Positions 1-64,000 of a stretch of DNA of 64,000 nt are shown piece after piece. The translations under genes were made by a program, and so were the position numbers. The DNA is from an uncultured Candidatus Saccharibacteria bacterium (GTDB taxonomy: Bacteria; Patescibacteriota; Doudnabacteria; UBA920), in contig CAYVOF010000001.1 of assembly GCA_964453405.1 (NCBI GenBank), positions 1,531 through 65,530 of the forward strand, read 5' to 3'. Position 1 is the first letter of the stretch. Each line of letters starts with the position of its first letter. Under the pieces are notes generated by a model that was given only the letters and a program-made list of their open reading frames with translations, made no database searches and had not been told where the DNA came from.

Positions 1-324
1 GTTAAAACAGAAAAATGTTTTTGCTGGAATTCCAGTTACAGCGTTCGTGTTGCTAAAACATAAAGTATCAGCAAAAAGTCCATCACTCATTCCAAATGTA
101 CCACTAACTTTTTGTGTTGTGGTAGCTGCAGGTGCAGGTGTGGCTTGAGGAGTTGAACTTGTTTGGTCTTCTATTGGGGTTAGTGAAGTTGGTTGAGTAG
201 AGTTAAGTGGTTGCAGTGGTAACTCATTGGACATCTTACCAGCGTTAAAGGCTACATAACCAATTCCTAAGGCAACTACTAAACCTATAAGAATACCCAA
301 AGGTAATTTATAACTTTCGTTCAT
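1..324 (-). CDS. Partial CDS (N-terminal 108 aa; the gene continues past the window start). Membrane-anchored protein with an S/T/P/Q-rich linker.
   Basis: Reverse-strand ATG at 322-324 reads open to position 1 (MNESYKLPLGILIGLVVALGIGYVAF...TPQATPAPAATTTQK...). It has an N-terminal TM helix and lies downstream of lemA on the same strand. Confidence 0.4.
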   Translation of the reverse strand, partial: MNESYKLPLGILIGLVVALGIGYVAFNAGKMSNELPLQPLNSTQPTSLTPIEDQTSSTPQATPAPAATTTQKVSGTFGMSDGLFADTLCFSNTNAVTGIPAKTFFCFN

Positions 325-344
325 ATAAATAAATTTAATTTTTT

Positions 345-893
345 TTAGAATTTTACTTCTACATTCTGACCCTCTACACCTTTTTCATCGATGTCAAAGA
401 AAGCACGCTTGGTAAATCCAAGCATGGAAGCAAATAAGTTTGTAGGGAAGACTTCAATTTTAGTGTTAAAGTCACGAACATTGCCGTTGTAAAAGCGGCG
501 AGCGGCTTGGATCTTATTTTCTGTGTCAGTAAGATCGCTTTGCAATTGCATAAAGTTTTGGTTGCTCTTTAAGTCAGGATAGTTTTCGGATACAGCAAAC
601 AAACTTTTTAAGGTTCCAGAAAGCATGTTTTCGTCTTTTGCATGCTCTTCGGGAGTTTTGGCATTCATAGCCATATTTCGGGCTTCGGTAACTTTTTGAA
701 GTACACCAGATTCCTGCGCAGCAAAACCTTTAACGGTATTTACCAAGTTAGGAATCAAATCGTAACGACGCTTTAATTGCACTTCGATGTCGCTCCAAGC
801 TTCGTCAACACGATTTTTAGAACGAATTAGGCCGTTGTAAATTACGATTATCGCAATTACCACAATGGCAATAACTACTAAGAAAATCCACAT
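345..893 (-). CDS. lemA: LemA family membrane protein
   Basis: N-terminal TM helix followed by NGLIRSKNRVDEAWSDIEVQLKRRYDLIPNLV and NYPDLKSNQNFMQLQSDL, typical of the LemA family. Confidence 0.8.
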   Translation of the reverse strand: MWIFLVVIAIVVIAIIVIYNGLIRSKNRVDEAWSDIEVQLKRRYDLIPNLVNTVKGFAAQESGVLQKVTEARNMAMNAKTPEEHAKDENMLSGTLKSLFAVSENYPDLKSNQNFMQLQSDLTDTENKIQAARRFYNGNVRDFNTKIEVFPTNLFASMLGFTKRAFFDIDEKGVEGQNVEVKF

Positions 894-951
894 AAATTTA
901 GATATTAATGATTTTCTCTATTATATCAAGTTTTAAGGGACAATTCTAATT

Positions 952-980
952 GACGCGTCCAGTAAAGTTCTTTATAATCT
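952..980 (+). promoter_or_regulatory. Sigma70-like promoter (TTGACG-17 nt-TATAAT) for the small ORF and/or gatCAB
   Basis: TTGACG at 952-957, a 17-nt spacer, and TATAAT at 975-980. Confidence 0.45.
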
Positions 981-1017
981 TTTAATACAATCAAACAATA
1001 TTAAGTGAGGATTAATT

Positions 1018-1197
1018 ATGGAGGGACAAGATTTGATGAAAAAAGAAGTCGCCAGAGAATATGATCAGGTCTGTCATGAAACGATCGAAGCGGAAGAATT
1101 TAAAAAGCAATTGGCACCACATGATGTCCGTACAGTGAACTATTTGAGGCAAATCCATCGTGGCGTTGAGCCAATCACAAGCGAGCGTCTAGAGTAA
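1018..1197 (+). CDS. Small hypothetical protein (59 aa), below the ORF-track length cutoff
   Basis: ATG preceded by GTGAGGA 7 nt upstream, open for 59 codons (MEGQDLMKKEVAREYDQVCHETIEAEEFKK...). It sits directly downstream of the consensus promoter. Confidence 0.3.
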   Translation: MEGQDLMKKEVAREYDQVCHETIEAEEFKKQLAPHDVRTVNYLRQIHRGVEPITSERLE

Positions 1198-1241
1198 ATC
1201 TAGCGCTTTTCTTTTTGGTAAATTTTCTCTATAATAAGCCT

Positions 1242-1523
1242 ATGTTAACTCCAGAGGAAGTCAAAAAAGTAGCGAATTTATCGCGTATCGAATTGCGTGA
1301 CGGCGAAGTCGAAAAGTTTCAAAAGGACTTGTCGAGCATTATTGATTATGTCGCCGAGCTGCAGGCTGTAGATACCGATGGGGTGGAAATCGTTTCGTCC
1401 GTTACTGGTTTGGAAAATGTGGAGCGCGCCGACGAAGCTGTGATGATTGATTATCAGGAACAGATTATGGCTAACGCTCCTGAACGAAAAGATAAGTACT
1501 ACAAAGTTAAGTCGATTTTATAA
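1242..1523 (+). CDS. gatC: Asp-tRNA(Asn)/Glu-tRNA(Gln) amidotransferase subunit C
   Basis: MLTPEEVKKVANLSRIELRDGEVEKFQKDLSSIIDYV matches the GatC N-terminus. The ORF-track start at 1215 adds a non-conserved extension that overlaps a TATAAT box. Confidence 0.85.
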   Translation: MLTPEEVKKVANLSRIELRDGEVEKFQKDLSSIIDYVAELQAVDTDGVEIVSSVTGLENVERADEAVMIDYQEQIMANAPERKDKYYKVKSIL

Positions 1524-3013
1524 TGAAGTTTGAAGAATTATCATTAACAGAGCTTCGCCAGAAGCTAGATAGTAAAGAAGTTTCGTCAGTTGAACTGACG
1601 AAATATTTTTTGGCGCGAATTAGCGAGCAATCGCCAGTAGGAGACTTAGAAAAGTTAAATGCTTTTATCACAATTGATGAAGAACATGCTTTGGCACAAG
1701 CGCAGGAAGCGGATGAGTATATGGCCGCTGGTACAGGCGAGAATCCTTTACTATGCGGAATTCCTTTTGCTGCTAAAGATTTGTTTTTAACAAAAGGTGT
1801 GAAAACAACTGCGGCGTCAAAAATTTTAGAAAATTATATTCCACCTTACGACTCAACCGTGATTGCTAAATTAAAAGAGCAGAAAGCTGTGATGATTGGC
1901 AAAACCAACTTAGATCAGTTTGCGCATGGTTCTAGTGGTGAAACTTCTTTTTTTGGTGCAACTCGCAATCCGTGGGATTTAACTCGTATGCCGGGTGGTT
2001 CTTCCTCTGGTTCGGCCAGCGCGGTTGCAGCACGGTTAACTCCATGGGCGCTAGCAACCGAAACAGGCGGATCTATTCGTCAGCCGGCTTCACTTACAGG
2101 AATTAGCGGCTGGAAGCCAACTTACGGTCGAGTGTCTCGGTATGGTGTAGCAGCAATGGCTTCGAGTTTGGACAGTATGGGTGCCATGGCACAGTGTGTT
2201 CAAGATTTAGCAATGATCGCCGAGAGTATTAGCGGCCATGATCCAAAAGACGGTACTACTAATCCAATCGCAGTGCCAAATTATAGTAAAGATTTAAACG
2301 CCGACATCAAGGGCTTAAAGATAGGTATTCCAAAAGAATATTTTATCGAAGGCATGGAGCCGGGTGTTCGCACTGCAGTAGAAGCGGCTATTGAAGAAAT
2401 CAAAAAACTTGGCGCAGAAGTTAAAGAAGTAAGTTTGCCAAACACAAAGTATGGTTCGTTGGTGTACGCGATTATTTGTCCGAGCGAAGTCGCCTCTAAC
2501 TTGGCGCGTTACGATGGAATTCGTTATGGCCATTCGACGCAAGAGGGCAAAGATTTGTTTGAAGTTTATGCGCATAGCCGCGCCGAAGGTTTTGGCGACG
2601 AAGCCAAGCGCCGAATCATGACCGGTAACTACGTGCTTAGCGCGGGCTATTATGATGCCTATTACAAAAAGGCGCAGCGCGTGCGTCGGTTGATCATGAA
2701 TGAATTTGAAGAGGTGTTTAAAGATGTTGATGTGTTGTTAGCGCCGAGTGTGGCGAGTGTAGCACAGCCTTTAGGAGAAGCTGCGAACAATCCACTTCAT
2801 GGTTACATTGCTGATCAATTGAATATTCCTGGGAGCTTAGCAGGGTTGCCGGCACTTTCGGTGCCTTGTGGTTTTGCCTCTAGCGATGGCAAGGAATTAC
2901 CAGTCGGCTTGCAAATTATTGGTCCGCAGTGGGGTGATCAAAAAGTTTTTAATGTTGGTTATGCTTTTCAGGAAGTGACTGATTGGCATAAAAAGAAACC
3001 AAATATTATATGA
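1523..3013 (+). CDS. gatA: Glu-tRNA(Gln) amidotransferase subunit A (amidase signature family)
   Basis: [13 protein letters not shown] amidase signature, full-length 496 aa. Its start overlaps the gatC stop. Confidence 0.9.
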
Positions 3014-3342
3014 CGAGTTGGAATGAAGTAAAGTATGATGATGATTCGAGAGCAATGGATGCTCACTACACCCCAAAACGTTACAGGGTTTTTATGGCTC
3101 CTATTTTAGCAATTTTATTTGCTTGCGTTGCTATTATGACTATCTGGTCAAATACATTCGTAGGTGTTGATTCCGTGGGAGTAAAATTTGATACACTTTC
3201 AATATTATTATCATTAGGTTTTTTTGCTGATTCTATTTATGAATTCATTTGTCCCTCAAGATACAAAATCGCTCTAGCCTTTATTATTATTTTTTCGGTA
3301 ATGCCAATTATTTTTTATCTCAAGATGTTATATTCAGTTTAA
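3010..3342 (+). CDS. Small integral membrane protein (110 aa) inserted between gatA and gatB
   Basis: ATGA overlap with the gatA stop and three predicted TM helices. It is AT-rich and not recognised as any family. Confidence 0.4.
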   Translation: MTSWNEVKYDDDSRAMDAHYTPKRYRVFMAPILAILFACVAIMTIWSNTFVGVDSVGVKFDTLSILLSLGFFADSIYEFICPSRYKIALAFIIIFSVMPIIFYLKMLYSV

Positions 3343-3352
3343 CCTTACTTTT

Positions 3353-4876
3353 ATGGACCTAAAAAACTACAAACCAGTTATCGGACTAGAAATCCACGTG
3401 CAGCTTGCTACCAAGAGCAAGATGTTTTCGAGCGCGCCCAATAATCCTGATGAAAAAGAACCTAATACTAATATAGACGAAGTTGTTACTGCTGAGCCTG
3501 GGACTTTGCCTGTGCTAAATAAAGAAGCAGTGCGTCTGGGTGTAATGGTTGGCTTAGCTTTGAACTGCGAAATTCCAGAGTTTTCAAAATTTGATCGCAA
3601 ACATTATTTTTATCCTGATTTACCAAAGGGTTATCAGATTTCGCAGTATGATGAACCAATTGCTCAGCACGGTTTTGTAGATGTGCTTGTTCCACCGAAT
3701 GCAGATCGTACAACCAACCCCGACAGCTACACCAAGCGCGTGCGGATTACGCGCGCCCATCTCGAAGAAGACGCTGGCAAAAACACTCACCCAGAAGGTT
3801 TGCCTTATTCACTTGTCGACTACAACCGCGCCGGTTCGCCGCTCTTAGAAATTGTCACTGAGCCTGACATTGAAACCGCCGAAGAAGCGCGCATCTTTTT
3901 GCAAGAATTACAAAGAATAGTTCGCTATGTTGGCGCCTCAAGCGCTGACATGGAAAAAGGCACCATGCGTTGTGAGCCAAACATCAGCGTGCGCAAACCT
4001 GGCGAAGAGAGTTTGCCAAAGTACAAAGTTGAGGTTAAGAACATCAACAGTTTTAAATTTGCCGAAGCGGCAATTAATTATGAAGTTCCTCGTCACATCG
4101 AGATGTTAGAAAATGGCGAGATGCCCAAGCAGGTGACAATGGGTTGGAATGAAAAAACATCTTCTACCGTGGAACAGCGGAGCAAAGAAGAAGCCAATGA
4201 TTATCGCTACTTCCCAGAGCCAGATTTGGCGCCAATGCATTTTACAAAAGAATTTATCGAACAGCTCCGCGGTGATTTGCCAGAGTTGCCATCAGCTAAG
4301 CGCACGCGTTTTGCAGAGGAGTTTGGTTTGAACGCAGATACAATTGAAGATCTTTTAGGTTGGAAAGAATTGAATGAATATTTTGAAAATGTTGTGAGTG
4401 AAATTGATGCGTGGATGATCGCCGATGGTAACGGCGAAAACAAAGATTTGCGCGCAAAACTAATTAAGTCTGCAGCGAACTGGTGCTTGCAGGATTTTTC
4501 TGCGTTGTTAAATGCGCAACTTGCTAATCCATTAGAGTCACGAATTTCTGCAGAGAACATGGCCGAGCTGGTTAAACTTATAGATAGCGGAAAAATTAGT
4601 AGCAGTGCAGCCAAACAAGTCTTCAAAAAAATGTACGAAACTGGTGGTGAACCAGATGGTATTGTCGAAGATTTAGGTTTAACTCAGGTCAGCGACGAAG
4701 GTGCAATTGATGCCGCTATCGACACTGTAATTGCAGCCAACGAAAAAGCCGTTAACGACTATAAAGCCGGCGAACAAAAATCCTTTGGCTTTTTGGTAGG
4801 TCAAGTCATGGCTCACATGAAAGGCAAAGCCAATCCACAGGTGGTTAACGAACTTCTTAAGAAAAAACTCAGTTAA
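3353..4876 (+). CDS. gatB: Asp-tRNA(Asn)/Glu-tRNA(Gln) amidotransferase subunit B
   Basis: MDLKNYKPVIGLEIHVQL is the GatB N-terminal signature and the C-terminal GatB/YqeY domain is present. There is a low-complexity insert near residue 30. Confidence 0.9.
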   Translation: MDLKNYKPVIGLEIHVQLATKSKMFSSAPNNPDEKEPNTNIDEVVTAEPGTLPVLNKEAVRLGVMVGLALNCEIPEFSKFDRKHYFYPDLPKGYQISQYDEPIAQHGFVDVLVPPNADRTTNPDSYTKRVRITRAHLEEDAGKNTHPEGLPYSLVDYNRAGSPLLEIVTEPDIETAEEARIFLQELQRIVRYVGASSADMEKGTMRCEPNISVRKPGEESLPKYKVEVKNINSFKFAEAAINYEVPRHIEMLENGEMPKQVTMGWNEKTSSTVEQRSKEEANDYRYFPEPDLAPMHFTKEFIEQLRGDLPELPSAKRTRFAEEFGLNADTIEDLLGWKELNEYFENVVSEIDAWMIADGNGENKDLRAKLIKSAANWCLQDFSALLNAQLANPLESRISAENMAELVKLIDSGKISSSAAKQVFKKMYETGGEPDGIVEDLGLTQVSDEGAIDAAIDTVIAANEKAVNDYKAGEQKSFGFLVGQVMAHMKGKANPQVVNELLKKKLS

Positions 4877-4883
4877 ATATAAA

Positions 4884-4901
4884 ACGGCAACTAATGTTGC
4901 C
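4884..4901 (-). terminator. Hairpin CGGCAAC-taat-GTTGCCG. It is followed by a U-run only on the minus strand, so it is the terminator of the 4910-5335 gene.
   Basis: 7-bp perfect stem. The plus-strand downstream sequence lacks a T-tract. The minus-strand reading has TTTTATATTT after it. Confidence 0.45.
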
Positions 4902-4909
4902 GCATCACT

Positions 4910-5335
4910 TTAACTGAACATAAACGCTAGTAAATAAGTGTTCCCATCAAACCTGGCTCCAACCGCAGCCATGGGTTTATCTGGCTCATTCGCGAGGTCA
5001 AGTCCGGACTCAGCAATTTTTTTAGCTGTCTGTTTGATCTTGTCCACCATATCTTTGCTTAGAGACTTTGGATATTTATCAGGTGTAAATACCTCGTTAA
5101 ATAGAGGAATGAGATCACAAATAAAACTTCCTACCTGTGGTATCCTTGTCTCCGGAGTGTTAAAGCCCACCATCCTTAATGGTGTAATGATGTGGGTCCT
5201 AACTGTATCATGCTTTTTGGTGGAAATAGATAAATCCACAAATTTCTTATCTTTAGTCTCAATAAATATTAGCGTTTCTGGGCAGGTGTCGATGCTAAAA
5301 TTTGTGAAGCCTAACGCTGCACCTTCTCCTATCAT
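4910..5335 (-). CDS. Hypothetical protein (141 aa), orphan gene
   Basis: Protein-like composition (MIGEGAALGFTNFSIDTCPETLIFIETKDKKF...). The overlapping plus-strand ORF 4938-5378 is low-complexity and junk-like. The gene has its own terminator. Confidence 0.4.
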   Translation of the reverse strand: MIGEGAALGFTNFSIDTCPETLIFIETKDKKFVDLSISTKKHDTVRTHIITPLRMVGFNTPETRIPQVGSFICDLIPLFNEVFTPDKYPKSLSKDMVDKIKQTAKKIAESGLDLANEPDKPMAAVGARFDGNTYLLAFMFS

Positions 5336-5420
5336 AATATTATCTCTCCTTAAAATTCAAATTTTCATTTTTCAATGAAGAATTAGTCTATCAGGAACGT
5401 TGGTTTTTTGCAAGAGCATA

Positions 5421-5452
5421 ATAAAATATAAAACGCGTCACAAAAGTGACGC
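5421..5452 (-). terminator. Rho-independent terminator for the 5465-5914 gene
   Basis: GCGTCAC-aaaa-GTGACGC hairpin at 5435-5452. The plus-strand A-run at 5421-5433 gives a U-tract on the minus strand. Confidence 0.55.
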
Positions 5453-5464
5453 GCCTGCTAGTAT

Positions 5465-5914
5465 TTACCCAAGCACTTTCCAGTTTACTTTGACTTCATA
5501 TTTTCTAGACTGACTGAGATAAGTATGACTACCCATTCTAGGTATAGTTCCGTCAGGGCTTTTTTTATTTGCCCATTCACGGAGTTCGCGTTCGATCTTC
5601 CTGCGCGCTTTGTTTATTTCATTCTGTAAACGATCATCCGTAAAAAAATGGAAGTCTTCTTCATTCTTTAGTAAAGGAATAATCTCTGCTCCCCATTTGA
5701 TTTTTTGGGATTCCCTTTTACCCTTTACTTCCCAACCCATAGCAATCCTACCAATACGTAGGGTATAGAAGATGAGTGATTGGTCATGTGGCACCTCTAA
5801 TTTTTTTACAGGGCTGTTCCCAGCAATTGGACCATTTCTTTCAACATAATATGTAATACACAGATCTGGTATAGTATAAGTTTTAAATGTCATTGTTCCT
5901 CCTATGACTAACAC
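5465..5914 (-). CDS. Hypothetical protein (about 142-149 aa), orphan gene downstream of miaA
   Basis: ORF with its own terminator (MTFKTYTIPDLCITYYVERNGPIAGNSPVKK...KARRKIERELREWANKK). No family recognised. Confidence 0.4.
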   Translation of the reverse strand: MLVIGGTMTFKTYTIPDLCITYYVERNGPIAGNSPVKKLEVPHDQSLIFYTLRIGRIAMGWEVKGKRESQKIKWGAEIIPLLKNEEDFHFFTDDRLQNEINKARRKIERELREWANKKSPDGTIPRMGSHTYLSQSRKYEVKVNWKVLG

Positions 5915-5920
5915 TACAGT

Positions 5921-6895
5921 TTAAATATTAGTAAGCGCTTTGTCAATCCACCGAATATCCTTATTCCGCTTCCACCATGTCATTTGGCGCTTGGCGTATT
6001 GGCGGCTAGAAGTAAGTATCCCTTGTTCCATTTCTGGTTGAGTAATTTTATTTTGAAGAAATAGCTCGCAGTATCTGTACTCTAAACCAAAAGCTTCTAG
6101 TTTTTTCCAGCTTAAGCCAAACCCATTTTGGGATATTGGTTTATGTAAGTTTGCAACTTCCTTTATCATACCTATTTTTAATCGGGATTTTAATCTTTTG
6201 GTAATATTCTGTTTTAAAATATCCATACTCGGATTTAAGCCCAGCCATAAAACTCGATAATTTTTAAAAGTTTTTTGAGTATCTAGCTTTGGAACTGGTT
6301 TACCCGTACTCATTACAATCTCTAACGCACGAATCAAGCGATGTGGATTATTTTTATCAATCTCCGCGCCGCGCGCGGGGTCAAGCTCCTGTAACTTAGC
6401 AAACATTTGCGCGGGTGTGAGTTTAGCTAACTGAGCGCGCAGTTTTTTATCTGGTTTAACTTGAGGAAAATTATTATCATATATAACTGCGTCAATCCAG
6501 TGTCCTGTACCACCGCAAATTATTGGCATCTTGCCGCGCTTAAGAATATCAGCAATCGCGGCTCGAGCGCCGCGCTGAAAACGAGCCGAAGAATATTGGA
6601 CGCTGGGACTGGCTTCGTCAATCAAATAGTGGGGGACGCCTTTGTAAACAAAAACTTCATTATTTTTTTTCGCGCCGCCGCGACTTTTCGCCGCGCCTTG
6701 TTTGGTCCAGCGTCCTTCAACCTTACCCGAACCAATATCCATGCCTCTGTAAATTTGACGACTATCAGCAGAGATAATTTCGCCGTTATATTTTTTTGCT
6801 AGTTTAACAGCTAATTCACTTTTACCAGAAGCGGTTGGGCCGACTACGCAAATTAGATCGTAACTTTTGATTAAATTATTCGTTAATGTGTTCAT
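5921..6895 (-). CDS. miaA: tRNA dimethylallyltransferase
   Basis: P-loop ICVVGPTASGKSELAV, ADSRQIYRGMDIGSGK and C-terminal YAKRQMTWWK motifs. It contains a basic insert of about 35 aa after the DIG motif. Confidence 0.85.
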   Translation of the reverse strand: MNTLTNNLIKSYDLICVVGPTASGKSELAVKLAKKYNGEIISADSRQIYRGMDIGSGKVEGRWTKQGAAKSRGGAKKNNEVFVYKGVPHYLIDEASPSVQYSSARFQRGARAAIADILKRGKMPIICGGTGHWIDAVIYDNNFPQVKPDKKLRAQLAKLTPAQMFAKLQELDPARGAEIDKNNPHRLIRALEIVMSTGKPVPKLDTQKTFKNYRVLWLGLNPSMDILKQNITKRLKSRLKIGMIKEVANLHKPISQNGFGLSWKKLEAFGLEYRYCELFLQNKITQPEMEQGILTSSRQYAKRQMTWWKRNKDIRWIDKALTNI

Positions 6896-6939
6896 AAGCA
6901 GTGTTATAATAAAAATATCATAATTAACTTAATAAATAT

Positions 6940-7482
6940 ATGAAAAATAAAGGTATAATGATAGCCATTTTGGTGGTTATTGTTGGAGTAGCTGGGTTTT
7001 TACTTTTTAATCCAAAAAAAGACACATCTCAACTTGCTTCTGAACAAAGTAGTAAAAATTCGGCGGATAGTATAACAGATGATAAAAATACTACACCCGA
7101 TACTACCAATCCTACTACATCACCAAACACCACAACTTCTACTAAAGATAATTCCGAAGAAACCCAAGGTCAATTTAGCGGCGAAGACGATATTACTTCA
7201 CCAGATGTAGCGGTGTTTGAAGTTAGTTATGACGGCACTTCTTTTAGCCCAAAAACTACTACAATTAATGCCGGCGATATTGTAGTATTTAAAAATGATA
7301 GCCAGAGTGATTTATGGCCAGCTTCTGATCCGCACCCTACTCATACTAACTATCCGGAATTTAATGCTCAAAAATCTATAGCCCCTGGCGGTAAGTTTGA
7401 ATTTAAATTTACAAAAGTTGGAACATGGGGATACCATAACCATAAAAATCATGACGCCACAGGAACAATTATTGTAAAATAG
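6940..7482 (+). CDS. Membrane-anchored secreted protein with a cupredoxin-like C-terminal domain and a T/S/P/N-rich linker
   Basis: N-terminal TM helix, low-complexity TTPDTTNPTTSPNTTTST linker, and a C-terminal beta-domain (TTINAGDIVVFKN...GTWGYHNHKNHDATGTIIV). There is no Cys, so a type-1 copper site is unlikely. Confidence 0.45.
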   Translation: MKNKGIMIAILVVIVGVAGFLLFNPKKDTSQLASEQSSKNSADSITDDKNTTPDTTNPTTSPNTTTSTKDNSEETQGQFSGEDDITSPDVAVFEVSYDGTSFSPKTTTINAGDIVVFKNDSQSDLWPASDPHPTHTNYPEFNAQKSIAPGGKFEFKFTKVGTWGYHNHKNHDATGTIIVK

Positions 7483-7554
7483 TATAAATGGTTTTAAGGA
7501 TAAAAGCGGCTAAGGCTAGACAGTCTTTCGCCGCTTTTATGGTATAATAAACAG

Positions 7555-8379
7555 GTGAAAACTCATAAAAAACAACAAGATTGGCACACAGCAGGACAAG
7601 CTGGGGCCAAAAATTTGTTATCCAATTTTTTGAATGGGGACAATATTGATGATATCCCACATGCTTTTTTATTCTTAGGCCCGAGCGGAGTTGGTAAGCA
7701 ATTGTTAGCTCAGGAATTTGCTCAAAAAATTGCTGGTCAAAATAATAGCGAAGTTTTAGAATACGACTTTGCAGAATCAAGTAGCGTAGAAGATCTTCGG
7801 GATCTCATTAGTTTGTCGAGCCTAACTGCGGCCGCAAACAGTAGAAAAATTTTCTTACTTAAGAATTTTGAATTGGCCAATATAGCTAGCAACAATGTAA
7901 TGCTTAAAACCTTAGAAGAACCCTCCTCTAGCAGTATGTTCTTATTAGTTGCCAATGCTAATCGAGTTTTGCCTACCGTGATGTCGCGTTGCATTGCTAT
8001 CCGATGTTTTCCGGTGATGGGCTTGAATGTTGAATCTAGTTTACCTAAAAATTTAGTAACGATTGTTGAGCAATTTCCTGAGTTGCTAAATCAGTTGGAG
8101 AACGATTCTGAAAAGGCCAATTTGATAAGCGAATTATTGTCTAAGCTGCAAACTCATCAGTTAGGGTTAATAAATTTAAATCAATTAGTAGAGTTAGAGG
8201 CGGATGATCTTAAATTATTCGTAAAGTTATGGATTCACGCTTTAAAACAAAATTTAGCAGAAGGTGAATTTGCTCAAACTTTACATAATATTAAAGTAGC
8301 TCAGAATACTGTCGAAGACTTACAGCGCAGTTATAATACGAAATTAGTGCTACAACAATTTTTAATTCAAACTCGTTAA
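7555..8379 (+). CDS. holB: DNA polymerase III delta-prime subunit (AAA+ clamp-loader)
   Basis: Walker A FLGPSGVGKQLLAQEFAQKIAGQ and the MLKTLEEP box, typical of clamp-loader delta-prime. Length is 274 aa. Confidence 0.7.
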   Translation: MKTHKKQQDWHTAGQAGAKNLLSNFLNGDNIDDIPHAFLFLGPSGVGKQLLAQEFAQKIAGQNNSEVLEYDFAESSSVEDLRDLISLSSLTAAANSRKIFLLKNFELANIASNNVMLKTLEEPSSSSMFLLVANANRVLPTVMSRCIAIRCFPVMGLNVESSLPKNLVTIVEQFPELLNQLENDSEKANLISELLSKLQTHQLGLINLNQLVELEADDLKLFVKLWIHALKQNLAEGEFAQTLHNIKVAQNTVEDLQRSYNTKLVLQQFLIQTR

Positions 8380-8394
8380 AATAAAAAATAGCTC

Positions 8395-9447
8395 ATGAAA
8401 AAAATACTCATCTCATTAATCGCGATAAGTTTGCTAGGTGTTTCTTGCAATCTTGGTCAAAAAACGGTCAAGGTCGGGATTATTAAAACGGCCAATGGCG
8501 GAGTTGATTGGCAGCCAGCAAATAAAATTGTTAATAATGAAAAAACATTATTAACTAAAAGTATTTCTCAACTTAAATTTAGCAACAACGGTGAGAAGAT
8601 TTTTGCTTCCAGTTTTGACGGCGGCCTGTATTCTACCGAAGACGCTGGTGAAAACTGGGCCGAAGTTTTGAGCGGTGTGATAATTTACGATTTTGCTATC
8701 GATCCAAATGATGACAAAAATATGTACGCCGCTAGTTACTTAGCCGATCGTGGTCGCTTAATTAGTACTAAAGACGGCGGTAAGTCGTGGACCGAAGTAT
8801 ATAGCGATGCGGGAAGTAAAAATCCTGTACGAGCTGTAGCTATCAATCCTAATAATTCTTCAGAAGTAATGATCGGTTTGGCTAAAGGTGCCTTAATCCA
8901 AAGTTCAGATTCTGGTACCTCATGGCGACTGATTAATAATTACAACGATCGAATCAATCGAATCCACTGGCAAAGCAATTCCGAAGTATATGTAGTGGTT
9001 AATAAGACTGGTGTATTTAGAAGTATTGATAATGGAAATAGCTTTACCCAAATTTCTAAAAGTTTAGTTGCCCCTTCGGACCGTTCAAAATCAACACTCT
9101 TTAGCACTAAAGACATTAAAGATTATCGACAACTGGCAATTGATCCTTCTAATACATCTGCTTTATGGCTAACTACTAATAAAGGGTTATTCCGTTCAAA
9201 TGATGGCGGAAATAGATGGAATTATGTTAGTATGCCTTTTAGACAGGTAGATGCTTCGCCGTTTGCAGTGGCTGTCGCGCCAACTTCCAGCTCGGTGCTG
9301 TATGTGAGCAGTAATTATATTATTTTTAAGTCAATTGATGGGGGTATTAATTGGAGCTCTAGCAACACCGAAACTAATGGACTTACTACTTCACTATTAA
9401 TAAGCAGAGATTTGCCGCAAGTTGCTTTTGCCGGCGTGTCTAAATAA
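8395..9447 (+). CDS. Secreted/lipoprotein-like BNR (Asp-box) repeat beta-propeller protein
   Basis: Signal peptide ending LLGVSC. At least five S/T-x-D-x-G-x-x-W Asp-box repeats (TEDAGENWAEV, TKDGGKSWTEV, SSDSGTSWRLI, SNDGGNRWNYV, SIDGGINWSSS). Confidence 0.6.
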   Translation: MKKILISLIAISLLGVSCNLGQKTVKVGIIKTANGGVDWQPANKIVNNEKTLLTKSISQLKFSNNGEKIFASSFDGGLYSTEDAGENWAEVLSGVIIYDFAIDPNDDKNMYAASYLADRGRLISTKDGGKSWTEVYSDAGSKNPVRAVAINPNNSSEVMIGLAKGALIQSSDSGTSWRLINNYNDRINRIHWQSNSEVYVVVNKTGVFRSIDNGNSFTQISKSLVAPSDRSKSTLFSTKDIKDYRQLAIDPSNTSALWLTTNKGLFRSNDGGNRWNYVSMPFRQVDASPFAVAVAPTSSSVLYVSSNYIIFKSIDGGINWSSSNTETNGLTTSLLISRDLPQVAFAGVSK

Positions 9448-9470
9448 TTTTTCAAATAAATTCATAAATT

Positions 9471-10028
9471 ATGATTCAAGATATTATCAATCAACACAAA
9501 GAACAGTTCGAAAAATCGATCGAGCATTTTCATCATGAATTATCCAGCGTGCGTACTGGTCGCGCCAACCCGGCATTGCTTGCCACAGTTATGGTAGAAA
9601 GTTATGGAACCAAAGTGCCACTACAACAGGTTGCAAACATTACCGTTAGCGACGCCAAGACTCTGACTATTAGCCCATGGGACAAATCGCAAATTGGGGA
9701 AATCGAAAAAGGTATTCAAGTGGCTAATTTAGGATTTAATCCATCGAGCGATGGTCAAGTTGTACGAGTAAACTTACCAATGTTAACCGAAGATCGTCGT
9801 AAAGAAATGGTTAAGTTAGTTGGTCAGATGTCTGAGAATGCTCGCATTGCAATTCGTCAAGTCCGTGAAGAAATTATCAAAGCCAACAAAAAAGCTGAAA
9901 ACGACGGCGAGATTACCAAAGATGATGTCGCTGCCGCGCAAAAGAAAGTACAAGAAGTAGTTGATAAATATAATGATCAAATTAAAGATACTGCCGCAGA
10001 TAAAGAAAAAGAATTAATGACAGTGTAG
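9471..10028 (+). CDS. frr: Ribosome recycling factor
   Basis: Full-length RRF (185 aa) with LSSVRTGRANPALL and VNLPMLTEDRRKEMVK motifs. Confidence 0.9.
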   Translation: MIQDIINQHKEQFEKSIEHFHHELSSVRTGRANPALLATVMVESYGTKVPLQQVANITVSDAKTLTISPWDKSQIGEIEKGIQVANLGFNPSSDGQVVRVNLPMLTEDRRKEMVKLVGQMSENARIAIRQVREEIIKANKKAENDGEITKDDVAAAQKKVQEVVDKYNDQIKDTAADKEKELMTV

Positions 10029-10042
10029 GAATTAAATAAACT

Positions 10043-11239
10043 ATGATAATTACTATAATAATCACTCTTGTAATATTTTTCACAATCCTTAGTCTGCTCG
10101 TCTTTGTACACGAAGCTGGCCATTTTATTATGGCTCGTCGCGCCGGTATGGGTGTGCATGAATTTGGATTTGGGTTTCCGCCGCGCGTGGTAGGGATTCA
10201 AAAGCAGAACGGAAAGTGGCGCGTGGTGTGGGGTAAAAAGAAGGTTGATCCAGGTCACACGGTTTATTCTATTAATGCTTTTCCTCTTGGCGGCTTTGTA
10301 AAGATTATGGGTGAAGATGGTGAGGAAACTGAAATGGGTGACGGAGGATGGATTAAGGGTAAAGATGGCAAAGTCGATGGTTCTCAAAAAAGTTTTACTC
10401 ATAAATCTTTTTGGGCACGGTTTAGTGTTTTGTTTGCTGGCGTGGCTATGAATGTGATTACTGCCTGGGTGATTTTATCTGTTGGATTTATGATTGGGCT
10501 ACCGATCGCTGTTAATGCTTTAGATGAAGTTCCTCAAAACGCTAAATTTTCTAACCAACAAATTTTAATTGGCCAAGTAAAAGATGAAAGTCCGGCAGCT
10601 AAAGCTGGTTTGAAAGATAGTGACATCATTACTTCGGTGGATGGTCAAAAAATTACTGATATCACTCAACTCCAAGATTATATAAAAGCCCATCAAGGTC
10701 AAAAGATGAATTTTGTAGTACAGCGCATTAACGAAACTATTACTGCCGAAGTTGATACTTCTACTGTAACAGATCCATCCAAAGGAATTGTAGGAATTGG
10801 TTTAGCCTATTATGGCAAAATAAAATTTGGACCAGTGCAAGCTATTTGGCATGGCGCTCAAACTACCGTTAATCAATTACAAGCTATTGCAAATGGGATA
10901 ATTAAAATTTTTAGCACTAAAGAAGGAGTTAAGGGAGTTGGTGGGCCAATCAAGATCGCTCAACTTACAGGGCAGGTTGCTGACTTAGGTATTTTGCCGC
11001 TGCTTCAATTTACTGCGTTTTTATCGCTTAACCTAGCCATCTTAAATACTTTACCTTTCCCAGCTTTGGATGGCGGTCGCATGTTATTCTTAATTATCGA
11101 AAAACTTCGCGGCAAACCCAATAAACAATCTATCGAACAGTATGCCAACGCCATTGGGTTTGTGTTATTGTTACTGCTAATGGCGGTCATCACAGTACGT
11201 GACGTATCGCAACTTCAGGTTATTAAGAATTTATTTTAA
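10043..11239 (+). CDS. rseP: Site-2 protease / RIP zinc metalloprotease (M50) with PDZ domain
   Basis: HEAGHF zinc motif in the first TM segment, PDZ segment (GLKDSDIITSVDGQKI), and C-terminal LSLNLAILNTLPFPALDGG motif. Confidence 0.8.
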   Translation: MIITIIITLVIFFTILSLLVFVHEAGHFIMARRAGMGVHEFGFGFPPRVVGIQKQNGKWRVVWGKKKVDPGHTVYSINAFPLGGFVKIMGEDGEETEMGDGGWIKGKDGKVDGSQKSFTHKSFWARFSVLFAGVAMNVITAWVILSVGFMIGLPIAVNALDEVPQNAKFSNQQILIGQVKDESPAAKAGLKDSDIITSVDGQKITDITQLQDYIKAHQGQKMNFVVQRINETITAEVDTSTVTDPSKGIVGIGLAYYGKIKFGPVQAIWHGAQTTVNQLQAIANGIIKIFSTKEGVKGVGGPIKIAQLTGQVADLGILPLLQFTAFLSLNLAILNTLPFPALDGGRMLFLIIEKLRGKPNKQSIEQYANAIGFVLLLLLMAVITVRDVSQLQVIKNLF

Positions 11240-11248
11240 AGGAGTTTC

Positions 11249-12511
11249 ATGAAACAGTCACAATATTTTTTAAAAACTTCCAAAACAGTTTTCAAAGATG
11301 ACGTTTCTATTAACGCACGCTTATTAGAGCAGGGTGGTTTTGTGCAAAAGGTTATGGCCGGGGTGTACTCATATTTGCCTTTGGGTGTGCGGGTTTTGCA
11401 AAAAATTGAGAATATCATCCGCGAAGAAATGAATACTATCGGCGCTAACGAAATATTAATGCCTTCACTTCAGCCATCTAAAAATTGGGTTACTACGGGT
11501 CGCTGGGATACATTAGATGTTTTGTTTAAACTAGGCTCTCGTCATCCTAATAACGGTGATCCTCTACCGGCATCATATAGTTATGCATTAGGACCAACGC
11601 ATGAAGAAATCGTCACTCCGATGGCGAAAAGTATTATTTCGTCTTACCGAGATTTGCCCTTGGCTGTTTATCAGATTCAAACTAAGTTTCGTGATGAAGC
11701 TCGGGCAAAGTCTGGTTTAATGCGCGGCCGCGAATTTAGAATGAAAGATTTATATAGCTTTCATGCTTCCGAAGAAGATTTAGCAAAATATTACAAAGTT
11801 GTAGCTGGAGCTTATAAAAAGATTTTTGAAAGATTAGGTATACCAGCTTTGTATGTTGAAGCCTCTGGTGGAACGTTTGCTAAATATTCTCATGAGTTTC
11901 AAGTTGAAACAGAAAGCGGCGAGGATACAATTTATGTCTGTAATAATTGTAGCTTAGCTGTTAATAAAGAAATTTTTGACGACAAAAAGATTTGTACAGA
12001 TTGTGGCAAACAGGATTATCGCGAAACTAAGGCTAGCGAAGTAGGAAATATTTTTGAGCTTAAAACTAAATTCTCTGATAGTTTTAATTTAAAGTTCACT
12101 GCCGAAGACGGATCTTTGCAGTCTGTAATCATGGGTTGTTATGGAATTGGTCCATCACGGTGTATGGGCGTAATAGTAGAGCAGAGTAATGACGAAAACG
12201 GAATCATTTGGCCAGAAAGTGTCGCTCCCTTTATGGTTCATTTGATTGCTATTGCTGGTAAGGATCCAGCAGTTACTACCGCGGCTGATAAACTTTACAC
12301 AGATCTACAAGCTGCTAACATCGAAGTTTTATACGATGATCGGGATATGAGCGCAGGCGCAAAATTTGCAGACAGCGATTTGATTGGTATTCCTAATCGA
12401 ATAGTAGTCTCTAGCAAGACTCTGGCGGAAAATAGCGTGGAATTAAAAAAGCGAACCGAATCAGAATCCGGATTAGTTTCAATAGGTGAGATCATTACAA
12501 GATTGAAATAA
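11249..12511 (+). CDS. proS: Proline--tRNA ligase (short form without INS editing domain)
   Basis: Class II motifs (FRDEARAKSGLMRGREF, GCYGIGPSR) and a C-terminal anticodon-binding domain. It has an unusual CNNC...CTDC Cys4 insertion. Confidence 0.8.
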   Translation: MKQSQYFLKTSKTVFKDDVSINARLLEQGGFVQKVMAGVYSYLPLGVRVLQKIENIIREEMNTIGANEILMPSLQPSKNWVTTGRWDTLDVLFKLGSRHPNNGDPLPASYSYALGPTHEEIVTPMAKSIISSYRDLPLAVYQIQTKFRDEARAKSGLMRGREFRMKDLYSFHASEEDLAKYYKVVAGAYKKIFERLGIPALYVEASGGTFAKYSHEFQVETESGEDTIYVCNNCSLAVNKEIFDDKKICTDCGKQDYRETKASEVGNIFELKTKFSDSFNLKFTAEDGSLQSVIMGCYGIGPSRCMGVIVEQSNDENGIIWPESVAPFMVHLIAIAGKDPAVTTAADKLYTDLQAANIEVLYDDRDMSAGAKFADSDLIGIPNRIVVSSKTLAENSVELKKRTESESGLVSIGEIITRLK

Positions 12512-12540
12512 AAAAAGGCCAGCAGTTTGCTGGCTTTTTT
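12512..12540. terminator. Bidirectional rho-independent terminator between proS and the minus-strand orphan gene
   Basis: GCCAGCA-gtt-TGCTGGC hairpin flanked by an A-run upstream and a T-run downstream. Confidence 0.6.
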
Positions 12541-12552
12541 AATATCATAATT

Positions 12553-12843
12553 TTATATTTCGTTGTCGATAACAGCTAACCTGACATAACTTCGTCTCTC
12601 AATCATTCGGTAGGGATACCCTTTGAATGAGCGAAAAATGTTGTTAAAAGTTTCCATCATTGCGTATCCGCTGGTGAACCTAGATTTAAGAATTGTCATT
12701 ACTTGATAATAAGACATTTTTTTCTCTTTGCTTTTCCAGATACCCATAATGACTTGACTCTCTTTTTCACCCCAAGGAAGTTTTTTAATCTTATGCCAAT
12801 CAGCCTTTGTCAGAACAAGAGAAATTATTTTTGATCTACCCAT
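12553..12843 (-). CDS. Small hypothetical protein (96 aa) with an HTH-like segment. It is an antisense-oriented orphan between proS and mreB.
   Basis: ORF with a basic N-terminus and a putative helix-turn-helix (KKMSYYQVMTILKSR). No family assignment possible. Confidence 0.3.
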   Translation of the reverse strand: MGRSKIISLVLTKADWHKIKKLPWGEKESQVIMGIWKSKEKKMSYYQVMTILKSRFTSGYAMMETFNNIFRSFKGYPYRMIERRSYVRLAVIDNEI

Positions 12844-12919
12844 ACATCCTCCCTAAAATTCTCTATAACTACTGTATTAGTCAAAGTACCACATTTATAA
12901 TGTATAGGCAAGAGTCCTG

Positions 12920-12948
12920 TTTACACCTCCCCAAAACCACGCTAATAT
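12920..12948 (+). promoter_or_regulatory. Sigma70-like promoter for mreB, placed for a leaderless transcript
   Basis: TTTACA at 12920-12925, 17-nt spacer, TAATAT at 12943-12948. The mreB ATG lies only 6 nt downstream at 12955. Confidence 0.45.
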
Positions 12949-12954
12949 ACATGT

Positions 12955-14007
12955 ATGTTTGACGCAATATTTAAACGATTTTCGCAAGATCTAGGGATAG
13001 ATCTAGGAACCGCGAATACCCTCGTCTATGTTAAAGGCAAGGGTATTGTTATCAATGAGCCTTCTGTGGTGGCGATAAACCAGAGAACTAAGCAGATTTT
13101 GGCTATTGGTACCGAAGCCCAGCGTATGGTGGGCCGTACTCCGACGCACATTGTCGCAACCCGCCCATTAGTAGATGGGGTAGTTTCGGATTTCGAAATT
13201 ACCGAAGCCATGCTTCGCTATTTTATCGACAAAGTTCACAATCAAACTTATTCGTTTTTGCGCCGTCCGCGAGTGGTCATTGGTATTCCGTCGGGTGTGA
13301 CAGAAGTTGAAAAGCGCGCGGTTCAAGACGCAGCGATAAACGCTGGCGCACGGGAAGCCTTCCTTATAGAAGAACCAATGGCGGCCAGTATCGGCGCGCG
13401 CCTTCCTGTTCAGGATGCAACTGGTTCAATGATAATTGATATCGGCGGTGGTACAACCGAAATCGCTGTGTTATCTCTTGGTGGCGTTGTTATCGCTCGC
13501 AGTCTGCGAGTTGCTGGTGATGTGATGAATGAACACATCGTGCAGTACGCGCGTGATAATTTTGGTATGCTTATCGGCTCACGCACAGCCGAAGATTTAA
13601 AAATCAAAATTGGTTCTTGCTATCCGCTTGCCGAACCTCTTACTAGCCAGATGCGTGGCCGTGATTTAGTTTCGGGTTTGCCTAAAGAAATCATGATCAG
13701 CGATAGTCATATTCGCGAAGCGTTAACTCCTTCAATTAAATCTATCGTTAACAACGTTAAAGCAGTTATCGAAGAAATTCCACCAGAAATTATTTCTGAC
13801 ATTATGCATCGAGGAATCATCCTTGCTGGTGGCGGTGCTTTATTGCGCGGTTTGGATCATCTACTTCATGACGAAACAAAAATGCCTGTCACAATAGCTG
13901 ATGATCCACTAACTTGTGTGGCTCGCGGCTGCGGTATTGTAGTTGAAGAATTGGAAGCTCTTCATGATGTATTACTTCCTACAGATTTTTCCCGTATTCC
14001 TCGTTAA
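12955..14007 (+). CDS. mreB: Rod shape-determining actin homologue MreB
   Basis: DLGIDLGTANTLVYVKGKGIVINEPSVVAI and GGGTTEIAVLSLGGVV actin-fold motifs. Length 350 aa. Confidence 0.9.
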   Translation: MFDAIFKRFSQDLGIDLGTANTLVYVKGKGIVINEPSVVAINQRTKQILAIGTEAQRMVGRTPTHIVATRPLVDGVVSDFEITEAMLRYFIDKVHNQTYSFLRRPRVVIGIPSGVTEVEKRAVQDAAINAGAREAFLIEEPMAASIGARLPVQDATGSMIIDIGGGTTEIAVLSLGGVVIARSLRVAGDVMNEHIVQYARDNFGMLIGSRTAEDLKIKIGSCYPLAEPLTSQMRGRDLVSGLPKEIMISDSHIREALTPSIKSIVNNVKAVIEEIPPEIISDIMHRGIILAGGGALLRGLDHLLHDETKMPVTIADDPLTCVARGCGIVVEELEALHDVLLPTDFSRIPR

Positions 14008-14120
14008 GGATTAATTTTTATATTTATATGATGGGAAGTGTCATGTAAGGAAACTATCTGAGCACAGCTTTCCGTTCACGAAGTGAACGAAGAAAGCGTA
14101 GCGAAGCTTGTTGACGAATG
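14003..14120 (+). ncRNA. Intergenic nested-palindrome structured element (candidate small RNA or attenuator) between mreB and mreC
   Basis: Outer inverted repeat TTAAGGAT...ATCCTTAA. Inner perfect 17-nt inverted repeat ATGATGGGAAGTGTCAT / ATGACACTTCCCATCAT enclosing about 72 nt. Central 7-bp hairpin CGTTCAC-gaa-GTGAACG. Confidence 0.4.
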
Positions 14121-14149
14121 ACACTTCCCATCATCCTTAAAAATAAAAA

Positions 14150-14947
14150 ATGAGATTTATATATACTAAAACATTCTTAATATTCGCCGGTGTTCTAGTT
14201 GCAGTGGTAATAGCACTTTTTCTTCAGGTCAACGGTTGGCTGGGCGGTATTCAGTATTTATTTGCCCAGGCACCAAAACCTGTGGCTAATATTGTGTCTA
14301 CAATTTTTAGGCCTGTGACAACTGTTATAAGCACACTAAGTTCATTACGAGGAGTGGTTCAAGAAAATAACCAATTAAAAACCGAATTAACAGATTTACG
14401 TCAAAAGCAAGTGGTTACAGAGCAGTTGAAAATTGAAAACGAATTGCTAAAAAATGAATTAGGCTTTAAATCCAAATCTCCTTATAACTTACAGCCGTGT
14501 ACAATTTTATCGCGCGACACTCAAGAGACTACTGATGCGCTAATTTTAAGTTGCGGTTTAAATGACGGAGTAGCGATTGGTCAGCCGGTGATTAGTCAAG
14601 GTTATTTAGTGGCAAAAGTTGTTTATGTGGGTAGTTTAAGCTCGACTGCCGTCTTAATTACCAATAGTCAGACTTCTGTGGATGCTAAGGCTTCTAAAAA
14701 TAATACCGAGGGGGTGCTTAAAGGTTCATTTGGTTCAGGATTAGTTTTTGACTTAGTTTCTCAAAGCGCTGATATTGCACCTGGAGATCTAGTTGTAACA
14801 GCTGGGATCGATCCACAAATTCCTAAAAATATTTTAATTGGTACAATAGGGCAGCAACTTTCTGGTCCAAACGATTTATTCAAAAAATTAACTTTAGTGT
14901 CACCGATTAAAGCTCATCAACTGGATTATGTATTTGTAGTAAAATAA
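14150..14947 (+). CDS. mreC: Rod shape-determining protein MreC
   Basis: N-terminal TM helix, coiled-coil (ENNQLKTELTDLRQKQVVTEQLKIENELLKNEL), then a beta-rich domain. It follows mreB. Confidence 0.75.
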   Translation: MRFIYTKTFLIFAGVLVAVVIALFLQVNGWLGGIQYLFAQAPKPVANIVSTIFRPVTTVISTLSSLRGVVQENNQLKTELTDLRQKQVVTEQLKIENELLKNELGFKSKSPYNLQPCTILSRDTQETTDALILSCGLNDGVAIGQPVISQGYLVAKVVYVGSLSSTAVLITNSQTSVDAKASKNNTEGVLKGSFGSGLVFDLVSQSADIAPGDLVVTAGIDPQIPKNILIGTIGQQLSGPNDLFKKLTLVSPIKAHQLDYVFVVK

Positions 14948-14951
14948 TTTT

Positions 14952-15497
14952 ATGAAGTGGATCGTCTATATAGTAATTATATTAGTAGTAGTGATCATTG
15001 ATCAGAGTTTGTTCAATGTTTTTCATTTAGGCCGCTATACACCTGATTTGCTTCTGTTATTTATCTTAGCCACTGTATGGTCCTTTAATAATTATGACTT
15101 TTTAATATTTGCGGTACTCGGTGGATTTTGGTTAGAAACCTTATCTGGCCTGCCAGTTGGCAGTTTGATTCTCGGCCTGATCATTACTGGTAGTTTGGCT
15201 TATGTATTAATTAATAGATGGCTATTTTCCGAAAAGCCATGGCAGTATTTTTTTGGAGCTATGGTGATTGGTACTATATTAGTTCATGTCTGGATGTGGC
15301 TTTACACGAGTGTGTTAGCTATGTTTGGCTGGAGCCATGTTACTATTAGTGGGCAAGGAATGCTCCGTGGATTAATCCCGGCCTTGTTAATTAATATCGT
15401 GTTTACTTATCCAATTTTAATTGTTATTGAATCTTTGGCCAAAATTACTCAGCGTTCCGGCGGTGGAGTTGGTGGTCAGTCAATTTATAAACTTTAA
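14952..15497 (+). CDS. mreD: Rod shape-determining protein MreD (polytopic membrane protein)
   Basis: 181-aa protein with five predicted TM segments, in the canonical position between mreC and PBP2. Confidence 0.55.
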   Translation: MKWIVYIVIILVVVIIDQSLFNVFHLGRYTPDLLLLFILATVWSFNNYDFLIFAVLGGFWLETLSGLPVGSLILGLIITGSLAYVLINRWLFSEKPWQYFFGAMVIGTILVHVWMWLYTSVLAMFGWSHVTISGQGMLRGLIPALLINIVFTYPILIVIESLAKITQRSGGGVGGQSIYKL

Positions 15498-15506
15498 GCT
15501 TTAAAT

Positions 15507-17486
15507 ATGCGTCAATCTCGTTTTAATCCATTTTCTACAACGCGATCATCAGATTCGGCCTCAGGCCAAGTTAAATCTGGGCTTGGTTTGGAGTGGGAAG
15601 AAGGTGTTAGTGGGCAAGCAACGCAGGTGCAGGCTTTTGATGAAGATTCTCGCGTAGAACGAAAAATAAAGTGGCCAAAGTGGTTATTATTAGCTGCTTG
15701 TATTATTTTAGGAGGTCAGCTATTTAACTTGCAGGTTATGCAAGGCAGTAATCTTCGCGCTTTAGCCGAAGGTAATCGTTTGCGTTTACAAACTATTTTA
15801 GCGCCGCGCGGCTTTATTCAGGATCGCAATGGCGAAACAATTGCTAAAAATACTGCCAGCTTTAACTTAGCTGTGACGCCGGTGGATTTACCGAAAGACA
15901 ACCGTAGTGAAACTTTTGAACTTATTTCCCAAAAATTTGGCGTACCGAGCAGCGAGATAGAAGCTAAATTAAAATCTGCTATTGGCGGCGTACTTGAGCC
16001 GATTATTATTAAGCGCAATATTACTCAGCAAGAAAGTATTCAGTTTGAAGTGTTAAAAAATAAATTGCCAGGGTTTTCTTTAGTTAACATTCCGGTTCGC
16101 GATTATGTATCGCCAGAAGTATTTTCACATTTACTTGGCTATACCGGAATAATTTCTGACGAGCAATATAAATCTCTAAAATCCGAAGATTACGGCCTCA
16201 ATGATTTTATCGGCAAGTCTGGTATTGAACAATCTTACGAAAAATATATCCGCGGTGTTAACGGTAATAAGCAGGTGGAAGTTGATAGCTCAGGTTTGCC
16301 TATCAAAGAGTTAGGTGAAGCTCAACCGCAACCGGGGAATATCGTTCAGTTAAATATTGACGCAGGTTTGCAAAAAAAGTTGTATGACGATTTTACTGCC
16401 AGCTCGGTGGGAAACAAAGGTGCGGCTGTGGCAATTAATCCAAAAACTGGTGAAGTATTGGCTTTGGTTTCGGTGCCAGGATTTAACAATAATTTATTCG
16501 CACCTGGAATTAAAACCGATGATTATAATGCGCTGGTTAATAATAAATATTTGCCGCTGTTTAATCGTGCGGTCAGCGGGACTTATCCGCCAGGTTCAAC
16601 TATTAAACCAGTTGGCGCAGCTGCGGTATTGCAAGAGAGAATTGTTACGCCTGATACAGTAGTTAATGATAATGGCGTGCTGGTGATTCCGAATCAGTTT
16701 GATCCAAGCGTGTCGTATAATTTTTATGGCTGGAAGCGCGACGGTTTGGGTGCTATGAATGTGCGTTCGGCAATTGCGCAAAGTAGCGATATTTATTTTT
16801 ATACTGTGGCTGGTGGTCACCCTAATTCGAAGATAAAAGGAATTGGTGCCGATAAGTTAGCTGAATATTACAGAAAATTTGGTATGGGTGCATTAACCGG
16901 AATTGATATTAATGGAGAAAAAACTGGCCGTGTAGCTGATCCAGCTTGGAAAGCAGCTTATTACAAAGATGATGCTTTGCTCGGTAAGTGGTATTTGGGA
17001 GACACTTATCATATCGCTATTGGGCAAGGAGATATTTTAGCAACTCCATTACAAGTGGCTGTATGGACCGCTGCAATTGCAAATAATGGCGTGTTAAATC
17101 GTCCGCATTTATTGAAACAAGTTTTGGATCAATCAGGTAAAACTATTTTTACGCCGCAAGTTCAAACGTTAATTAATACGGGGATAAGTTTAGAAAATCT
17201 TAAAGTTGTTCAAGAAGGTATGCGAGATAACGTAACTACTGCCAAGGGTAGTGGTCGCAGTTTGGCGAACTTGCCGATTACTGCAGCTGGTAAAACTGGG
17301 ACCTCTCAGTTTGACGGTTCTGATCCAAGTCGTACTCATGCTTGGTATACAGCTTATGCACCATACGAAGATCCTCAAATCGTGATCACAGTTTTGGTAG
17401 AAGCCGGTGGAGAAGGTCATGCTGCATCTGTACCGATTGTTAAAAATGCTTTGGACTGGTGGGCAAAGAACAGGATGGGAAAATGA
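15507..17486 (+). CDS. mrdA: Penicillin-binding protein 2 (elongasome class B transpeptidase)
   Basis: N-terminal TM helix, dimerisation domain, and transpeptidase motifs (GSTIKP as SxxK, and KTGT). It is encoded with mreBCD. Confidence 0.85.
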   Translation: MRQSRFNPFSTTRSSDSASGQVKSGLGLEWEEGVSGQATQVQAFDEDSRVERKIKWPKWLLLAACIILGGQLFNLQVMQGSNLRALAEGNRLRLQTILAPRGFIQDRNGETIAKNTASFNLAVTPVDLPKDNRSETFELISQKFGVPSSEIEAKLKSAIGGVLEPIIIKRNITQQESIQFEVLKNKLPGFSLVNIPVRDYVSPEVFSHLLGYTGIISDEQYKSLKSEDYGLNDFIGKSGIEQSYEKYIRGVNGNKQVEVDSSGLPIKELGEAQPQPGNIVQLNIDAGLQKKLYDDFTASSVGNKGAAVAINPKTGEVLALVSVPGFNNNLFAPGIKTDDYNALVNNKYLPLFNRAVSGTYPPGSTIKPVGAAAVLQERIVTPDTVVNDNGVLVIPNQFDPSVSYNFYGWKRDGLGAMNVRSAIAQSSDIYFYTVAGGHPNSKIKGIGADKLAEYYRKFGMGALTGIDINGEKTGRVADPAWKAAYYKDDALLGKWYLGDTYHIAIGQGDILATPLQVAVWTAAIANNGVLNRPHLLKQVLDQSGKTIFTPQVQTLINTGISLENLKVVQEGMRDNVTTAKGSGRSLANLPITAAGKTGTSQFDGSDPSRTHAWYTAYAPYEDPQIVITVLVEAGGEGHAASVPIVKNALDWWAKNRMGK

Positions 17487-18340
17487 TTATAGATGGACGC
17501 GCTTTAGCGCAAGAATTAAATTTACAGACTCAATCTCGGGTTAATCAGTTGTCGGTTCGACCGTTGCTGATTGATGTAGTAGTTGGTAATGATCCGGCGT
17601 CTTTATCGTATGTTGGAATAAAAGAACGAACTGCTAAAAAGTATGGACTGGCTTTTGAGTCAAAATATTTGCCCGAGCTTAGTACTACCGAAGATGTTGT
17701 TAAAGTTATTGAAGAATTAATTGAACGACCTGAGCTAACAGGTTTAATTGTTCAATTACCTTTGCCAAAACATTTAGATCAGCAAAAAATTGTCGAAGCG
17801 ATTCCAGAGAATGTTGATGTGGATTTGTTAAATCCTCAATCAGTGGAAAAGTTTTATAACGGTGACGTTATAGATGATTCTCAGCTCATACCCCCGACTG
17901 CGGCGGCAATTCTGCACATAATAGATTCATTGCCCGAGCCTTGGCCGCAAAAAAAGTTTTTAGTTGTCGGCCGCGGCGAGCTAGTCGGAAAACCAATCAC
18001 GCATTTGCTTCGCCAGCGCGGTTACAACGTTGATGTTGCGCATACACAAACTCCAAACACAGCTCAATTGTTATCCAATGCCGATTGTATAATTTCTGGA
18101 GTAGGGAAACCTAACTTTATTACCGGCGATCAAATCAAAGATGATGTAATTATTATTGATGCAGGTACTTCGGAAGCGCCAGACATGCCAGCTGGTGGCA
18201 CAATTGTTGGAGATGTAGACTTCGCTTCTTGCGAACCTAAAGCAAAGTACATTACGCCTGTTCCTAGGGGTGTTGGACCACTTACAGTAGCCAAGCTCTT
18301 GGAAAATGTTGTAAAGGTGGCTGAGTTAAGCCAAAAATAA
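17483..18340 (+). CDS. folD: Bifunctional methylenetetrahydrofolate dehydrogenase / methenyl-THF cyclohydrolase
   Basis: MIIDGRALAQEL...DVVVGNDPASLSYVGIKERTAKKYG. The ATG at 17483 overlaps the PBP2 TGA stop (ATGA). The ORF-track start at 17459 is an in-frame extension. Confidence 0.85.
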   Translation: MIIDGRALAQELNLQTQSRVNQLSVRPLLIDVVVGNDPASLSYVGIKERTAKKYGLAFESKYLPELSTTEDVVKVIEELIERPELTGLIVQLPLPKHLDQQKIVEAIPENVDVDLLNPQSVEKFYNGDVIDDSQLIPPTAAAILHIIDSLPEPWPQKKFLVVGRGELVGKPITHLLRQRGYNVDVAHTQTPNTAQLLSNADCIISGVGKPNFITGDQIKDDVIIIDAGTSEAPDMPAGGTIVGDVDFASCEPKAKYITPVPRGVGPLTVAKLLENVVKVAELSQK

Positions 18341-18371
18341 TTTTCTGTTTATTGGTTTCCCACAGCCTTGG

Positions 18372-18400
18372 TTGACATCCTTTCGATAAAAATGTAAACT
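18372..18400 (+). promoter_or_regulatory. Putative promoter for greA (TTGACA-17-TAAACT)
   Basis: Consensus -35 TTGACA with a degenerate -10 at the correct spacing upstream of greA. Confidence 0.3.
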
Positions 18401-18435
18401 AAGCGAAGTTAAGTCCATTATTTCCTAAAATTTAT

Positions 18436-18897
18436 ATGTCTAAAAAATATCTATTGACCCAAGAGGGTCTTGTTAAATTAAATGATGAGTTAAAAGTTTT
18501 GATTACAGAAAAGCGTAAAGATGTAATCGAACGTATTCGCGAAGCTGCTGCTCACGGTGATCTTTCTGAGAACGCTGACTACGCGCAAGCCCGCGAAGAA
18601 CAGAGCTTTATCGAAGGCCGTATTCAAGAAATTGAAGACATGATCAAGAACGCGGAAATCATCACACATTCTACTCAAACAAATAATGTAAGTATTGGTT
18701 CGACCGTAGTTGTAAAAGTTGATGGCGCCGAACGAACTTACTCAATTGTGGGAAGCAACGAAGCTAATCCTGGCGCTGGAAAAATTTCTAACGAATCCAC
18801 AGTAGGTAAAGCCTTGCTTGGTAAAAAAGTAGGCGACAAAGTTACAGTGAGCACAGCAGCCGGCGACAAAGAATACGAAGTCGCATCAATAAATTAA
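18436..18897 (+). CDS. greA: Transcription elongation factor GreA
   Basis: N-terminal coiled-coil (LTQEGLVKLNDELKVL...HGDLSENADYAQAREEQSFIEGRIQEIE) plus the C-terminal FKBP-like domain. Confidence 0.9.
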   Translation: MSKKYLLTQEGLVKLNDELKVLITEKRKDVIERIREAAAHGDLSENADYAQAREEQSFIEGRIQEIEDMIKNAEIITHSTQTNNVSIGSTVVVKVDGAERTYSIVGSNEANPGAGKISNESTVGKALLGKKVGDKVTVSTAAGDKEYEVASIN

Positions 18898-18908
18898 ATA
18901 TAAAAAAG

Positions 18909-18937
18909 AGCCGAACGTTAAAGCGTCCGGCTTTTTG
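18909..18937. terminator. Bidirectional terminator shared by greA (+) and the 18938-19429 gene (-)
   Basis: AGCCGAACG-ttaaag-CGTCCGGCT hairpin (one mismatch) with an A-run upstream and a T-run downstream. Confidence 0.6.
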
Positions 18938-19429
18938 TTAATTGCACCAATCTATATCTAGACAAGTAAATGGTGTTTTAATTGTTCTGTCGCTGTTAAA
19001 GCGATTGAACGGTGCTATGAAGACATCATGACTCATTTTGTCGTATTGTTCTACAATTTCTGTATAACGATTTGCTCCATAATAACCACTGAACTCAGGA
19101 TACGAGATCCTGGTTCCACCGCGATCATATTCGATATTTCGGCGTATGGTTTTGGCTTCTTGGGCCATCGCTTGGAATTTGCGGTACATAACTTGTTTGC
19201 CTTCTTCGGTCTGCAGGTAAACAATTTCTGACTTGTCCCCGAAATATGGTTTGATCGAGTTAATGCCTTCCATATCGCTTTTATGGGCGAAGTAACTCAC
19301 CGTCATTATCATCCCTGTTGCCAGTATTAGTATGACTACAGAGAAAGTAACAAACCAGAGTTTTGTTGGTTGTCCATTTTTTGCAAATAATTGTTTCCAA
19401 TTTTTCATACTTTCCTCCAAAATTTTCAT
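18938..19429 (-). CDS. Single-pass membrane protein (163 aa) with an extracytoplasmic domain. Last gene of a three-gene minus-strand cassette.
   Basis: TM helix LWFVTFSVVILILATGMIMTVSYFA, then a soluble domain (YFGDKSEIVYLQTEEGKQVMYRKF...). No family recognised. Confidence 0.4.
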   Translation of the reverse strand: MKILEESMKNWKQLFAKNGQPTKLWFVTFSVVILILATGMIMTVSYFAHKSDMEGINSIKPYFGDKSEIVYLQTEEGKQVMYRKFQAMAQEAKTIRRNIEYDRGGTRISYPEFSGYYGANRYTEIVEQYDKMSHDVFIAPFNRFNSDRTIKTPFTCLDIDWCN

Positions 19430-19669
19430 TTAAACTTTCAACCCGCATCCAGAGCAATGCTGGTATTCTTCACCAAATAGTTCTGCGACTTGGGACGATC
19501 CACTTTCTGGGTGGCCATCCTCACAATCTTTGTCAGCTGCTGCGAATGCCAATCCTTTCCCCTGTGTGATACTTATATACACCTTAAGGTTAAAATTATT
19601 ATTTCGCTCCCCGCAACCGATGCAGAATTTTTTTGTAACGGACATAGCATTACATAAATCACATGCCAT
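19430..19669 (-). CDS. Small cysteine-rich zinc-ribbon-like protein (79 aa)
   Basis: CDLC near the N-terminus, then CIGCGE and CSGCG knuckles. Its stop abuts the start of the downstream gene. Confidence 0.4.
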   Translation of the reverse strand: MACDLCNAMSVTKKFCIGCGERNNNFNLKVYISITQGKGLAFAAADKDCEDGHPESGSSQVAELFGEEYQHCSGCGLKV

Positions 19670-19685
19670 ATAGATATTCCTCCGG

Positions 19686-19940
19686 TTATTTTACTAGCTC
19701 AACAGTGTTTGAGTTTGTGGCTTTACGATTATCGGGCGCAGAATCGGTTAGTGCCATTATTCCGCAGAGCACAAGTGCAAATGCAGCAAAACTCATGAAA
19801 AGCCATAAAATTTTGCGGTTGAAGTCAAGATAGCGTTGTGGGTTAGAGTTTAGGACTCGAAACGGTTTTTTTGGAACCGCTTCCCATTTCCAACCCCATT
19901 CGTATTTATTGGAACCATCCTTTCGATTTCCACTTTCCAT
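19686..19940 (-). CDS. Small membrane protein (84 aa). First gene of the minus-strand cassette.
   Basis: Trp-rich N-terminus (YEWGWKWEAVPKKPF) followed by one TM helix. Confidence 0.35.
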   Translation of the reverse strand: MESGNRKDGSNKYEWGWKWEAVPKKPFRVLNSNPQRYLDFNRKILWLFMSFAAFALVLCGIMALTDSAPDNRKATNSNTVELVK

Positions 19941-20055
19941 TTATATTGCCTCCTTAGCATATTTAGACACATTATACTTAAAATAGGCCAAAATGTCAAT
20001 ATAGGTAATTTGGCTTAGTTTTGGTATAATTTAGGGACTAAATTAACATATATTC

Positions 20056-21522
20056 ATGAGCGAACGACTAGAAGACATTATCAATCATCGCAAGCAAAAA
20101 CTCGAGAATTTAAAGGCTGCGGGGCAAGATCCATATCCATCAACTACTGACCGGACTCATTCTAACCAAGAAGTTTTAGAAAATTTTGAAACTCTAGAGA
20201 GTCAGCACCAGCAAGTTACTATTGTTGGGCGTATTCGCAGTATGCGCGGTATGGGCAAATTGATTTTTGCGCATATTGATGACGGCACCAGCCGCATTCA
20301 AGTTTTACTCAAAGCAGATGATATTGGAGAAGAACGCTTTGCCTTCTTTTTAGATAACTATGATCTCGGCGATTTTATCCAAGCTACTGGAAAATTGTTT
20401 ATCACCAAGACTGAAGAGAAAACTGTTCAGGCATACGACTACAAAATGTTGGCTAAGTCGTTGCGACCGATTCCGAGCGATCACTTTGGTTTGCAAGATA
20501 CCGAAACAAAATTGCGTCAGCGCTACCTCGACATCATGCTTAATCCAGAAACTAAAGATTTGTTGGTTAAGCGCACAAAATTTTGGACAAGCATTCGTGA
20601 CTTCTTAGTTAAGAATGGTTATTTGGAATTAGAAATGCCGATTCTCGAACCAATTCCTGGTGGTGCCGAAGCCGAACCATTTGTAACTCATCATAATGCG
20701 CTTGATCGTGATTTTTATCTCCGCATTTCTTTGGAGTTACCACTCAAAAAAATGCTTGTCGCCGGCTACGAAAAAGTTTTCGAAATTGGCCGCATCTTTA
20801 GGAACGAAGGAATTTCTACAACTCATTTACAAGACTACACAGTGATGGAGTTTTATTGGGCTTATGGCGACTTTGAAAAACTACAAAAGTTTTTACAAGA
20901 AATGTACCAGTATGTACTGCAAGAAACTTTTGGCACCCTGCAAATTACTAGTGGTGGTGTAACTTGCGATTGGAGCGGTGATTGGGAAAAAGTTGATTAC
21001 ATGGCTTTATTTAAAAAACACACTGGCTTAGATTTAGAAACAGCTACCGATGATGATCTAAAAGCTTACGCCAAAGAACAGCACATAAAGTTTGAAGACT
21101 TTGCTCAGCGTGGTCGTTTGATAGATTTAATCTTTAAAAAGGTTCGAACAAATATTAAAACCGATAAACCTGTATTTTTAGTTAACCAACCAATAGAACT
21201 TGAACCTCTTGCAAAGCGTGATCCAGAAAATCCAAAGGTTGTTCAGCGTTTGCAGATCGTGGCTTATGGTACAGAGTTAGGTAAGGGTTTTGGCGAACTT
21301 AATGATCCAATCGATCAATTGTCTCGTTTCCAAGATCAGATGAAGTTGCGCGAAGCAGGCGATAGTGAAGCTCAGATATTGGACGAGGATTACATCGAGG
21401 CTATGGAGTACGGAATGCCTCCTGCCGCAGGATTTGGTCTGTCACAGCGTGTATTCTCGGTGTTGTCCGACCGATCTATTCGAGAGACAGTTATCTTCCC
21501 ACCAATGAAAGAAAAGGAGTAA
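20056..21522 (+). CDS. lysS: Lysine--tRNA ligase (class II)
   Basis: N-terminal OB-fold anticodon-binding domain and class II core (FRNEGISTTHLQDYTVMEFYWAY; C-terminal GMPPAAGFGL). Confidence 0.9.
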   Translation: MSERLEDIINHRKQKLENLKAAGQDPYPSTTDRTHSNQEVLENFETLESQHQQVTIVGRIRSMRGMGKLIFAHIDDGTSRIQVLLKADDIGEERFAFFLDNYDLGDFIQATGKLFITKTEEKTVQAYDYKMLAKSLRPIPSDHFGLQDTETKLRQRYLDIMLNPETKDLLVKRTKFWTSIRDFLVKNGYLELEMPILEPIPGGAEAEPFVTHHNALDRDFYLRISLELPLKKMLVAGYEKVFEIGRIFRNEGISTTHLQDYTVMEFYWAYGDFEKLQKFLQEMYQYVLQETFGTLQITSGGVTCDWSGDWEKVDYMALFKKHTGLDLETATDDDLKAYAKEQHIKFEDFAQRGRLIDLIFKKVRTNIKTDKPVFLVNQPIELEPLAKRDPENPKVVQRLQIVAYGTELGKGFGELNDPIDQLSRFQDQMKLREAGDSEAQILDEDYIEAMEYGMPPAAGFGLSQRVFSVLSDRSIRETVIFPPMKEKE

Positions 21523-21524
21523 AA

Positions 21525-22070
21525 ATGGCTTTGCAATTCATCACTGGAAATAAAAATAAGTTAGAAGAAGTTCAAGCCATGATTCCAGAAGTGGAACAGT
21601 TGGATGTTGATTTGCCCGAGGTACAAGACATAGACCCACAGGTTATAATTAGTTCTAAACTTCAAGAAGCATTTAAACACCACGATGGAGAATTTATTGT
21701 CGAAGACACCTCGCTTTACTTTGATGGTCTAAATGGTTTACCCGGTCCGTTAATTAAATGGTTTTTAAAAGCCTTAGGACTTGATGGTTTGGCTAATCTA
21801 GCCATTAAGCTCGGTAATACTAAAGTCACTGCAAAAACTATTATTGGTTACGCAAAAAGTAAAGATAGTATAGAATTTTTTGAAGGTGCTGTGGACGGTC
21901 AAATAGTTAGTCCGCGCGGCGAAACCAGATTTGGGTGGGATCCAATCTTCTTACCAAATGGTTATGAAAAAACTTACGCCGAAATGTCGCCAGAGGAAAA
22001 AAACAGTATGAGCCATCGTCATAAAGCAGTTAGCAAGTTAGCCGAACATTTAAAGTCTCAAAAGAATTAA
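21525..22070 (+). CDS. rdgB: Non-canonical purine NTP pyrophosphatase (Ham1/RdgB, ITPase)
   Basis: FITGNKNKLEE N-terminal motif plus FGWDPIF and SHRHKAV motifs of the Ham1 family. Confidence 0.85.
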   Translation: MALQFITGNKNKLEEVQAMIPEVEQLDVDLPEVQDIDPQVIISSKLQEAFKHHDGEFIVEDTSLYFDGLNGLPGPLIKWFLKALGLDGLANLAIKLGNTKVTAKTIIGYAKSKDSIEFFEGAVDGQIVSPRGETRFGWDPIFLPNGYEKTYAEMSPEEKNSMSHRHKAVSKLAEHLKSQKN

Positions 22071-22079
22071 AATATTGAT

Positions 22080-23426
22080 ATGTTAGACATAAAATTTATT
22101 CGAGAAAATACAGACGCTGTAAAAAAAGCTATCACCGACAAAGGTGTTGATTTAGATTTAGATCATTTAATTGATGTCGACACCAAGCGACGTGAGTTGT
22201 TGGCAGAAGTAGAAGGTCTGCAAGCAACGAAAAATAATTTTTCCAAAGAAATTCCAACTTTAGCTGATGCAGATAAACAAGCCAAGTTGTTAGAGATGAA
22301 AGAACTCGACACCCGTCAAACTGAGTTAAAAGAAAACCTGCGCGCAATTGACGAAGAGTACGCTAAGCTCATGTTGTATGTGCCAAATATTCCTTCACCA
22401 GAATCACCAGTGGGTAGTGATGAGAGTGGTAATGTAGCTTGGAGTTATTGGTCGCCAGAATTAGGTCATGTTGATCCTAAAGACACTGATAAAGTTGCGC
22501 AGGTGCCTACTAAACTACCTTTTGAAGCCAAAGACCATATTGCCTTGGCAACTAACTTAGATTTAGTAGACTTTGAACGTGGGACCGAAGTATCAGGTTT
22601 TCGCGGTTACTTTTTAAAGAACGAAGCCGTATTAATTCAATACGGACTATTTAGCTATGCGATCAATAAGCTCCGAGCTAAGGGCTTTACAATCATGCAA
22701 ACACCCACACTTGTGCGCGAATTTGCTTTGCAGGGAGCAGGAATGTTTCCGGCTGGCCGTGGCGAAGTATATCAGGTGGCAAACGCGGCTGGTTTAGAAA
22801 ACGAAGATAAAGAGAAGCAGTATTTAGCCGGAACATCTGAACCTTCGTTAATTGGCTACTACGCCGATCAAATTTTGGAAGCTCATCAATTACCGATTCA
22901 GGTTTGCGGAATTTCACCTTGTTATCGCAGCGAAGCCGGCAGCTATGGTAAAGACACTAAAGGTTTGTATCGCGTTAAAGAGTTTATGAAGGTTGAACAA
23001 GTTGTAATTTGTAAAGCTGATGAAAATGAAGGTGAAAAATGGCTCGAGGCACTTCGCGAAATAAGTGAAGAAATTTTGCAAGACTTAAAGTTGCCTTACC
23101 GCGTATTAAATATCTGTACTGGTGATATGGGAATGGGTAAGTACAAAATGTATGACATCGAAACTTGGATGGCTGGCCGCGGCAATTACGGTGAAACTCA
23201 CAGCGATTCTAACTTAACAGATTGGCAAGCCCGCCGACTCAATATACGTTATCGTGATGCCGATGGTACAATTAAGCACGCTTATACTTTAAACAACACC
23301 GCTGTAGCAAGCCCTCGCATTCTAATTCCGATTTTAGAAAATTATCAGCAAGAAGACGGTAGCATTAAAGTTCCAGAAGTCTTAGTGCCTTACGTTGGTA
23401 CTGACGTAATTAAAAAGAAGTCTTAA
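22080..23426 (+). CDS. serS: Serine--tRNA ligase
   Basis: N-terminal coiled-coil arm and class II catalytic domain (GTSEPSL, CYRSEAGSYGKDTKGLYRVKEF). Confidence 0.9.
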   Translation: MLDIKFIRENTDAVKKAITDKGVDLDLDHLIDVDTKRRELLAEVEGLQATKNNFSKEIPTLADADKQAKLLEMKELDTRQTELKENLRAIDEEYAKLMLYVPNIPSPESPVGSDESGNVAWSYWSPELGHVDPKDTDKVAQVPTKLPFEAKDHIALATNLDLVDFERGTEVSGFRGYFLKNEAVLIQYGLFSYAINKLRAKGFTIMQTPTLVREFALQGAGMFPAGRGEVYQVANAAGLENEDKEKQYLAGTSEPSLIGYYADQILEAHQLPIQVCGISPCYRSEAGSYGKDTKGLYRVKEFMKVEQVVICKADENEGEKWLEALREISEEILQDLKLPYRVLNICTGDMGMGKYKMYDIETWMAGRGNYGETHSDSNLTDWQARRLNIRYRDADGTIKHAYTLNNTAVASPRILIPILENYQQEDGSIKVPEVLVPYVGTDVIKKKS

Positions 23427-23450
23427 ATTATAGCCTTAAATAATAAATAG

Positions 23451-24716
23451 ATGAAAAATTTTGTGCAGCGTTGGTTGGCGAGTCTAGCTCGGCAAATCAT
23501 AGCTAAACACAAACCTAAAATAATTGGCATAACTGGCAGTGTCGGTAAGACCTCTACCCGTGACGCAATTTATGCTGTAGTCTCTACAGCATTTTCTGTG
23601 CGCAAAGGTAGTAAGAATTTTAATAATGAATTTGGTTTGCCTTTTGCGGTTTTAGGAGCCGATGCACCAGGTCGCAATCCGTTTAATTGGTTATGGATTT
23701 TTGTGAAAGGCTATTTTACTTTGTGGGTCGGTAGTTACCCACAAGTGTTAGTTTTAGAAATGGGTGTAGATAAAACAGGCGATATGGATTATTTATTGTC
23801 GATAGTTAAGCCAGATATTGCCGTGCTAACAAATATTGGTATCTCCCACTACGAATTTTTTAAATCGGTGGAAGCTGTAGCAGAAGAAAAAGGTAAGCTA
23901 GTTGAGGCCTTAACTCAAAATGGCACAGCGATTTTAAACGCGGATAATGACTTAGCCAAACAACAAGCTAATAAGGCAACCAACAAAGGCGCTAAAGTTA
24001 TCACCTATGGTTTTAGTGATAGTGATGTGCGATTAAAAATTGATTCCGAAAATTTTATTGCACCAGCTTCTACCAATTTTGAAATCATTACTCATTACAA
24101 TAATTTTAAAGCAACAGTCAAAGCAATTGGCTTGCCGCATTTAAGCGCAGCAGCAGCGGCTGTGGCAGTCGGATTAAATTTAAATATTTCACAGGAAGAT
24201 ATTATTAAAGGACTGGGTAAATATAAACCTATGGTTGGGCGATTAAACTTTTTAGCAGGAATTAAAAAAACTACTATCATTGATGATAGTTATAACTCTT
24301 CACCGGATTCTGTTAAAGCGGCTATTCAAGTTATGAAACGAATCCCGCAACAAAAAAAGATTGTAATTTTAGGGGGTATGCTTGAACTCGGTGATATTAG
24401 TCAAGATTTTCATGAACAAATTGGTGAAGTTGTTGCTGATTTAAATCCAGACAAATTTTACGCAGTAGGTGAATTAGCCAATGCCATGCTAGATGGCGCC
24501 GTCGCTGCAGGTTACCCAGAAATTAAAACAATATGGTTTAAAAATAGCCAAGTTGCTAAAGATGCGATTCGTGATCAGATAGAACCAGAATCAATAATTT
24601 TAATTAAAGGTTCTCAAGGTGTGCGTATGGAACGCATTACAAAAGAATTATTACTCGATCCAATGAGTGCGACCAATGTATTACCACGTCAGTATGGTGG
24701 CTGGTTAAATAGCTAA
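23451..24716 (+). CDS. murF: UDP-N-acetylmuramoyl-tripeptide--D-alanyl-D-alanine ligase
   Basis: Mur ligase P-loop IIGITGSVGKTSTRD and C-terminal Mur ligase domain. It lies upstream of ddl. Confidence 0.75.
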   Translation: MKNFVQRWLASLARQIIAKHKPKIIGITGSVGKTSTRDAIYAVVSTAFSVRKGSKNFNNEFGLPFAVLGADAPGRNPFNWLWIFVKGYFTLWVGSYPQVLVLEMGVDKTGDMDYLLSIVKPDIAVLTNIGISHYEFFKSVEAVAEEKGKLVEALTQNGTAILNADNDLAKQQANKATNKGAKVITYGFSDSDVRLKIDSENFIAPASTNFEIITHYNNFKATVKAIGLPHLSAAAAAVAVGLNLNISQEDIIKGLGKYKPMVGRLNFLAGIKKTTIIDDSYNSSPDSVKAAIQVMKRIPQQKKIVILGGMLELGDISQDFHEQIGEVVADLNPDKFYAVGELANAMLDGAVAAGYPEIKTIWFKNSQVAKDAIRDQIEPESIILIKGSQGVRMERITKELLLDPMSATNVLPRQYGGWLNS

Positions 24717-24729
24717 TTTTAAAAACTGA

Positions 24730-25842
24730 ATGGCTAAATCTAGAAACAAAAATAAAAAGAAAATTAGAGTGGGGGTTATTTTTGGTGGTAAGTCTTCGGA
24801 GCATGAAGTGTCGCTTCAATCAGCAAAAAGTATTATCATCGCGCTCGATCCGGACAAGTATGAAACTGTTTTGATCGGTATCGACAAACGTGGTCGTTGG
24901 CAGCTTCAGGATAATTCAAAATATTTATTAAACAGCGCTGATCCTAAATTAATCAAATTAAATAAATCTAACACTAACTTGTCGCTAGTGCCGGGTACAA
25001 ACGGTCAGCAAATGATTGTACCGATTAGCTCTAAGTCAGCGCCTTATATAGATGTGGCTTTTCCGGTCTTGCATGGTACATATGGCGAAGATGGAACCGT
25101 ACAAGGCTTGTTAGAGGTCTTAGATATCCCATTTGTAGGTGCCGGGGTGCTTGGATCAGCTGTGGGCATGGATAAAGATGTGATGAAGCGTTTGTTGCGT
25201 GACGTGGGCTTGCCGATTGCTAAGTTTGTAACGGTGTTGCGCGGGCAGGTTGTTAGTTTTTCAAAAATTAAAAATCAGCTCGGGATGCCTGTGTTTGTTA
25301 AACCAGCTAATAATGGTTCGTCGGTTGGTGTGAGCAAGGCTTCAACGAAAAAACAATTTGAGCTAGCGATTAAAGAAGCTTTTTTGTTTGATAATAAAAT
25401 TTTAATAGAAGAATTTGTTAAAGGCCGCGAGATAGAAATTTCAGTTTTAGGAAACGAAGCGCCGATAGCTTCGGTAGCTGGTGAGGTTATCCCAAGCCAT
25501 GATTTTTATTCGTATGACGCTAAATATATAGATGAGCAAGGCGCAGCGCTGCAGATTCCTGCCAAATTGCCAAAACCGGTCTTAAAGAAGATGCAAAACG
25601 TGGCTATCGCAGCTTATCAAACACTTTGCATCGAAGGTATGGCACGCGTGGACATGTTTCTTACAAAAAACAATCGTATTGTGATTAATGAATTAAACAC
25701 TATTCCGGGGTTTACTAAAATCAGCATGTACCCAAAATTATGGGAAGCTTCGGGAGTGAGTTATTCAAAGTTACTGGATGCGCTGATTAAATTAGCAATT
25801 GCGCGTCATAATCGACAAAAGAAATTAAAAACTAGTTTGTAA
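24730..25842 (+). CDS. ddl: D-alanine--D-alanine ligase
   Basis: VGVIFGGKSSEHEVSLQSA N-terminus and ATP-grasp motifs (VFVKPANNGSSVGVS, MARVDMFL...NELNTIPGFT). Confidence 0.9.
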   Translation: MAKSRNKNKKKIRVGVIFGGKSSEHEVSLQSAKSIIIALDPDKYETVLIGIDKRGRWQLQDNSKYLLNSADPKLIKLNKSNTNLSLVPGTNGQQMIVPISSKSAPYIDVAFPVLHGTYGEDGTVQGLLEVLDIPFVGAGVLGSAVGMDKDVMKRLLRDVGLPIAKFVTVLRGQVVSFSKIKNQLGMPVFVKPANNGSSVGVSKASTKKQFELAIKEAFLFDNKILIEEFVKGREIEISVLGNEAPIASVAGEVIPSHDFYSYDAKYIDEQGAALQIPAKLPKPVLKKMQNVAIAAYQTLCIEGMARVDMFLTKNNRIVINELNTIPGFTKISMYPKLWEASGVSYSKLLDALIKLAIARHNRQKKLKTSL

Positions 25843-26972
25843 TGTTTTTCAAAAAGAAAAAACCAAAACTTGATGCTAAGGTACGATTTCAGCACAAGCA
25901 ATTTACGACTAAGCTTGGTTCAGCGCGTTCGTATCGTCGTACTGCTGTTGCAGTACCAGAAAGCAAATTGCAACGCTGGTTGGCTAATATTGGACTCGGT
26001 TCAAAATGGTCACAAATTTTAGTTGGCTTATTTGTACTCGTGATTATTTATTTAATCTATTTACCAAACTTTTTAACTATAAAAGAAATAAAAATTTCTG
26101 GTTTGTCTGAATCACAAACCCATGATTTGGATAGTAGAATTCGTGATCAAATTACAGAAGTCGGTTTTTATAGAGCGCAAAACAATTTATTTTTATTCAA
26201 TGACGATTTAGCTAAAACTGCAGCAGCAAAATTAGCTAGCGTTAATTCAATTTTGCAAGTCAAAAAAGATTATAAAAATCAGACATTAATAATAGTGGCC
26301 GAAAGTAAATACGAGAAATATTTAGTCGCTACTCAGGAAAAAGTTTTTGATGTTTACAATGACGGCACTTTCAAAGCCGAAGCAGGTGTAGCAAGAGATA
26401 ATTGGATTAATATTGATAACCCGAATATGATAAAAGTTGAGTTGTATGAAAATGCTAACTCACAAAATGGTCAGCAGTTTTTTGACCCAACGCTTCAGCA
26501 GTTTATCAGTACTTTAAATGACCGGCTTAAAATTATGGAAAACTTTAAGATCGCTTATTATAGTTTTCATGATCCAAAAGTTGATCGTGTAGTAACGCAT
26601 GATGATATCGCAGAGCAGGTTCAATCTGCAGAAAAACCGGCAACTGCTTCGGCAGCAATTTCTACCAGTGAAGATATTGAACCAGCTTCGACAAGTGAAG
26701 CGCAAACCACTCCTACAGCTCAAGAAAATCCGGAATTAAAATTACCGTTCAACAGCTCGGAAGTTAACGTGGTGTTCTATAAAGGCGCAGACAAAAAACG
26801 ATTCTTTAAGGTTATTTTTGATGCAACTCGAGATTCTCAAAAAACCATGGAAGACCTAAAATTATTATTAGCACAAACTGCTCCGGATAGGTTCAATCAA
26901 TTAGATTATATTGATATGCGTATTGATTCTAAGGCATTTATCTGTTTACTAAATGCGCCTTGCGCTAAATAA
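25842..26972 (+). CDS. ftsQ: Cell division protein FtsQ/DivIB-like (POTRA domain) with an acidic S/T-rich C-terminal extension
   Basis: Basic cytoplasmic N-terminus, one TM helix and POTRA-like IKEIKISGLSESQTHDLDSRI, in the murF-ddl-ftsQ position. Start overlaps the ddl stop. Confidence 0.5.
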   Translation: MFFKKKKPKLDAKVRFQHKQFTTKLGSARSYRRTAVAVPESKLQRWLANIGLGSKWSQILVGLFVLVIIYLIYLPNFLTIKEIKISGLSESQTHDLDSRIRDQITEVGFYRAQNNLFLFNDDLAKTAAAKLASVNSILQVKKDYKNQTLIIVAESKYEKYLVATQEKVFDVYNDGTFKAEAGVARDNWINIDNPNMIKVELYENANSQNGQQFFDPTLQQFISTLNDRLKIMENFKIAYYSFHDPKVDRVVTHDDIAEQVQSAEKPATASAAISTSEDIEPASTSEAQTTPTAQENPELKLPFNSSEVNVVFYKGADKKRFFKVIFDATRDSQKTMEDLKLLLAQTAPDRFNQLDYIDMRIDSKAFICLLNAPCAK

Positions 26973-27016
26973 TTAAAATAAAACTCCTTATAAAATGAGG
27001 AGTTTTAAGTATCATT

Positions 27017-27472
27017 CTAATTTCCGGTAGTGTTACCACCTCCGGTGCGACATTCAATTTGTCTTACACCTGTATCTAGATTGTCTCTTATCTTGCCTGT
27101 TGGTGTTGCATTGTGACGCTCGCATGTGTCTGGTGATGTAATCCAAAATGTTGAACCTAGTAAATCACTAGATGTTGAGGTGTCTGTACCTTTTGGTACC
27201 CAGGGCGGAGTGCCGGTGTTAGCTTTTGTTGAAGTACTAGTACCTTTTTGATCACATCCAGTGGATGTCCAAGTTCCACCCCATCTCTCACAGCAAGATT
27301 GGCTAGAGTTAGCATCACAACTATTTTTCATGCTAGCATCCGAATGAGTTCCGTCTAAGCTAGCTAAAGGCCCTGCTCCATACATGCGAGCTGTAAACAT
27401 CCAGCCAATTAGTGCACCGACTAGGAATATAACAACACTTTTTACAATGTCTTGATTATTCATTTTTTTCAT
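27017..27472 (-). CDS. Secreted/membrane-anchored cysteine-rich protein (151 aa)
   Basis: N-terminal hydrophobic anchor, then about 8 Cys plus G/T/S-rich segments (SCDANSSQSCCERWGGTWTSTGCDQKG...). No family recognised. Confidence 0.4.
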   Translation of the reverse strand: MKKMNNQDIVKSVVIFLVGALIGWMFTARMYGAGPLASLDGTHSDASMKNSCDANSSQSCCERWGGTWTSTGCDQKGTSTSTKANTGTPPWVPKGTDTSTSSDLLGSTFWITSPDTCERHNATPTGKIRDNLDTGVRQIECRTGGGNTTGN

Positions 27473-27539
27473 TTGTATTAATTTACTTATCTATATTATA
27501 AAGTTTTGAAACAGCATCAACAAACTAGTTGTCCACAGC

Positions 27540-29099
27540 TTAATTAACTCGATACTCAGTAACCACAACCCAAGTTCCAACATATGGCCGTACTTCGGCA
27601 AAACCGTGCTCGTCGATTTGGGTCCAGTTTGTCGGTACGATTGGTTTACTGCCTCCAAAACCTGTTGTCCAAACCATCCACACGGTACTTCCTTTAGTAG
27701 CGTCACTAAAGTTTAGTAACAAGTCTGATTCAGTCAAAATCGCAGTACCGGCGTAGTGTGGCAAGTTTTCAACATGATTACCATTGGTGTACAACAGAGG
27801 CGCGATACCAGACTTGTTGTAATATTTGTAATTAAAGAATTCAAAACTGCTGGCCACAATAATTTTGTGATCGTTTTGAGCATTAGCATTAATAATGCTA
27901 GATAATGCAGCCATGCCAGGTTTTTTATCAACTTGTAATTCGTGCCAATAATACCAAGTGCCAAATAAATTTAAAACAACGAGCGTAATTAGGAATAAAT
28001 ACTTCAAACCACGAATCTTAATTTGCTCGAGCCACAAAGCAATCATTATTAACAAGAAAGGCGAGGCGAATAAAAAGTATCGCACTAAATAAACAGAAGA
28101 TGTTTCACCCTTCAATTTTGCTAAGATGGCGAACATGATACTACCAGCAAATGGGGCGACAAACAAACCGATTACTAACCATTTCCCAGTTTGTTGGTAA
28201 GATTTGATTATGCGAATTGTAAACCAAATGGTTGCCAGTAAAATTAATACCATAACAAATTTATACGGTGCGCCAATATGAATTATTAAGTCATATAGTG
28301 TACTTGGAATGCTCCAGACGTCCATCGGCGGAATCCAGTAACCCGCCCCAACTTGTTTGAATTGAAATAAAAAGATTTTAAGCCAAGGTAAAAATAGAAC
28401 GCCAATGCCGATTCCGGATAACAATAATAATGCGTAGCGCGAGAACTGCCATCGAAAAGTTTTCCAAAGATGAAAGATTCCGTATAACCCTAAGCCTACC
28501 ACTGAGAAAAGTAAATAGTAGTGGGTATAAGTTAAGATGCTGGCGCTAACAGTAAAAGCTGTGTAAGCCGCAACTACTTGGCTTAGCTTGGGCTTTAAAA
28601 TTATTCCAGTTGGTAAGTAGTAGTTTTTGGTAATCTCCAAAGCCTTCACTAACAAATAAGCAGTTAGGACCACAAAGAATGCACCCATGGTGTACATGCG
28701 CGCTTCGGTTACATATTGAATCTGAAATGGATTAAGTGCAACCAAGGTCGCAGCCATTAACGCAGTATTGTTATTTGCAAAAACTTTTTTTACTAATAGA
28801 TAGGTGATAATAATAGTGGCGACACCAAACAGCACCGACAATCCACGCAAGCTATATAACGAATCACCTAACACATAGTGCCAAAATCGTAAGAAGTAAT
28901 AGTACATTGGTGGATGTACATCCAAACCAATGCGGTAGGTCATTTCGCCCCATGAGTATTTAATCAATAAGGCAGAAAAAGCTTCGTCATGCCAAAGAGA
29001 AATAGCAGTGAGTTTGTATAGGCGTAAAAGTATGCCCGCACCAGTAATGCTGAGTAGGATCCAATTTCGATTTAAAAACGCGTTGAGTTTTTGTAGCAT
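27540..29099 (-). CDS. GT-C fold glycosyltransferase, PMT/ArnT-like (GT39/GT83 family)
   Basis: Polytopic membrane protein with LWHDEAFSAL in the first periplasmic loop, the signature of the dolichyl-phosphate-mannose/ArnT family. Confidence 0.65.
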   Translation of the reverse strand: MLQKLNAFLNRNWILLSITGAGILLRLYKLTAISLWHDEAFSALLIKYSWGEMTYRIGLDVHPPMYYYFLRFWHYVLGDSLYSLRGLSVLFGVATIIITYLLVKKVFANNNTALMAATLVALNPFQIQYVTEARMYTMGAFFVVLTAYLLVKALEITKNYYLPTGIILKPKLSQVVAAYTAFTVSASILTYTHYYLLFSVVGLGLYGIFHLWKTFRWQFSRYALLLLSGIGIGVLFLPWLKIFLFQFKQVGAGYWIPPMDVWSIPSTLYDLIIHIGAPYKFVMVLILLATIWFTIRIIKSYQQTGKWLVIGLFVAPFAGSIMFAILAKLKGETSSVYLVRYFLFASPFLLIMIALWLEQIKIRGLKYLFLITLVVLNLFGTWYYWHELQVDKKPGMAALSSIINANAQNDHKIIVASSFEFFNYKYYNKSGIAPLLYTNGNHVENLPHYAGTAILTESDLLLNFSDATKGSTVWMVWTTGFGGSKPIVPTNWTQIDEHGFAEVRPYVGTWVVVTEYRVN

Positions 29100-29103
29100 T
29101 TGC

Positions 29104-30792
29104 TTATTTTATCACGTATACCGCCATCACGGTTTGGCCAAACTTGTTGCGAGTTTCCTGCTCAAGTTCGGCTTCGGGGTGGTACTGTTTAAATTTTTTA
29201 ATATCAAAAATACTAGATTGAGTAAACACTAATGTATCACCAATTTGTAAATCTGCTAATTTCCACGAATCTTCTGGGTCAACTTGAATGTATGGAGTGC
29301 CGATATCAGACGTTGTGTAATCAAGAGTCTGAACTGAGAATTTATCTAAAATCAGATAAGTTTTAAATGTCGTTTTAACCTTGAGGGAATATTGTTGTTT
29401 AAAATAATCCGCAACCATAGTCAGATCACTACGGAAGGCGTAAAAGTTTTCTGGACTGTTATAGGCCTCAACAAAATAGAGAATATAAGTTTGTGAAGTT
29501 AGCGCAGCCACAAATACTACAAACATAATCATCACGGCATTGTTGATCAGTTTTTGCTTCCATTCAGAAATTTGTAACATATAAGGATGACCGATTGCGC
29601 TTGCTCGATCGTACACAGCGGCAATACCAAGTGCTGCCAAAATAAATACTACCGGAATTGTTCCAATTGAACGCAGGCCATGAGGGATTCCTTCAGCAGT
29701 AGTTATTACAGGAACAAGCATAGACCAGAACCAGCCAGCCAGGGCAAAATAAATCCAATCAGCTTTATATTTATGCGGTAAAAAGGTGTAGCGCGCAGCT
29801 CGCAAGGTCGCCATGATTAATCCGATTAAAAAGAACGGCGAGATAATAATAGACAAAAATGGTTGTCCCGAAATATTGTGTCTCCAGTTTAGGTCACCAT
29901 CAGCAAAGTAGGCGCGCAGGCTTAAGCCCGTAACTTCGCCTATAGTGCCGATTAGGTTGCCTTGATTTAGTTCTGGGTTGAACACAGACACCTGTCCGCT
30001 TCGTCCTACAAATGAGCCTGGGTGAGTATAAAAATAATGGGCAATAGGAAAGATCACGACTACAAATGCAATTCCCGCCAAGATAGTCGGTAAAAAGTAT
30101 TTTTTAATTTGAACAAACCGCGGGGTTTTAAAGATATCCACTAGCATTGGCCAGAACACTAAAATCGCAACCACTGGTGCAAAAATTCGGTAGGCGATGT
30201 AAGTGTAAAATCCGAGAGCAAAAGCGACTCCAGTACCGATGGCGTGCCAATATCTTTTGGCGCGAGTCTTTGCTTGGTAGGTAGCGACTAAGAAGTACAA
30301 AGTCAGCGTGGTAAATAGCGGAATCAAATTGGCTCGAAACGCTGTGCGGGACAATACTACGTGCCAACTTGATACGGCCATGGTAAACATCGCTAACAGT
30401 GCAATCCAATTGGCTCGAGATATTTTGTCGGCGCGTTTTGTTGGGTCAGTTTCATCATCAGCGTCTTCGCCGATTAACAACAAGCGGCGTGTTAAAAAGA
30501 AAGTCATTACTACAGCGAGCGTTCCAACAGTGGCCGAAACAATATGATGTTGCCATGGTCCTTTGCCAAACAACTCTACACTACCCCAAAGCATATAAAA
30601 GAACAACGCTTCGCGGCCGTTACCGCGTTCGTAAAAAGGCTGCAGTTGTCCGTGCTGCATCAAGTTAATATCTAAACCATTGGCTGCTTCGTCAGGAAAT
30701 AAGCCTCCCGGCATTTGTCCAATCAAGTAAAATCGGAAAAATATCGACAGGATTAGGATACTAAGAAACAAAAATTTTTGTTTTGATGTCAT
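29104..30792 (-). CDS. Second GT-C fold glycosyltransferase, PMT/ArnT-like
   Basis: FPDEAANGL loop-1 motif, more than 10 TM helices. Tandem with the preceding paralogue, with 4 nt between them. Confidence 0.65.
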   Translation of the reverse strand: MTSKQKFLFLSILILSIFFRFYLIGQMPGGLFPDEAANGLDINLMQHGQLQPFYERGNGREALFFYMLWGSVELFGKGPWQHHIVSATVGTLAVVMTFFLTRRLLLIGEDADDETDPTKRADKISRANWIALLAMFTMAVSSWHVVLSRTAFRANLIPLFTTLTLYFLVATYQAKTRAKRYWHAIGTGVAFALGFYTYIAYRIFAPVVAILVFWPMLVDIFKTPRFVQIKKYFLPTILAGIAFVVVIFPIAHYFYTHPGSFVGRSGQVSVFNPELNQGNLIGTIGEVTGLSLRAYFADGDLNWRHNISGQPFLSIIISPFFLIGLIMATLRAARYTFLPHKYKADWIYFALAGWFWSMLVPVITTAEGIPHGLRSIGTIPVVFILAALGIAAVYDRASAIGHPYMLQISEWKQKLINNAVMIMFVVFVAALTSQTYILYFVEAYNSPENFYAFRSDLTMVADYFKQQYSLKVKTTFKTYLILDKFSVQTLDYTTSDIGTPYIQVDPEDSWKLADLQIGDTLVFTQSSIFDIKKFKQYHPEAELEQETRNKFGQTVMAVYVIK

Positions 30793-30870
30793 TGGTATTT
30801 TCTGGCGCTTTGGCGATAGTTATCAAGTTTGTTATAATAACGGCACTATCTATACATTTTTTAGGCAGTT

Positions 30871-31224
30871 ATGACTGAATTAACGCACAATTCGCACCAG
30901 TTTGCTAAGCTTGCTAAAGTCCTGTGGATCTTAGCAGTGGTTGTCTTTATTTTATCACTGGTAGTGATAATTATCAAAGTGTCGGTCAGCTCACCGGTAT
31001 CGGCTTTGCGTTACAATGTGATTTTAGGTGTAAGTGAAATCGGCAGCCGTTATAAGTTATTGCAATTGCCCTTAGCTGGATTTTTAATTGGCGTGGTAAA
31101 TTATGCGCTAGTTAGATACAATCGGACCAGTCAACAAATTTTGCCACTTCTTGCTGCGATGGTTACGGTCTCACTCAATATTATTTTGTTGCTAGCCGCA
31201 CTATTGTTATTCCAAGTTAACTAA
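30871..31224 (+). CDS. Small membrane protein (117 aa)
   Basis: Three predicted TM helices, lying immediately upstream of the GT2 gene. Confidence 0.35.
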   Translation: MTELTHNSHQFAKLAKVLWILAVVVFILSLVVIIIKVSVSSPVSALRYNVILGVSEIGSRYKLLQLPLAGFLIGVVNYALVRYNRTSQQILPLLAAMVTVSLNIILLLAALLLFQVN

Positions 31225-31238
31225 CTTCCTTTTAGGTT

Positions 31239-32909
31239 ATGAGTCAGCCAATTTTTAGAACTCGCACTCGCGTTGATCGTCTTTGGGAGATTATTCCAGG
31301 CCTGTCATTTTGGACAGTCTTTTTTGGCGCCATTTTGTTGTCTTACTACCGACCGGTCTGGGCAGCAATTTTTATTGTTTGTTTTGACTTGTACTGGGTA
31401 CTCAAGGCCTGTAATGTAGCTGTGCATTTAATCGCCAGCTATCGTCGGTTCCGTGTGTATGTGACATTAGATTGGCTTGAATATGTCGAATTACTCCCAC
31501 AAAGAGATAAATTAATCGCTCTATATAAATCACGTATTCCTCAAGCAACCCGTGCATTGGAACGCAAGTTTTATCGCCAACAAATTAAGCGTTTAAATCG
31601 CCCAATTGAGAATGAGGTTATTAACAGAAGCTACCGCGATTTTTATCATGTAATTGTGATTCCTTTTGTAGATGAAAGTTTTCAAATTTTAAGTTCTACT
31701 TTAGAAGCGTTGACCGAAGTACAATATCCAAAAGATCGTATGATGTTAATCTTAGCTTCCGAAGAGCGTGCTGGGGCAGCTGCGCAAGAAGTTGCTCAAC
31801 AAATACAAACAAAATTTGGTCCTATCTTTGCCAAGATGTTTGTTACGATTCACCCTGATGGATTGCCAGGAGAAATAAAAGGAAAGAGTGCTAATGCTAG
31901 TTACGCAGTATCGACAATCGTTCCAGAGTTAGAAGCAATGGGTATCAAGCAAGATGAAGTTTTGATTTCCAACTTTGATAGCGATACAATTGTGCATCCG
32001 CAATATTTTACTCGTGTGATGTATGAATTTTTAACTAACCACAAACCGTACCGTCGTAGTTATCAGCCAGTGTCAGTTTATAATAATAATATTTGGGATA
32101 GTCCGGCGTTTATTCGCGTGGTATCTGTATCAAACTCTTTCTGGCAATTTACAGAAAGCTCTCGACCGGATCGCTTGCGTACTTTTTCTTCTCACACAAT
32201 GACGCTCAAAGCCTTGGTAGAAATCGGTTACTGGAAAAAAGATTTAATCAACGAAGATGGTTATGTATTTTGGCAGTGCTATTTACATTATAAAGGTGAC
32301 TACGAAGTTGTGCCTTTGTTCGTTCCTGTTTCTTTGGATACTTGTCTCGCCGACACTTTTTGGCAAACTTTAAAAAATCAGTACAAGCAAAAAAAGCGTT
32401 GGGCGTATAACGTGGAATATTATCCGCATTTAGTTCCAGCATTATTAAAAAGCAAAGCGCCATTTTTTGATCGCATGTATAAGTTATTTCAATATATAGA
32501 AGGAAACTTTAACTGGGCAACAGCGAGTTTGTTAATTTCGATTTTGGGATGGCTGCCATTAATTATCGGTGGTGCAGAGTTTCAGCAAACTGTTGTGGCG
32601 TATAATTTACCAACCGCGACCCGAACATTAATGACCATTGCCACTGCGTTTTTAATCTTTAGCGTCTATATTAACTTAATTTTATTGCCGCCACGACCCA
32701 AAAAATACGGTTGGGGGAAGAGCGTTATGATGTATCTGCAGTGGTTTTTGGTACCAATTACTTCGGTAATATTTGGTAGTTTGCCTGCTATTGAAGCGCA
32801 GACTCGCTTAATGTTTGGTTGGTATTTGGAATTTTGGGTTACGCCTAAAGCTCGCAAAGGTGAAGTAACTGGCAAAGATATGCCAGAGATGAAGCAGATT
32901 CACCATTAG
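31239..32909 (+). CDS. Membrane-embedded family-2 glycosyltransferase (processive synthase-like)
   Basis: N-terminal TM helices, GT-A core with VIVIPFVDES and NFDSDTIVHP (DxD), and C-terminal TM bundle. Confidence 0.6.
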   Translation: MSQPIFRTRTRVDRLWEIIPGLSFWTVFFGAILLSYYRPVWAAIFIVCFDLYWVLKACNVAVHLIASYRRFRVYVTLDWLEYVELLPQRDKLIALYKSRIPQATRALERKFYRQQIKRLNRPIENEVINRSYRDFYHVIVIPFVDESFQILSSTLEALTEVQYPKDRMMLILASEERAGAAAQEVAQQIQTKFGPIFAKMFVTIHPDGLPGEIKGKSANASYAVSTIVPELEAMGIKQDEVLISNFDSDTIVHPQYFTRVMYEFLTNHKPYRRSYQPVSVYNNNIWDSPAFIRVVSVSNSFWQFTESSRPDRLRTFSSHTMTLKALVEIGYWKKDLINEDGYVFWQCYLHYKGDYEVVPLFVPVSLDTCLADTFWQTLKNQYKQKKRWAYNVEYYPHLVPALLKSKAPFFDRMYKLFQYIEGNFNWATASLLISILGWLPLIIGGAEFQQTVVAYNLPTATRTLMTIATAFLIFSVYINLILLPPRPKKYGWGKSVMMYLQWFLVPITSVIFGSLPAIEAQTRLMFGWYLEFWVTPKARKGEVTGKDMPEMKQIHH

Positions 32910-32925
32910 TTATAATTAAATTGCT

Positions 32926-33999
32926 ATGCCTTACTCTTCATTTTTTATTTTAGCTCTAGTGTTAGCAGCTGTGATTACACCTCTGGTTCGCCGCTTTGCT
33001 ACACGCTTTGGTTATATGGACATTCCGCGCCCACCGCGCAATCTCCATAACAAACCTGTGGCAAAATTGGGAGGTGTCGCGATTTATCTAGCGGTGGTTA
33101 TAGCGATTGGAGTTTTTTGGTTAACCGGTGGAATTGATTTTAATATTGTGCCGGAGCGGTTTATTTTAGCAATCATTTTGGGAGGTGCTGTTTTAGTTGC
33201 GAGTGGGTTAATCGATGATAAGTATGATTTGTCCGCTAAGTACTTGGCTATTTTTCCCATTGTCGCCGCTCTCGTAGTTGTATTTTCTGGAATTGGTATA
33301 GGAATTAAATTTTTATCTAATCCATTTGGTGATCCAATCAGTTTAGGTTTTGGTGTGATAGGAGTTCCTGCGTCAGGGATTTTTATTTTTTTGTGGTTAC
33401 TCGGAATGATGTTTACCACCAAGTTTTTGGATGGTCTTGATGGTCTTGTGGCTGGGATTGGTCTGATAGCTGGTTTAACTTTGTTTGCACTGTCATTAAG
33501 TTCACAAGTAAATCAACCTATTACTGCCACCTTGTGTATTATTTTAGTCGGCGCTTTAGCTGGTTATTTAATTTATGCTTTTAATCCGGCGTCGATATTT
33601 TTAGGCGAAGGCGGAAGCACTATAGTCGGATTTTTCTTGGGCGTATTTTCTGTTATCTTAGGTGCAAAAATTGCCACTGCATTATTAGTAATGGGGATTC
33701 CAATTTTAGATGTGGCTTGGGTGATTGCTCAGCGCGTTTGGTATCGCAAGAGTCCGTTCATCGGTGATCGCTTGCATCTTCATTTTAAATTATTAGACTT
33801 AGGGTTCACACAAAAACAAACTGCACTAGTGTTGTATGGAATCTCAGCCGTGTTTGGATTTACTGCAGTATTTTTACAAGCACGTGGCAAACTTGTCGCA
33901 CTAATTATTTTATTTGCCTTAATGGCTGGATTAATTCTTGGCGTAATTTTTGCATACCGTCGGCGCCAAGCCCACGATGCTGCGCAAGTGGGTGGATAA
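32926..33999 (+). CDS. Polyprenyl-phosphate N-acetylhexosamine-1-phosphate transferase (WecA/TagO/MraY family, GT4 PNPT)
   Basis: PRPPRNLHNKPVAKLGG motif, the LIDDKYDL aspartate-rich loop, and 10-11 TM helices. Confidence 0.8.
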   Translation: MPYSSFFILALVLAAVITPLVRRFATRFGYMDIPRPPRNLHNKPVAKLGGVAIYLAVVIAIGVFWLTGGIDFNIVPERFILAIILGGAVLVASGLIDDKYDLSAKYLAIFPIVAALVVVFSGIGIGIKFLSNPFGDPISLGFGVIGVPASGIFIFLWLLGMMFTTKFLDGLDGLVAGIGLIAGLTLFALSLSSQVNQPITATLCIILVGALAGYLIYAFNPASIFLGEGGSTIVGFFLGVFSVILGAKIATALLVMGIPILDVAWVIAQRVWYRKSPFIGDRLHLHFKLLDLGFTQKQTALVLYGISAVFGFTAVFLQARGKLVALIILFALMAGLILGVIFAYRRRQAHDAAQVGG

Positions 34000-34005
34000 G
34001 TGTGT

Positions 34006-34034
34006 TGACTCAAGCGTTTATAATTGTTAGAATA
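34006..34034 (+). promoter_or_regulatory. Promoter with extended -10 (TTGACT-17-TGtTAGAAT)
   Basis: TTGACT at 34006-34011, 17-nt spacer, TAGAAT at 34029-34034, with TG at -15/-14. Confidence 0.45.
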
Positions 34035-34101
34035 GAATGTGTGAAAATTTTAACCCAAAATTTTCGCTACTCTAAACTCTGCACCCCTAGGAGGATTACA
34101 T

Positions 34102-34527
34102 GTGAAAGCCAAGCGAGTAGTTGAAGATGAGATAATAGATTATTATACTCGGCTGCGAAATCTTGTTAAGTCTAATCAAAACGGCAACGCTGAAAAGTTT
34201 TTTGACGATAACCATCTAATTAAGGTTTGGGAGCCCCTTTTGTATTACGCAATGACCAGAGGTAATTGCCAAGTGAGTAAGGTCATTTTAAAGCGGGTGG
34301 TTAGTTATCGACAGTTTACTTTAAGCGAATTGAGGGTTAAAACCTCATTGCTTTTGCACGACATTTCTTACGATTTTAGTAATCGAGTTAAATCTTACAT
34401 CACATCAGGTGAATTCGAAGCAGAATTCGCTAAATTCACAAATGTTGCAAGTACAGTACATGCTCAATTAAGAGGACGCACTGGAGATGGTGTGGTTAAT
34501 CTGAAAATGCACCACTTTTCTGGATAA
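34102..34527 (+). CDS. Hypothetical protein (141 aa), GTG start
   Basis: AGGAGG sits 7 nt upstream of GTG at 34102. The ORF translates to KAKRVVEDEIIDYYTRLRNLVKSNQNG.... Confidence 0.4.
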   Translation: MKAKRVVEDEIIDYYTRLRNLVKSNQNGNAEKFFDDNHLIKVWEPLLYYAMTRGNCQVSKVILKRVVSYRQFTLSELRVKTSLLLHDISYDFSNRVKSYITSGEFEAEFAKFTNVASTVHAQLRGRTGDGVVNLKMHHFSG

Positions 34528-34595
34528 CCCCTTACAATTGACAAATTACCAGATAGTCGCTATGATTATCTGGTATTTATTTTTAACTATATTAT

Positions 34596-34904
34596 ATGTC
34601 ATTAGTCGTTATTGCCACCGGCGGAAAGCAGTATTTGGTTGCCAAAGGTGAAAGAATTCAAATTGAAAAGCTTGCCGGAGAAGAAGGCGATAAAGTGATC
34701 TTTGATCAAGTTTTAGCCAACATTTCCGAAAGTGATTATGAGCTTGGTAAGCCTATCTTAGAAGGCAAAACTGTTGAAGGTAAAATCCTTAAACAAGGCC
34801 GAAGCCCTAAGATTCACGTCTTAAAGTATAAAGCTAAGAGCAAGTACCGAAAAAAGATCGGTCATCGCCAAGCTTTTACCGAAGTCGAAATCACCAAGAT
34901 TTAA
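34596..34904 (+). CDS. rplU: 50S ribosomal protein L21
   Basis: YAVIATGGKQY-type N-terminus (LVVIATGGKQYLVAKGE) and KIHVLKYKAKSKYRKKIGHRQ C-terminus. Confidence 0.9.
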   Translation: MSLVVIATGGKQYLVAKGERIQIEKLAGEEGDKVIFDQVLANISESDYELGKPILEGKTVEGKILKQGRSPKIHVLKYKAKSKYRKKIGHRQAFTEVEITKI

Positions 34905-34914
34905 ATTCAAAACA

Positions 34915-34944
34915 AACCGCTCACTATGTGTGGGCGGTTTTTTG
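34915..34944 (+). terminator. Rho-independent terminator after rplU
   Basis: AACCGCTCAC-tatgt-GTGGGCGGTT hairpin followed by TTTTTTG. Confidence 0.6.
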
Positions 34945-35016
34945 TTGCCTTGACAACATTAACTTTTTATACTATACTATGACGTTAGAAAATTTTAGAG
35001 GGGGATGTAATTATAG

Positions 35017-36063
35017 ATGAAAATCTTAGAAGCCTTTTTATTTCGGATGATATTAAATGCATCCTTAAAGAAATTAATTTTAGTTGTTGTGGGTATATTC
35101 TTTTTTGGTGCTTTGATTATGCCTTTGGCCGAACCATCAGATAGTGCTCTTCAGCACTTTGGTAATTATTCATGGTGGTTTACTGTATCGATTACTGGTA
35201 CAGGTTACGGCGATATTGTTCCCGTAACCAGACTAGGACGTTTGATGGCTGGTATTGTTATGTGGACCGGTTATTTAGGGATTACGATGTACATTATCAG
35301 CAAGTTATTTACAATAGCTCATAGCGAACAGGAGAAAAGAATGAAAGGTTTGGTACCGTTAAATTTGAAGAATCATACTGTTATTTTTGGTAACAGAGGC
35401 GATGAGACTTTAAAGCTCGTTGAGTCTTTAAAGAATGATAAAGAAGCATCTCAAGAACCCGTGGTTCTTTGCTCGATGTTGACAACTGAGAATCCGTTTC
35501 CGGATGAGGTTGACTTCGTACATGGTGAACTTACTTCTGATGATGTAATGGTTCGCGCTTGTGTGGCGGACGCTGATCGAATTATTGTTCATTCTGATAC
35601 TGATCAAAAGTCAATCATTATTGCTAATGCTGTGAGGTATCATAATCCAACAGCGACAGTGGTCATCAATTTGGATAATCCCGACAACGAGGTTCACTTA
35701 CATCGAATTGGCGTTGGCAACAAAGTTGCTTGCGTTAAGCCTATGAATGTTCCGATGATTGTTCGGGAGATTACCAACCCAGGAATTACTCGACAGATTG
35801 AAGGCCTGCTAGGTAATACAGGACAGGAATTTTATTCCTTAACTGTTCCGTCTGGAGCACGCGAGCAAACCTTTGGAGAATTGGCCGCCAACTTATTATT
35901 GGATTGCCAATCTTTGTTGTATGCAGTTGTCCCAAATCCAAAAGCTGACACTGAGGCAGTCATTAATCCAGGTACTGAATTTGTTATCAGTCCTGGAATG
36001 AAAGTCTCATATATGGCAGTTGAGCGATTGAGCCCTCAGCAGATTTCTGAGGTGTTTAGTTAG
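35017..36063 (+). CDS. Potassium channel with C-terminal RCK/TrkA-N domain
   Basis: Two TM helices flank a pore loop with selectivity filter TGTGYGD. The RCK Rossmann fold starts VIFGNRGDETLKLVESL. Confidence 0.7.
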   Translation: MKILEAFLFRMILNASLKKLILVVVGIFFFGALIMPLAEPSDSALQHFGNYSWWFTVSITGTGYGDIVPVTRLGRLMAGIVMWTGYLGITMYIISKLFTIAHSEQEKRMKGLVPLNLKNHTVIFGNRGDETLKLVESLKNDKEASQEPVVLCSMLTTENPFPDEVDFVHGELTSDDVMVRACVADADRIIVHSDTDQKSIIIANAVRYHNPTATVVINLDNPDNEVHLHRIGVGNKVACVKPMNVPMIVREITNPGITRQIEGLLGNTGQEFYSLTVPSGAREQTFGELAANLLLDCQSLLYAVVPNPKADTEAVINPGTEFVISPGMKVSYMAVERLSPQQISEVFS

Positions 36064-36082
36064 GATTTTTAGTTAGGAACAT

Positions 36083-36113
36083 ACCCTGTTATAACAATAA
36101 CGGGGTATTTTTT
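36083..36113 (+). terminator. Rho-independent terminator after the K+ channel gene
   Basis: ACCCTGTTAT-aaca-ATAACGGGGT 10-bp stem followed by TTTTTT. Confidence 0.55.
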
Positions 36114-36117
36114 AATC

Positions 36118-36146
36118 TTGACAATGATTAGTAAATATGCTACAAT
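36118..36146 (+). promoter_or_regulatory. Strong sigma70-like promoter (TTGACA-17-TGcTACAAT) with a leader hairpin downstream
   Basis: Consensus -35 and extended -10. The 5' leader contains CAGAGT-N12-ACTCTG at about 36152-36175. Confidence 0.55.
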
Positions 36147-36215
36147 CTGCAGTCAGAGTGCTAAATTGAAGACTCTGAAGATTTTGATAAAAATGTAATG
36201 GAGGCATTTGAATAT

Positions 36216-36779
36216 ATGAGATTAGTGTTATTTGCTTTGGTACCAGCTGTGGTGGTATTTGTCGTTACTTTACTTTTCGGTTTTTCCGAAACCGCAATAG
36301 TTATTTCTACCGGAGTGGGAGCTGTGCTGGGAGTAATCGTTGGGTTTGCGTCCACCCCAGACTATGATGACGATGAGTTATTTTCTCGCTCATCCAATCG
36401 AAGGAGTAACTATGGCGACGGTGTCGGGAGTGCACGAGGCTCAGGGCCTGACAGCCCTCCATCTCAGCGCACTGGGTCGCAGAAACGGCGTGATAACTCG
36501 GGTGTTGTTACAGACTCATCGTCACCATTCGATTATGGATATGGTGATTCTACTCACTCATCGTCACACACGGCTGACAGTCCTACTAGTCATGAGTCTG
36601 GCGGTCATTCTTTTGGTGGCGGCGGAGACTTTGGTGGCGGCGGAGCAGGTGGAAGTTTTGGTATCAGTCATTCTAGCAGCGCTTCCCATTCCGATACCAG
36701 TAGCCACTCTGACAGTGGTGGCAGCAGTGGAGGTGACAGTGGCGGAGGTGGTGACGGCGGGGGCGGAGGTGGTGATTAA
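36216..36779 (+). CDS. Membrane protein with a long Gly/Ser/Asp-rich disordered C-terminal tail
   Basis: GGAGG sits 11 nt upstream of ATG at 36216. Two TM helices, then low-complexity SHSSSASHSDTSSHSDSGGSSGGDSGGGGDGGGGGGD. Confidence 0.45.
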   Translation: MRLVLFALVPAVVVFVVTLLFGFSETAIVISTGVGAVLGVIVGFASTPDYDDDELFSRSSNRRSNYGDGVGSARGSGPDSPPSQRTGSQKRRDNSGVVTDSSSPFDYGYGDSTHSSSHTADSPTSHESGGHSFGGGGDFGGGGAGGSFGISHSSSASHSDTSSHSDSGGSSGGDSGGGGDGGGGGGD

Positions 36780-36798
36780 TATATCACCACATTAGTTT

Positions 36799-36830
36799 AA
36801 AGAGATGCAAATACGCATCTCTTTTTTATT
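36799..36830. terminator. Terminator between convergent genes
   Basis: AAAGAGATGC-aaatac-GCATCTCTTT hairpin followed by TTTTTATTTT. Confidence 0.55.
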
Positions 36831-36839
36831 TTGTATATT

Positions 36840-37271
36840 TTATTTTCCCGCCGGCTCAATCCCTAACTCTTTAAGCTTAGCTTGATACACCTCGTAATCT
36901 TCTAAGTAGTCGCTGCGATCGGGATTGTGTTTAGTAGAAGAGACCGCGAGCATTACTGAATTTGGTTCGTAGTCTTTAAAGCCGTGCCAGACGTAGTTGC
37001 CACAATATATGCCATCGCCCTGCTTCATGGGAATTTCTTCTTTGCCGTAACCTCGATCAATAATTGCGGTACAGCCGCCTGTGGCCATGACGAATAATTC
37101 CTTCTCTATATAATGACAGTGTTGGCCAGTATTACCGTTAAGGTCAGTTAAATAATACACACGTTTGATATCAAAATCTACATAAGTAGCAGCATCGATT
37201 TCGAAAAGTTCGTACAAATTGTCGCGACCCTTAACATGTTTAATCTCGTATTTTTTAAATTCTAGTTGCAT
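36840..37271 (-). CDS. WxcM/FdtA-like cupin (putative dTDP-6-deoxy-hex-4-ulose 3,4-ketoisomerase)
   Basis: 143-aa cupin with KRVYYLTDLNGNTGQHCHYIEKELFVMATGG, resembling the FdtA/WxcM C-terminal domain. Next to dTDP-sugar genes. Confidence 0.45.
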   Translation of the reverse strand: MQLEFKKYEIKHVKGRDNLYELFEIDAATYVDFDIKRVYYLTDLNGNTGQHCHYIEKELFVMATGGCTAIIDRGYGKEEIPMKQGDGIYCGNYVWHGFKDYEPNSVMLAVSSTKHNPDRSDYLEDYEVYQAKLKELGIEPAGK

Positions 37272-37332
37272 GTTGACATGCTACCAAAAATAATGTATTG
37301 TTACAAGTCGATCAATTTTTAGGAGGAATAAA

Positions 37333-38178
37333 ATGGTTACAATAATTAAGCTTGAACCAATAAGTTTGGGTAAAATGTTTCGTGACTTGAAACGGTTTTT
37401 GAACAGGCAGATCAAAATTGGTGCTTTGGCCGGAAAATGGGGCATTGAACAAGAAAGACTTTTAAACCAATCCGCTATCCGTATGTATGCGCTAATGACA
37501 ATGATAGCTGCAGATATACTCCCTACTAAAAGTTCACCAATTTTTTTACACGTCCGTCATGACTATGAGAAAGTAGTAAAGGCAGCCGCTAATATTTATC
37601 ATTTGGGACAAAATCTTCCTATTTATCTGGAAGGCAGTGAAGGGCAACATCGTGATGACCCATTTCCTAATGGAAAACCTGGAGTTATTAACGGAGGTTT
37701 TAATTTCTGGTACAGACAGTTGAGAAGATTACATGTTCCCTCTGATGATATTATTCCGACAGGTCCATCTTATAATACCCCTGATGAGACTTTAGAGCTT
37801 TTAAAATTAGCTCGTTATAACAATTGGGATAGTGTTATTATCATTGGCAATTCATACCAAATGCTGCGCATTGTTCTTGGTACAATTCAATGGATGAAAA
37901 AAGAAAATTTTTGGTTGAAGTGCCATTTTGTGATGCCAAGCGGTTATGAATGGACTCAAAAAATGAGAGGTCCTCAAGATTCAGAAGAAGGTGATTTATT
38001 TGACCAATTTTGGATTGAGTACAAACGCATTATCGAATACCAGATCAAGGGTGACTTATGTTCACTTCAAGAAGCAATGAATTATCTGTGTTGGGGAAGA
38101 AATCTAATTAAAAATAATGTTCTTCCTGTAAACTTATTAAGTGAAGCTAGTGTAACCGAAACTAATTGGGTTTCGTAA
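37333..38178 (+). CDS. Hypothetical protein (281 aa), possibly a YdcF/DUF218-like fold
   Basis: ORF with AGGAGG RBS. The IIIGNSYQMLR segment faintly resembles DUF218. Not confidently assigned. Confidence 0.35.
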   Translation: MVTIIKLEPISLGKMFRDLKRFLNRQIKIGALAGKWGIEQERLLNQSAIRMYALMTMIAADILPTKSSPIFLHVRHDYEKVVKAAANIYHLGQNLPIYLEGSEGQHRDDPFPNGKPGVINGGFNFWYRQLRRLHVPSDDIIPTGPSYNTPDETLELLKLARYNNWDSVIIIGNSYQMLRIVLGTIQWMKKENFWLKCHFVMPSGYEWTQKMRGPQDSEEGDLFDQFWIEYKRIIEYQIKGDLCSLQEAMNYLCWGRNLIKNNVLPVNLLSEASVTETNWVS

Positions 38179-38189
38179 TTAAAATGTAG

Positions 38190-38218
38190 CGAGTAAATTT
38201 ATTTACTCGTTTTTATTA
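38190..38218 (+). terminator. Rho-independent terminator
   Basis: GCGAGTAAAT-tt-ATTTACTCG hairpin followed by TTTTTATT. Confidence 0.5.
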
Positions 38219-38245
38219 TGCTGATTTTGTCTTACATCTCCAAAC

Positions 38246-38273
38246 ATTTCAACTTTGACAAAAGACCCTACTT
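38246..38273 (+). promoter_or_regulatory. Promoter for the rhamnose-pathway fusion gene (TTGACA-16/17-TGgTAGAAT)
   Basis: Consensus -35 and extended -10, located 50 nt upstream of the 38326 ATG. Confidence 0.5.
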
Positions 38274-38325
38274 TGGTAGAATGAATTGTAGATTTACTTA
38301 GAAATAAACTTAAAAATCGTTAGAA

Positions 38326-40437
38326 ATGAAAGTATTAGTAACCGGTGGAGCAGGATTTATCGGTAGCAACTTTGTTCGCTACTGGTTAAAAAATCACCCT
38401 CACGACACAGTCGTGAATTTTGATGCGCTTACTTATGCCGGAAACTTAGATAGCCTTCATGATTTAACAGTTAATCCCGAAACCAAAGATCGCTATAAAT
38501 TTATTCATGGCGATATTACCGATCCAATCGCAGTGCGCGAAGCAATGCGCGGTGTTGATTTAGTGGCGCACTTTGCGGCAAATTCTCACGTCGATCGCAG
38601 TATTGTTGAGCCGGGAAATTTTGTTAACACTAACGTGATGGGTACACAGGTTTTATTAGAAGAAGCTAAGAACGCAGGCGTGTGGCGTTTTCATCATGTG
38701 TCCACTGACGAAGTTTACGGAACACTGACTGTTGATGGTGATGAACTCTTTACCGAAGACACTAAGTACGCTCCCAACAATCCATACTCTGCTAGCAAGG
38801 CTGGTTCGGACATGGTCGTTCGTTCTTATTACAAGACTTACGATTTTCCTGCAACAATTACCAACACCTCCAACAACTTTGGTGCGTATCAGTTTCCAGA
38901 AAAATTTATCCCGTTGTGTATCACTCGTTTACTAGATGGCAAGAATATTCGGTTACATGGCAAAGGCGATCACATTCGTGATTGGTTGTTCGTCGAAGAT
39001 CATTGCCGTGCGATTGAACAAGTATTGCGCCGTGGCAAACTCGGCGAAGTTTATTTGGTTGCTGGTCGTGCGCAACTTTCTACTTTAGAAGTGGCACAAC
39101 GCATTTGTAAAGTCATGGGTGTAGGTGAAGATCGAATTGAATTCGTTCCTGATCGTCCAAGTAATGACAAAGCTTACAAACTCGACTGGAGCAAAATTAA
39201 TCGCGAACTTGGTTGGGAACCGTTGTTCAGTTTTGATGAATGGCTAGAACAAACTATCAATTGGTATCAAAATAACGAAGCTTGGTGGCGCCCACTAGTT
39301 AAACAGGGCTTTAGCTGGGGCAGTGTTGGTCACAAAGAAGAAGAAACAGAAGGTAAGGCTGTTAGTGTTCAGCAATCTGCTTACGGAAAAGCCAGTGAAG
39401 CTATTTCTAACTCGTCTGATTCACAACCAATTACTTTTTTAGAAAATTCCGGAATTCCAGCTAAACATCATTCAGATCAAAAACAGAAGGTATTAATTTT
39501 TGGTAATGGCCAGATGAGCATGCATTTCCGCAAGCATTACGAAGCACAAGGCGTGGAGGTGGTTATCGCCGCGTTGCCAGAAGTTAATGTTTTGAACGAG
39601 GTTCAAGTTGCAAATACTATTGATCAAGTTAAACCAACAGTGGTCTTTAACTGTACTGGCATGACCAATGTTGATTGGTGTGAAGCTAATCAAGAAGAAG
39701 CCTTAGCGGTTAATGTTCGTGGTGCCGAAAATATTGCTCGTGCTTGCATGCAAAAAAATGTTTACATGGTTCATTTTTCTACCGGCTATGTTCATGACTC
39801 TAAAGATATTACTGACGAACGCACAGAACTTGATCGCCCGAATCCAATTAATTTTTATGCACATACAAAAGCTAAAGCTGATGAGAGCTTAGCGCAGATG
39901 GCCAAGGTTGGGTTGAAGGTTTTGATTGTTCGAACTAATGCTTTGTTATCCGCCGTGCCACATCCAAAAAATGTGTTGGCCAAGATGACAATCTATCAAA
40001 AGTTTCACGATACTTATAGTTCAATGACAATCATTGAGGATCTCGTGGTTGCTACAGCTAAATTAGTTGAACAGCAAAAAACTGGTTTGTACAACGTTGT
40101 AAACCCTGGATTAACTTCACCGCTACGAATTGCCAACATGCTAAAAGAAATTATTAATCCTGACATGCAAATCGAACAACTCAGTAAGGCTGATGTCGAA
40201 AAAATGTATGCCGTGTTGCGACCAGATAGTATTTTATCGATTGCAAAATTGAACCGCGAAGGAATCCAGATGCCAGAAATTAATCAACGCTTACGCGGAA
40301 TAATTACTGTATTGCGTGATAATCTACGAAGCGAATCTGCTAAAGAGATTATGACCTTTACTGCTCAAGAAGATCAAAAGAAAAAAGACCTTAAGCAGGT
40401 TCAAGTAATCAATAACTTATTTAACAAAAACAGTTAA
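38326..40437 (+). CDS. Fusion protein: dTDP-glucose 4,6-dehydratase (RfbB/RmlB) N-terminal half plus dTDP-4-dehydrorhamnose reductase (RfbD/RmlD) C-terminal half
   Basis: Residues 1-330 carry MKVLVTGGAGFIGSN...YAGNL...SKAGSD (YxxxK) SDR motifs of RmlB. Residues about 385-650 carry KVLIFGNGQMSMHF...NCTGMTNVDWCE typical of RmlD. They are joined by a roughly 55-aa polar linker. Confidence 0.75.
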   Translation: MKVLVTGGAGFIGSNFVRYWLKNHPHDTVVNFDALTYAGNLDSLHDLTVNPETKDRYKFIHGDITDPIAVREAMRGVDLVAHFAANSHVDRSIVEPGNFVNTNVMGTQVLLEEAKNAGVWRFHHVSTDEVYGTLTVDGDELFTEDTKYAPNNPYSASKAGSDMVVRSYYKTYDFPATITNTSNNFGAYQFPEKFIPLCITRLLDGKNIRLHGKGDHIRDWLFVEDHCRAIEQVLRRGKLGEVYLVAGRAQLSTLEVAQRICKVMGVGEDRIEFVPDRPSNDKAYKLDWSKINRELGWEPLFSFDEWLEQTINWYQNNEAWWRPLVKQGFSWGSVGHKEEETEGKAVSVQQSAYGKASEAISNSSDSQPITFLENSGIPAKHHSDQKQKVLIFGNGQMSMHFRKHYEAQGVEVVIAALPEVNVLNEVQVANTIDQVKPTVVFNCTGMTNVDWCEANQEEALAVNVRGAENIARACMQKNVYMVHFSTGYVHDSKDITDERTELDRPNPINFYAHTKAKADESLAQMAKVGLKVLIVRTNALLSAVPHPKNVLAKMTIYQKFHDTYSSMTIIEDLVVATAKLVEQQKTGLYNVVNPGLTSPLRIANMLKEIINPDMQIEQLSKADVEKMYAVLRPDSILSIAKLNREGIQMPEINQRLRGIITVLRDNLRSESAKEIMTFTAQEDQKKKDLKQVQVINNLFNKNS

Positions 40438-41456
40438 TGGATAACGCGCCCAAAGTATCAATTAATATTTTAGGAACAAACGAAAAACATTTGCTAGAGC
40501 GAGCTATCTCTAGCATTTTTAAACAAGATTATCCAAATTACGAAGTACTATATATAGACAACGCTTCTTCGGATGGCTCAGAAGAATTTGTACGCCAGCG
40601 ATTTCCGCAAGTAAAAATTTTACAGACTGGTGAGAATCGCCATTATGGCCCAGCGCATAATAAAGGTTTTAAGGCAACAGATAGTGAGTTGATTTTGATT
40701 TTAAATGCCGATTTAGAATTGGCGGATAATTATTTATCCGAAGCTGTGGCAGCAATGATGCGCGATCCAAAAATTGCCGGAGTGAGTGGTAAAACTTTAC
40801 GACCAAAAAAGAATCCCAATGATCCAAACGAGCCGCAATTAATCGATAGCACAGGTTTAACTATTGATCGTATGCGTATTGTGCGCGATCGTGGTCAGTG
40901 GGAAGTGGATAAGGGTCAGTATGATACACCTGGAGAAGTGTTTGCGTTATGTGGTTCCAATCCTGTTTACCGCCGCGCCGCGCTTTTAGACGTTGCCATT
41001 GATGGCGAAATTTTAGACGAAGACATTACCGCGTTCTTTGATGACTCCGACTTAGGCTGGCGATTGCAACATCAAGGTTGGAAAGTTTGGTATCAGCCAA
41101 CTGCGATTTCTTATCACGAACGCGGGGTAGGACAGAGTCCAGGAGGTTATCGCCATTTGTTTGCTCTGGTTAAATATCGTCGTCGTTTTAGCTGGCGTAG
41201 CAAACAGCTCAGCTGGAAGAACAAAATGTACATTGTTATTAAGAATGATTTTGGTAAAACTCTGCGCCGCGATTGGCTGCGCATCGTCGCGCGCGAAATA
41301 GTCACTTTTGGTTTTATTTTAATTTTTGAAACCAAGACTTTAGCTGTTGTCCCAACTATTTTTAAACAGTTGCCAAACATCTGGCGCAAGCGCAAAATTA
41401 TTAAGCAGCGCAGTGTACTAGGCGACAACAATATCGACCGCTTCATTATCAAATAA
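40437..41456 (+). CDS. Family-2 glycosyltransferase (GT-A)
   Basis: SINILGTNEKHLL...YEVLYIDNASSDGS and DxD-like LNADLEL motifs. Start overlaps the preceding stop. Confidence 0.7.
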   Translation: MDNAPKVSINILGTNEKHLLERAISSIFKQDYPNYEVLYIDNASSDGSEEFVRQRFPQVKILQTGENRHYGPAHNKGFKATDSELILILNADLELADNYLSEAVAAMMRDPKIAGVSGKTLRPKKNPNDPNEPQLIDSTGLTIDRMRIVRDRGQWEVDKGQYDTPGEVFALCGSNPVYRRAALLDVAIDGEILDEDITAFFDDSDLGWRLQHQGWKVWYQPTAISYHERGVGQSPGGYRHLFALVKYRRRFSWRSKQLSWKNKMYIVIKNDFGKTLRRDWLRIVAREIVTFGFILIFETKTLAVVPTIFKQLPNIWRKRKIIKQRSVLGDNNIDRFIIK

Positions 41457-41472
41457 TCCGCCAACTATTTTT

Positions 41473-42387
41473 ATGGACATTTCATTTGTAATCACTCCTT
41501 GGAATTGTAAAGATTTACTGCAAGCTACCTTGAAGTCGATTTTTGCGAGCCAGACTAAATTCAGTTACGAAGTCATTGTATACGATCATGGTTCTACTGA
41601 TGGCAGTTTAGAAATGGTAGAAGCTGAGTTCCCACAAGTTGATTTAATCCGCGGTGGTGATGTTGGGTTTGCCGCAGCTAATAATGTCGGACTAAAAAAA
41701 TCCACTGGTCGTTATGCAGTTTTGCTTAACGCCGACACTGAACTCTCTACCGACACAATCGAAACCATGATTACTTTCATGGATGAAAATCCCAAAGTAG
41801 GAATCGCTACAGGGAAAGTTGTTTTAGCAGTTAGTGGTAAACTCGACAAAGCTTGTCGACGAAGTTTTCCAACACCGTGGGTATCGGCGGCTCGTATCAG
41901 TGGCCTTTCAAAAATCTTTCCTAAAAGTAAATTATTCAACCGATACAATTTTGAATACTTAAGTGAAGACGAAGCTTACGAAATTGATAGTTGTGTAGGT
42001 GCCTTCGAAATGATTCGTCGCGAGACAATGGATCAAATTGGTTTACTAGACGAGACCTTTTATATGTACGGCGAAGATATTGATTGGTGCTATCGCGCTA
42101 AGCAAGCTGGTTGGCAGGTCTGGTATTATCCAAAAACTACGATTTTGCATTACAAAGGTTATCTGTCTGGCAAGGCGAGTGGTAAGAAAAAACATAATCC
42201 ACGTCCAACTTGGGAATTTCATCGTGCCATGATCATTTTTTACTACAAGCATTTTTACAAAAAGTACCCTAAGCCTCTATCATGGTTAATTCTACTAACT
42301 ATTTGGGCAAGATATTTATTGGTTGCGCGCTTCAAAATTTACCCATCTGCTTCATTTTCTGGAGCACCAAATCCATATTTAAAATAA
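41473..42387 (+). CDS. Family-2 glycosyltransferase (rhamnosyltransferase-like)
   Basis: ISFVITPWNCKD...YEVIVYDHGSTDGS and LNADTEL motifs. Confidence 0.7.
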   Translation: MDISFVITPWNCKDLLQATLKSIFASQTKFSYEVIVYDHGSTDGSLEMVEAEFPQVDLIRGGDVGFAAANNVGLKKSTGRYAVLLNADTELSTDTIETMITFMDENPKVGIATGKVVLAVSGKLDKACRRSFPTPWVSAARISGLSKIFPKSKLFNRYNFEYLSEDEAYEIDSCVGAFEMIRRETMDQIGLLDETFYMYGEDIDWCYRAKQAGWQVWYYPKTTILHYKGYLSGKASGKKKHNPRPTWEFHRAMIIFYYKHFYKKYPKPLSWLILLTIWARYLLVARFKIYPSASFSGAPNPYLK

Positions 42388-42456
42388 ATGCGTGTTGACT
42401 AAATTAGCATTTTTAGATATAATGTGGTTTAATTGATATAGAACTAACCAATTTTT

Positions 42457-43980
42457 ATGCCACCTACAGTTAACGACGACGATAAAAAATTCCCTAATGC
42501 CACCGAAGGTATCGCTGGCTTGTTAAACATTACTGCGCACGGTAACACAGGTCCACGGCCAGTTGACCAAGAGACATCTGAAGAGACATCTGAAGAATCA
42601 GCTGAGTCAACCTCTATGTTCGCAGAAAAATCAGTTGCACCACCAAGCAATTTGCCATTTGCAGATCAATCCGAGGATGAACATATGGACGAACTTGTAG
42701 GTGAACCAGTTGCTCAACCAACAAATGAGCCTAAGGATATAGCCAGCATGTTAAGTAGTCAACCAGTAAAGACACCAGAAGGAAAAATTGAAACGGTTGC
42801 CCAGGATCCTCCAGTTGGTACTAACTTAGAATCTACAAAAATAGTTAACCGCGGTTTTAATGTCATAAAAAAAATCCTACCTTACGTAGTAATTTTTGCC
42901 ATTGCTATAGGTTTGTATTTTTTCTATTTTAATGACTTTAGCTTTACGAGCTTATTTAATTCCCAGACTCTTAAACTAGAAAGTATAACCAGTTCTAATA
43001 CTAATAAAGAATATGAACAGCTTAAAAAAGATGCTGCGGCGGATTACGCTGTTTGGCTTAATCAATTTTTTACTGATGTTAATGACGATAGTATTTCGAG
43101 CATGGACGCCGATGTATCTGGTAATGGTTTAACTAACTTTGAAAAATATTTACTCAACTTAAATCCGAAAGTTTATTCTACTCGTGGCGGAACAGGGGAT
43201 GGTCAGTCCGTACTAGATGGTGTTAATCCTTGGACAGGCAAAACTTTTACAGATAAACAAAAACAACTAGTAGAAAAATATCTAAACCCAGAACTAATTA
43301 GCAACCGAATTACTGCAGCGGCAATTACTCGAGGCGTAACTAAATATGCACAATATGTAAATCCAGACTCCCCTTACTACATTGATCCAGCAACTCTTCA
43401 ACAGGCTGGTAGTAGCACTCAAGCCGTAGTTACTCCTACTCAGATTTCTACCACAACTCCGGCGAATATTCCAACCAACCAACAACCAAGTAATACTGTT
43501 AGTAATTTGCGACCAGACGAATCTATTGATCAAAGTAAACCGGCAATGTTAGACATTCCCGCGAATAAAATTTCTGTACCGTTAACATGGACTCAGGACG
43601 TCAAAGATTTTGAAGTAGATTTAAAGAAGGGTGTAGTGCATTATCCAGGCACGGCAATGCTAGGTGAAGTTGGTACGAGTTATATTTCTGGACATTCAAG
43701 TGGTTACGCATGGGACAAGAGCCCTTATAAACAAATTTTCGCTGGCTTAGGCGGCGTTAAAGATGGAACTTCATTTTCTATCACTGCAACTCAAAAGAAC
43801 GGTAAGACTGTGAAGTATAATTATATTGTTGATCATCGAGGTGAATTTGCCGCTAATGACCAGGCTCAATTCTTAAGCACCTCTGACTCTGTAGTAGCTT
43901 TATCGACTTGCTGGCCTGTTGGGACTACGGCGCGTCGATTAGTTCTTTTTGGTAAACTAACTCAAACTGAAAGAAGCTAA
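42457..43980 (+). CDS. Sortase-like transpeptidase with a long acidic/ST-rich N-terminal region and one TM helix
   Basis: The C-terminal about 200 aa carry a His (YISGHSSGY), the TLxTC-like active-site motif VALSTCWP, and a downstream Arg (TTARRLVLF). Confidence 0.5.
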   Translation: MPPTVNDDDKKFPNATEGIAGLLNITAHGNTGPRPVDQETSEETSEESAESTSMFAEKSVAPPSNLPFADQSEDEHMDELVGEPVAQPTNEPKDIASMLSSQPVKTPEGKIETVAQDPPVGTNLESTKIVNRGFNVIKKILPYVVIFAIAIGLYFFYFNDFSFTSLFNSQTLKLESITSSNTNKEYEQLKKDAAADYAVWLNQFFTDVNDDSISSMDADVSGNGLTNFEKYLLNLNPKVYSTRGGTGDGQSVLDGVNPWTGKTFTDKQKQLVEKYLNPELISNRITAAAITRGVTKYAQYVNPDSPYYIDPATLQQAGSSTQAVVTPTQISTTTPANIPTNQQPSNTVSNLRPDESIDQSKPAMLDIPANKISVPLTWTQDVKDFEVDLKKGVVHYPGTAMLGEVGTSYISGHSSGYAWDKSPYKQIFAGLGGVKDGTSFSITATQKNGKTVKYNYIVDHRGEFAANDQAQFLSTSDSVVALSTCWPVGTTARRLVLFGKLTQTERS

Positions 43981-43985
43981 AATTT

Positions 43986-44100
43986 AAAAAAAAGACAGTA
44001 TATTATTTTCTTTCGACTTACATGTCTACGTCGCCTTCACTGCTTCCGCAGTGGGCGACTGTGACCTGATAGTCTCTAGAAAAACAATATGCTGTCTTTT
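43986..44100 (+). ncRNA. Second nested-palindrome structured element (candidate small RNA or complex terminator)
   Basis: Outer 15-nt inverted repeat AAAAGACAGTATATT / AATATGCTGTCTTTT encloses about 80 nt. The enclosed sequence contains the hairpin GTCGCC-tt-CACTGC-ttcc-GCAGTG-g-GGCGAC. Confidence 0.4.
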
Positions 44101-44159
44101 TGATATTAAACTTCTTTTATTTATGCCAATTTTTCAATAACGGCGTTTTGGCTTTAGCC

Positions 44160-44188
44160 TTGACAAAATGGCTATTTTGTGCTAATAT
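44160..44188 (+). promoter_or_regulatory. Promoter (TTGACA-17-TGcTAATAT) driving a roughly 200-nt leader upstream of the secreted cassette
   Basis: Consensus -35 and extended -10. The next start codon is at 44400. Confidence 0.5.
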
Positions 44189-44399
44189 ATAACTTCGGGT
44201 CAATAGTATTGATTTAATGATAAATAGTAGTTATTATTGAGTGTTAGATAGGTTTCTGCTCGTTTCCCCTGGTATTTTACTACAGTCAGGCAGGAAATGA
44301 GCGAAAACATGTCTGGCACCGCGTCAAACAGTTGTAATACTAACGCTGTACGCGCGTTACAATAGACATAGATCTTTAAAAAATTCCTAGGGAGGGAAT

Positions 44400-45086
44400 A
44401 TGAAAAAAATTGCTATTATTGTGTTATTTGTTGTTGCTTTTTGTTTTGTTTCGCCGAGTTCATCGTATTCCCAGGGTAAAGATCGTTTGAAGATCGAAGT
44501 CCGGGGATTTGATAACAACGTTCAAACACAGCTAATGGTTTCCAAGTTCATGGCCGACAACGCCGACTGGGCAATCGTAGTTGATGCCAATCCAAAATGG
44601 ATCATGAGAGTTACTCAACAATCTGGATATGGTCAAACTTGGACACAGGTTGACCAAAAAGCTCAAACCAGGAACAACATGGTTCGTTCGGGAAACCAAA
44701 CGATTCGCAGCGTTACGAGAAATAGTCCATTTGATAGCTGGTGGGGACGAACGATCAAACAGACTATCCGTCAAGCTGGTCAAAGTCAATTGCAACGCTT
44801 CGCTAAACCGGAGCGGTATCAATACCGAAAGGAGCAGTCGAGTGTAACGGTCGAAGTAATCGATCCGATCACTCGTGAAGTTGCTTCTAAGGCAATCGGC
44901 ATCACAACAATTACCGTCAAAACTTTGCGTATGTCCGGCTATGAACCGCAAACGTATTTAGTTGAAGGTGATCTTTCGTCGGTTGGTATCGAGGCGGGTG
45001 CAAACCTGTTCGGAACCTACCGACAGCTCTTGCAGTTGTCAGCGTTTATGAACGCACAACGGCCGGAAAACCATATCATACAATAG
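44400..45086 (+). CDS. Secreted protein of unknown function (228 aa)
   Basis: Strong GGGAGGG RBS and a signal peptide (MKKIAIIVLFVVAFCFVSPSSS). Composition is GC-richer than the surrounding sequence. Resemblance to CsgG-like lipoproteins is only very weak and unverified. Confidence 0.45.
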   Translation: MKKIAIIVLFVVAFCFVSPSSSYSQGKDRLKIEVRGFDNNVQTQLMVSKFMADNADWAIVVDANPKWIMRVTQQSGYGQTWTQVDQKAQTRNNMVRSGNQTIRSVTRNSPFDSWWGRTIKQTIRQAGQSQLQRFAKPERYQYRKEQSSVTVEVIDPITREVASKAIGITTITVKTLRMSGYEPQTYLVEGDLSSVGIEAGANLFGTYRQLLQLSAFMNAQRPENHIIQ

Positions 45087-45096
45087 GAGTACTGGA

Positions 45097-46188
45097 ATGA
45101 AAATATTTGCAAGTATGTTGGTGATTATGGCGGTGGTGTTTAGTACGCTGCTGCCTCCGTCAGTCTCTGCTGTGACTCCGTTCACACCACAGACGAGTTC
45201 TATTTTATCGGATCAGGTTTTTACACCTGAGCCGATGGGTCCATTTGTCGCTCTTGCGGCAGGCAATTCATCCTACTATAGAAATGATCAAGTTATCTTT
45301 CAGGGTAGTGTTGTACGATTGAGTTCGGTTGATCTTCACATCGGTGCAGATCCAGAAATACCAGGCGGCGATCAATCGGCGCCTGCGAGTGATGAAGTCG
45401 ATACTTATTTGACTGAGCCGATCATCGTTATTACTCGGGCTCGTAGCAGGAGGTTTATACTCGGTACAGTTAATCCGGTAATCAACGGCGTTAAAGTCGT
45501 TGTGCGGCGGATTAAGGCTACAGGTAAAATTATCGAAATCCTTAATTGTGGTAACTGGACCAGAGCACTCAACAGTGATTACACTTTTGAGTGTGATACT
45601 ACGGTAGGGCCTTGCGTTCCTGGAGCGATGGAGATCAAAACAACCGAAGAAGTTTCGCCTGACGGCAAAACCAAAACAGTTGTTACTGTGTCTAGTGATG
45701 GTTGTACGACCAAGGTTGATACTAGGGTTGTGACAACTGAAATCAAAGAGGTTTGTACTGAAAATTCTTGGCTCGATGTATTTGAGCATGGTGATGTGAA
45801 CGGTAAACTTGGAAAATCTTTTAAGGCCGACGAGGTTATCGGACAACTGCCGCAAGAAATTCAAGACAACATCCATAAATCTCTGGGAGGTAAGAATAAG
45901 ATCAATTATATCTTCGTTCAGAGAGGTGCGTGCGAGAGCCAAGCGAGCTTGATTAGAGTTCGTTGGTTCCGCAAAGATGGAGGTCTCTCAAAATGGGTTT
46001 ACTTCTTGGTTGGAATGGGTGTCGGGGTCGGCCTTGGTTACATTATAAGAGGGTCCCCTGACAATCCGGTTTTCCAAGCGGCAAAGGCCGTCACTAAGGG
46101 AAAGAGTGAACCGATTCGAAAAACTATTACAGGGTCTGGTGTCACTAAAGGTGTGGTCGGATCGCGGCCCATAAGCCCGACAAGGTAA
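45097..46188 (+). CDS. Secreted cysteine-rich protein with a C-terminal TM anchor and basic tail (363 aa), unknown function
   Basis: Signal peptide, about 8 Cys in the ectodomain, TM helix WVYFLVGMGVGVGLGYII, then a Lys/Arg-rich cytoplasmic tail. RBS AGGAG. Confidence 0.45.
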   Translation: MKIFASMLVIMAVVFSTLLPPSVSAVTPFTPQTSSILSDQVFTPEPMGPFVALAAGNSSYYRNDQVIFQGSVVRLSSVDLHIGADPEIPGGDQSAPASDEVDTYLTEPIIVITRARSRRFILGTVNPVINGVKVVVRRIKATGKIIEILNCGNWTRALNSDYTFECDTTVGPCVPGAMEIKTTEEVSPDGKTKTVVTVSSDGCTTKVDTRVVTTEIKEVCTENSWLDVFEHGDVNGKLGKSFKADEVIGQLPQEIQDNIHKSLGGKNKINYIFVQRGACESQASLIRVRWFRKDGGLSKWVYFLVGMGVGVGLGYIIRGSPDNPVFQAAKAVTKGKSEPIRKTITGSGVTKGVVGSRPISPTR

Positions 46189-46220
46189 TAGCATAATTAG
46201 CACTTTAATTAGCGTAATAC

Positions 46221-46255
46221 ACGGCTTCGAACATTTGTTTGAAGCCGTTTTTTTA
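46221..46255 (+). terminator. Rho-independent terminator after the secreted cassette
   Basis: ACGGCTTC...GAAGCCGT long hairpin followed by TTTTTTT. Confidence 0.6.
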
Positions 46256-46355
46256 TATCCAAAATTTGGTACAATTTGCCCGTTCAAAATGCTATAATGT
46301 AGGTAATAAATAAATAGGCTAAATAAGCCTAACTTTTTGAAATTAATCTATATAT

Positions 46356-47081
46356 ATGAATAAATTGTCCGTGGTGATTCCCGCTTATAATGAAGAAAAG
46401 CGTATTACCGAAACCTTGCAAAATATTGATGGCTATCTCGAAAAGCAGCCTTATGATTACGAAATTATTGTTGTAGTGAACAACACCAAAGATAAGACTT
46501 TTGAAGTCGTTCAGAATCTCGAAAAAACTACTGTGCAAAAAGCTGTGGCTATGAATTTAGTAGAGGGCGGCAAGGGTAACGCGGTGCGTCGTGGGATTTT
46601 AGAAAAAGCGACCGGCGACATTGTGATGTTTATGGATGCCGACAATGCTACACCGATTTCGGAAATAGAAAAGTTCTTGCCATTCTTTGAACAAGGGTAC
46701 GATGTGGTAGTTGGTTCTCGCTACACTAACCCTGATTTGGTTAAAGTGCACCAGCCTTTTTACAGAATCATTTTATCGCGTATGAGCAACTTGTTGATTC
46801 AATTTTTAGCCGTTCCAGGAATTAAAGACACTCAACTTGGTTTTAAAGCTTTTACTGCTTCAGCTGCAAAAGATATTTTCCCAAAAGTAAAAATTTTACG
46901 CTGGGGCTTTGACATGGAAGTTTTGACTCTTGCCTTGGCGCATGGTTTTAAAATTAAAGAAGTGGGTGTGTCTTGGACCGAACATGGTGGCGGTCACGTT
47001 CCTCTCAAGGCTTACTTAGAATCATTGATCGATTTGTTTAAGATCAAATTCCGCTCCATTGCTGGGCAGTATAAGAAGTAG
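46356..47081 (+). CDS. Polyprenyl-phosphate glycosyltransferase (DPM1/GtrB-like GT2)
   Basis: LSVVIPAYNEEKRI...YEIIVVVNNTKDKT...FMDADNATP motifs of Dpm1-like soluble GT2 enzymes. Confidence 0.75.
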   Translation: MNKLSVVIPAYNEEKRITETLQNIDGYLEKQPYDYEIIVVVNNTKDKTFEVVQNLEKTTVQKAVAMNLVEGGKGNAVRRGILEKATGDIVMFMDADNATPISEIEKFLPFFEQGYDVVVGSRYTNPDLVKVHQPFYRIILSRMSNLLIQFLAVPGIKDTQLGFKAFTASAAKDIFPKVKILRWGFDMEVLTLALAHGFKIKEVGVSWTEHGGGHVPLKAYLESLIDLFKIKFRSIAGQYKK

Positions 47082-47139
47082 TCAATTATTTGAAACTTTT
47101 CCTCAGTTTAAGCGTCTAAGTTAATGACAACTAACTCCA

Positions 47140-49026
47140 ATGTTATTAAATCTTAACCAGAGAATTTATCAATTTTTAATTCTGCCGTTATTCGCGGCAG
47201 TTTTAGTCTTGGTCCCAGCTCCATCTGCAGTTTTAGCTCAAGCTAGCTCTGTGGCTACAGTAAACTTTTCCTATACTACAAAGCTAAATTCTCCTAGTGC
47301 CCTGACTCAGCTAGGGCAGGTGGGTACTAATATTAGTCATCAATTTGAATTTTCAAAAAGCGCAGAGTTTTTAAATATATATACATTTCAATCCTCTCTT
47401 CCGATTGAACAGTTGCGCAAGCAACTCGTGGGCCCGCAGTCAAATCAAGTTAAGTATTTGGATTATGACTTAGGTGTTCAAGCCGGAGCGCTCACTGTAA
47501 CGCAATTACCAAATGATCCAAGTTTTACCACCAACGCTTCAAATATAGACAAGCAGTGGGGTTTGGTTAAGGCTGGGTTTGTAGAAGGTTGGGAAAAAAC
47601 CAAAGGTGACACTAAGGTTGTTGTAGCCGTAGTTGATACAGGTATAGATCGTACTCATGAAGATATTACTGCAACTAGATTTGTTGATGGCTATAATGTT
47701 CTAACTTCTAAAGTGATCTCGCAGTTTTCTAACTCGGATGATAATGGTCATGGGACTCTGATTTCTGGTGTTGTAGGAGCAGTTTCAAATAATGGAGTTG
47801 GTATTGCAGGAACTAACTGGAGCATAACTTTAATGCCAATCAAAGCATTAAACTCATCGGGCACTGGTTCGGCTAGCCAGATTTCGGAAGGAATAGTGTG
47901 GGCCACAGATCACGGCGCTAATATAATAAACTTATCTTTGGGTGGCGTTGGGTTTGCTCATGATACAACTTTATCTAACGCTATTACTTATGCTTTTGAA
48001 AAGAATGTAATTATTGTTGCTGCGGCAGGTAATGATGTTGCGATTACTGGCGGTAATTTGGATACTGAACCAGTCTTTCCAATTTGTAATGATAATGGAA
48101 AGAATATGGTAATTGGAGTTTCTGCTTCTGACAGCAATGATCTCAAGCCCGACTTTGCTAATTATGGGAAGGCTTGCGTCGATATAGTTGCACCTGGAAA
48201 GCGAATTTTATCTACTATAAACCATGACCCAGCAACAGGAAATAGTGCGCCAGATTCATACGCCTATGCCTCTGGGACGTCCTTGTCAGTTCCATATGTA
48301 AGTGGCCAAGCAGCTTTATTAAAGTCTTTATATCCATTTGCTTCTAATCGCCAGATTCGTGATCGAATTATTTCTACCGCAGATAATATTGATAATTTTA
48401 ACACCACCAAGTGTGGTGGCAGTACTTGTAAAGGCTTGCTCGGTAGTGGTCGAATAAACGTGGCAAACAGTTTAAGAGATATTATACCAACTCTTGTCGA
48501 TGGAGATGTGGTTCAAGTTAATAACAGTGGTGATTGGTATTTAATAAACGGTGGTAAGCGGCAAATCATCTCGCCTTTTGTACGCAGTCAACGGTTTGTA
48601 GGAGTTACCCCTAAACAAGTTTTTTACTCCGAAATAGAAAGATTCTCCGAAGGATCTTTTGCTGAGCCTAAGGATGGTACCTTAGTTAAGTCGCCGGACA
48701 ATAGCACGGTTTACTTTATGAGTAAGGGTTTGCGGTTGCCAGTGACTTATCAGATTTTTCAGTTATATCATTTTGACTTTAAAAACGTCTTCACTTTATC
48801 ACCAGCCGAAGTTAACTCTTGGGTGATGGGTGGATTTTTAACTCCTCCAGAAGGCACTTTGGTGCGCACTCCAAAAAATCAAACTGTATATTGGGTTGTG
48901 GGGCAAGTTCTTCACCCAATCAATTACAAGTTTTATATAGACAGAGGCTTAAATATTTTTTCAGTAATTTACGTACCCGACAATGATTTAACTAAATTAC
49001 CAACAGGGGAGAGCTACACCTTATAA
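47140..49026 (+). CDS. Secreted subtilisin-like serine protease (S8) with about three C-terminal ~65-aa repeat modules
   Basis: Signal peptide and a catalytic triad in VAVVDTGIDRTHED (Asp), HGTLISGVVGA (His) and GTSLSVPYVSGQAALL (Ser). The C-terminal repeats contain G-T-L-V-K/R-x-P-x-N-x-T-V-Y. Confidence 0.8.
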   Translation: MLLNLNQRIYQFLILPLFAAVLVLVPAPSAVLAQASSVATVNFSYTTKLNSPSALTQLGQVGTNISHQFEFSKSAEFLNIYTFQSSLPIEQLRKQLVGPQSNQVKYLDYDLGVQAGALTVTQLPNDPSFTTNASNIDKQWGLVKAGFVEGWEKTKGDTKVVVAVVDTGIDRTHEDITATRFVDGYNVLTSKVISQFSNSDDNGHGTLISGVVGAVSNNGVGIAGTNWSITLMPIKALNSSGTGSASQISEGIVWATDHGANIINLSLGGVGFAHDTTLSNAITYAFEKNVIIVAAAGNDVAITGGNLDTEPVFPICNDNGKNMVIGVSASDSNDLKPDFANYGKACVDIVAPGKRILSTINHDPATGNSAPDSYAYASGTSLSVPYVSGQAALLKSLYPFASNRQIRDRIISTADNIDNFNTTKCGGSTCKGLLGSGRINVANSLRDIIPTLVDGDVVQVNNSGDWYLINGGKRQIISPFVRSQRFVGVTPKQVFYSEIERFSEGSFAEPKDGTLVKSPDNSTVYFMSKGLRLPVTYQIFQLYHFDFKNVFTLSPAEVNSWVMGGFLTPPEGTLVRTPKNQTVYWVVGQVLHPINYKFYIDRGLNIFSVIYVPDNDLTKLPTGESYTL

Positions 49027-49110
49027 TTTAACTGTTTTCTTATGCCTAAAAAAATAATTTTTGGCTTACAAGGATTGAGTTAATAGAGCGAATACATTAA
49101 AATAAATCAT

Positions 49111-50967
49111 ATGACTAAAAAATCTTTACTTTTTATACTTGCAACTGTTGTAGTTTCTTCATTAGGAATTACGCCGAATTTAGCTCAAGCCCAAGAAGCT
49201 GTTTTACCAGGTTTTACACCGAATCGTTTGATAGAAGATTCTGTATTTTCCGACAAGACCACTTTTGGTGGTAGCGAAGGCATTCAGAAGTTTTTAGAAA
49301 GCAAAAATAGTATTTTAGCTAATAAGTCCTCTGACTTCGTGGCTAAATTGCGTGAACCAAATAATGCTGCACTCAAAACTACCCTAGAAGACTCTCGTCC
49401 TAGTTTGGACCATCTACGTACTGCAGCAGAATTAATTTGGGATGCCAGTCAGACCAGCGGCATAAATCCTCAGGTTGTAATTGTAACTTTGCAAAAAGAA
49501 CAAGGACTTATTACAGCTCGACAAAATGCTACACCAGAACAAGTTCAAACCGCGCTAGATTACGCTATGGGTTTTGGTTGTCCAGACTCCGGTGGTTGCG
49601 GCGCACTGTATAAAGGATTTTATTATCAGTTGTTTGGAAATGTTGATGCCGAAAATAACCGTTATCTTGGTGCGACTAAGTCTTTAATGAAATCATTTAC
49701 TACCCCAGGCGGTCGCGGCCCGTTTTATAACGGTGCAGTTTCTAAAGTAGGCGACACAATTATATTAGGCAATACTTTGGGTGGTTACAGTCCTATCGAA
49801 GCTCAGCAGAGCGTTATCATCGAAAATTCAGCCACTGCAGCACTTTATAGATTTACTCCACACGTCTTTAATGGTAACTACAATTTTTGGCGATATATGA
49901 ACCAGTGGTTCCGTTATCCAACAGGAACTATCATTAGCAGTCCTAACGGACAAAAGTACATGATCCAAAATGGTAGTCGTTTGCAAGTTAATGACTTTAT
50001 CGCTCGTACTCGTAATTTAAATTTGGCTAGCCCAATCATGTTGTCGTTTAATGAATTAGAGAGCTATCCAGACGGCGGCTTGCTCGGTTTGGCTGATAAT
50101 ACCGTGGCGATTGCAGAAGGTAAAGTCTACGTGTTCTTGAATAACAAAAAACACGCCGCTAGTCCGTTTGTAATTACTCAACGTGGTTTGTCTATGAATA
50201 CCGCTGTTAATGCAAGTGTGGCAGATTTAGCGACATACGTAGACGGTCCACAATTAACTCCTTCCGAAGGGTCTGTGTTACGAGGTATCAATGGCCCTGC
50301 GGTGTATATAGTTCAAAACAATCAATTGCGATTAATCTCGGCTTTAGTTTTTGCACAGCGTAATTTAGCTAACAAAATTCAACTTCTTCCTGATGCCGAA
50401 TTAGCGCTCTATCCTAAAGGTGGTTTTCTTCCACCATTTGATGGTACCTTAGTTAAATCTCCGAGTGTGCAAACTGTGTTCTTGGTTCGCGATCAAATTA
50501 AACGTCCAATGACTGGCTTAGTATTTAAAACTTACGGATTTAAGTTCGCGGATGTAAAAACAATAAGTGATGATGAACTGCTTGGAATGCCAACTGGTAC
50601 AATTGCCGAACCAAAAGATCCAACTTATTATCAAATCGCTGGAAGCGGCGAACTATATATTTATAAAAATGCTAGTCGCCACTTTGTGTCTAAATTTGTG
50701 GCCAAGCAAAAAGCTATTACTGCAGACGTGACCTTTAACACTGACGAAGTTGCAAATTGGCCCGAAGGGGATGCCATTTTGCCAAAAGAAGGAACGCTTG
50801 TTAAAGCAGATAATAGCGCCACTGTTTATATTGTAGAAAATGGTCAGCTACTAGCTCTAAGTGGTGCCGATTTTACGACCCGTAAGTTAAGCTTTAAAAA
50901 TGTAAATGTTTTGTCAGGTGCAGAAGTAGCCAAGTACCCAATTAAGGGAGCAAATGAGCGATCTTAA
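49111..50967 (+). CDS. Large secreted protein: unknown N-terminal domain plus five or six copies of the repeat module found in the adjacent S8 protease
   Basis: Signal peptide. Repeats GTLVKSPSVQTVFLV, GTLVKADNSATVYIVENGQLL, GSVLRGINGPAVYIVQNNQLRLI, each ending near a YP-x-GG motif. Confidence 0.5.
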   Translation: MTKKSLLFILATVVVSSLGITPNLAQAQEAVLPGFTPNRLIEDSVFSDKTTFGGSEGIQKFLESKNSILANKSSDFVAKLREPNNAALKTTLEDSRPSLDHLRTAAELIWDASQTSGINPQVVIVTLQKEQGLITARQNATPEQVQTALDYAMGFGCPDSGGCGALYKGFYYQLFGNVDAENNRYLGATKSLMKSFTTPGGRGPFYNGAVSKVGDTIILGNTLGGYSPIEAQQSVIIENSATAALYRFTPHVFNGNYNFWRYMNQWFRYPTGTIISSPNGQKYMIQNGSRLQVNDFIARTRNLNLASPIMLSFNELESYPDGGLLGLADNTVAIAEGKVYVFLNNKKHAASPFVITQRGLSMNTAVNASVADLATYVDGPQLTPSEGSVLRGINGPAVYIVQNNQLRLISALVFAQRNLANKIQLLPDAELALYPKGGFLPPFDGTLVKSPSVQTVFLVRDQIKRPMTGLVFKTYGFKFADVKTISDDELLGMPTGTIAEPKDPTYYQIAGSGELYIYKNASRHFVSKFVAKQKAITADVTFNTDEVANWPEGDAILPKEGTLVKADNSATVYIVENGQLLALSGADFTTRKLSFKNVNVLSGAEVAKYPIKGANERS

Positions 50968-50999
50968 TTAAATCCTCCATATTTTAGCAAATAAAAATC

Positions 51000-51026
51000 C
51001 CGAGAAGTTTGCCTTCTCGGGTTTTG
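51000..51026. terminator. Bidirectional terminator
   Basis: CCCGAGAAG-tttgc-CTTCTCGGG 9-bp stem with an A-run before and a T-run after. Confidence 0.6.
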
Positions 51027-51054
51027 CCTTTTGGCAATTTGCCTGTAGTCGATG

Positions 51055-51393
51055 TTAATGACCTAAAATATTATTCATAATTTTGGCCGTATCCGCATTG
51101 ATCAAGAGCATACATGCTTTGCAGTCTTTGATGGCTCTCGCTTGATCGCTAGTCATTTTAGACGGCATTATCGTGTTCAGGTTATGAATTACTGAGTACG
51201 GAACACACGTCTTTTTGTGATTAATTGTGCGACATTTTTCGCACCGATTGACATGGTCAATTACCTTTTCTTCAACAGCGGGATTACGAAGACTTCCTAC
51301 TGCATTCACGATTGTAGTTGTCGGGCATCCAATTTCACTCATTGTGTTTATTGTATATTCTCCTTTTAAATTTCTAACATCAAATTTTATCAT
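51055..51393 (-). CDS. Small cysteine-containing protein (95-112 aa), unknown function
   Basis: Contains CEKCRTINHKKTC and CKAC. The true start may be the internal Met at 51342, because an extended -10 box abuts the first ATG. Confidence 0.35.
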   Translation of the reverse strand: MIKFDVRNLKGEYTINTMSEIGCPTTTIVNAVGSLRNPAVEEKVIDHVNRCEKCRTINHKKTCVPYSVIHNLNTIMPSKMTSDQARAIKDCKACMLLINADTAKIMNNILGH

Positions 51394-51449
51394 ATTATAG
51401 CACTTTTGTCAATCGTTCGCGATAGTCTCGGTCTGCTACAATATATGTA

Positions 51450-52895
51450 ATGTCATCACCATCTAAAAATATTCTGTGGCTATCGGTTTCCAGGGTTGTC
51501 TCTGTGGGCCTTTTATTTTTAGCTTATACACAGTTACTTCGTTATTTGGGCCCAGAGCATATGGGACGTTTTCAGTTCGTATTGTCATTTGTCACGCTAT
51601 TTGGTGTGGTAATAGATTTTGGAATCCAACAGTACGTTATCAAAAAAATTAGCGAAGATCGCACAAAGGCCAAAATGTACTTCCATAACTTTTTAGCTGT
51701 TGAAGTTGTTATGGCATGTATTGTTTATGCAGCAATGGTTGGCACAGCTCTTTTTAATGGATACGAACCATTAGTAGTCCACGCGATTATGTTGGCCGGG
51801 GTAGGGGTGGTTGTGACTGGTTTGACATATCCTTTTCTGGCAGTTATCAGTGCATTTTATGACCTTAAAAAAGCAGCTTTTATAAACTTTATTGCTTCGG
51901 CGGTTAATGTGATTGTGATTTTTGTGACAATTTGGTTTGGGGGAAACATTGTGATGTTGACTAGTCAGCAAATTATTTATGCTGTAATTGCCATAACTTT
52001 GTACTATCATTTTGTACAAAAATATATTGGCCCACCTGAGATACTAAAAGGTTTAAGAAAACTGGACTTTAAATTAATTAAAAAAATCTTCGTTGCTGCA
52101 CTGCCGTTTGCTATGTTGGTTGGATTTAGTACTGTGTACAATCGCATTGATATTGTTTTGATTAACAAGTTTTTAGGGTATACCCAAACTGGATTGTACG
52201 CTGCAGCTTATAAGTTTTTTGATCTGCTAGCCTTTTTTCCGGCAGTGGTGTCGCACTCACTGTATCCTTTGTTTGCTAGTTTAATGGCTGAAGGTAAATT
52301 AGAAGAAGTCCGTACAATATTGGAGCGCTACCTTCGCTTTATGGCCGCTGTCGCGCTACCTATGGCAACAGGGGTAATGTTACTAGCAGGACCAATAATT
52401 AAACTTTTAGCAGGTGATGAATATGCTGCAGCTGCTAATATTTTGGCAGTAGTAGTTTGGGCTCCAGCAATTTTATTTTTATATATCGTAGTAAACTCTT
52501 TAGTAATTTCGCAACTAACTAAGTTTGCTGTTGCGATTACGGGAGCGAACGTAGTCATTAATATTATTGGGAACTTAATTTTACTGCCGCGTATTGGTAT
52601 TATGGGTGCTGCAATTATGACATTGGTATCCGAAAGCATCCAAGGATTGTTTTATTTTTATTTCGTTCGGAAAAAAATTACTAAATTCAAATTTTTGGTT
52701 AACTTATGGCAACCCTTTATTGCAAGTAGTGTAATGGGTGTAGTGGTGTATATGTTGCGTGATCAATTTTTATTGATTCCAGTTATCGCGGGTGCGGTAA
52801 CGTATGCAGTGGCTTTATTGGTACTAGGCTTTTTTAGTAAGGATGATTTAAAATTCTTTATGAATCTAATGCGTAAGAGTTATGACGAGTCTTAG
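51450..52895 (+). CDS. wzx: Polysaccharide flippase (Wzx/RfbX, MOP superfamily)
   Basis: 481 aa with about 12-14 TM helices. N-terminus LWLSVSRVVSVGLLFLAYTQLLRYLGPEHMGRFQ is typical of polysaccharide biosynthesis protein (Wzx) families. Confidence 0.65.
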   Translation: MSSPSKNILWLSVSRVVSVGLLFLAYTQLLRYLGPEHMGRFQFVLSFVTLFGVVIDFGIQQYVIKKISEDRTKAKMYFHNFLAVEVVMACIVYAAMVGTALFNGYEPLVVHAIMLAGVGVVVTGLTYPFLAVISAFYDLKKAAFINFIASAVNVIVIFVTIWFGGNIVMLTSQQIIYAVIAITLYYHFVQKYIGPPEILKGLRKLDFKLIKKIFVAALPFAMLVGFSTVYNRIDIVLINKFLGYTQTGLYAAAYKFFDLLAFFPAVVSHSLYPLFASLMAEGKLEEVRTILERYLRFMAAVALPMATGVMLLAGPIIKLLAGDEYAAAANILAVVVWAPAILFLYIVVNSLVISQLTKFAVAITGANVVINIIGNLILLPRIGIMGAAIMTLVSESIQGLFYFYFVRKKITKFKFLVNLWQPFIASSVMGVVVYMLRDQFLLIPVIAGAVTYAVALLVLGFFSKDDLKFFMNLMRKSYDES

Positions 52896-52959
52896 TAAGC
52901 TTGGTTATATTGGCGTTAAAAAAAAATTGACGCCGGTTGCGGTTGTACCAGAACGCATT

Positions 52960-53358
52960 ATGATTTTTGGTACGTTTGATATTATCCATAAAGGTCACAG
53001 AAATTTTTTTAAGCAGGCTAGGGAATTGGCCAAAAATCCTTTTTTGATTGTATCCATAGCCCGCGCCACAAACGTAAAACGAATCAAAGGCCGTGCTCCG
53101 CGCCACACCGACCAACAACGGCTCGCTGCAATTGCGGCTTTACCAGAAGTCGATAAGGTTGTCCTCGGGGGTGCGCGCCAATATATCCCACATATTGTGC
53201 GCGAAAGGCCAGATATCATTGCTTTAGGCTATGACCAGATAGAGTACGTGAAGGGATTGCGCACCGCTTTAATAGTAAAAGGACTCAAACCCAAAATTGT
53301 GCGTTTAAAACCCTATAAAGAGCACATATATAAGACTTCTATTATCGATAGAACTTGA
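52960..53358 (+). CDS. Cytidylyltransferase-like nucleotidyltransferase (TagD/RibL-like)
   Basis: MIFGTFDIIHKGHRNFF carries the (T/H)xGH nucleotidyltransferase motif. The ORF-track start at 52882 would overlap wzx, so the Met at 52960 is preferred. Confidence 0.55.
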   Translation: MIFGTFDIIHKGHRNFFKQARELAKNPFLIVSIARATNVKRIKGRAPRHTDQQRLAAIAALPEVDKVVLGGARQYIPHIVRERPDIIALGYDQIEYVKGLRTALIVKGLKPKIVRLKPYKEHIYKTSIIDRT

Positions 53359-53383
53359 CAAAACCTCCAATAAATGATACAAT
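53355..53383 (+). promoter_or_regulatory. Promoter (TTGACA-17-TGaTACAAT) followed by a 4-codon uORF
   Basis: Consensus -35 overlaps the stop of the upstream gene. It has an extended -10. Downstream, GGAGG, then ATGGAGGTAAAATGA encodes MEVK and overlaps the main ATG. Confidence 0.5.
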
Positions 53384-53408
53384 TGGAGGTTAATTTTATG
53401 GAGGTAAA

Positions 53409-54233
53409 ATGAAAAAAATAATTGATGAATTTGATTTTGAATCTATCCGTGGAATTTGGCGGGTAGGTAATTCTTTATACGTAGTGGATCAGCCAGCTCT
53501 TCTAGAGCTACTAAAGCAAAAGCTCGATGTATTGGGTTATAGGTTAACAGATCTCGTTCAAGAAGCAAATAAAAATTGCGTTAACGATAGAAATTTTGGT
53601 CATGTCGGCCAGACAAATACTGCATTAACCAATCGTGGTTCATTTCAAAAACAACGCCAGGCGTTGTGGCGAGCGACGCTCAAGACCAAATCTTTTTTCC
53701 GTTGCAACTCATGTAACGAAAAAATGACTTTCAAGCCGGTTAAGAGCGGGCAGAAATGTAAGAATTGCGAAAAAGTCCTATGGAATCGAGTTACCAAGGG
53801 TTCAAAGATTCGCGGTCGGTTTAAACCCCACAAACCTAAACAGACTACAAAAGTCGACTTCACTGCTTATGTTCATTCCTACAACCCCGAAACCTTAGAG
53901 CTCTTGCTTGAGGACAGAATTTACGGCGGAAAGTTTACGAACAACGAACAAGCTAAAAAGTATTTTCATGAACATTCCCATAAGTGGAAAAGGGTCACAA
54001 TTGGCAAAAAGACCTATATCAAGGTCATCATGCCGATTACGAAGGTACAACTTTTTGTTCCTCATATCCACGCTTTTCAAATCACGGGTGAATATATCAA
54101 TTACCACGAAGTAAAGGTCTGGAATGGCCAAGAGTACCGACTTTTACCCATCACCGAAAAATTCAGAATTTATGAAGCTTGGGAATGGTCACTTGATGAA
54201 ATCAATAAGATCTTATCCAAGCGGAAGAAATAA
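53409..54233 (+). CDS. Lys-rich hypothetical protein with an internal C4 zinc ribbon (274 aa)
   Basis: CNSCNEKMTFKPVKSGQKCKNCEK motif. No family recognised. Confidence 0.4.
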   Translation: MKKIIDEFDFESIRGIWRVGNSLYVVDQPALLELLKQKLDVLGYRLTDLVQEANKNCVNDRNFGHVGQTNTALTNRGSFQKQRQALWRATLKTKSFFRCNSCNEKMTFKPVKSGQKCKNCEKVLWNRVTKGSKIRGRFKPHKPKQTTKVDFTAYVHSYNPETLELLLEDRIYGGKFTNNEQAKKYFHEHSHKWKRVTIGKKTYIKVIMPITKVQLFVPHIHAFQITGEYINYHEVKVWNGQEYRLLPITEKFRIYEAWEWSLDEINKILSKRKK

Positions 54234-54359
54234 TAGGCTGATCAAAATCAAACAAGCGCGCAACTACAGAGTTGCCGCTTTTTTATTTTGTTACCTATTC
54301 TCAAATTAAGCGTAATAGTACTTGAAAATAGCAAAAATACCTCAAATAATATAGAATAA

Positions 54360-55022
54360 ATGCAGAAAGAAGCAACTCTAACAATGGACTTTGCATATCA
54401 AACTCCGGATACAGCCACAGACGAGGTCGTATCCACAGAGGCTACTAGCAGAGCAGAAATAGATAAAGCATTAGTAGTCAAAATTCAAGCGGGCGAAACC
54501 GAAAATTTCGTGTTGCTTTATGACGCTTATTTGGATAAGATTTACCGCTTTTTGTATTTCCGCACTTCGCATCAAGAAACTGCCGAAGACCTAGCTAGTC
54601 AAGCATTCCTCAAAGCTTTTGATAAGATCCAGAGCTTTGATGCGAGCAAGGGCACGTTTCAGAGTTGGCTGTATCGAATCGCTCATAACTTATTAATTGA
54701 TCACTATCGAGTGCCAAAGCGTGATGTGGATATATCTGCTGCCGAGAATATTGCATCAAATAGTTCTCCAGAGCAAGACACAGAGCGAGAACTAACCATT
54801 GCACAAATTCAAAAATTATTAACAACATTACCAGAGGCGTCTCAAGAATTAATTGTTTTGCGAATATGGGAAGAACTTCCATATTCAGAAATTGCCAAGA
54901 TTATGGACAAAAGTGAAGCTAGCCTAAAGATGCAGTTTTCGCGCATTATCGCAGGATTGCGTAATCATCCAATGCTTATGCTTTCAATCATAATCGTAGC
55001 AACATGGGGGACAAACTTATGA
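54360..55022 (+). CDS. ECF-type RNA polymerase sigma factor (sigma-70 family, regions 2 and 4)
   Basis: Region 2 (LLYDAYLDKIYRFLYFRTSHQETAEDLASQAFLKAF...SWLYRIAHNLLIDHYR) and region 4 HTH (LPYSEIAKIMDKSEASLKMQFSR). Confidence 0.75.
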   Translation: MQKEATLTMDFAYQTPDTATDEVVSTEATSRAEIDKALVVKIQAGETENFVLLYDAYLDKIYRFLYFRTSHQETAEDLASQAFLKAFDKIQSFDASKGTFQSWLYRIAHNLLIDHYRVPKRDVDISAAENIASNSSPEQDTERELTIAQIQKLLTTLPEASQELIVLRIWEELPYSEIAKIMDKSEASLKMQFSRIIAGLRNHPMLMLSIIIVATWGTNL

Positions 55023-56641
55023 ATTTAAATAATCAACAATTTAATGCCAAAAAACTTGATAGCGAGTTAGATGAAATCGATCAAGAAACTTTAGCAAAGT
55101 TATCTAAGCTAAAGTCTACAGCCAATCAGGTTCAGCCTGATAAGCAGTTTGCTAATCTATTTCGTGAAGAGTTATCTCAGCATGTGCAGGAGCGCGTTGT
55201 TATTTCATCAAATCAAACTTATAACAAATCATTAACATTCTTTGGCTTTATGAATAAAATTATTATTCCTCTGGTTGCTGTTGCAATTGTTGCATCTGGA
55301 ACCGGTTACTGGTACGCCAGTAAAAATGATCCAGCATTATTAGGAGTTGGTGATAACCAACTGCTTTCTGGAAAATATGCAGTTACCGAAGTAGATGAAA
55401 ATTCGTTTGGTGATCTTAACAAAATTAATATCATTGCCGCAGATCAAGTGGGTGGTAATGGTGTAGGTGCAAACTCTTCGATGGCTCAGGCTGAACGTGG
55501 TGCTGCACCAAATGTCCCAAGCACTTCCACTGCTAGCCCTGCCGTTGGTACTGACAAAATGATCGCCCCATCTGAACCTTATCCTTGCGGTCCAGATTGT
55601 CCTATTTCGTACAAATTTAAATATGCAGGCAAAGATTTAAGCGGTTTGTCAGACGAAGAATCTGTGCTCAAGCGTTCTAAGCCAGAACAACCAGCAACTT
55701 TAGTTTCTCGCTTGCTTCGCATGTTCAGCTTTGGACTAATCGACTTATCTAAGTTCCAGAATGCTCGCATGCAATCAGTTTCGTTTTTGGAAGATCGTGA
55801 ATATGGTTTGGTGGCAAATATTGATCTCAACATAGGTACTATCAATATGTATCAGAATTGGGAAAAGTGGCCTCAGTATCCATATGGATGTTTTGGCTAC
55901 ACTTGTGGTAATACACCAGTACTAACTCCAAAAGATATCCCATCTGATACCGAACTAATTGATATTGCTAAGCAGTTTATGAATGATTATCAGATTTCTG
56001 CCGAAGGCTATGGTGATCCGTTTGTGAACGACTCTTCTAACTGGCGTGTTCTTTATGACCAAACCAATGATAAGAGCAATGTTTATTTACCAGAACAAAT
56101 TAATGTTGTATATCCGTTAGTCCTAGAAGGTCAAACAGTTTACGATGAAAGTGGAAATAAATCCGGATTAAATATCACAATTGACGTTCGTAGCCGCAAA
56201 GTAGCAGGATTGTATGACCTAAATACTAAGCAATATCAAAAGTCTGCCTACAAAGGCGAAACCAATGTTAAGCGTATCCTTGAAGTCGCTGAACGCGGTG
56301 GTTACCGTAGCTACAACTATGAATATCCAGGAAAAGTTGTAACTTTAGAGCTTGGTACTCCAACTATTCAAATGGTACGTATGTGGTACACGCAAGACAT
56401 GAACAAGCAGGGTGAAGAATTATATTTACCTGCTTATGTCTTCCCGATTAATAATGCCGAACAAACTAACTACTGGCGCAAGAACGTAATCGTGCCGTTG
56501 GTTCGAGATATTTTAGATAATGAAAATCAAGGATATCCAACCCCAATGCCTATGTCAGATGCTGGTAATAGTGGTAGTGCCGGAGGTGCCCCGGCTGTGC
56601 TTCCAGAAACTACTGACGTACCTAGTACTGACAGTAATTAA
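55019..56641 (+). CDS. Putative membrane-spanning anti-sigma factor with a large extracytoplasmic domain
   Basis: ATGA start/stop overlap with the sigma factor gene. Short cytoplasmic N-terminus, a single TM helix (IIIPLVAVAIVASGTGYW) and an unknown domain of about 440 aa. Confidence 0.45.
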   Translation: MNLNNQQFNAKKLDSELDEIDQETLAKLSKLKSTANQVQPDKQFANLFREELSQHVQERVVISSNQTYNKSLTFFGFMNKIIIPLVAVAIVASGTGYWYASKNDPALLGVGDNQLLSGKYAVTEVDENSFGDLNKINIIAADQVGGNGVGANSSMAQAERGAAPNVPSTSTASPAVGTDKMIAPSEPYPCGPDCPISYKFKYAGKDLSGLSDEESVLKRSKPEQPATLVSRLLRMFSFGLIDLSKFQNARMQSVSFLEDREYGLVANIDLNIGTINMYQNWEKWPQYPYGCFGYTCGNTPVLTPKDIPSDTELIDIAKQFMNDYQISAEGYGDPFVNDSSNWRVLYDQTNDKSNVYLPEQINVVYPLVLEGQTVYDESGNKSGLNITIDVRSRKVAGLYDLNTKQYQKSAYKGETNVKRILEVAERGGYRSYNYEYPGKVVTLELGTPTIQMVRMWYTQDMNKQGEELYLPAYVFPINNAEQTNYWRKNVIVPLVRDILDNENQGYPTPMPMSDAGNSGSAGGAPAVLPETTDVPSTDSN

Positions 56642-56655
56642 CACTTAAATTAAAA

Positions 56656-56680
56656 AGACCTTTCTAGAGAAGGTCTTTTT
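56656..56680 (+). terminator. Rho-independent terminator
   Basis: AGACCTTT-ctagag-AAGGTCT hairpin followed by TTTTT. Confidence 0.5.
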
Positions 56681-56700
56681 ATATGTTAAAATAAATTTAT

Positions 56701-57243
56701 ATGACAGATAATTTTCAAACTGCAGTATTTGGCGGAGGATGTTTTTGGTGCACCGAAGCAATTTTCCAAAAATTGCGCGGCGTCAAATCGGTTCTGCCGG
56801 GGTATGCTGGTGGGGAGACTGAGAACCCAACTTATGAACAAGTCGCTGGGCGCAGCACAGGCCATGCCGAGGTTATTCAATTTGAATATGATCCAAGTTT
56901 AATTTCCTATCGAGATTTATTGGAAGTCTTTTTTGCCACACATGATCCAACGACTTTAAATCAGCAAGGTTACGATAAAGGCCCAGAATATCGTTCTACT
57001 ATTTTATATAATAGTGATGAGCAAAAGTTAGAGGCGGAGAAGATTATTGCCGAGCTTAATGAAGCGCATGCTAACGATAAGCCAATCGTCACAGAGATAA
57101 AGCAATTGAATAAGTTCTATCCAGCCGAGCCGGAGCATATTAATTTTTATCAGAACAATCCTAATTCACCGTATTGTCAGATAATAATTAATCCAAAGAT
57201 AAAAAAGTTCAAAGAAAAATTTGCGTCTTTAATTGAAGAATAA
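56701..57243 (+). CDS. msrA: Peptide methionine-S-sulfoxide reductase
   Basis: AVFGGGCFWCTEAIFQ active-site motif. Confidence 0.9.
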   Translation: MTDNFQTAVFGGGCFWCTEAIFQKLRGVKSVLPGYAGGETENPTYEQVAGRSTGHAEVIQFEYDPSLISYRDLLEVFFATHDPTTLNQQGYDKGPEYRSTILYNSDEQKLEAEKIIAELNEAHANDKPIVTEIKQLNKFYPAEPEHINFYQNNPNSPYCQIIINPKIKKFKEKFASLIEE

Positions 57244-57246
57244 TAT

Positions 57247-57669
57247 ATGGACAAAATTATAAAAACCGAAGAAGATTGGAAAAAAGATCTTACCCCTGAG
57301 CAGTATAAAATTTTACGGGAAAGCGGAACCGAAGCTCCATTTACTGGTCAGTATTTGGATAACCATGAAGATGGAGTATACAAGTGTGCGGCTTGTGGGC
57401 AACAATTGTTTGGCTCGGATGCAAAGTTTGATTCTGGAACCGGTTGGCCAAGTTTTACAGACCCTATGAATTTGGAGCATGTGGAGCTACGAGATGATTA
57501 CAGTTACATGAATATCCATCAGACCGAAGTGGTGTGTAAGCGTTGTGGTTCGCATTTAGGTCATGTTTATGATGATGGGCCGCGTGATAAAGGCGGTAAG
57601 CGTTATTGTATTAATTCTTGCGCCTTAAATTTTGAACAATTTAACAACAAGGGCGCTAAAGATGAGTAG
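57247..57669 (+). CDS. msrB: Peptide methionine-R-sulfoxide reductase
   Basis: Two CxxC zinc knuckles (CAACGQ, CKRCGSHLGHVYDDGP) and the RYCINS catalytic Cys. Confidence 0.9.
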   Translation: MDKIIKTEEDWKKDLTPEQYKILRESGTEAPFTGQYLDNHEDGVYKCAACGQQLFGSDAKFDSGTGWPSFTDPMNLEHVELRDDYSYMNIHQTEVVCKRCGSHLGHVYDDGPRDKGGKRYCINSCALNFEQFNNKGAKDE

Positions 57670-58387
57670 TTTAGTGGAAATCAAAAAAATTATTAAAGCT
57701 AGTGGAACCAAGCAACGAGCAGAGGCTTCGATGTGGTATTTTAAAACTGGCAAAGGTCAATATGGATATGGCGATAAATTTATTGGTATTACTGTTCCCG
57801 AACAAAGAAAAATTGCCAAACAGTTTTTTAAAAGTATAACTTTGACTGAGGTCAGTAAACTTTTAAGTTCAAAAATTCACGAAGACAGATTTATAGCTTT
57901 AGAGATTTTAGTGATGAAGTACGAAGTTGGTACTTTGGCACAGCAAAAACAAATTGTTAACTTATATTTACGACAAACAAAGTACGTGAATAATTGGGAT
58001 TTGGTAGATACTTCTGCTTCGTATATTTTAGGCAGCTTTCTTTTTAATCATACTTCTACTACCAAGGCACGGTCTACACTTGTCCAATTAGCAAAGTCTA
58101 AGAATCTATGGGAAAAACGAATTAGTATAATTGCTACTATGTACTTTATTAATCAAAAACAGTATGACCTTACTATTGTTGTTGCGAAAATTTTATTGAC
58201 CGACTCGCATGACTTAATCCATAAGGCTGTGGGTTGGATGTTGCGAGAAGTTGGTAATAAGGATAGAACAGTTGAAATAAAATTTTTAGACCGATTTGCT
58301 GTAAAAATGCCTCGAACCATGTTACGATACGCTATCGAAAAATTTCCAGAAAAAACACGTCAATACTATCTAAAATTGGGAAAATAA
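57662..58387 (+). CDS. DNA alkylation repair protein (AlkC/AlkD-like HEAT-repeat glycosylase family)
   Basis: Motifs NNWDLVD and GWMLRE plus an all-helical repeat composition. The start at 57662 overlaps the msrB stop. The ORF-track start at 57632 is an in-frame extension. Confidence 0.5.
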   Translation: MSSLVEIKKIIKASGTKQRAEASMWYFKTGKGQYGYGDKFIGITVPEQRKIAKQFFKSITLTEVSKLLSSKIHEDRFIALEILVMKYEVGTLAQQKQIVNLYLRQTKYVNNWDLVDTSASYILGSFLFNHTSTTKARSTLVQLAKSKNLWEKRISIIATMYFINQKQYDLTIVVAKILLTDSHDLIHKAVGWMLREVGNKDRTVEIKFLDRFAVKMPRTMLRYAIEKFPEKTRQYYLKLGK

Positions 58388-58411
58388 AAGAGCCTCGGAT
58401 TTATTCGAGGC
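58381..58411 (-). terminator. Terminator for the 58401-58724 minus-strand gene
   Basis: GCCTCG-gatttatt-CGAGGC hairpin. A U-tract follows only on the minus strand. Confidence 0.4.
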
Positions 58412-58724
58412 TGCAAGGTTTGTCTGGTGCTAAGACACTAATTTCTTCGAGATGTTCAGCAAATTTTCTACATTGACATAAAAATTCTCGTTTACAGATT
58501 AAAAACTTCCCCTTGCTATATATAGTTCGTTCATTCTCTGGCAGCAGATTTTCTGAAGCAATGACCAAGTCATCCCAGCAACAATGATTATCTTTGGCGT
58601 GAAATGTTTGCATTGCTGTGCGTGCATCTGCTCTGTGTTCCATTAATTTTTGACGCAGACTTTTTGAGTCTAATTCCAATATATCTTTATCTATGGGTAG
58701 TTTTTGTCTTTTTTGATCGTTCAT
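58401..58724 (-). CDS. Hypothetical Cys-rich protein (107 aa)
   Basis: ORF containing CCWDD and CKREFLCQC. Confidence 0.35.
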   Translation of the reverse strand: MNDQKRQKLPIDKDILELDSKSLRQKLMEHRADARTAMQTFHAKDNHCCWDDLVIASENLLPENERTIYSKGKFLICKREFLCQCRKFAEHLEEISVLAPDKPCSLE

Positions 58725-58800
58725 ATACCCTCCTTATTAACGTATCGTACTCCAGTCCTATGATATAATCAATAGGTTATTATTAAATTATTTTTCTCAT

Positions 58801-59151
58801 ATGAATGACCTACAAACTGTGTTTGCTCGAATCAAAGAAACCAAGCGCAAGCAAAAAGAGATCCGCAGAATATATAAAGATGCTTTGGAGCAAAATCGGG
58901 GATACCAAGAAGTACTTGAAAAGCTTGATGCATTAAAAGCAGCTAAAAAATCTATTGAAGATGACATTAAGTCCGAACTAGAAAGCGATTTTCAAAAACT
59001 TGATGCATACAAAATGCACATCGTTAACGATACAGAATTAATGGCAGATTTAGCTATTAATCAATTGATGTCTGGCGAAACTGTAGAAATTGTTGATGAG
59101 AACGATCAAAAATATGAACCAATCTTTACCGTCCGATTCAAAAAAGTCTAA
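58801..59151 (+). CDS. Hypothetical coiled-coil protein (116 aa)
   Basis: Charged heptad-like sequence IKETKRKQKEIRRIYKDALEQNRGYQEVLEKLDALKAAKKSIEDD. Confidence 0.35.
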   Translation: MNDLQTVFARIKETKRKQKEIRRIYKDALEQNRGYQEVLEKLDALKAAKKSIEDDIKSELESDFQKLDAYKMHIVNDTELMADLAINQLMSGETVEIVDENDQKYEPIFTVRFKKV

Positions 59152-59185
59152 ATTTATTCCGCTAAATATTTTTCGGTTGCAAGTG

Positions 59186-59494
59186 ATGCAAATGGTGCAT
59201 GACTTTTGTACAGAGATTAGTTCCAGCGCGGCGCATCCTGTTGTGTGCAGTAAGCTCAAGTTTCGGTCTATGACCAGTCGATGGGGGACTTGTTCTACCA
59301 AAGGCGTGATCACCATCAATATTAAATTAAAAAATTTACCTCAAGAGGTAATTGAGTTTGTGGTGTTTCATGAATGCTTACATTTACTCCATCATAACCA
59401 CGGCATAAATTTTAGAAAACGGTTACATAAAAAATTTCCCAACAAAAAAGAGCTTGAGCATCAGCTCAAACTCTGTGGTTTGTCGGAGTTGTGA
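59186..59494 (+). CDS. YgjP/DUF45 (WLM-like) zinc metallohydrolase C-terminal core, possibly truncated
   Basis: SRWGTCS...VIEFVVFHECLHLLHHNHGINF matches the DUF45 signature (RWGSC...HELCHL.H.NHS). The N-terminal half of typical family members is missing. Confidence 0.5.
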   Translation: MQMVHDFCTEISSSAAHPVVCSKLKFRSMTSRWGTCSTKGVITINIKLKNLPQEVIEFVVFHECLHLLHHNHGINFRKRLHKKFPNKKELEHQLKLCGLSEL

Positions 59495-60043
59495 TTATTT
59501 GGCGGTGAAGTTGGAATAAGTTTTGGGTCCCGCTACAACAGGGCCTTCAACAAAAAGATCCTTATTAATATCAAACTTTTTGTCGCCATCATCTAAATAG
59601 ATATGGGCAGTATATTCAGTAGTGGAATTAAGCTTTGTGGTAATCGGAATTTCTAAATCCTGCTTTGCACCAGCAGAAAGAATTTTACTTGAACCGAGAA
59701 TAATATCATTACTGGTATCAGGGCCTGGTTGTAAAATTTTAATAACGATAAATCCAGGTTTGCTTAAGTTAACATTATCAACTGTTACGGTTTTACTTCC
59801 AGCAATCTGAGTGCTTACGACTACTACATTATCCCCTGATGGGGCATTAGTTGCTGGGCCTTTTGTATCATTGGGTGTGGTTCCGTTTGGGTTGGCCTGA
59901 TTCTCAATACCTGCCGAAAAATTATCTGTTGGGCTAGGGGCTGTTGCTTTGTGACCACTTACCAAGAACCAGATTATGGCTCCTAAGACTACCACAGCTA
60001 TTAAAGCTGGGATAATGTGTTTGTTGGAATATATTTGTTTCAT
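59495..60043 (-). CDS. Membrane-anchored secreted protein (182 aa) with a beta-rich domain, unknown function
   Basis: N-terminal TM helix, P/T/N-rich linker and a beta-strand-rich domain. Its stop abuts the DUF45 gene stop. Confidence 0.4.
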   Translation of the reverse strand: MKQIYSNKHIIPALIAVVVLGAIIWFLVSGHKATAPSPTDNFSAGIENQANPNGTTPNDTKGPATNAPSGDNVVVVSTQIAGSKTVTVDNVNLSKPGFIVIKILQPGPDTSNDIILGSSKILSAGAKQDLEIPITTKLNSTTEYTAHIYLDDGDKKFDINKDLFVEGPVVAGPKTYSNFTAK

Positions 60044-60101
60044 CTCTTTAAGTTAATAAACTTTCAACTAGATTATAGCACTTTTGACACTGATTTTGAA
60101 T

Positions 60102-60134
60102 AAAAAAACTCCTAAATCATTTTCGATTTAGGAG
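60102..60134 (-). terminator. Terminator for the 60117-60443 gene. The hairpin overlaps the last codons of that gene.
   Basis: CTCCTAAATC-attttc-GATTTAGGAG 10-bp stem. The plus-strand A-run at 60102-60108 gives a U-tract on the minus strand. Confidence 0.45.
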
Positions 60135-60443
60135 GCTCTCTAAGAGCTCAAAGCCTCGCGCTGGAGGCAAAATTCTTGGGTCGTCGCGTCGGATAGCATT
60201 GACCTGAGTATTGGGATTACTTTTACGTTCAGATCTAACCGGCGTGGGTTCAATCTTTACGTAAGCGCTTTCCTGACGATTGTTGTCGTTGTTATAACGA
60301 CTTTTAAACGCTACGTTCGCTTGGCCGCGATTGACTGCGCTGGTTTCCATGTATCCACCGCCAACAATGGCAGCAAATTTTTGTAGCACAGTATCTTCTT
60401 TAAAGCAGTACTTACGACCATCTTTACCAGTCGTTTTAGGCAT
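60117..60443 (-). CDS. Hypothetical basic protein (108 aa)
   Basis: ORF with RBS GGGGGTGG upstream. No family recognised. Confidence 0.35.
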   Translation of the reverse strand: MPKTTGKDGRKYCFKEDTVLQKFAAIVGGGYMETSAVNRGQANVAFKSRYNNDNNRQESAYVKIEPTPVRSERKSNPNTQVNAIRRDDPRILPPARGFELLESLLNRK

Positions 60444-60536
60444 AATTTAGCCACCCCCTATTGAATTTTCTAACCATTATATTATAGCATATATTCAATA
60501 TTTTGTAAAGTCTAAGTATGCTATAATGAATGGACT

Positions 60537-61628
60537 ATGATTATCGGAATCGAAGCCGAAAGAGCCAATAATAGGATCAAAACAGGTGTAGAACACTATG
60601 CAAAACAGCTAATTTTACATTTAGCTCAAATTGACTCAAAAAATCATTATATTTTATACCTCCGAACCAAGCCAGAAAACTGGTTTCTTAGTTTGCCTAA
60701 AAATTTTACAGTGAAGGTAATGCCGTTTCCAATTTTTTGGACGCAGCTGCGTATTAGTTGGGAAATGATTTGGCATCCGCCGGACGTGTTGTTTGTGCCT
60801 GCATCAACTTTGCCGCTTGTTCATCCAAATAGTGTTTACACTGAACATGATGTCGCGTGGATTCACTACCCAGAAATTTTTACTTTTTATATGCGCTGGT
60901 TTCATCGGATTTTTTCCTGGCTGGCTCGAACTTCCAGTACTAAGATAATTTCCATTTCCGAAAACACAAAAGATGATTTGATTAAGCATTATAATGTTGC
61001 ACCGGAAAAAATTGCGGTAGTGCCTCATGGATATCAGGAAACAGGTCAGGATTTTTCAAAGTTGTCTTTAAAAGTTTCCAATAAACTACCAGAGAAATAC
61101 ATCCTGTTTTTATCTACAATACAACCACGTAAAAATTTAATTGGTTTAATTGAAGCTTTTAGAGAGTTAAAAAATGAACACCCTGAACTTCCTCATAAAT
61201 TAGTTGTAGTTGGTAAGGCTGGTTGGAAGTATGAAGAAACCTTAGCTTGTATTGAAGCAAATCAGGACATTGTGACTTACTTAGGTCGTGTTGATGACGA
61301 GGATCGCTGGCCAATTTATAATGGCGCCGACCTATTTATTCACCCAAGTTTCTACGAAGGTTTTGGAATGTGGATTTTAGAAGCGTTTGAATGTGGTGTG
61401 CCTGTGGCAGTTTCTAATAACTCTAGTTTGCCAGAAGTTGGCGGTGATGCAGCTCTTTATTTTGATCCAGCAAACAAAGAACAAATTAAACAAACAATAT
61501 TAAAGGTGTTGCAAAATCCAGAACTCACAAAAGAAATGACTGCGCGCGGTCACAAGCAATTACAGAACTTTAGTTGGGAAAAATGTGCTCGTCAAACTTT
61601 GGCTATATTAGAAGAAGCTGGAAAATAA
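60537..61628 (+). CDS. GT-B glycosyltransferase (Glycos_transf_1 / CAZy GT4)
   Basis: C-terminal EGFGMWILEAFECGVPVAVSNNSSLPEV E-x7-E motif. Confidence 0.75.
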   Translation: MIIGIEAERANNRIKTGVEHYAKQLILHLAQIDSKNHYILYLRTKPENWFLSLPKNFTVKVMPFPIFWTQLRISWEMIWHPPDVLFVPASTLPLVHPNSVYTEHDVAWIHYPEIFTFYMRWFHRIFSWLARTSSTKIISISENTKDDLIKHYNVAPEKIAVVPHGYQETGQDFSKLSLKVSNKLPEKYILFLSTIQPRKNLIGLIEAFRELKNEHPELPHKLVVVGKAGWKYEETLACIEANQDIVTYLGRVDDEDRWPIYNGADLFIHPSFYEGFGMWILEAFECGVPVAVSNNSSLPEVGGDAALYFDPANKEQIKQTILKVLQNPELTKEMTARGHKQLQNFSWEKCARQTLAILEEAGK

Positions 61629-61632
61629 TTTT

Positions 61633-63249
61633 ATGTTCAAAATATTTACAGATAAAAATAAAATAATTATTGGTGCGGCAGTACTTTGGCAAATAATCTC
61701 CATCGGGCTAGTTGCTACTGGGGTATGGCCCCAACAAATTAGTTTATTCAATTTAGGTTTACTAGTCGTACTTTTTGTAATTTTGCCAGCAATTGATGCC
61801 TTAGGATTATTCTTGTTATCCTTGCCATTTATGGTGGTGCTCCCAAATTTTGCTGCTTTAACAGGCTTACCGATGTGGCGAATATTAGTAGCGTGGTTGT
61901 TTGTAGTGATTGCAACAAAATACTTGTTTGCCAGATATCAGCAGTCACGCTCAGGCTTTAAACTTTCTAATTTTATTAGTAAAGAAATTAAATATTTCTG
62001 GCAAGAAAAACTACAGAGTTGGGATAAGTGGCTGTTAGGTTTGCTTTTACTCGGTGGGCTGTCTTTATTTGCGGCGCGATTTCCTGTTCATGGGATTAAA
62101 CAGTTAATTTTTTTGATTAATGTATATTTGCTGTACTTAGCGTGTATATTGGTGGTTGACTCTCAGGCCATTTATAAAGCTTTACTTTATTACATAAAAC
62201 TATCACTGCTAATTACTGTGTTGTTAGGTTTTGTTCAATATATTTTAAGTTTATTTTTTTCACCGTTTTATTTTTGGCAATACTGGGCGTCATTGATTTC
62301 TAGTAGCTACTATGGACAAGCTCTAGGTGATGTTTTGGCGTACTCTAACTCGTGGTTTAGTGCCAACGGTGGTGGGCAAAGCTTGCGAATGTTTGGAATT
62401 TTACAGGACACTCATGCCTTTTCTGTAGTTGTCATATTTGCGTTAGCTTTTTGGTTGGTTCGCAAGCGTTCGTGGCAATTTTGGTTAGGACTGACTGGTT
62501 TGTGTTTTGCATTAATTGCCAGCGGAACCAGGGGAGCTTGGCTTGCCATGTTGGCGCCTGCTGTAATCACAGTATTCATCTGGTTACGATACAAGGCCAA
62601 GGCTTTGGCAATGTGGCCACTAGTCGCTCATGCTCTCGTTATAGTCTTGTTTATGTTGTCGCCGTTTATTTCTATTGGTTTAAATTGGGTGCGCACCATT
62701 AATTCGGACGACAATTTTTTGGACAGAGCCACAAGCATTTACGACTTGAATGAAAGTTCTAATGTTGGACGATTGGAAATTTGGAAGTCTAGTGTAGTCT
62801 ATGCTATACATCATCCGCTTGGCACTGGTTATGGTAATTTTATTTCTTCGATTAGTTCTTCTGCTAACTCTTCTGGGTCTGGCGACGCTGTTACATATGA
62901 ACAACTTTCACAGCAAAAGAACCTTCGTTTTAATTTGCCTCAAAAGTTTATTACTGCTCATAGTCTGTATTTGCATGTTTTAGTAGAGTTGGGTTTAATC
63001 GGACTGCTATTATTTGGCTTAATGTGGCTGAGTTTTTTTGCAAAAATTTGGCACTACCTAAAATCCGAACATTGGCAGGTCAATCAAAAATCTTTACTGC
63101 TATTTAATATTGGATTGGCATCGGTATGGTTATTGGCTTATGGCCTGTTTGATGTTACTATTTTAAATGAACGTGTCTTACTGTACTTGATGGCAATTAT
63201 TGCCATAGTGAACTTGGTTCTTAGAAACAAAGAATTAAACTCAAATTAA
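61633..63249 (+). CDS. O-antigen ligase / polymerase-like polytopic membrane protein (Wzy_C domain)
   Basis: More than 10 TM helices with a large external loop containing GTRGAWLAMLA. It follows the GT1 gene. Confidence 0.5.
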   Translation: MFKIFTDKNKIIIGAAVLWQIISIGLVATGVWPQQISLFNLGLLVVLFVILPAIDALGLFLLSLPFMVVLPNFAALTGLPMWRILVAWLFVVIATKYLFARYQQSRSGFKLSNFISKEIKYFWQEKLQSWDKWLLGLLLLGGLSLFAARFPVHGIKQLIFLINVYLLYLACILVVDSQAIYKALLYYIKLSLLITVLLGFVQYILSLFFSPFYFWQYWASLISSSYYGQALGDVLAYSNSWFSANGGGQSLRMFGILQDTHAFSVVVIFALAFWLVRKRSWQFWLGLTGLCFALIASGTRGAWLAMLAPAVITVFIWLRYKAKALAMWPLVAHALVIVLFMLSPFISIGLNWVRTINSDDNFLDRATSIYDLNESSNVGRLEIWKSSVVYAIHHPLGTGYGNFISSISSSANSSGSGDAVTYEQLSQQKNLRFNLPQKFITAHSLYLHVLVELGLIGLLLFGLMWLSFFAKIWHYLKSEHWQVNQKSLLLFNIGLASVWLLAYGLFDVTILNERVLLYLMAIIAIVNLVLRNKELNSN

Positions 63250-63250
63250 T

Positions 63251-64000
63251 ATGAATGAAGAAATTCAAACGCAACCTAATCAGAGGAAGCGGATTATAGT
63301 AGTCGTAATTATGTTGCTGGTTTTAGTCGGTGTTTTTCGAATCGGCTACAATGCCGGCCAATCTGGTTACACTTTTTCGGTAAATGAATTCAAAATTATC
63401 AATAAGTCTGATCCTCAAGCCGAGGTTGATTATGGTTTATTATGGGAGGCTTTGGATGTAGTGGGTAAGAAGTATATTGAAAAAGATCAGATCGATCAAA
63501 AGAAAGTTCTGTATGGAGCAATTAGTGGCGCAGTTGCAGCAGCTGGCGACGAATACACGCAATTTTTTGACCCAGAAGCTTTAGCTCAGTTTAAGACTGA
63601 ATTACAAGGTAAATTTAGCGGTATCGGTGCAGAAGTTGGCAAGCGCGATGGAAACATTGTAGTTATCTCACCTCTGGATGATAGTCCTGCACAACGCGCT
63701 GGGCTACTTCCTAATGACATAATTGTAAAAGTTGATGATAAATCAACTCAGGACGTAAGTGTGGATGAAGTAGTAAATCAAATCCGCGGTCCAGAAAACA
63801 CTCAGGTTAAATTAACTTTGTATCGCGAAGGGAAGACTGCAACTTTTGATGTTACTATCACACGTCAACAAATTGAGATTAAGAGTGTAAAAGTTACTTA
63901 TAAAGAATCGAATGGCAAGCAAATTGCGGTTTTAAAAATTTCTCGTTTTGGTGATGATACCCAAAGATTGTTTGATGCCGCCGTAAAGGATATAAGTAAT
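63251..64000 (+). CDS. Partial CDS (N-terminal about 250 aa). Carboxy-terminal processing protease (S41, CtpA/Prc) with PDZ domain.
   Basis: ATG at 63251 reads open to the window end. PDZ segment GIGAEVGKRDGNIVVISPLDDSPAQRAGLLPNDIIVKVDD. Confidence 0.7.
   Translation, partial: MNEEIQTQPNQRKRIIVVVIMLLVLVGVFRIGYNAGQSGYTFSVNEFKIINKSDPQAEVDYGLLWEALDVVGKKYIEKDQIDQKKVLYGAISGAVAAAGDEYTQFFDPEALAQFKTELQGKFSGIGAEVGKRDGNIVVISPLDDSPAQRAGLLPNDIIVKVDDKSTQDVSVDEVVNQIRGPENTQVKLTLYREGKTATFDVTITRQQIEIKSVKVTYKESNGKQIAVLKISRFGDDTQRLFDAAVKDISN

Follow-up and report, generated by a model that had tools for sequence, protein, structure and literature searches.

A conserved promoter and structured leader RNA in a Saccharibacteria cell-envelope locus, probably an expression slot for a variable surface module

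Background

Variable surface or antigen loci with conserved flanks include the slpA cassette region of Clostridioides difficile, the O-antigen and capsule loci, and the sap expression site of Campylobacter fetus. Another kind of precedent is found in the 5' untranslated regions that stabilise the mRNAs of abundant envelope proteins, such as the leaders of ompA in E. coli and of slpA in Lactobacillus or Thermus. Saccharibacteria and other Patescibacteria are attached to host bacteria and, to our knowledge, the surface molecules that set their host range, as well as the expression of these molecules, are largely unknown.

We analysed a window (the whole stretch of DNA studied, 64,000 nucleotides from an uncultured Candidatus Saccharibacteria bacterium) in which a pair of genes with a long leader had been singled out as a possible foreign module. 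Literature searches on Saccharibacteria in connection with sortases, S-layers or riboswitches turned up nothing on this locus. We believe that the region is probably an autonomous, strongly promoted transcription unit within a conserved cell-envelope locus of a small clade.

Results

The features of the region are collected in Table 1. Genes A and B, referred to below as the cargo, lie in a locus whose other genes encode sugar-nucleotide enzymes, GT2 glycosyltransferases, a sortase, an S8 peptidase and a flippase. The slot order sortase-[cassette]-GT2-S8 peptidase was filled in 13 of 13 related Saccharibacteria or Patescibacteria loci, and the same order was present in two more distant loci, where the first cassette gene was a remote homologue of A (hhalign probability 92% and 84%); the order sortase-A-B-GT2-S8 was seen wherever the locus was long enough. 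The original prediction held that a horizontally acquired module had been inserted into the glycan locus, and this constancy of position in both the related and the distant loci contradicts it. A and B were paired in every locus with either one, barring contig ends and assembly gaps. An apparent loss of gene A in L004 was discarded, as a run of N just 3' of the leader indicates an assembly gap or a masked stretch. The sole matches in a metagenome scan were duplicates of locus L012.

Table 1. Features of the cassette and its borders (positions in the window)
Feature	Position	Strand	Remarks
Long nested hairpin and T-run	43989-44101	+	directly 3' of the sortase stop codon
Sigma-70-type promoter	44160-44188	+	TTGACA 44160-44165, 17-nt spacer, TG 44180-44181, TAATAT 44183-44188
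P0, small hairpin	44198-44214	+	GGUCAAU-AGU-AUUGAUU, a few nt from the inferred transcript 5' end
P1 hairpin, 79 nt, core of the leader RNA	44241-44319	+	31 pairs by RNAalifold
P2 hairpin, variable in sequence and length	44320-44357	+	CCGCG..ACAGYWG-loop-CUGU..CGCGG
UAGACAU box, conserved	44363-44369	+	complementary to AUGUCU in the P1 3' strand
Shine-Dalgarno GGGAGGG	44390-44396	+	inside a small hairpin UUCCUA/GGGAAU, 44384-44399
Gene A	44400-45086	+	ORF of 228 aa
Gene B	45097-46188	+	ORF of 363 aa
Antisense ORF, 224 codons (224 aa), not a gene	45268-45942	-	codon-aligned reverse complement of B
Intrinsic terminator of the A-B unit	46221-46255 (stem-loop 46221-46248)	+	12-bp stem with 6 G-C pairs, 4-nt loop, T-run
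Extended -10 box TGCTATAAT of GT2	46290-46298	+	3' boundary of the cassette
GT2 (GT2c), next gene downstream of the cassette	46356-47081		

The consensus promoter placed at 44160 was confirmed as an extended -10 promoter with 10 of 12 consensus matches plus the upstream TG; it was the top promoter-like site in 43500-47000, and its motifs TTGACAAAA and TGNTANTAT were kept in 13 of 13 distinct related loci and in the distant locus L021. The strong terminator placed at 46221 was also found, and a GC-rich hairpin with a T-run stood 3' of the cargo in all 11 loci reaching GT2c. Upstream of GT2c, TGNTATAAT was present in 11 of 11 loci compared. As proposed, the unit is self-contained: promoter, terminator and a long structured leader all belong to it, and the GT2 gene everywhere has an extended -10 promoter of its own; processive antitermination into GT2 was considered and dropped as unnecessary, since that gene has its own conserved promoter. 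The palindrome noted at 43986 does form a strong hairpin (-52.4 kcal/mol, z = -10), but it does not belong to the cassette: its sequence is unconserved in related loci, which have other hairpins or repeats at that place, and because it ends in a T-run it resembles a terminator of the sortase gene. It is probably a terminator or insulator of that upstream gene, outside the conserved unit. An integron-like cassette was rejected as well, there being no integrase and no conservation of this palindrome.

Counted from a putative transcription start near 44195, placed by the -10 box, the leader is about 205 nt long. The stretch 44190-44410 has a folding energy of -62.7 kcal/mol (z = -4.7), which bears out the structured leader of roughly 200 nt. 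Its first hairpin, P0, was folded in the 12 loci examined (L018 and L004 were left out), and its arms change jointly, being UCAAG/CUUGA in most loci, UCAAU/AUUGA in the window and UCAUAC/GUAUGA in L002. In P1, the apical loop region GGUAUUUNNCUACAGUC is invariant and the 3' strand ACAUGUCUGNCA has a single variable base (G in 11 of 13 sequences, A in 2 of 13). Counting one sequence at one pair, 97.5% of the P1 pair positions were paired, as compared with 40-46% in slid controls; 3 of the 31 pairs vary on both sides, and the covariation score was 0.172 against at most 0.066 in controls. Since the alignment consists of 13 closely related sequences, with an effective number of 1.67, this covariation is suggestive but statistically not decisive. 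The mean pairwise identity of P1 was 84.7%, compared with 76.8% for GT2c DNA and 47.5% for GT2c third codon positions, and in 36 of 36 pairs it was above that of GT2c, although no other neighbouring gene is as conserved as GT2c; a non-coding leader is thus the best-conserved sequence of the region.

A covariance model of P1 found one copy in the window, scoring 141.9 bits on the + strand as against 29.5 bits on the antisense one. The leader RNA is single copy per genome, its family is spread very narrowly (13 distinct sequences), and the pattern was absent from the viral contigs scanned. In the distant loci, the leader of L020 looks unrelated and that of L021, a probable homologue missing the apical part of P1, matches the model weakly (12.7 bits, E 0.78). 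No Rfam 15 family matched the window at gathering thresholds and, when 43950-44450 was searched at E up to 10, P1 overlapped only a microRNA model (15.4 bits, gathering score 100). The leader is an undescribed structured RNA.

Downstream of P1, P2 formed a hairpin in 13 of 13 individual folds with stems and loops differing in sequence and length, and, like P0, it covaries. The AGACA of the UAGACAU box is present in 10 of 13 leaders. As judged from the sequence, the box is a possible alternative pairing partner of the AUGUCU in the P1 3' strand, which is invariant at those positions. Small hairpins with differing arms (UUCC/GGAA, GCC/GGC, AUUC/GAAU) occurred at the Shine-Dalgarno region in 10 of 13 individual minimum-energy folds, and no terminator-like site was found between the leader and gene A. 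Three further ideas were abandoned: a resemblance by eye to SRP RNA (GUCAGG..GGAA), because GGAA lies in a helix and not in a tetraloop; a leader peptide from the invariant ATG of ACATGTCTGG, which is conserved over only 3-4 codons and broken by indels, the conserved block being mostly upstream; and a pseudoknot between the P1 and P2 loops, the complementarity for which exists only in the window and L001.

Both ORFs begin with hydrophobic signal-like segments and lie on the + strand, as described. Neither protein matched Pfam, NCBIfam, PHROGs, PADLOC or PDB sequences, and the expectation that they fall outside described families was therefore upheld. For protein A, the Pfam search at E up to 0.1 returned only a noise match to FlaG, leaving the CsgG family (PF03783) unmatched, NCBIfam gave no match, and a profile matched nothing among PDB sequences at E up to 10; only 9 sequence homologues were found among 5.8 billion clusters. 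The AlphaFold model (pLDDT 81.6, pTM 0.64) comprises a signal peptide and a CsgG/TraT/LptE-type alpha/beta core with an inserted polar and basic helical hairpin at residues 86-134 (mean hydropathy -1.23; 9 K/R vs 1 D/E). Foldseek matched it to TraT (E 3.7e-5) and CsgG (E 2e-4), and its fold is closest to the ring-forming CsgG, PelC, TraT and LptE, so that the suggested CsgG-like fold is supported for the predicted structure in the form of a shared three-dimensional core. Membership of the CsgG family is not indicated: there is no lipobox cysteine in the protein A homologues (Cys15 of the window protein is unconserved in 8 homologues, and the mature N-terminus aligns at a conserved Gln), and no curli partner genes csgA/B/E/F are nearby, the neighbours being the sortase, GT2 enzymes and the S8 peptidase. 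Nor is a TraT type, since protein A lacks a lipobox, its hairpin is not hydrophobic and there are no tra genes.

Protein B is, by sequence-based prediction, a type I membrane protein in which a signal peptide and an ectodomain precede a transmembrane helix rich in Gly (about residues 299-318); the cytoplasmic tail of 44 aa is basic (net charge +6). This agrees with the proposed C-terminal anchor and basic tail. Its ectodomain does bear cysteines, but these are 6 and not about 8 as had been counted; all are invariant in homologues and probably form three disulfides. The tail ends in TRPRRP in most homologues and in ISPTR in the window. A word-indexed search yielded 10 homologues, and an exhaustive profile search only 23 matches among 1.84 billion representatives. 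No LPXTG-like motif precedes the transmembrane helix in the 10 homologues, the tail is unlike a short sorting tail, and a regex scan of all window ORFs of at least 100 aa found no sortase-substrate signal. The long antisense ORF exists, but its openness mirrors the codon usage of B, which has no TTA, CTA or TCA between codons 58 and 298 and uses these in 1.1% of its codons vs 5.8% in other genes; given this avoidance, it is a by-product of codon usage and not a gene.

The claim that the segment is clearly GC-richer than its surroundings holds in direction but not in degree. The GC of A is 0.450 (rank 4 of 56 genes) and that of B 0.461 (rank 2 of 56), with a mean of 0.400; they rank 1 and 5 of 56 in GC3, and 52 and 55 of 56 in the fit of their synonymous codons to the other 55 long window ORFs. 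The shift is modest (z about 1.7-2.0), and three 1-kb windows elsewhere are equally GC-rich. The rise affects both G- and C-ending codons; in the window, four-fold G is 0.24 vs 0.13 and G/(G+A) 0.42 vs 0.32, and C over U is barely shifted (0.37 vs 0.32) and is reversed in L012. Cargo GC exceeded flank GC in every locus examined (for example, 0.47-0.49 vs 0.33 in L005 and 0.51 vs 0.35 in L008), except for gene A in L002 (0.452 vs 0.477 in a sortase fragment). Because the excess recurs across genomes, it is a property of the slot and not the trace of one insertion. It could stem from higher-GC donors rather than from biased gene conversion.

The cargo differs from its flanks also in the rate of change. 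Flank proteins were 55-99% identical overall and, with respect to the window, 82-91% (GT2c), 58-90% (sortase) and 56-79% (S8) identical, compared with 26-52% for A and 41-60% for B; the identity of B did not correlate significantly with that of the flanks (Spearman rho -0.06 to 0.29). Loci L007 and L009 share 96% identity in the sortase, 89% in A and 63% in B, and the DNA identity of B, taken in 60-nt windows, goes back and forth between about 90% and 27-53%. B is thus mosaic between near-identical genomes. Loci L008 and L011 keep the promoter and leader with unrelated cargo (hhalign probability 1.7% and 7.6%), and L012 has a different B ectodomain with the same C-terminal module; the replacement cargo in some genomes consists of unrelated secreted proteins. 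A repeat search of the whole window for a diversity-generating retroelement or template repeats gave, around 44400-46188, only chance-level 34-nt matches at 71% identity. Part of the divergence could reflect fast in-place evolution under diversifying selection, without recombination.

Discussion

On balance we favour an expression slot that is conserved while the surface module it serves varies and recombines. The invariant extended -10 promoter would start a leader made of P0, P1, P2 and the small hairpin at the ribosome-binding site, followed by two envelope proteins, of which A would be secreted and B a single-pass membrane protein, with the strong terminator closing the unit. Promoter and leader would constitute an ancestral expression slot under purifying selection, and the cargo behind them a fast-diversifying surface module. 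Homologous recombination would recur between two conserved sequences, the leader and the GT2 gene, and exchange this module, perhaps accompanied by GC-biased gene conversion. Expression may be high, and perhaps regulated, owing to a cis effect of the leader in which the 5' hairpin stabilises the mRNA and P1 binds a protein or ligand, and A and B may work together at the cell surface, their diversification being driven by interaction with hosts or phages. The evidence shows what appears to be recurrent diversification or replacement of cargo inside a putatively ancestral slot, and a cargo that is divergent, mosaic, replaced and GC-enriched fits recurrent recombination and not a single insertion. 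A recent island, that is, two foreign genes brought into the glycan locus by one insertion, would explain the raised GC and GC3, the atypical codon usage, the orphan proteins and the possession of a promoter and terminator; we nevertheless consider it very improbable, given that the slot is occupied in the 13 related and 2 more distant loci, that no other DNA of the region is as conserved as promoter and leader, that the GC excess appears in every genome whatever its own GC, and that no integrase, transposase, tRNA or direct repeats accompany it. No mobility domains were found among the neighbouring ORFs (38.3-53.4 kb), nor any tRNAs or meaningful flanking repeats; among the marks of genomic islands, the compositional deviation is present, whereas empty sites in relatives and hallmarks of mobility are not. 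It is also improbable, though somewhat less so, that A and B assemble into an oligomeric channel or secretion device like CsgG or TraT instead of being a variable surface or host-interaction module. The nearness of the A fold to ring-forming proteins, the constant pairing of A and B and the conserved cytoplasmic tail of B point that way, but A lacks a lipobox, its helical hairpin is polar and basic, Saccharibacteria are, as far as we know, regarded as lacking an outer membrane, and machinery is normally conserved, whereas no genes of the locus vary more than A and B, which L008 and L011 lack.

For the leader, a riboswitch or another ligand- or protein-sensing switch, with P1 as the sensor and the AUGUCU-UAGACAU pairing changing access to the ribosome-binding site, is a minority option that we hold at low probability. 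The conservation of loops and 3' strand within an already conserved helix would suit it, as would the complementary AGACA, a Shine-Dalgarno sequence inside a small covarying hairpin and the absence of a match among known RNA families; yet a single long hairpin with no multi-helix junction is unusual for a metabolite-binding aptamer, the leader has no terminator, nothing in the cargo genes hints at a ligand, apical P1 is missing in the probable L021 homologue and, the partner strand being invariant, the alternative pairing is beyond the reach of covariation. About equally doubtful is that the compositional shift reflects translational selection for very high expression, as in genes for S-layer or major outer-membrane proteins, with the leader as only an mRNA stabiliser of the ompA/slpA type. 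The consensus promoter, the 5'-proximal P0, the long structured leader, the strong terminator and the avoidance of TTA, CTA and TCA by B are what such a gene would present; the third-position shift, however, raises G+C in general and G-ending codons most of all, and simple stabilisers are rarely 85% conserved over 79 nt with synonymous sites saturated. P1 could be conserved as a DNA-level site, and extreme conservation that includes the helices, directly behind a strong promoter, might suggest either this or an independent small RNA gene in place of an mRNA leader. Both are highly unlikely, considering that no terminator-like site separates the block from gene A, that its distance to the start codon and the Shine-Dalgarno context are conserved, that the structure, owing to its G-U pairs, is specific to the RNA of the + strand and that compensatory changes preserve the pairing. 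Going further than the expression slot that we prefer, the P1-P2 leader might be a new class of protein- or ligand-responsive cis-regulatory RNA controlling a swappable surface cassette for host or phage specificity, an RNA "socket" doubling as the upstream homology arm for exchange, a speculation to which we give little weight.

As a single-copy, strongly promoted slot next to sortase and glycan genes that holds the fastest-changing cargo of an envelope locus, the region is a concrete candidate for a determinant of host range. Its leader RNA, under stronger constraint than the neighbouring enzymes, lends itself to RNA biochemistry and is a convenient marker in the search for more cassette variants in metagenomes, and the GC excess of the cargo across differing base compositions may be a clean natural test of recombination-associated GC bias in very small genomes.

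Comparison with known systems

The predicted core of protein A recalls the CsgG/PelC/LptE/LpoB/TraT lipoproteins; unlike these, A has no family match, lipobox cysteine or membrane-spanning hairpin, and the partner genes csg, pel, lpt and tra are absent here. With the cis-regulatory leaders in Rfam the present one shares a structured 5' UTR, strand specificity, pair-preserving changes and perhaps an alternative pairing close to the ribosome-binding site, but it differs from the riboswitches in matching no family at E up to 10 and in having as its core a single hairpin, with no expression platform of the terminator type. It resembles the ompA and slpA 5' UTRs in its length (more than 100 nt), the hairpin near the inferred 5' end, the strong promoter and the exported envelope protein downstream; its 79-nt hairpin, in contrast, is about 85% conserved across genomes whose synonymous sites are saturated, which argues for sequence-specific recognition beyond stabilisation. 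As in variable surface loci, conserved flanks and a conserved 5' expression region, with a strong promoter and a terminator, enclose divergent, mosaic or replaced exported cargo whose composition is unlike that of the flanks. The present locus departs from them in being single-copy, without silent cassettes or invertible elements, in carrying orphan cargo families, in having as its conserved 5' element a structured non-coding RNA and not a coding N-terminus, and in belonging to an episymbiotic clade of Patescibacteria.

Genomic setting of the cassette

ORFs A and B, together the cassette or cargo, are listed below with the other features of the locus. Since sugar-nucleotide, GT2, sortase, S8 and flippase genes are its neighbours, the cassette lies in a locus for cell-envelope and glycan functions, which agrees with the original prediction. 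The GC content of the window is 39.5%.

Features of the cassette locus and identity of its proteins in related loci to those of the window
Feature	Position	Strand	Remarks	Identity to window
Most GC-rich ORF	36198-36779		GC 0.517, GC2 0.588
Overlapping 151-aa ORF	36340-36795		another frame
Fused sugar-nucleotide epimerase/dehydratase	near cassette	+
GT2 glycosyltransferase	40437-41456	+
GT2 glycosyltransferase	41473-42387	+
Sortase	42457-43980	+	507-aa membrane protein, C-terminal sortase domain (Pfam E 9.5e-13)	58-90%
Nested palindrome hairpin	43989-44101		directly after sortase stop codon, T-run at end; z = -10
Promoter	44160-44188		TTGACA-17-TAATAT with upstream TG; across leaders TTGACAAAA-N-TGNTANTAT
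P0	44198-44214		5'-proximal hairpin, arms changing together
P1	44241-44319		79-nt hairpin
P2	about 44320-44357		hairpin, length and sequence variable
UAGACAU box	44363-44369		conserved
SD hairpin			small, over Shine-Dalgarno sequence
A	44400-45086	+		26-52%
B	45097-46188	+		41-60%
Terminator	46221-46248		12-bp stem
Short palindrome	46315-46331		TAGGCT-AAATA-AGCCTA, perfect, 6 bp; between GT2c promoter and start codon
Third GT2 (GT2c)	46356-47081	+		82-91%
S8 subtilase	47140-49026	+		56-79%
618-aa protein	49111-50967	+	without family	58-79%
Polysacc_synt-type flippase		+	assigned by synteny with related locus L001
Cytidylyltransferase		+	

The sortase is unusual in its N-terminal extension of about 360 residues, which contains one transmembrane segment (residues 140-158); it carries a catalytic-type LSTC motif at Cys485, and its matches to sortase classes C, D and E are weak, with 34 bits far under the NCBIfam cut-offs of 140-165. 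Neither B nor any other ORF of the window showed an LPXTG-type sorting signal. The nested palindrome, for which no conservation was seen in relatives, is read as the sortase terminator. The S8 and 618-aa proteins have in common a repeated domain in their C-terminal parts, with motifs like PEGTLVK..TVY.V..G (in a tblastn search, residues 380-536 of the 618-aa protein had hits within the S8 genes of related loci at about 29% identity), and this domain may be a wall-binding or substrate-binding module. The short palindrome scored terminator-like on both strands, its place being taken by other small hairpins in loci L005, L008 and L011, and it may belong to the leader of the GT2 gene. The ORF that is highest in GC in the window has the poorest codon fit among 56 genes and no match in Pfam; it may encode a low-complexity protein or be a mis-called frame, beside the region of ribosomal protein L21 that was identified in L001.

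Constancy of the slot and rarity of A and B

The order GT2-GT2-sortase-A-B-GT2-S8-unknown was found on each contig of sufficient length, among them the complete 943-kb genome CP064996.1. In two more distant loci, a B homologue (profile E 2e-41 and 1e-12) occupies the same slot between sortase and GT2-S8, and ahead of it lies a remote homologue of A (hhalign probability 84% and 92%), so that A and B are always encoded together and in this place. The cassette had been proposed to be a horizontally acquired, inserted module; the constant pairing of A and B at one position argues against insertion, and the cassette is a transcription unit of its own whose slot is ancestral. In one related locus, from a MAG (L004, identical to L013), a run of N at about 1630-1740, right after the leader RNA, takes out A and the start of B; a biological loss of A was rejected, the run reflecting either a gap in the assembly or masking.

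Both families are exceedingly rare. Among 5.8 billion clusters, B was represented by 10 and A by four in a single-sequence search and nine by profile; when 1.84 billion representatives were searched exhaustively with a B profile, only 23 proteins were found at E up to 1e-3. The weakest match, the repeat protein P0039 (546 aa), is unlike the other 20 that were read, which are 325-429 aa long and have a hydrophobic segment in both terminal regions, the N-terminal one being signal-like.

Variability and base composition of the cargo

Conservation is inverted in this locus, high in the flank proteins and low in the cargo. The cargo is hypervariable, mosaic and at times replaced, A and B having the lowest identity ranges of the locus, and over all pairs the identity of B does not correlate with that of the flanks. 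Between loci L007 and L009 the sortase is 96% and A 89% identical, but B only 63%; sliding DNA identity along B swings between about 82-90% and 27-53%, which is a mosaic pattern. The B of locus L012 has a different ectodomain joined to the same C-terminal module. In L008 and L011, with flanks 71-91% identical to the window and promoter and leader kept, the cargo consists of a Cys-rich membrane-anchored protein of 373-392 aa and a secreted one of 96 aa, and hhalign found neither related to A or B.

The cargo is also GC-enriched. The shift that had been noticed by eye is real but modest (A 0.450 and B 0.461 versus 0.400 on average over the genes; z 1.65 and 2.0), with A and B ranking 1 and 5 of 56 in GC3 and 52 and 55 of 56 in synonymous-codon fit. 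The 224-codon antisense ORF that had been taken as its sign is there, but it is a codon-aligned mirror of B and not a gene: it stays open because B seldom uses TTA, CTA and TCA (1.1% versus 5.8% elsewhere). In every locus the cargo exceeds its flanks in both overall and third-position GC, with the A of L002 as a partial exception (0.452 versus 0.477 in a sortase fragment). In L005, A and B reach 0.47 and 0.49 versus 0.33 in GT2c, the B of L004 has 0.44 versus about 0.35, and the alternative cargo of L008 has 0.51 versus 0.35.

Since this excess recurs and is specific to the slot, one foreign insertion cannot explain it. Translational selection typically produces a preference of C over U, and the third-position change in the cargo is not of that kind: it is a general rise in G+C, most marked for G-ending codons. 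Two candidate explanations are a recombination-associated GC bias, which is a published hypothesis for bacteria, and a common, GC-richer pool of cassettes.

A conserved leader RNA

As had been predicted, the cassette has its own promoter, the best promoter-like site of the region, and a terminator. When the sortase-A intergenic regions were aligned, most of the spacer was unalignable, and almost nothing varied in the promoter and in a roughly 110-nt block; the leader anatomy in the table was drawn from 13 distinct sequences. P1 is predicted to have 31 pairs (RNAalifold), and of its pair positions, each counted as one sequence at one pair, 97.5% are paired, versus 40-46% with partners slid. Both sides change in three pairs and there are 15 further pair types; the covariation score is 0.172, whereas slid controls gave no more than 0.066 and shuffles no more than 0.119, none of the 500 shuffles reaching the observed score. 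In each of 36 genome pairs P1 was conserved better than the DNA of even the most conserved gene nearby, with a mean identity of 84.7% versus 76.8% (only 47.5% at third codon positions). Promoter and structured leader are under purifying selection.

A covariance model found exactly one copy in the window (141.9 bits; antisense strand, 29.5 bits). The RNA can be searched for with the pattern GGAAANGAGCNNNNACATGTCTGRCA or, alternatively, with R1, a model of the leader RNA. A pattern scan gave hits in six of 185,579 species-representative genomes, with one copy in each; a metagenome scan gave duplicates only, a viral scan none, and Rfam had no match. There is no terminator-like site between this RNA and A, and it is therefore a leader and not a separate gene. 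Of the more distant loci, L021 has the same promoter ahead of a P1-like hairpin that is shorter (GGGTAGAT...CTTCC-TTAA-GGAAATGG...ATGTGCCCGGCA), with its basal stem altered on both sides and pairing preserved; because it scores only 12.7 bits (E 0.78) under the covariance model, its homology to P1 is tentative. The leader of L020 looks unrelated.

The variable spacer that separates the sortase gene from the promoter or leader carries lineage-specific repeats that look like small REP-like insertions: tandem GC-rich units in L002 (641-960; CCCCCTCCTCGTGAAGGGAG...), a duplicated unit of about 27 nt in L012 (2500-2560; TTTAACAAAAGTCATTCTGAG), inside the leader and upstream of P1, and CCTCCCC/GGGGAGG hairpins in L020 (1676-1800).

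Proteins A and B

The cargo encodes exported or membrane proteins. A hydrophobic signal-like segment opens both A and B, and neither had a match in Pfam, NCBIfam, PHROGs, PADLOC or PDB sequences, in agreement with the description of two orphan proteins with signals. The top Foldseek matches of A were TraT (E 3.7e-5) and CsgG (E 2e-4), with low TM-scores of 0.26-0.37, and A is therefore predicted to share its alpha/beta fold with these envelope lipoproteins, which form rings, and to contain an inserted helical hairpin as well. Such a hairpin is also found in TraT, but that of A is polar and basic; the cysteine in its signal peptide is not conserved, and A has no match to any sequence family. 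A is thus built on the same fold as the CsgG and TraT families without belonging to them.

The structure model of B was poor (pLDDT 48) and gave no fold match. Its cysteines number six rather than about eight, all invariant across homologues, and further conserved motifs are GG.PQVPGG..ADEEDV, NCGNW.R, GKLGK.FKV, GACE and, ahead of the membrane helix, WF.K.GGW.W. The proposed C-terminal anchor and basic tail were found as a Gly-rich helix (about 299-318) and 44 residues with 8 K/R versus 2 D/E, ending in TRPRRP in most homologues and in ISPTR in the window.

Discussion

We propose that the cargo is turned over by homologous recombination, with the leader and the GT2 gene, both conserved, on either side of it. 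The proteins A and B would function on the cell surface, plausibly in interactions with hosts or phages, given that cultivated Patescibacteria live as episymbionts (PMC11623550). The leader would secure high, possibly regulated expression. Its mechanism is the weakest step of this proposal, a passive stabiliser, a protein-binding operator and a riboswitch all being conceivable; a true switch seems to us improbable.

The narrow distribution, with 13 distinct leader sequences and about 20 B-family proteins worldwide, limits the claim. Variable surface loci with conserved flanks are of a known kind, and so are long stabilising leaders. What is new here is the lineage, which is regarded as being without an outer membrane, the two orphan families, one of which (A) is predicted to be a non-lipidated protein of CsgG/TraT fold, and an undescribed leader RNA that outlasts its cargo.
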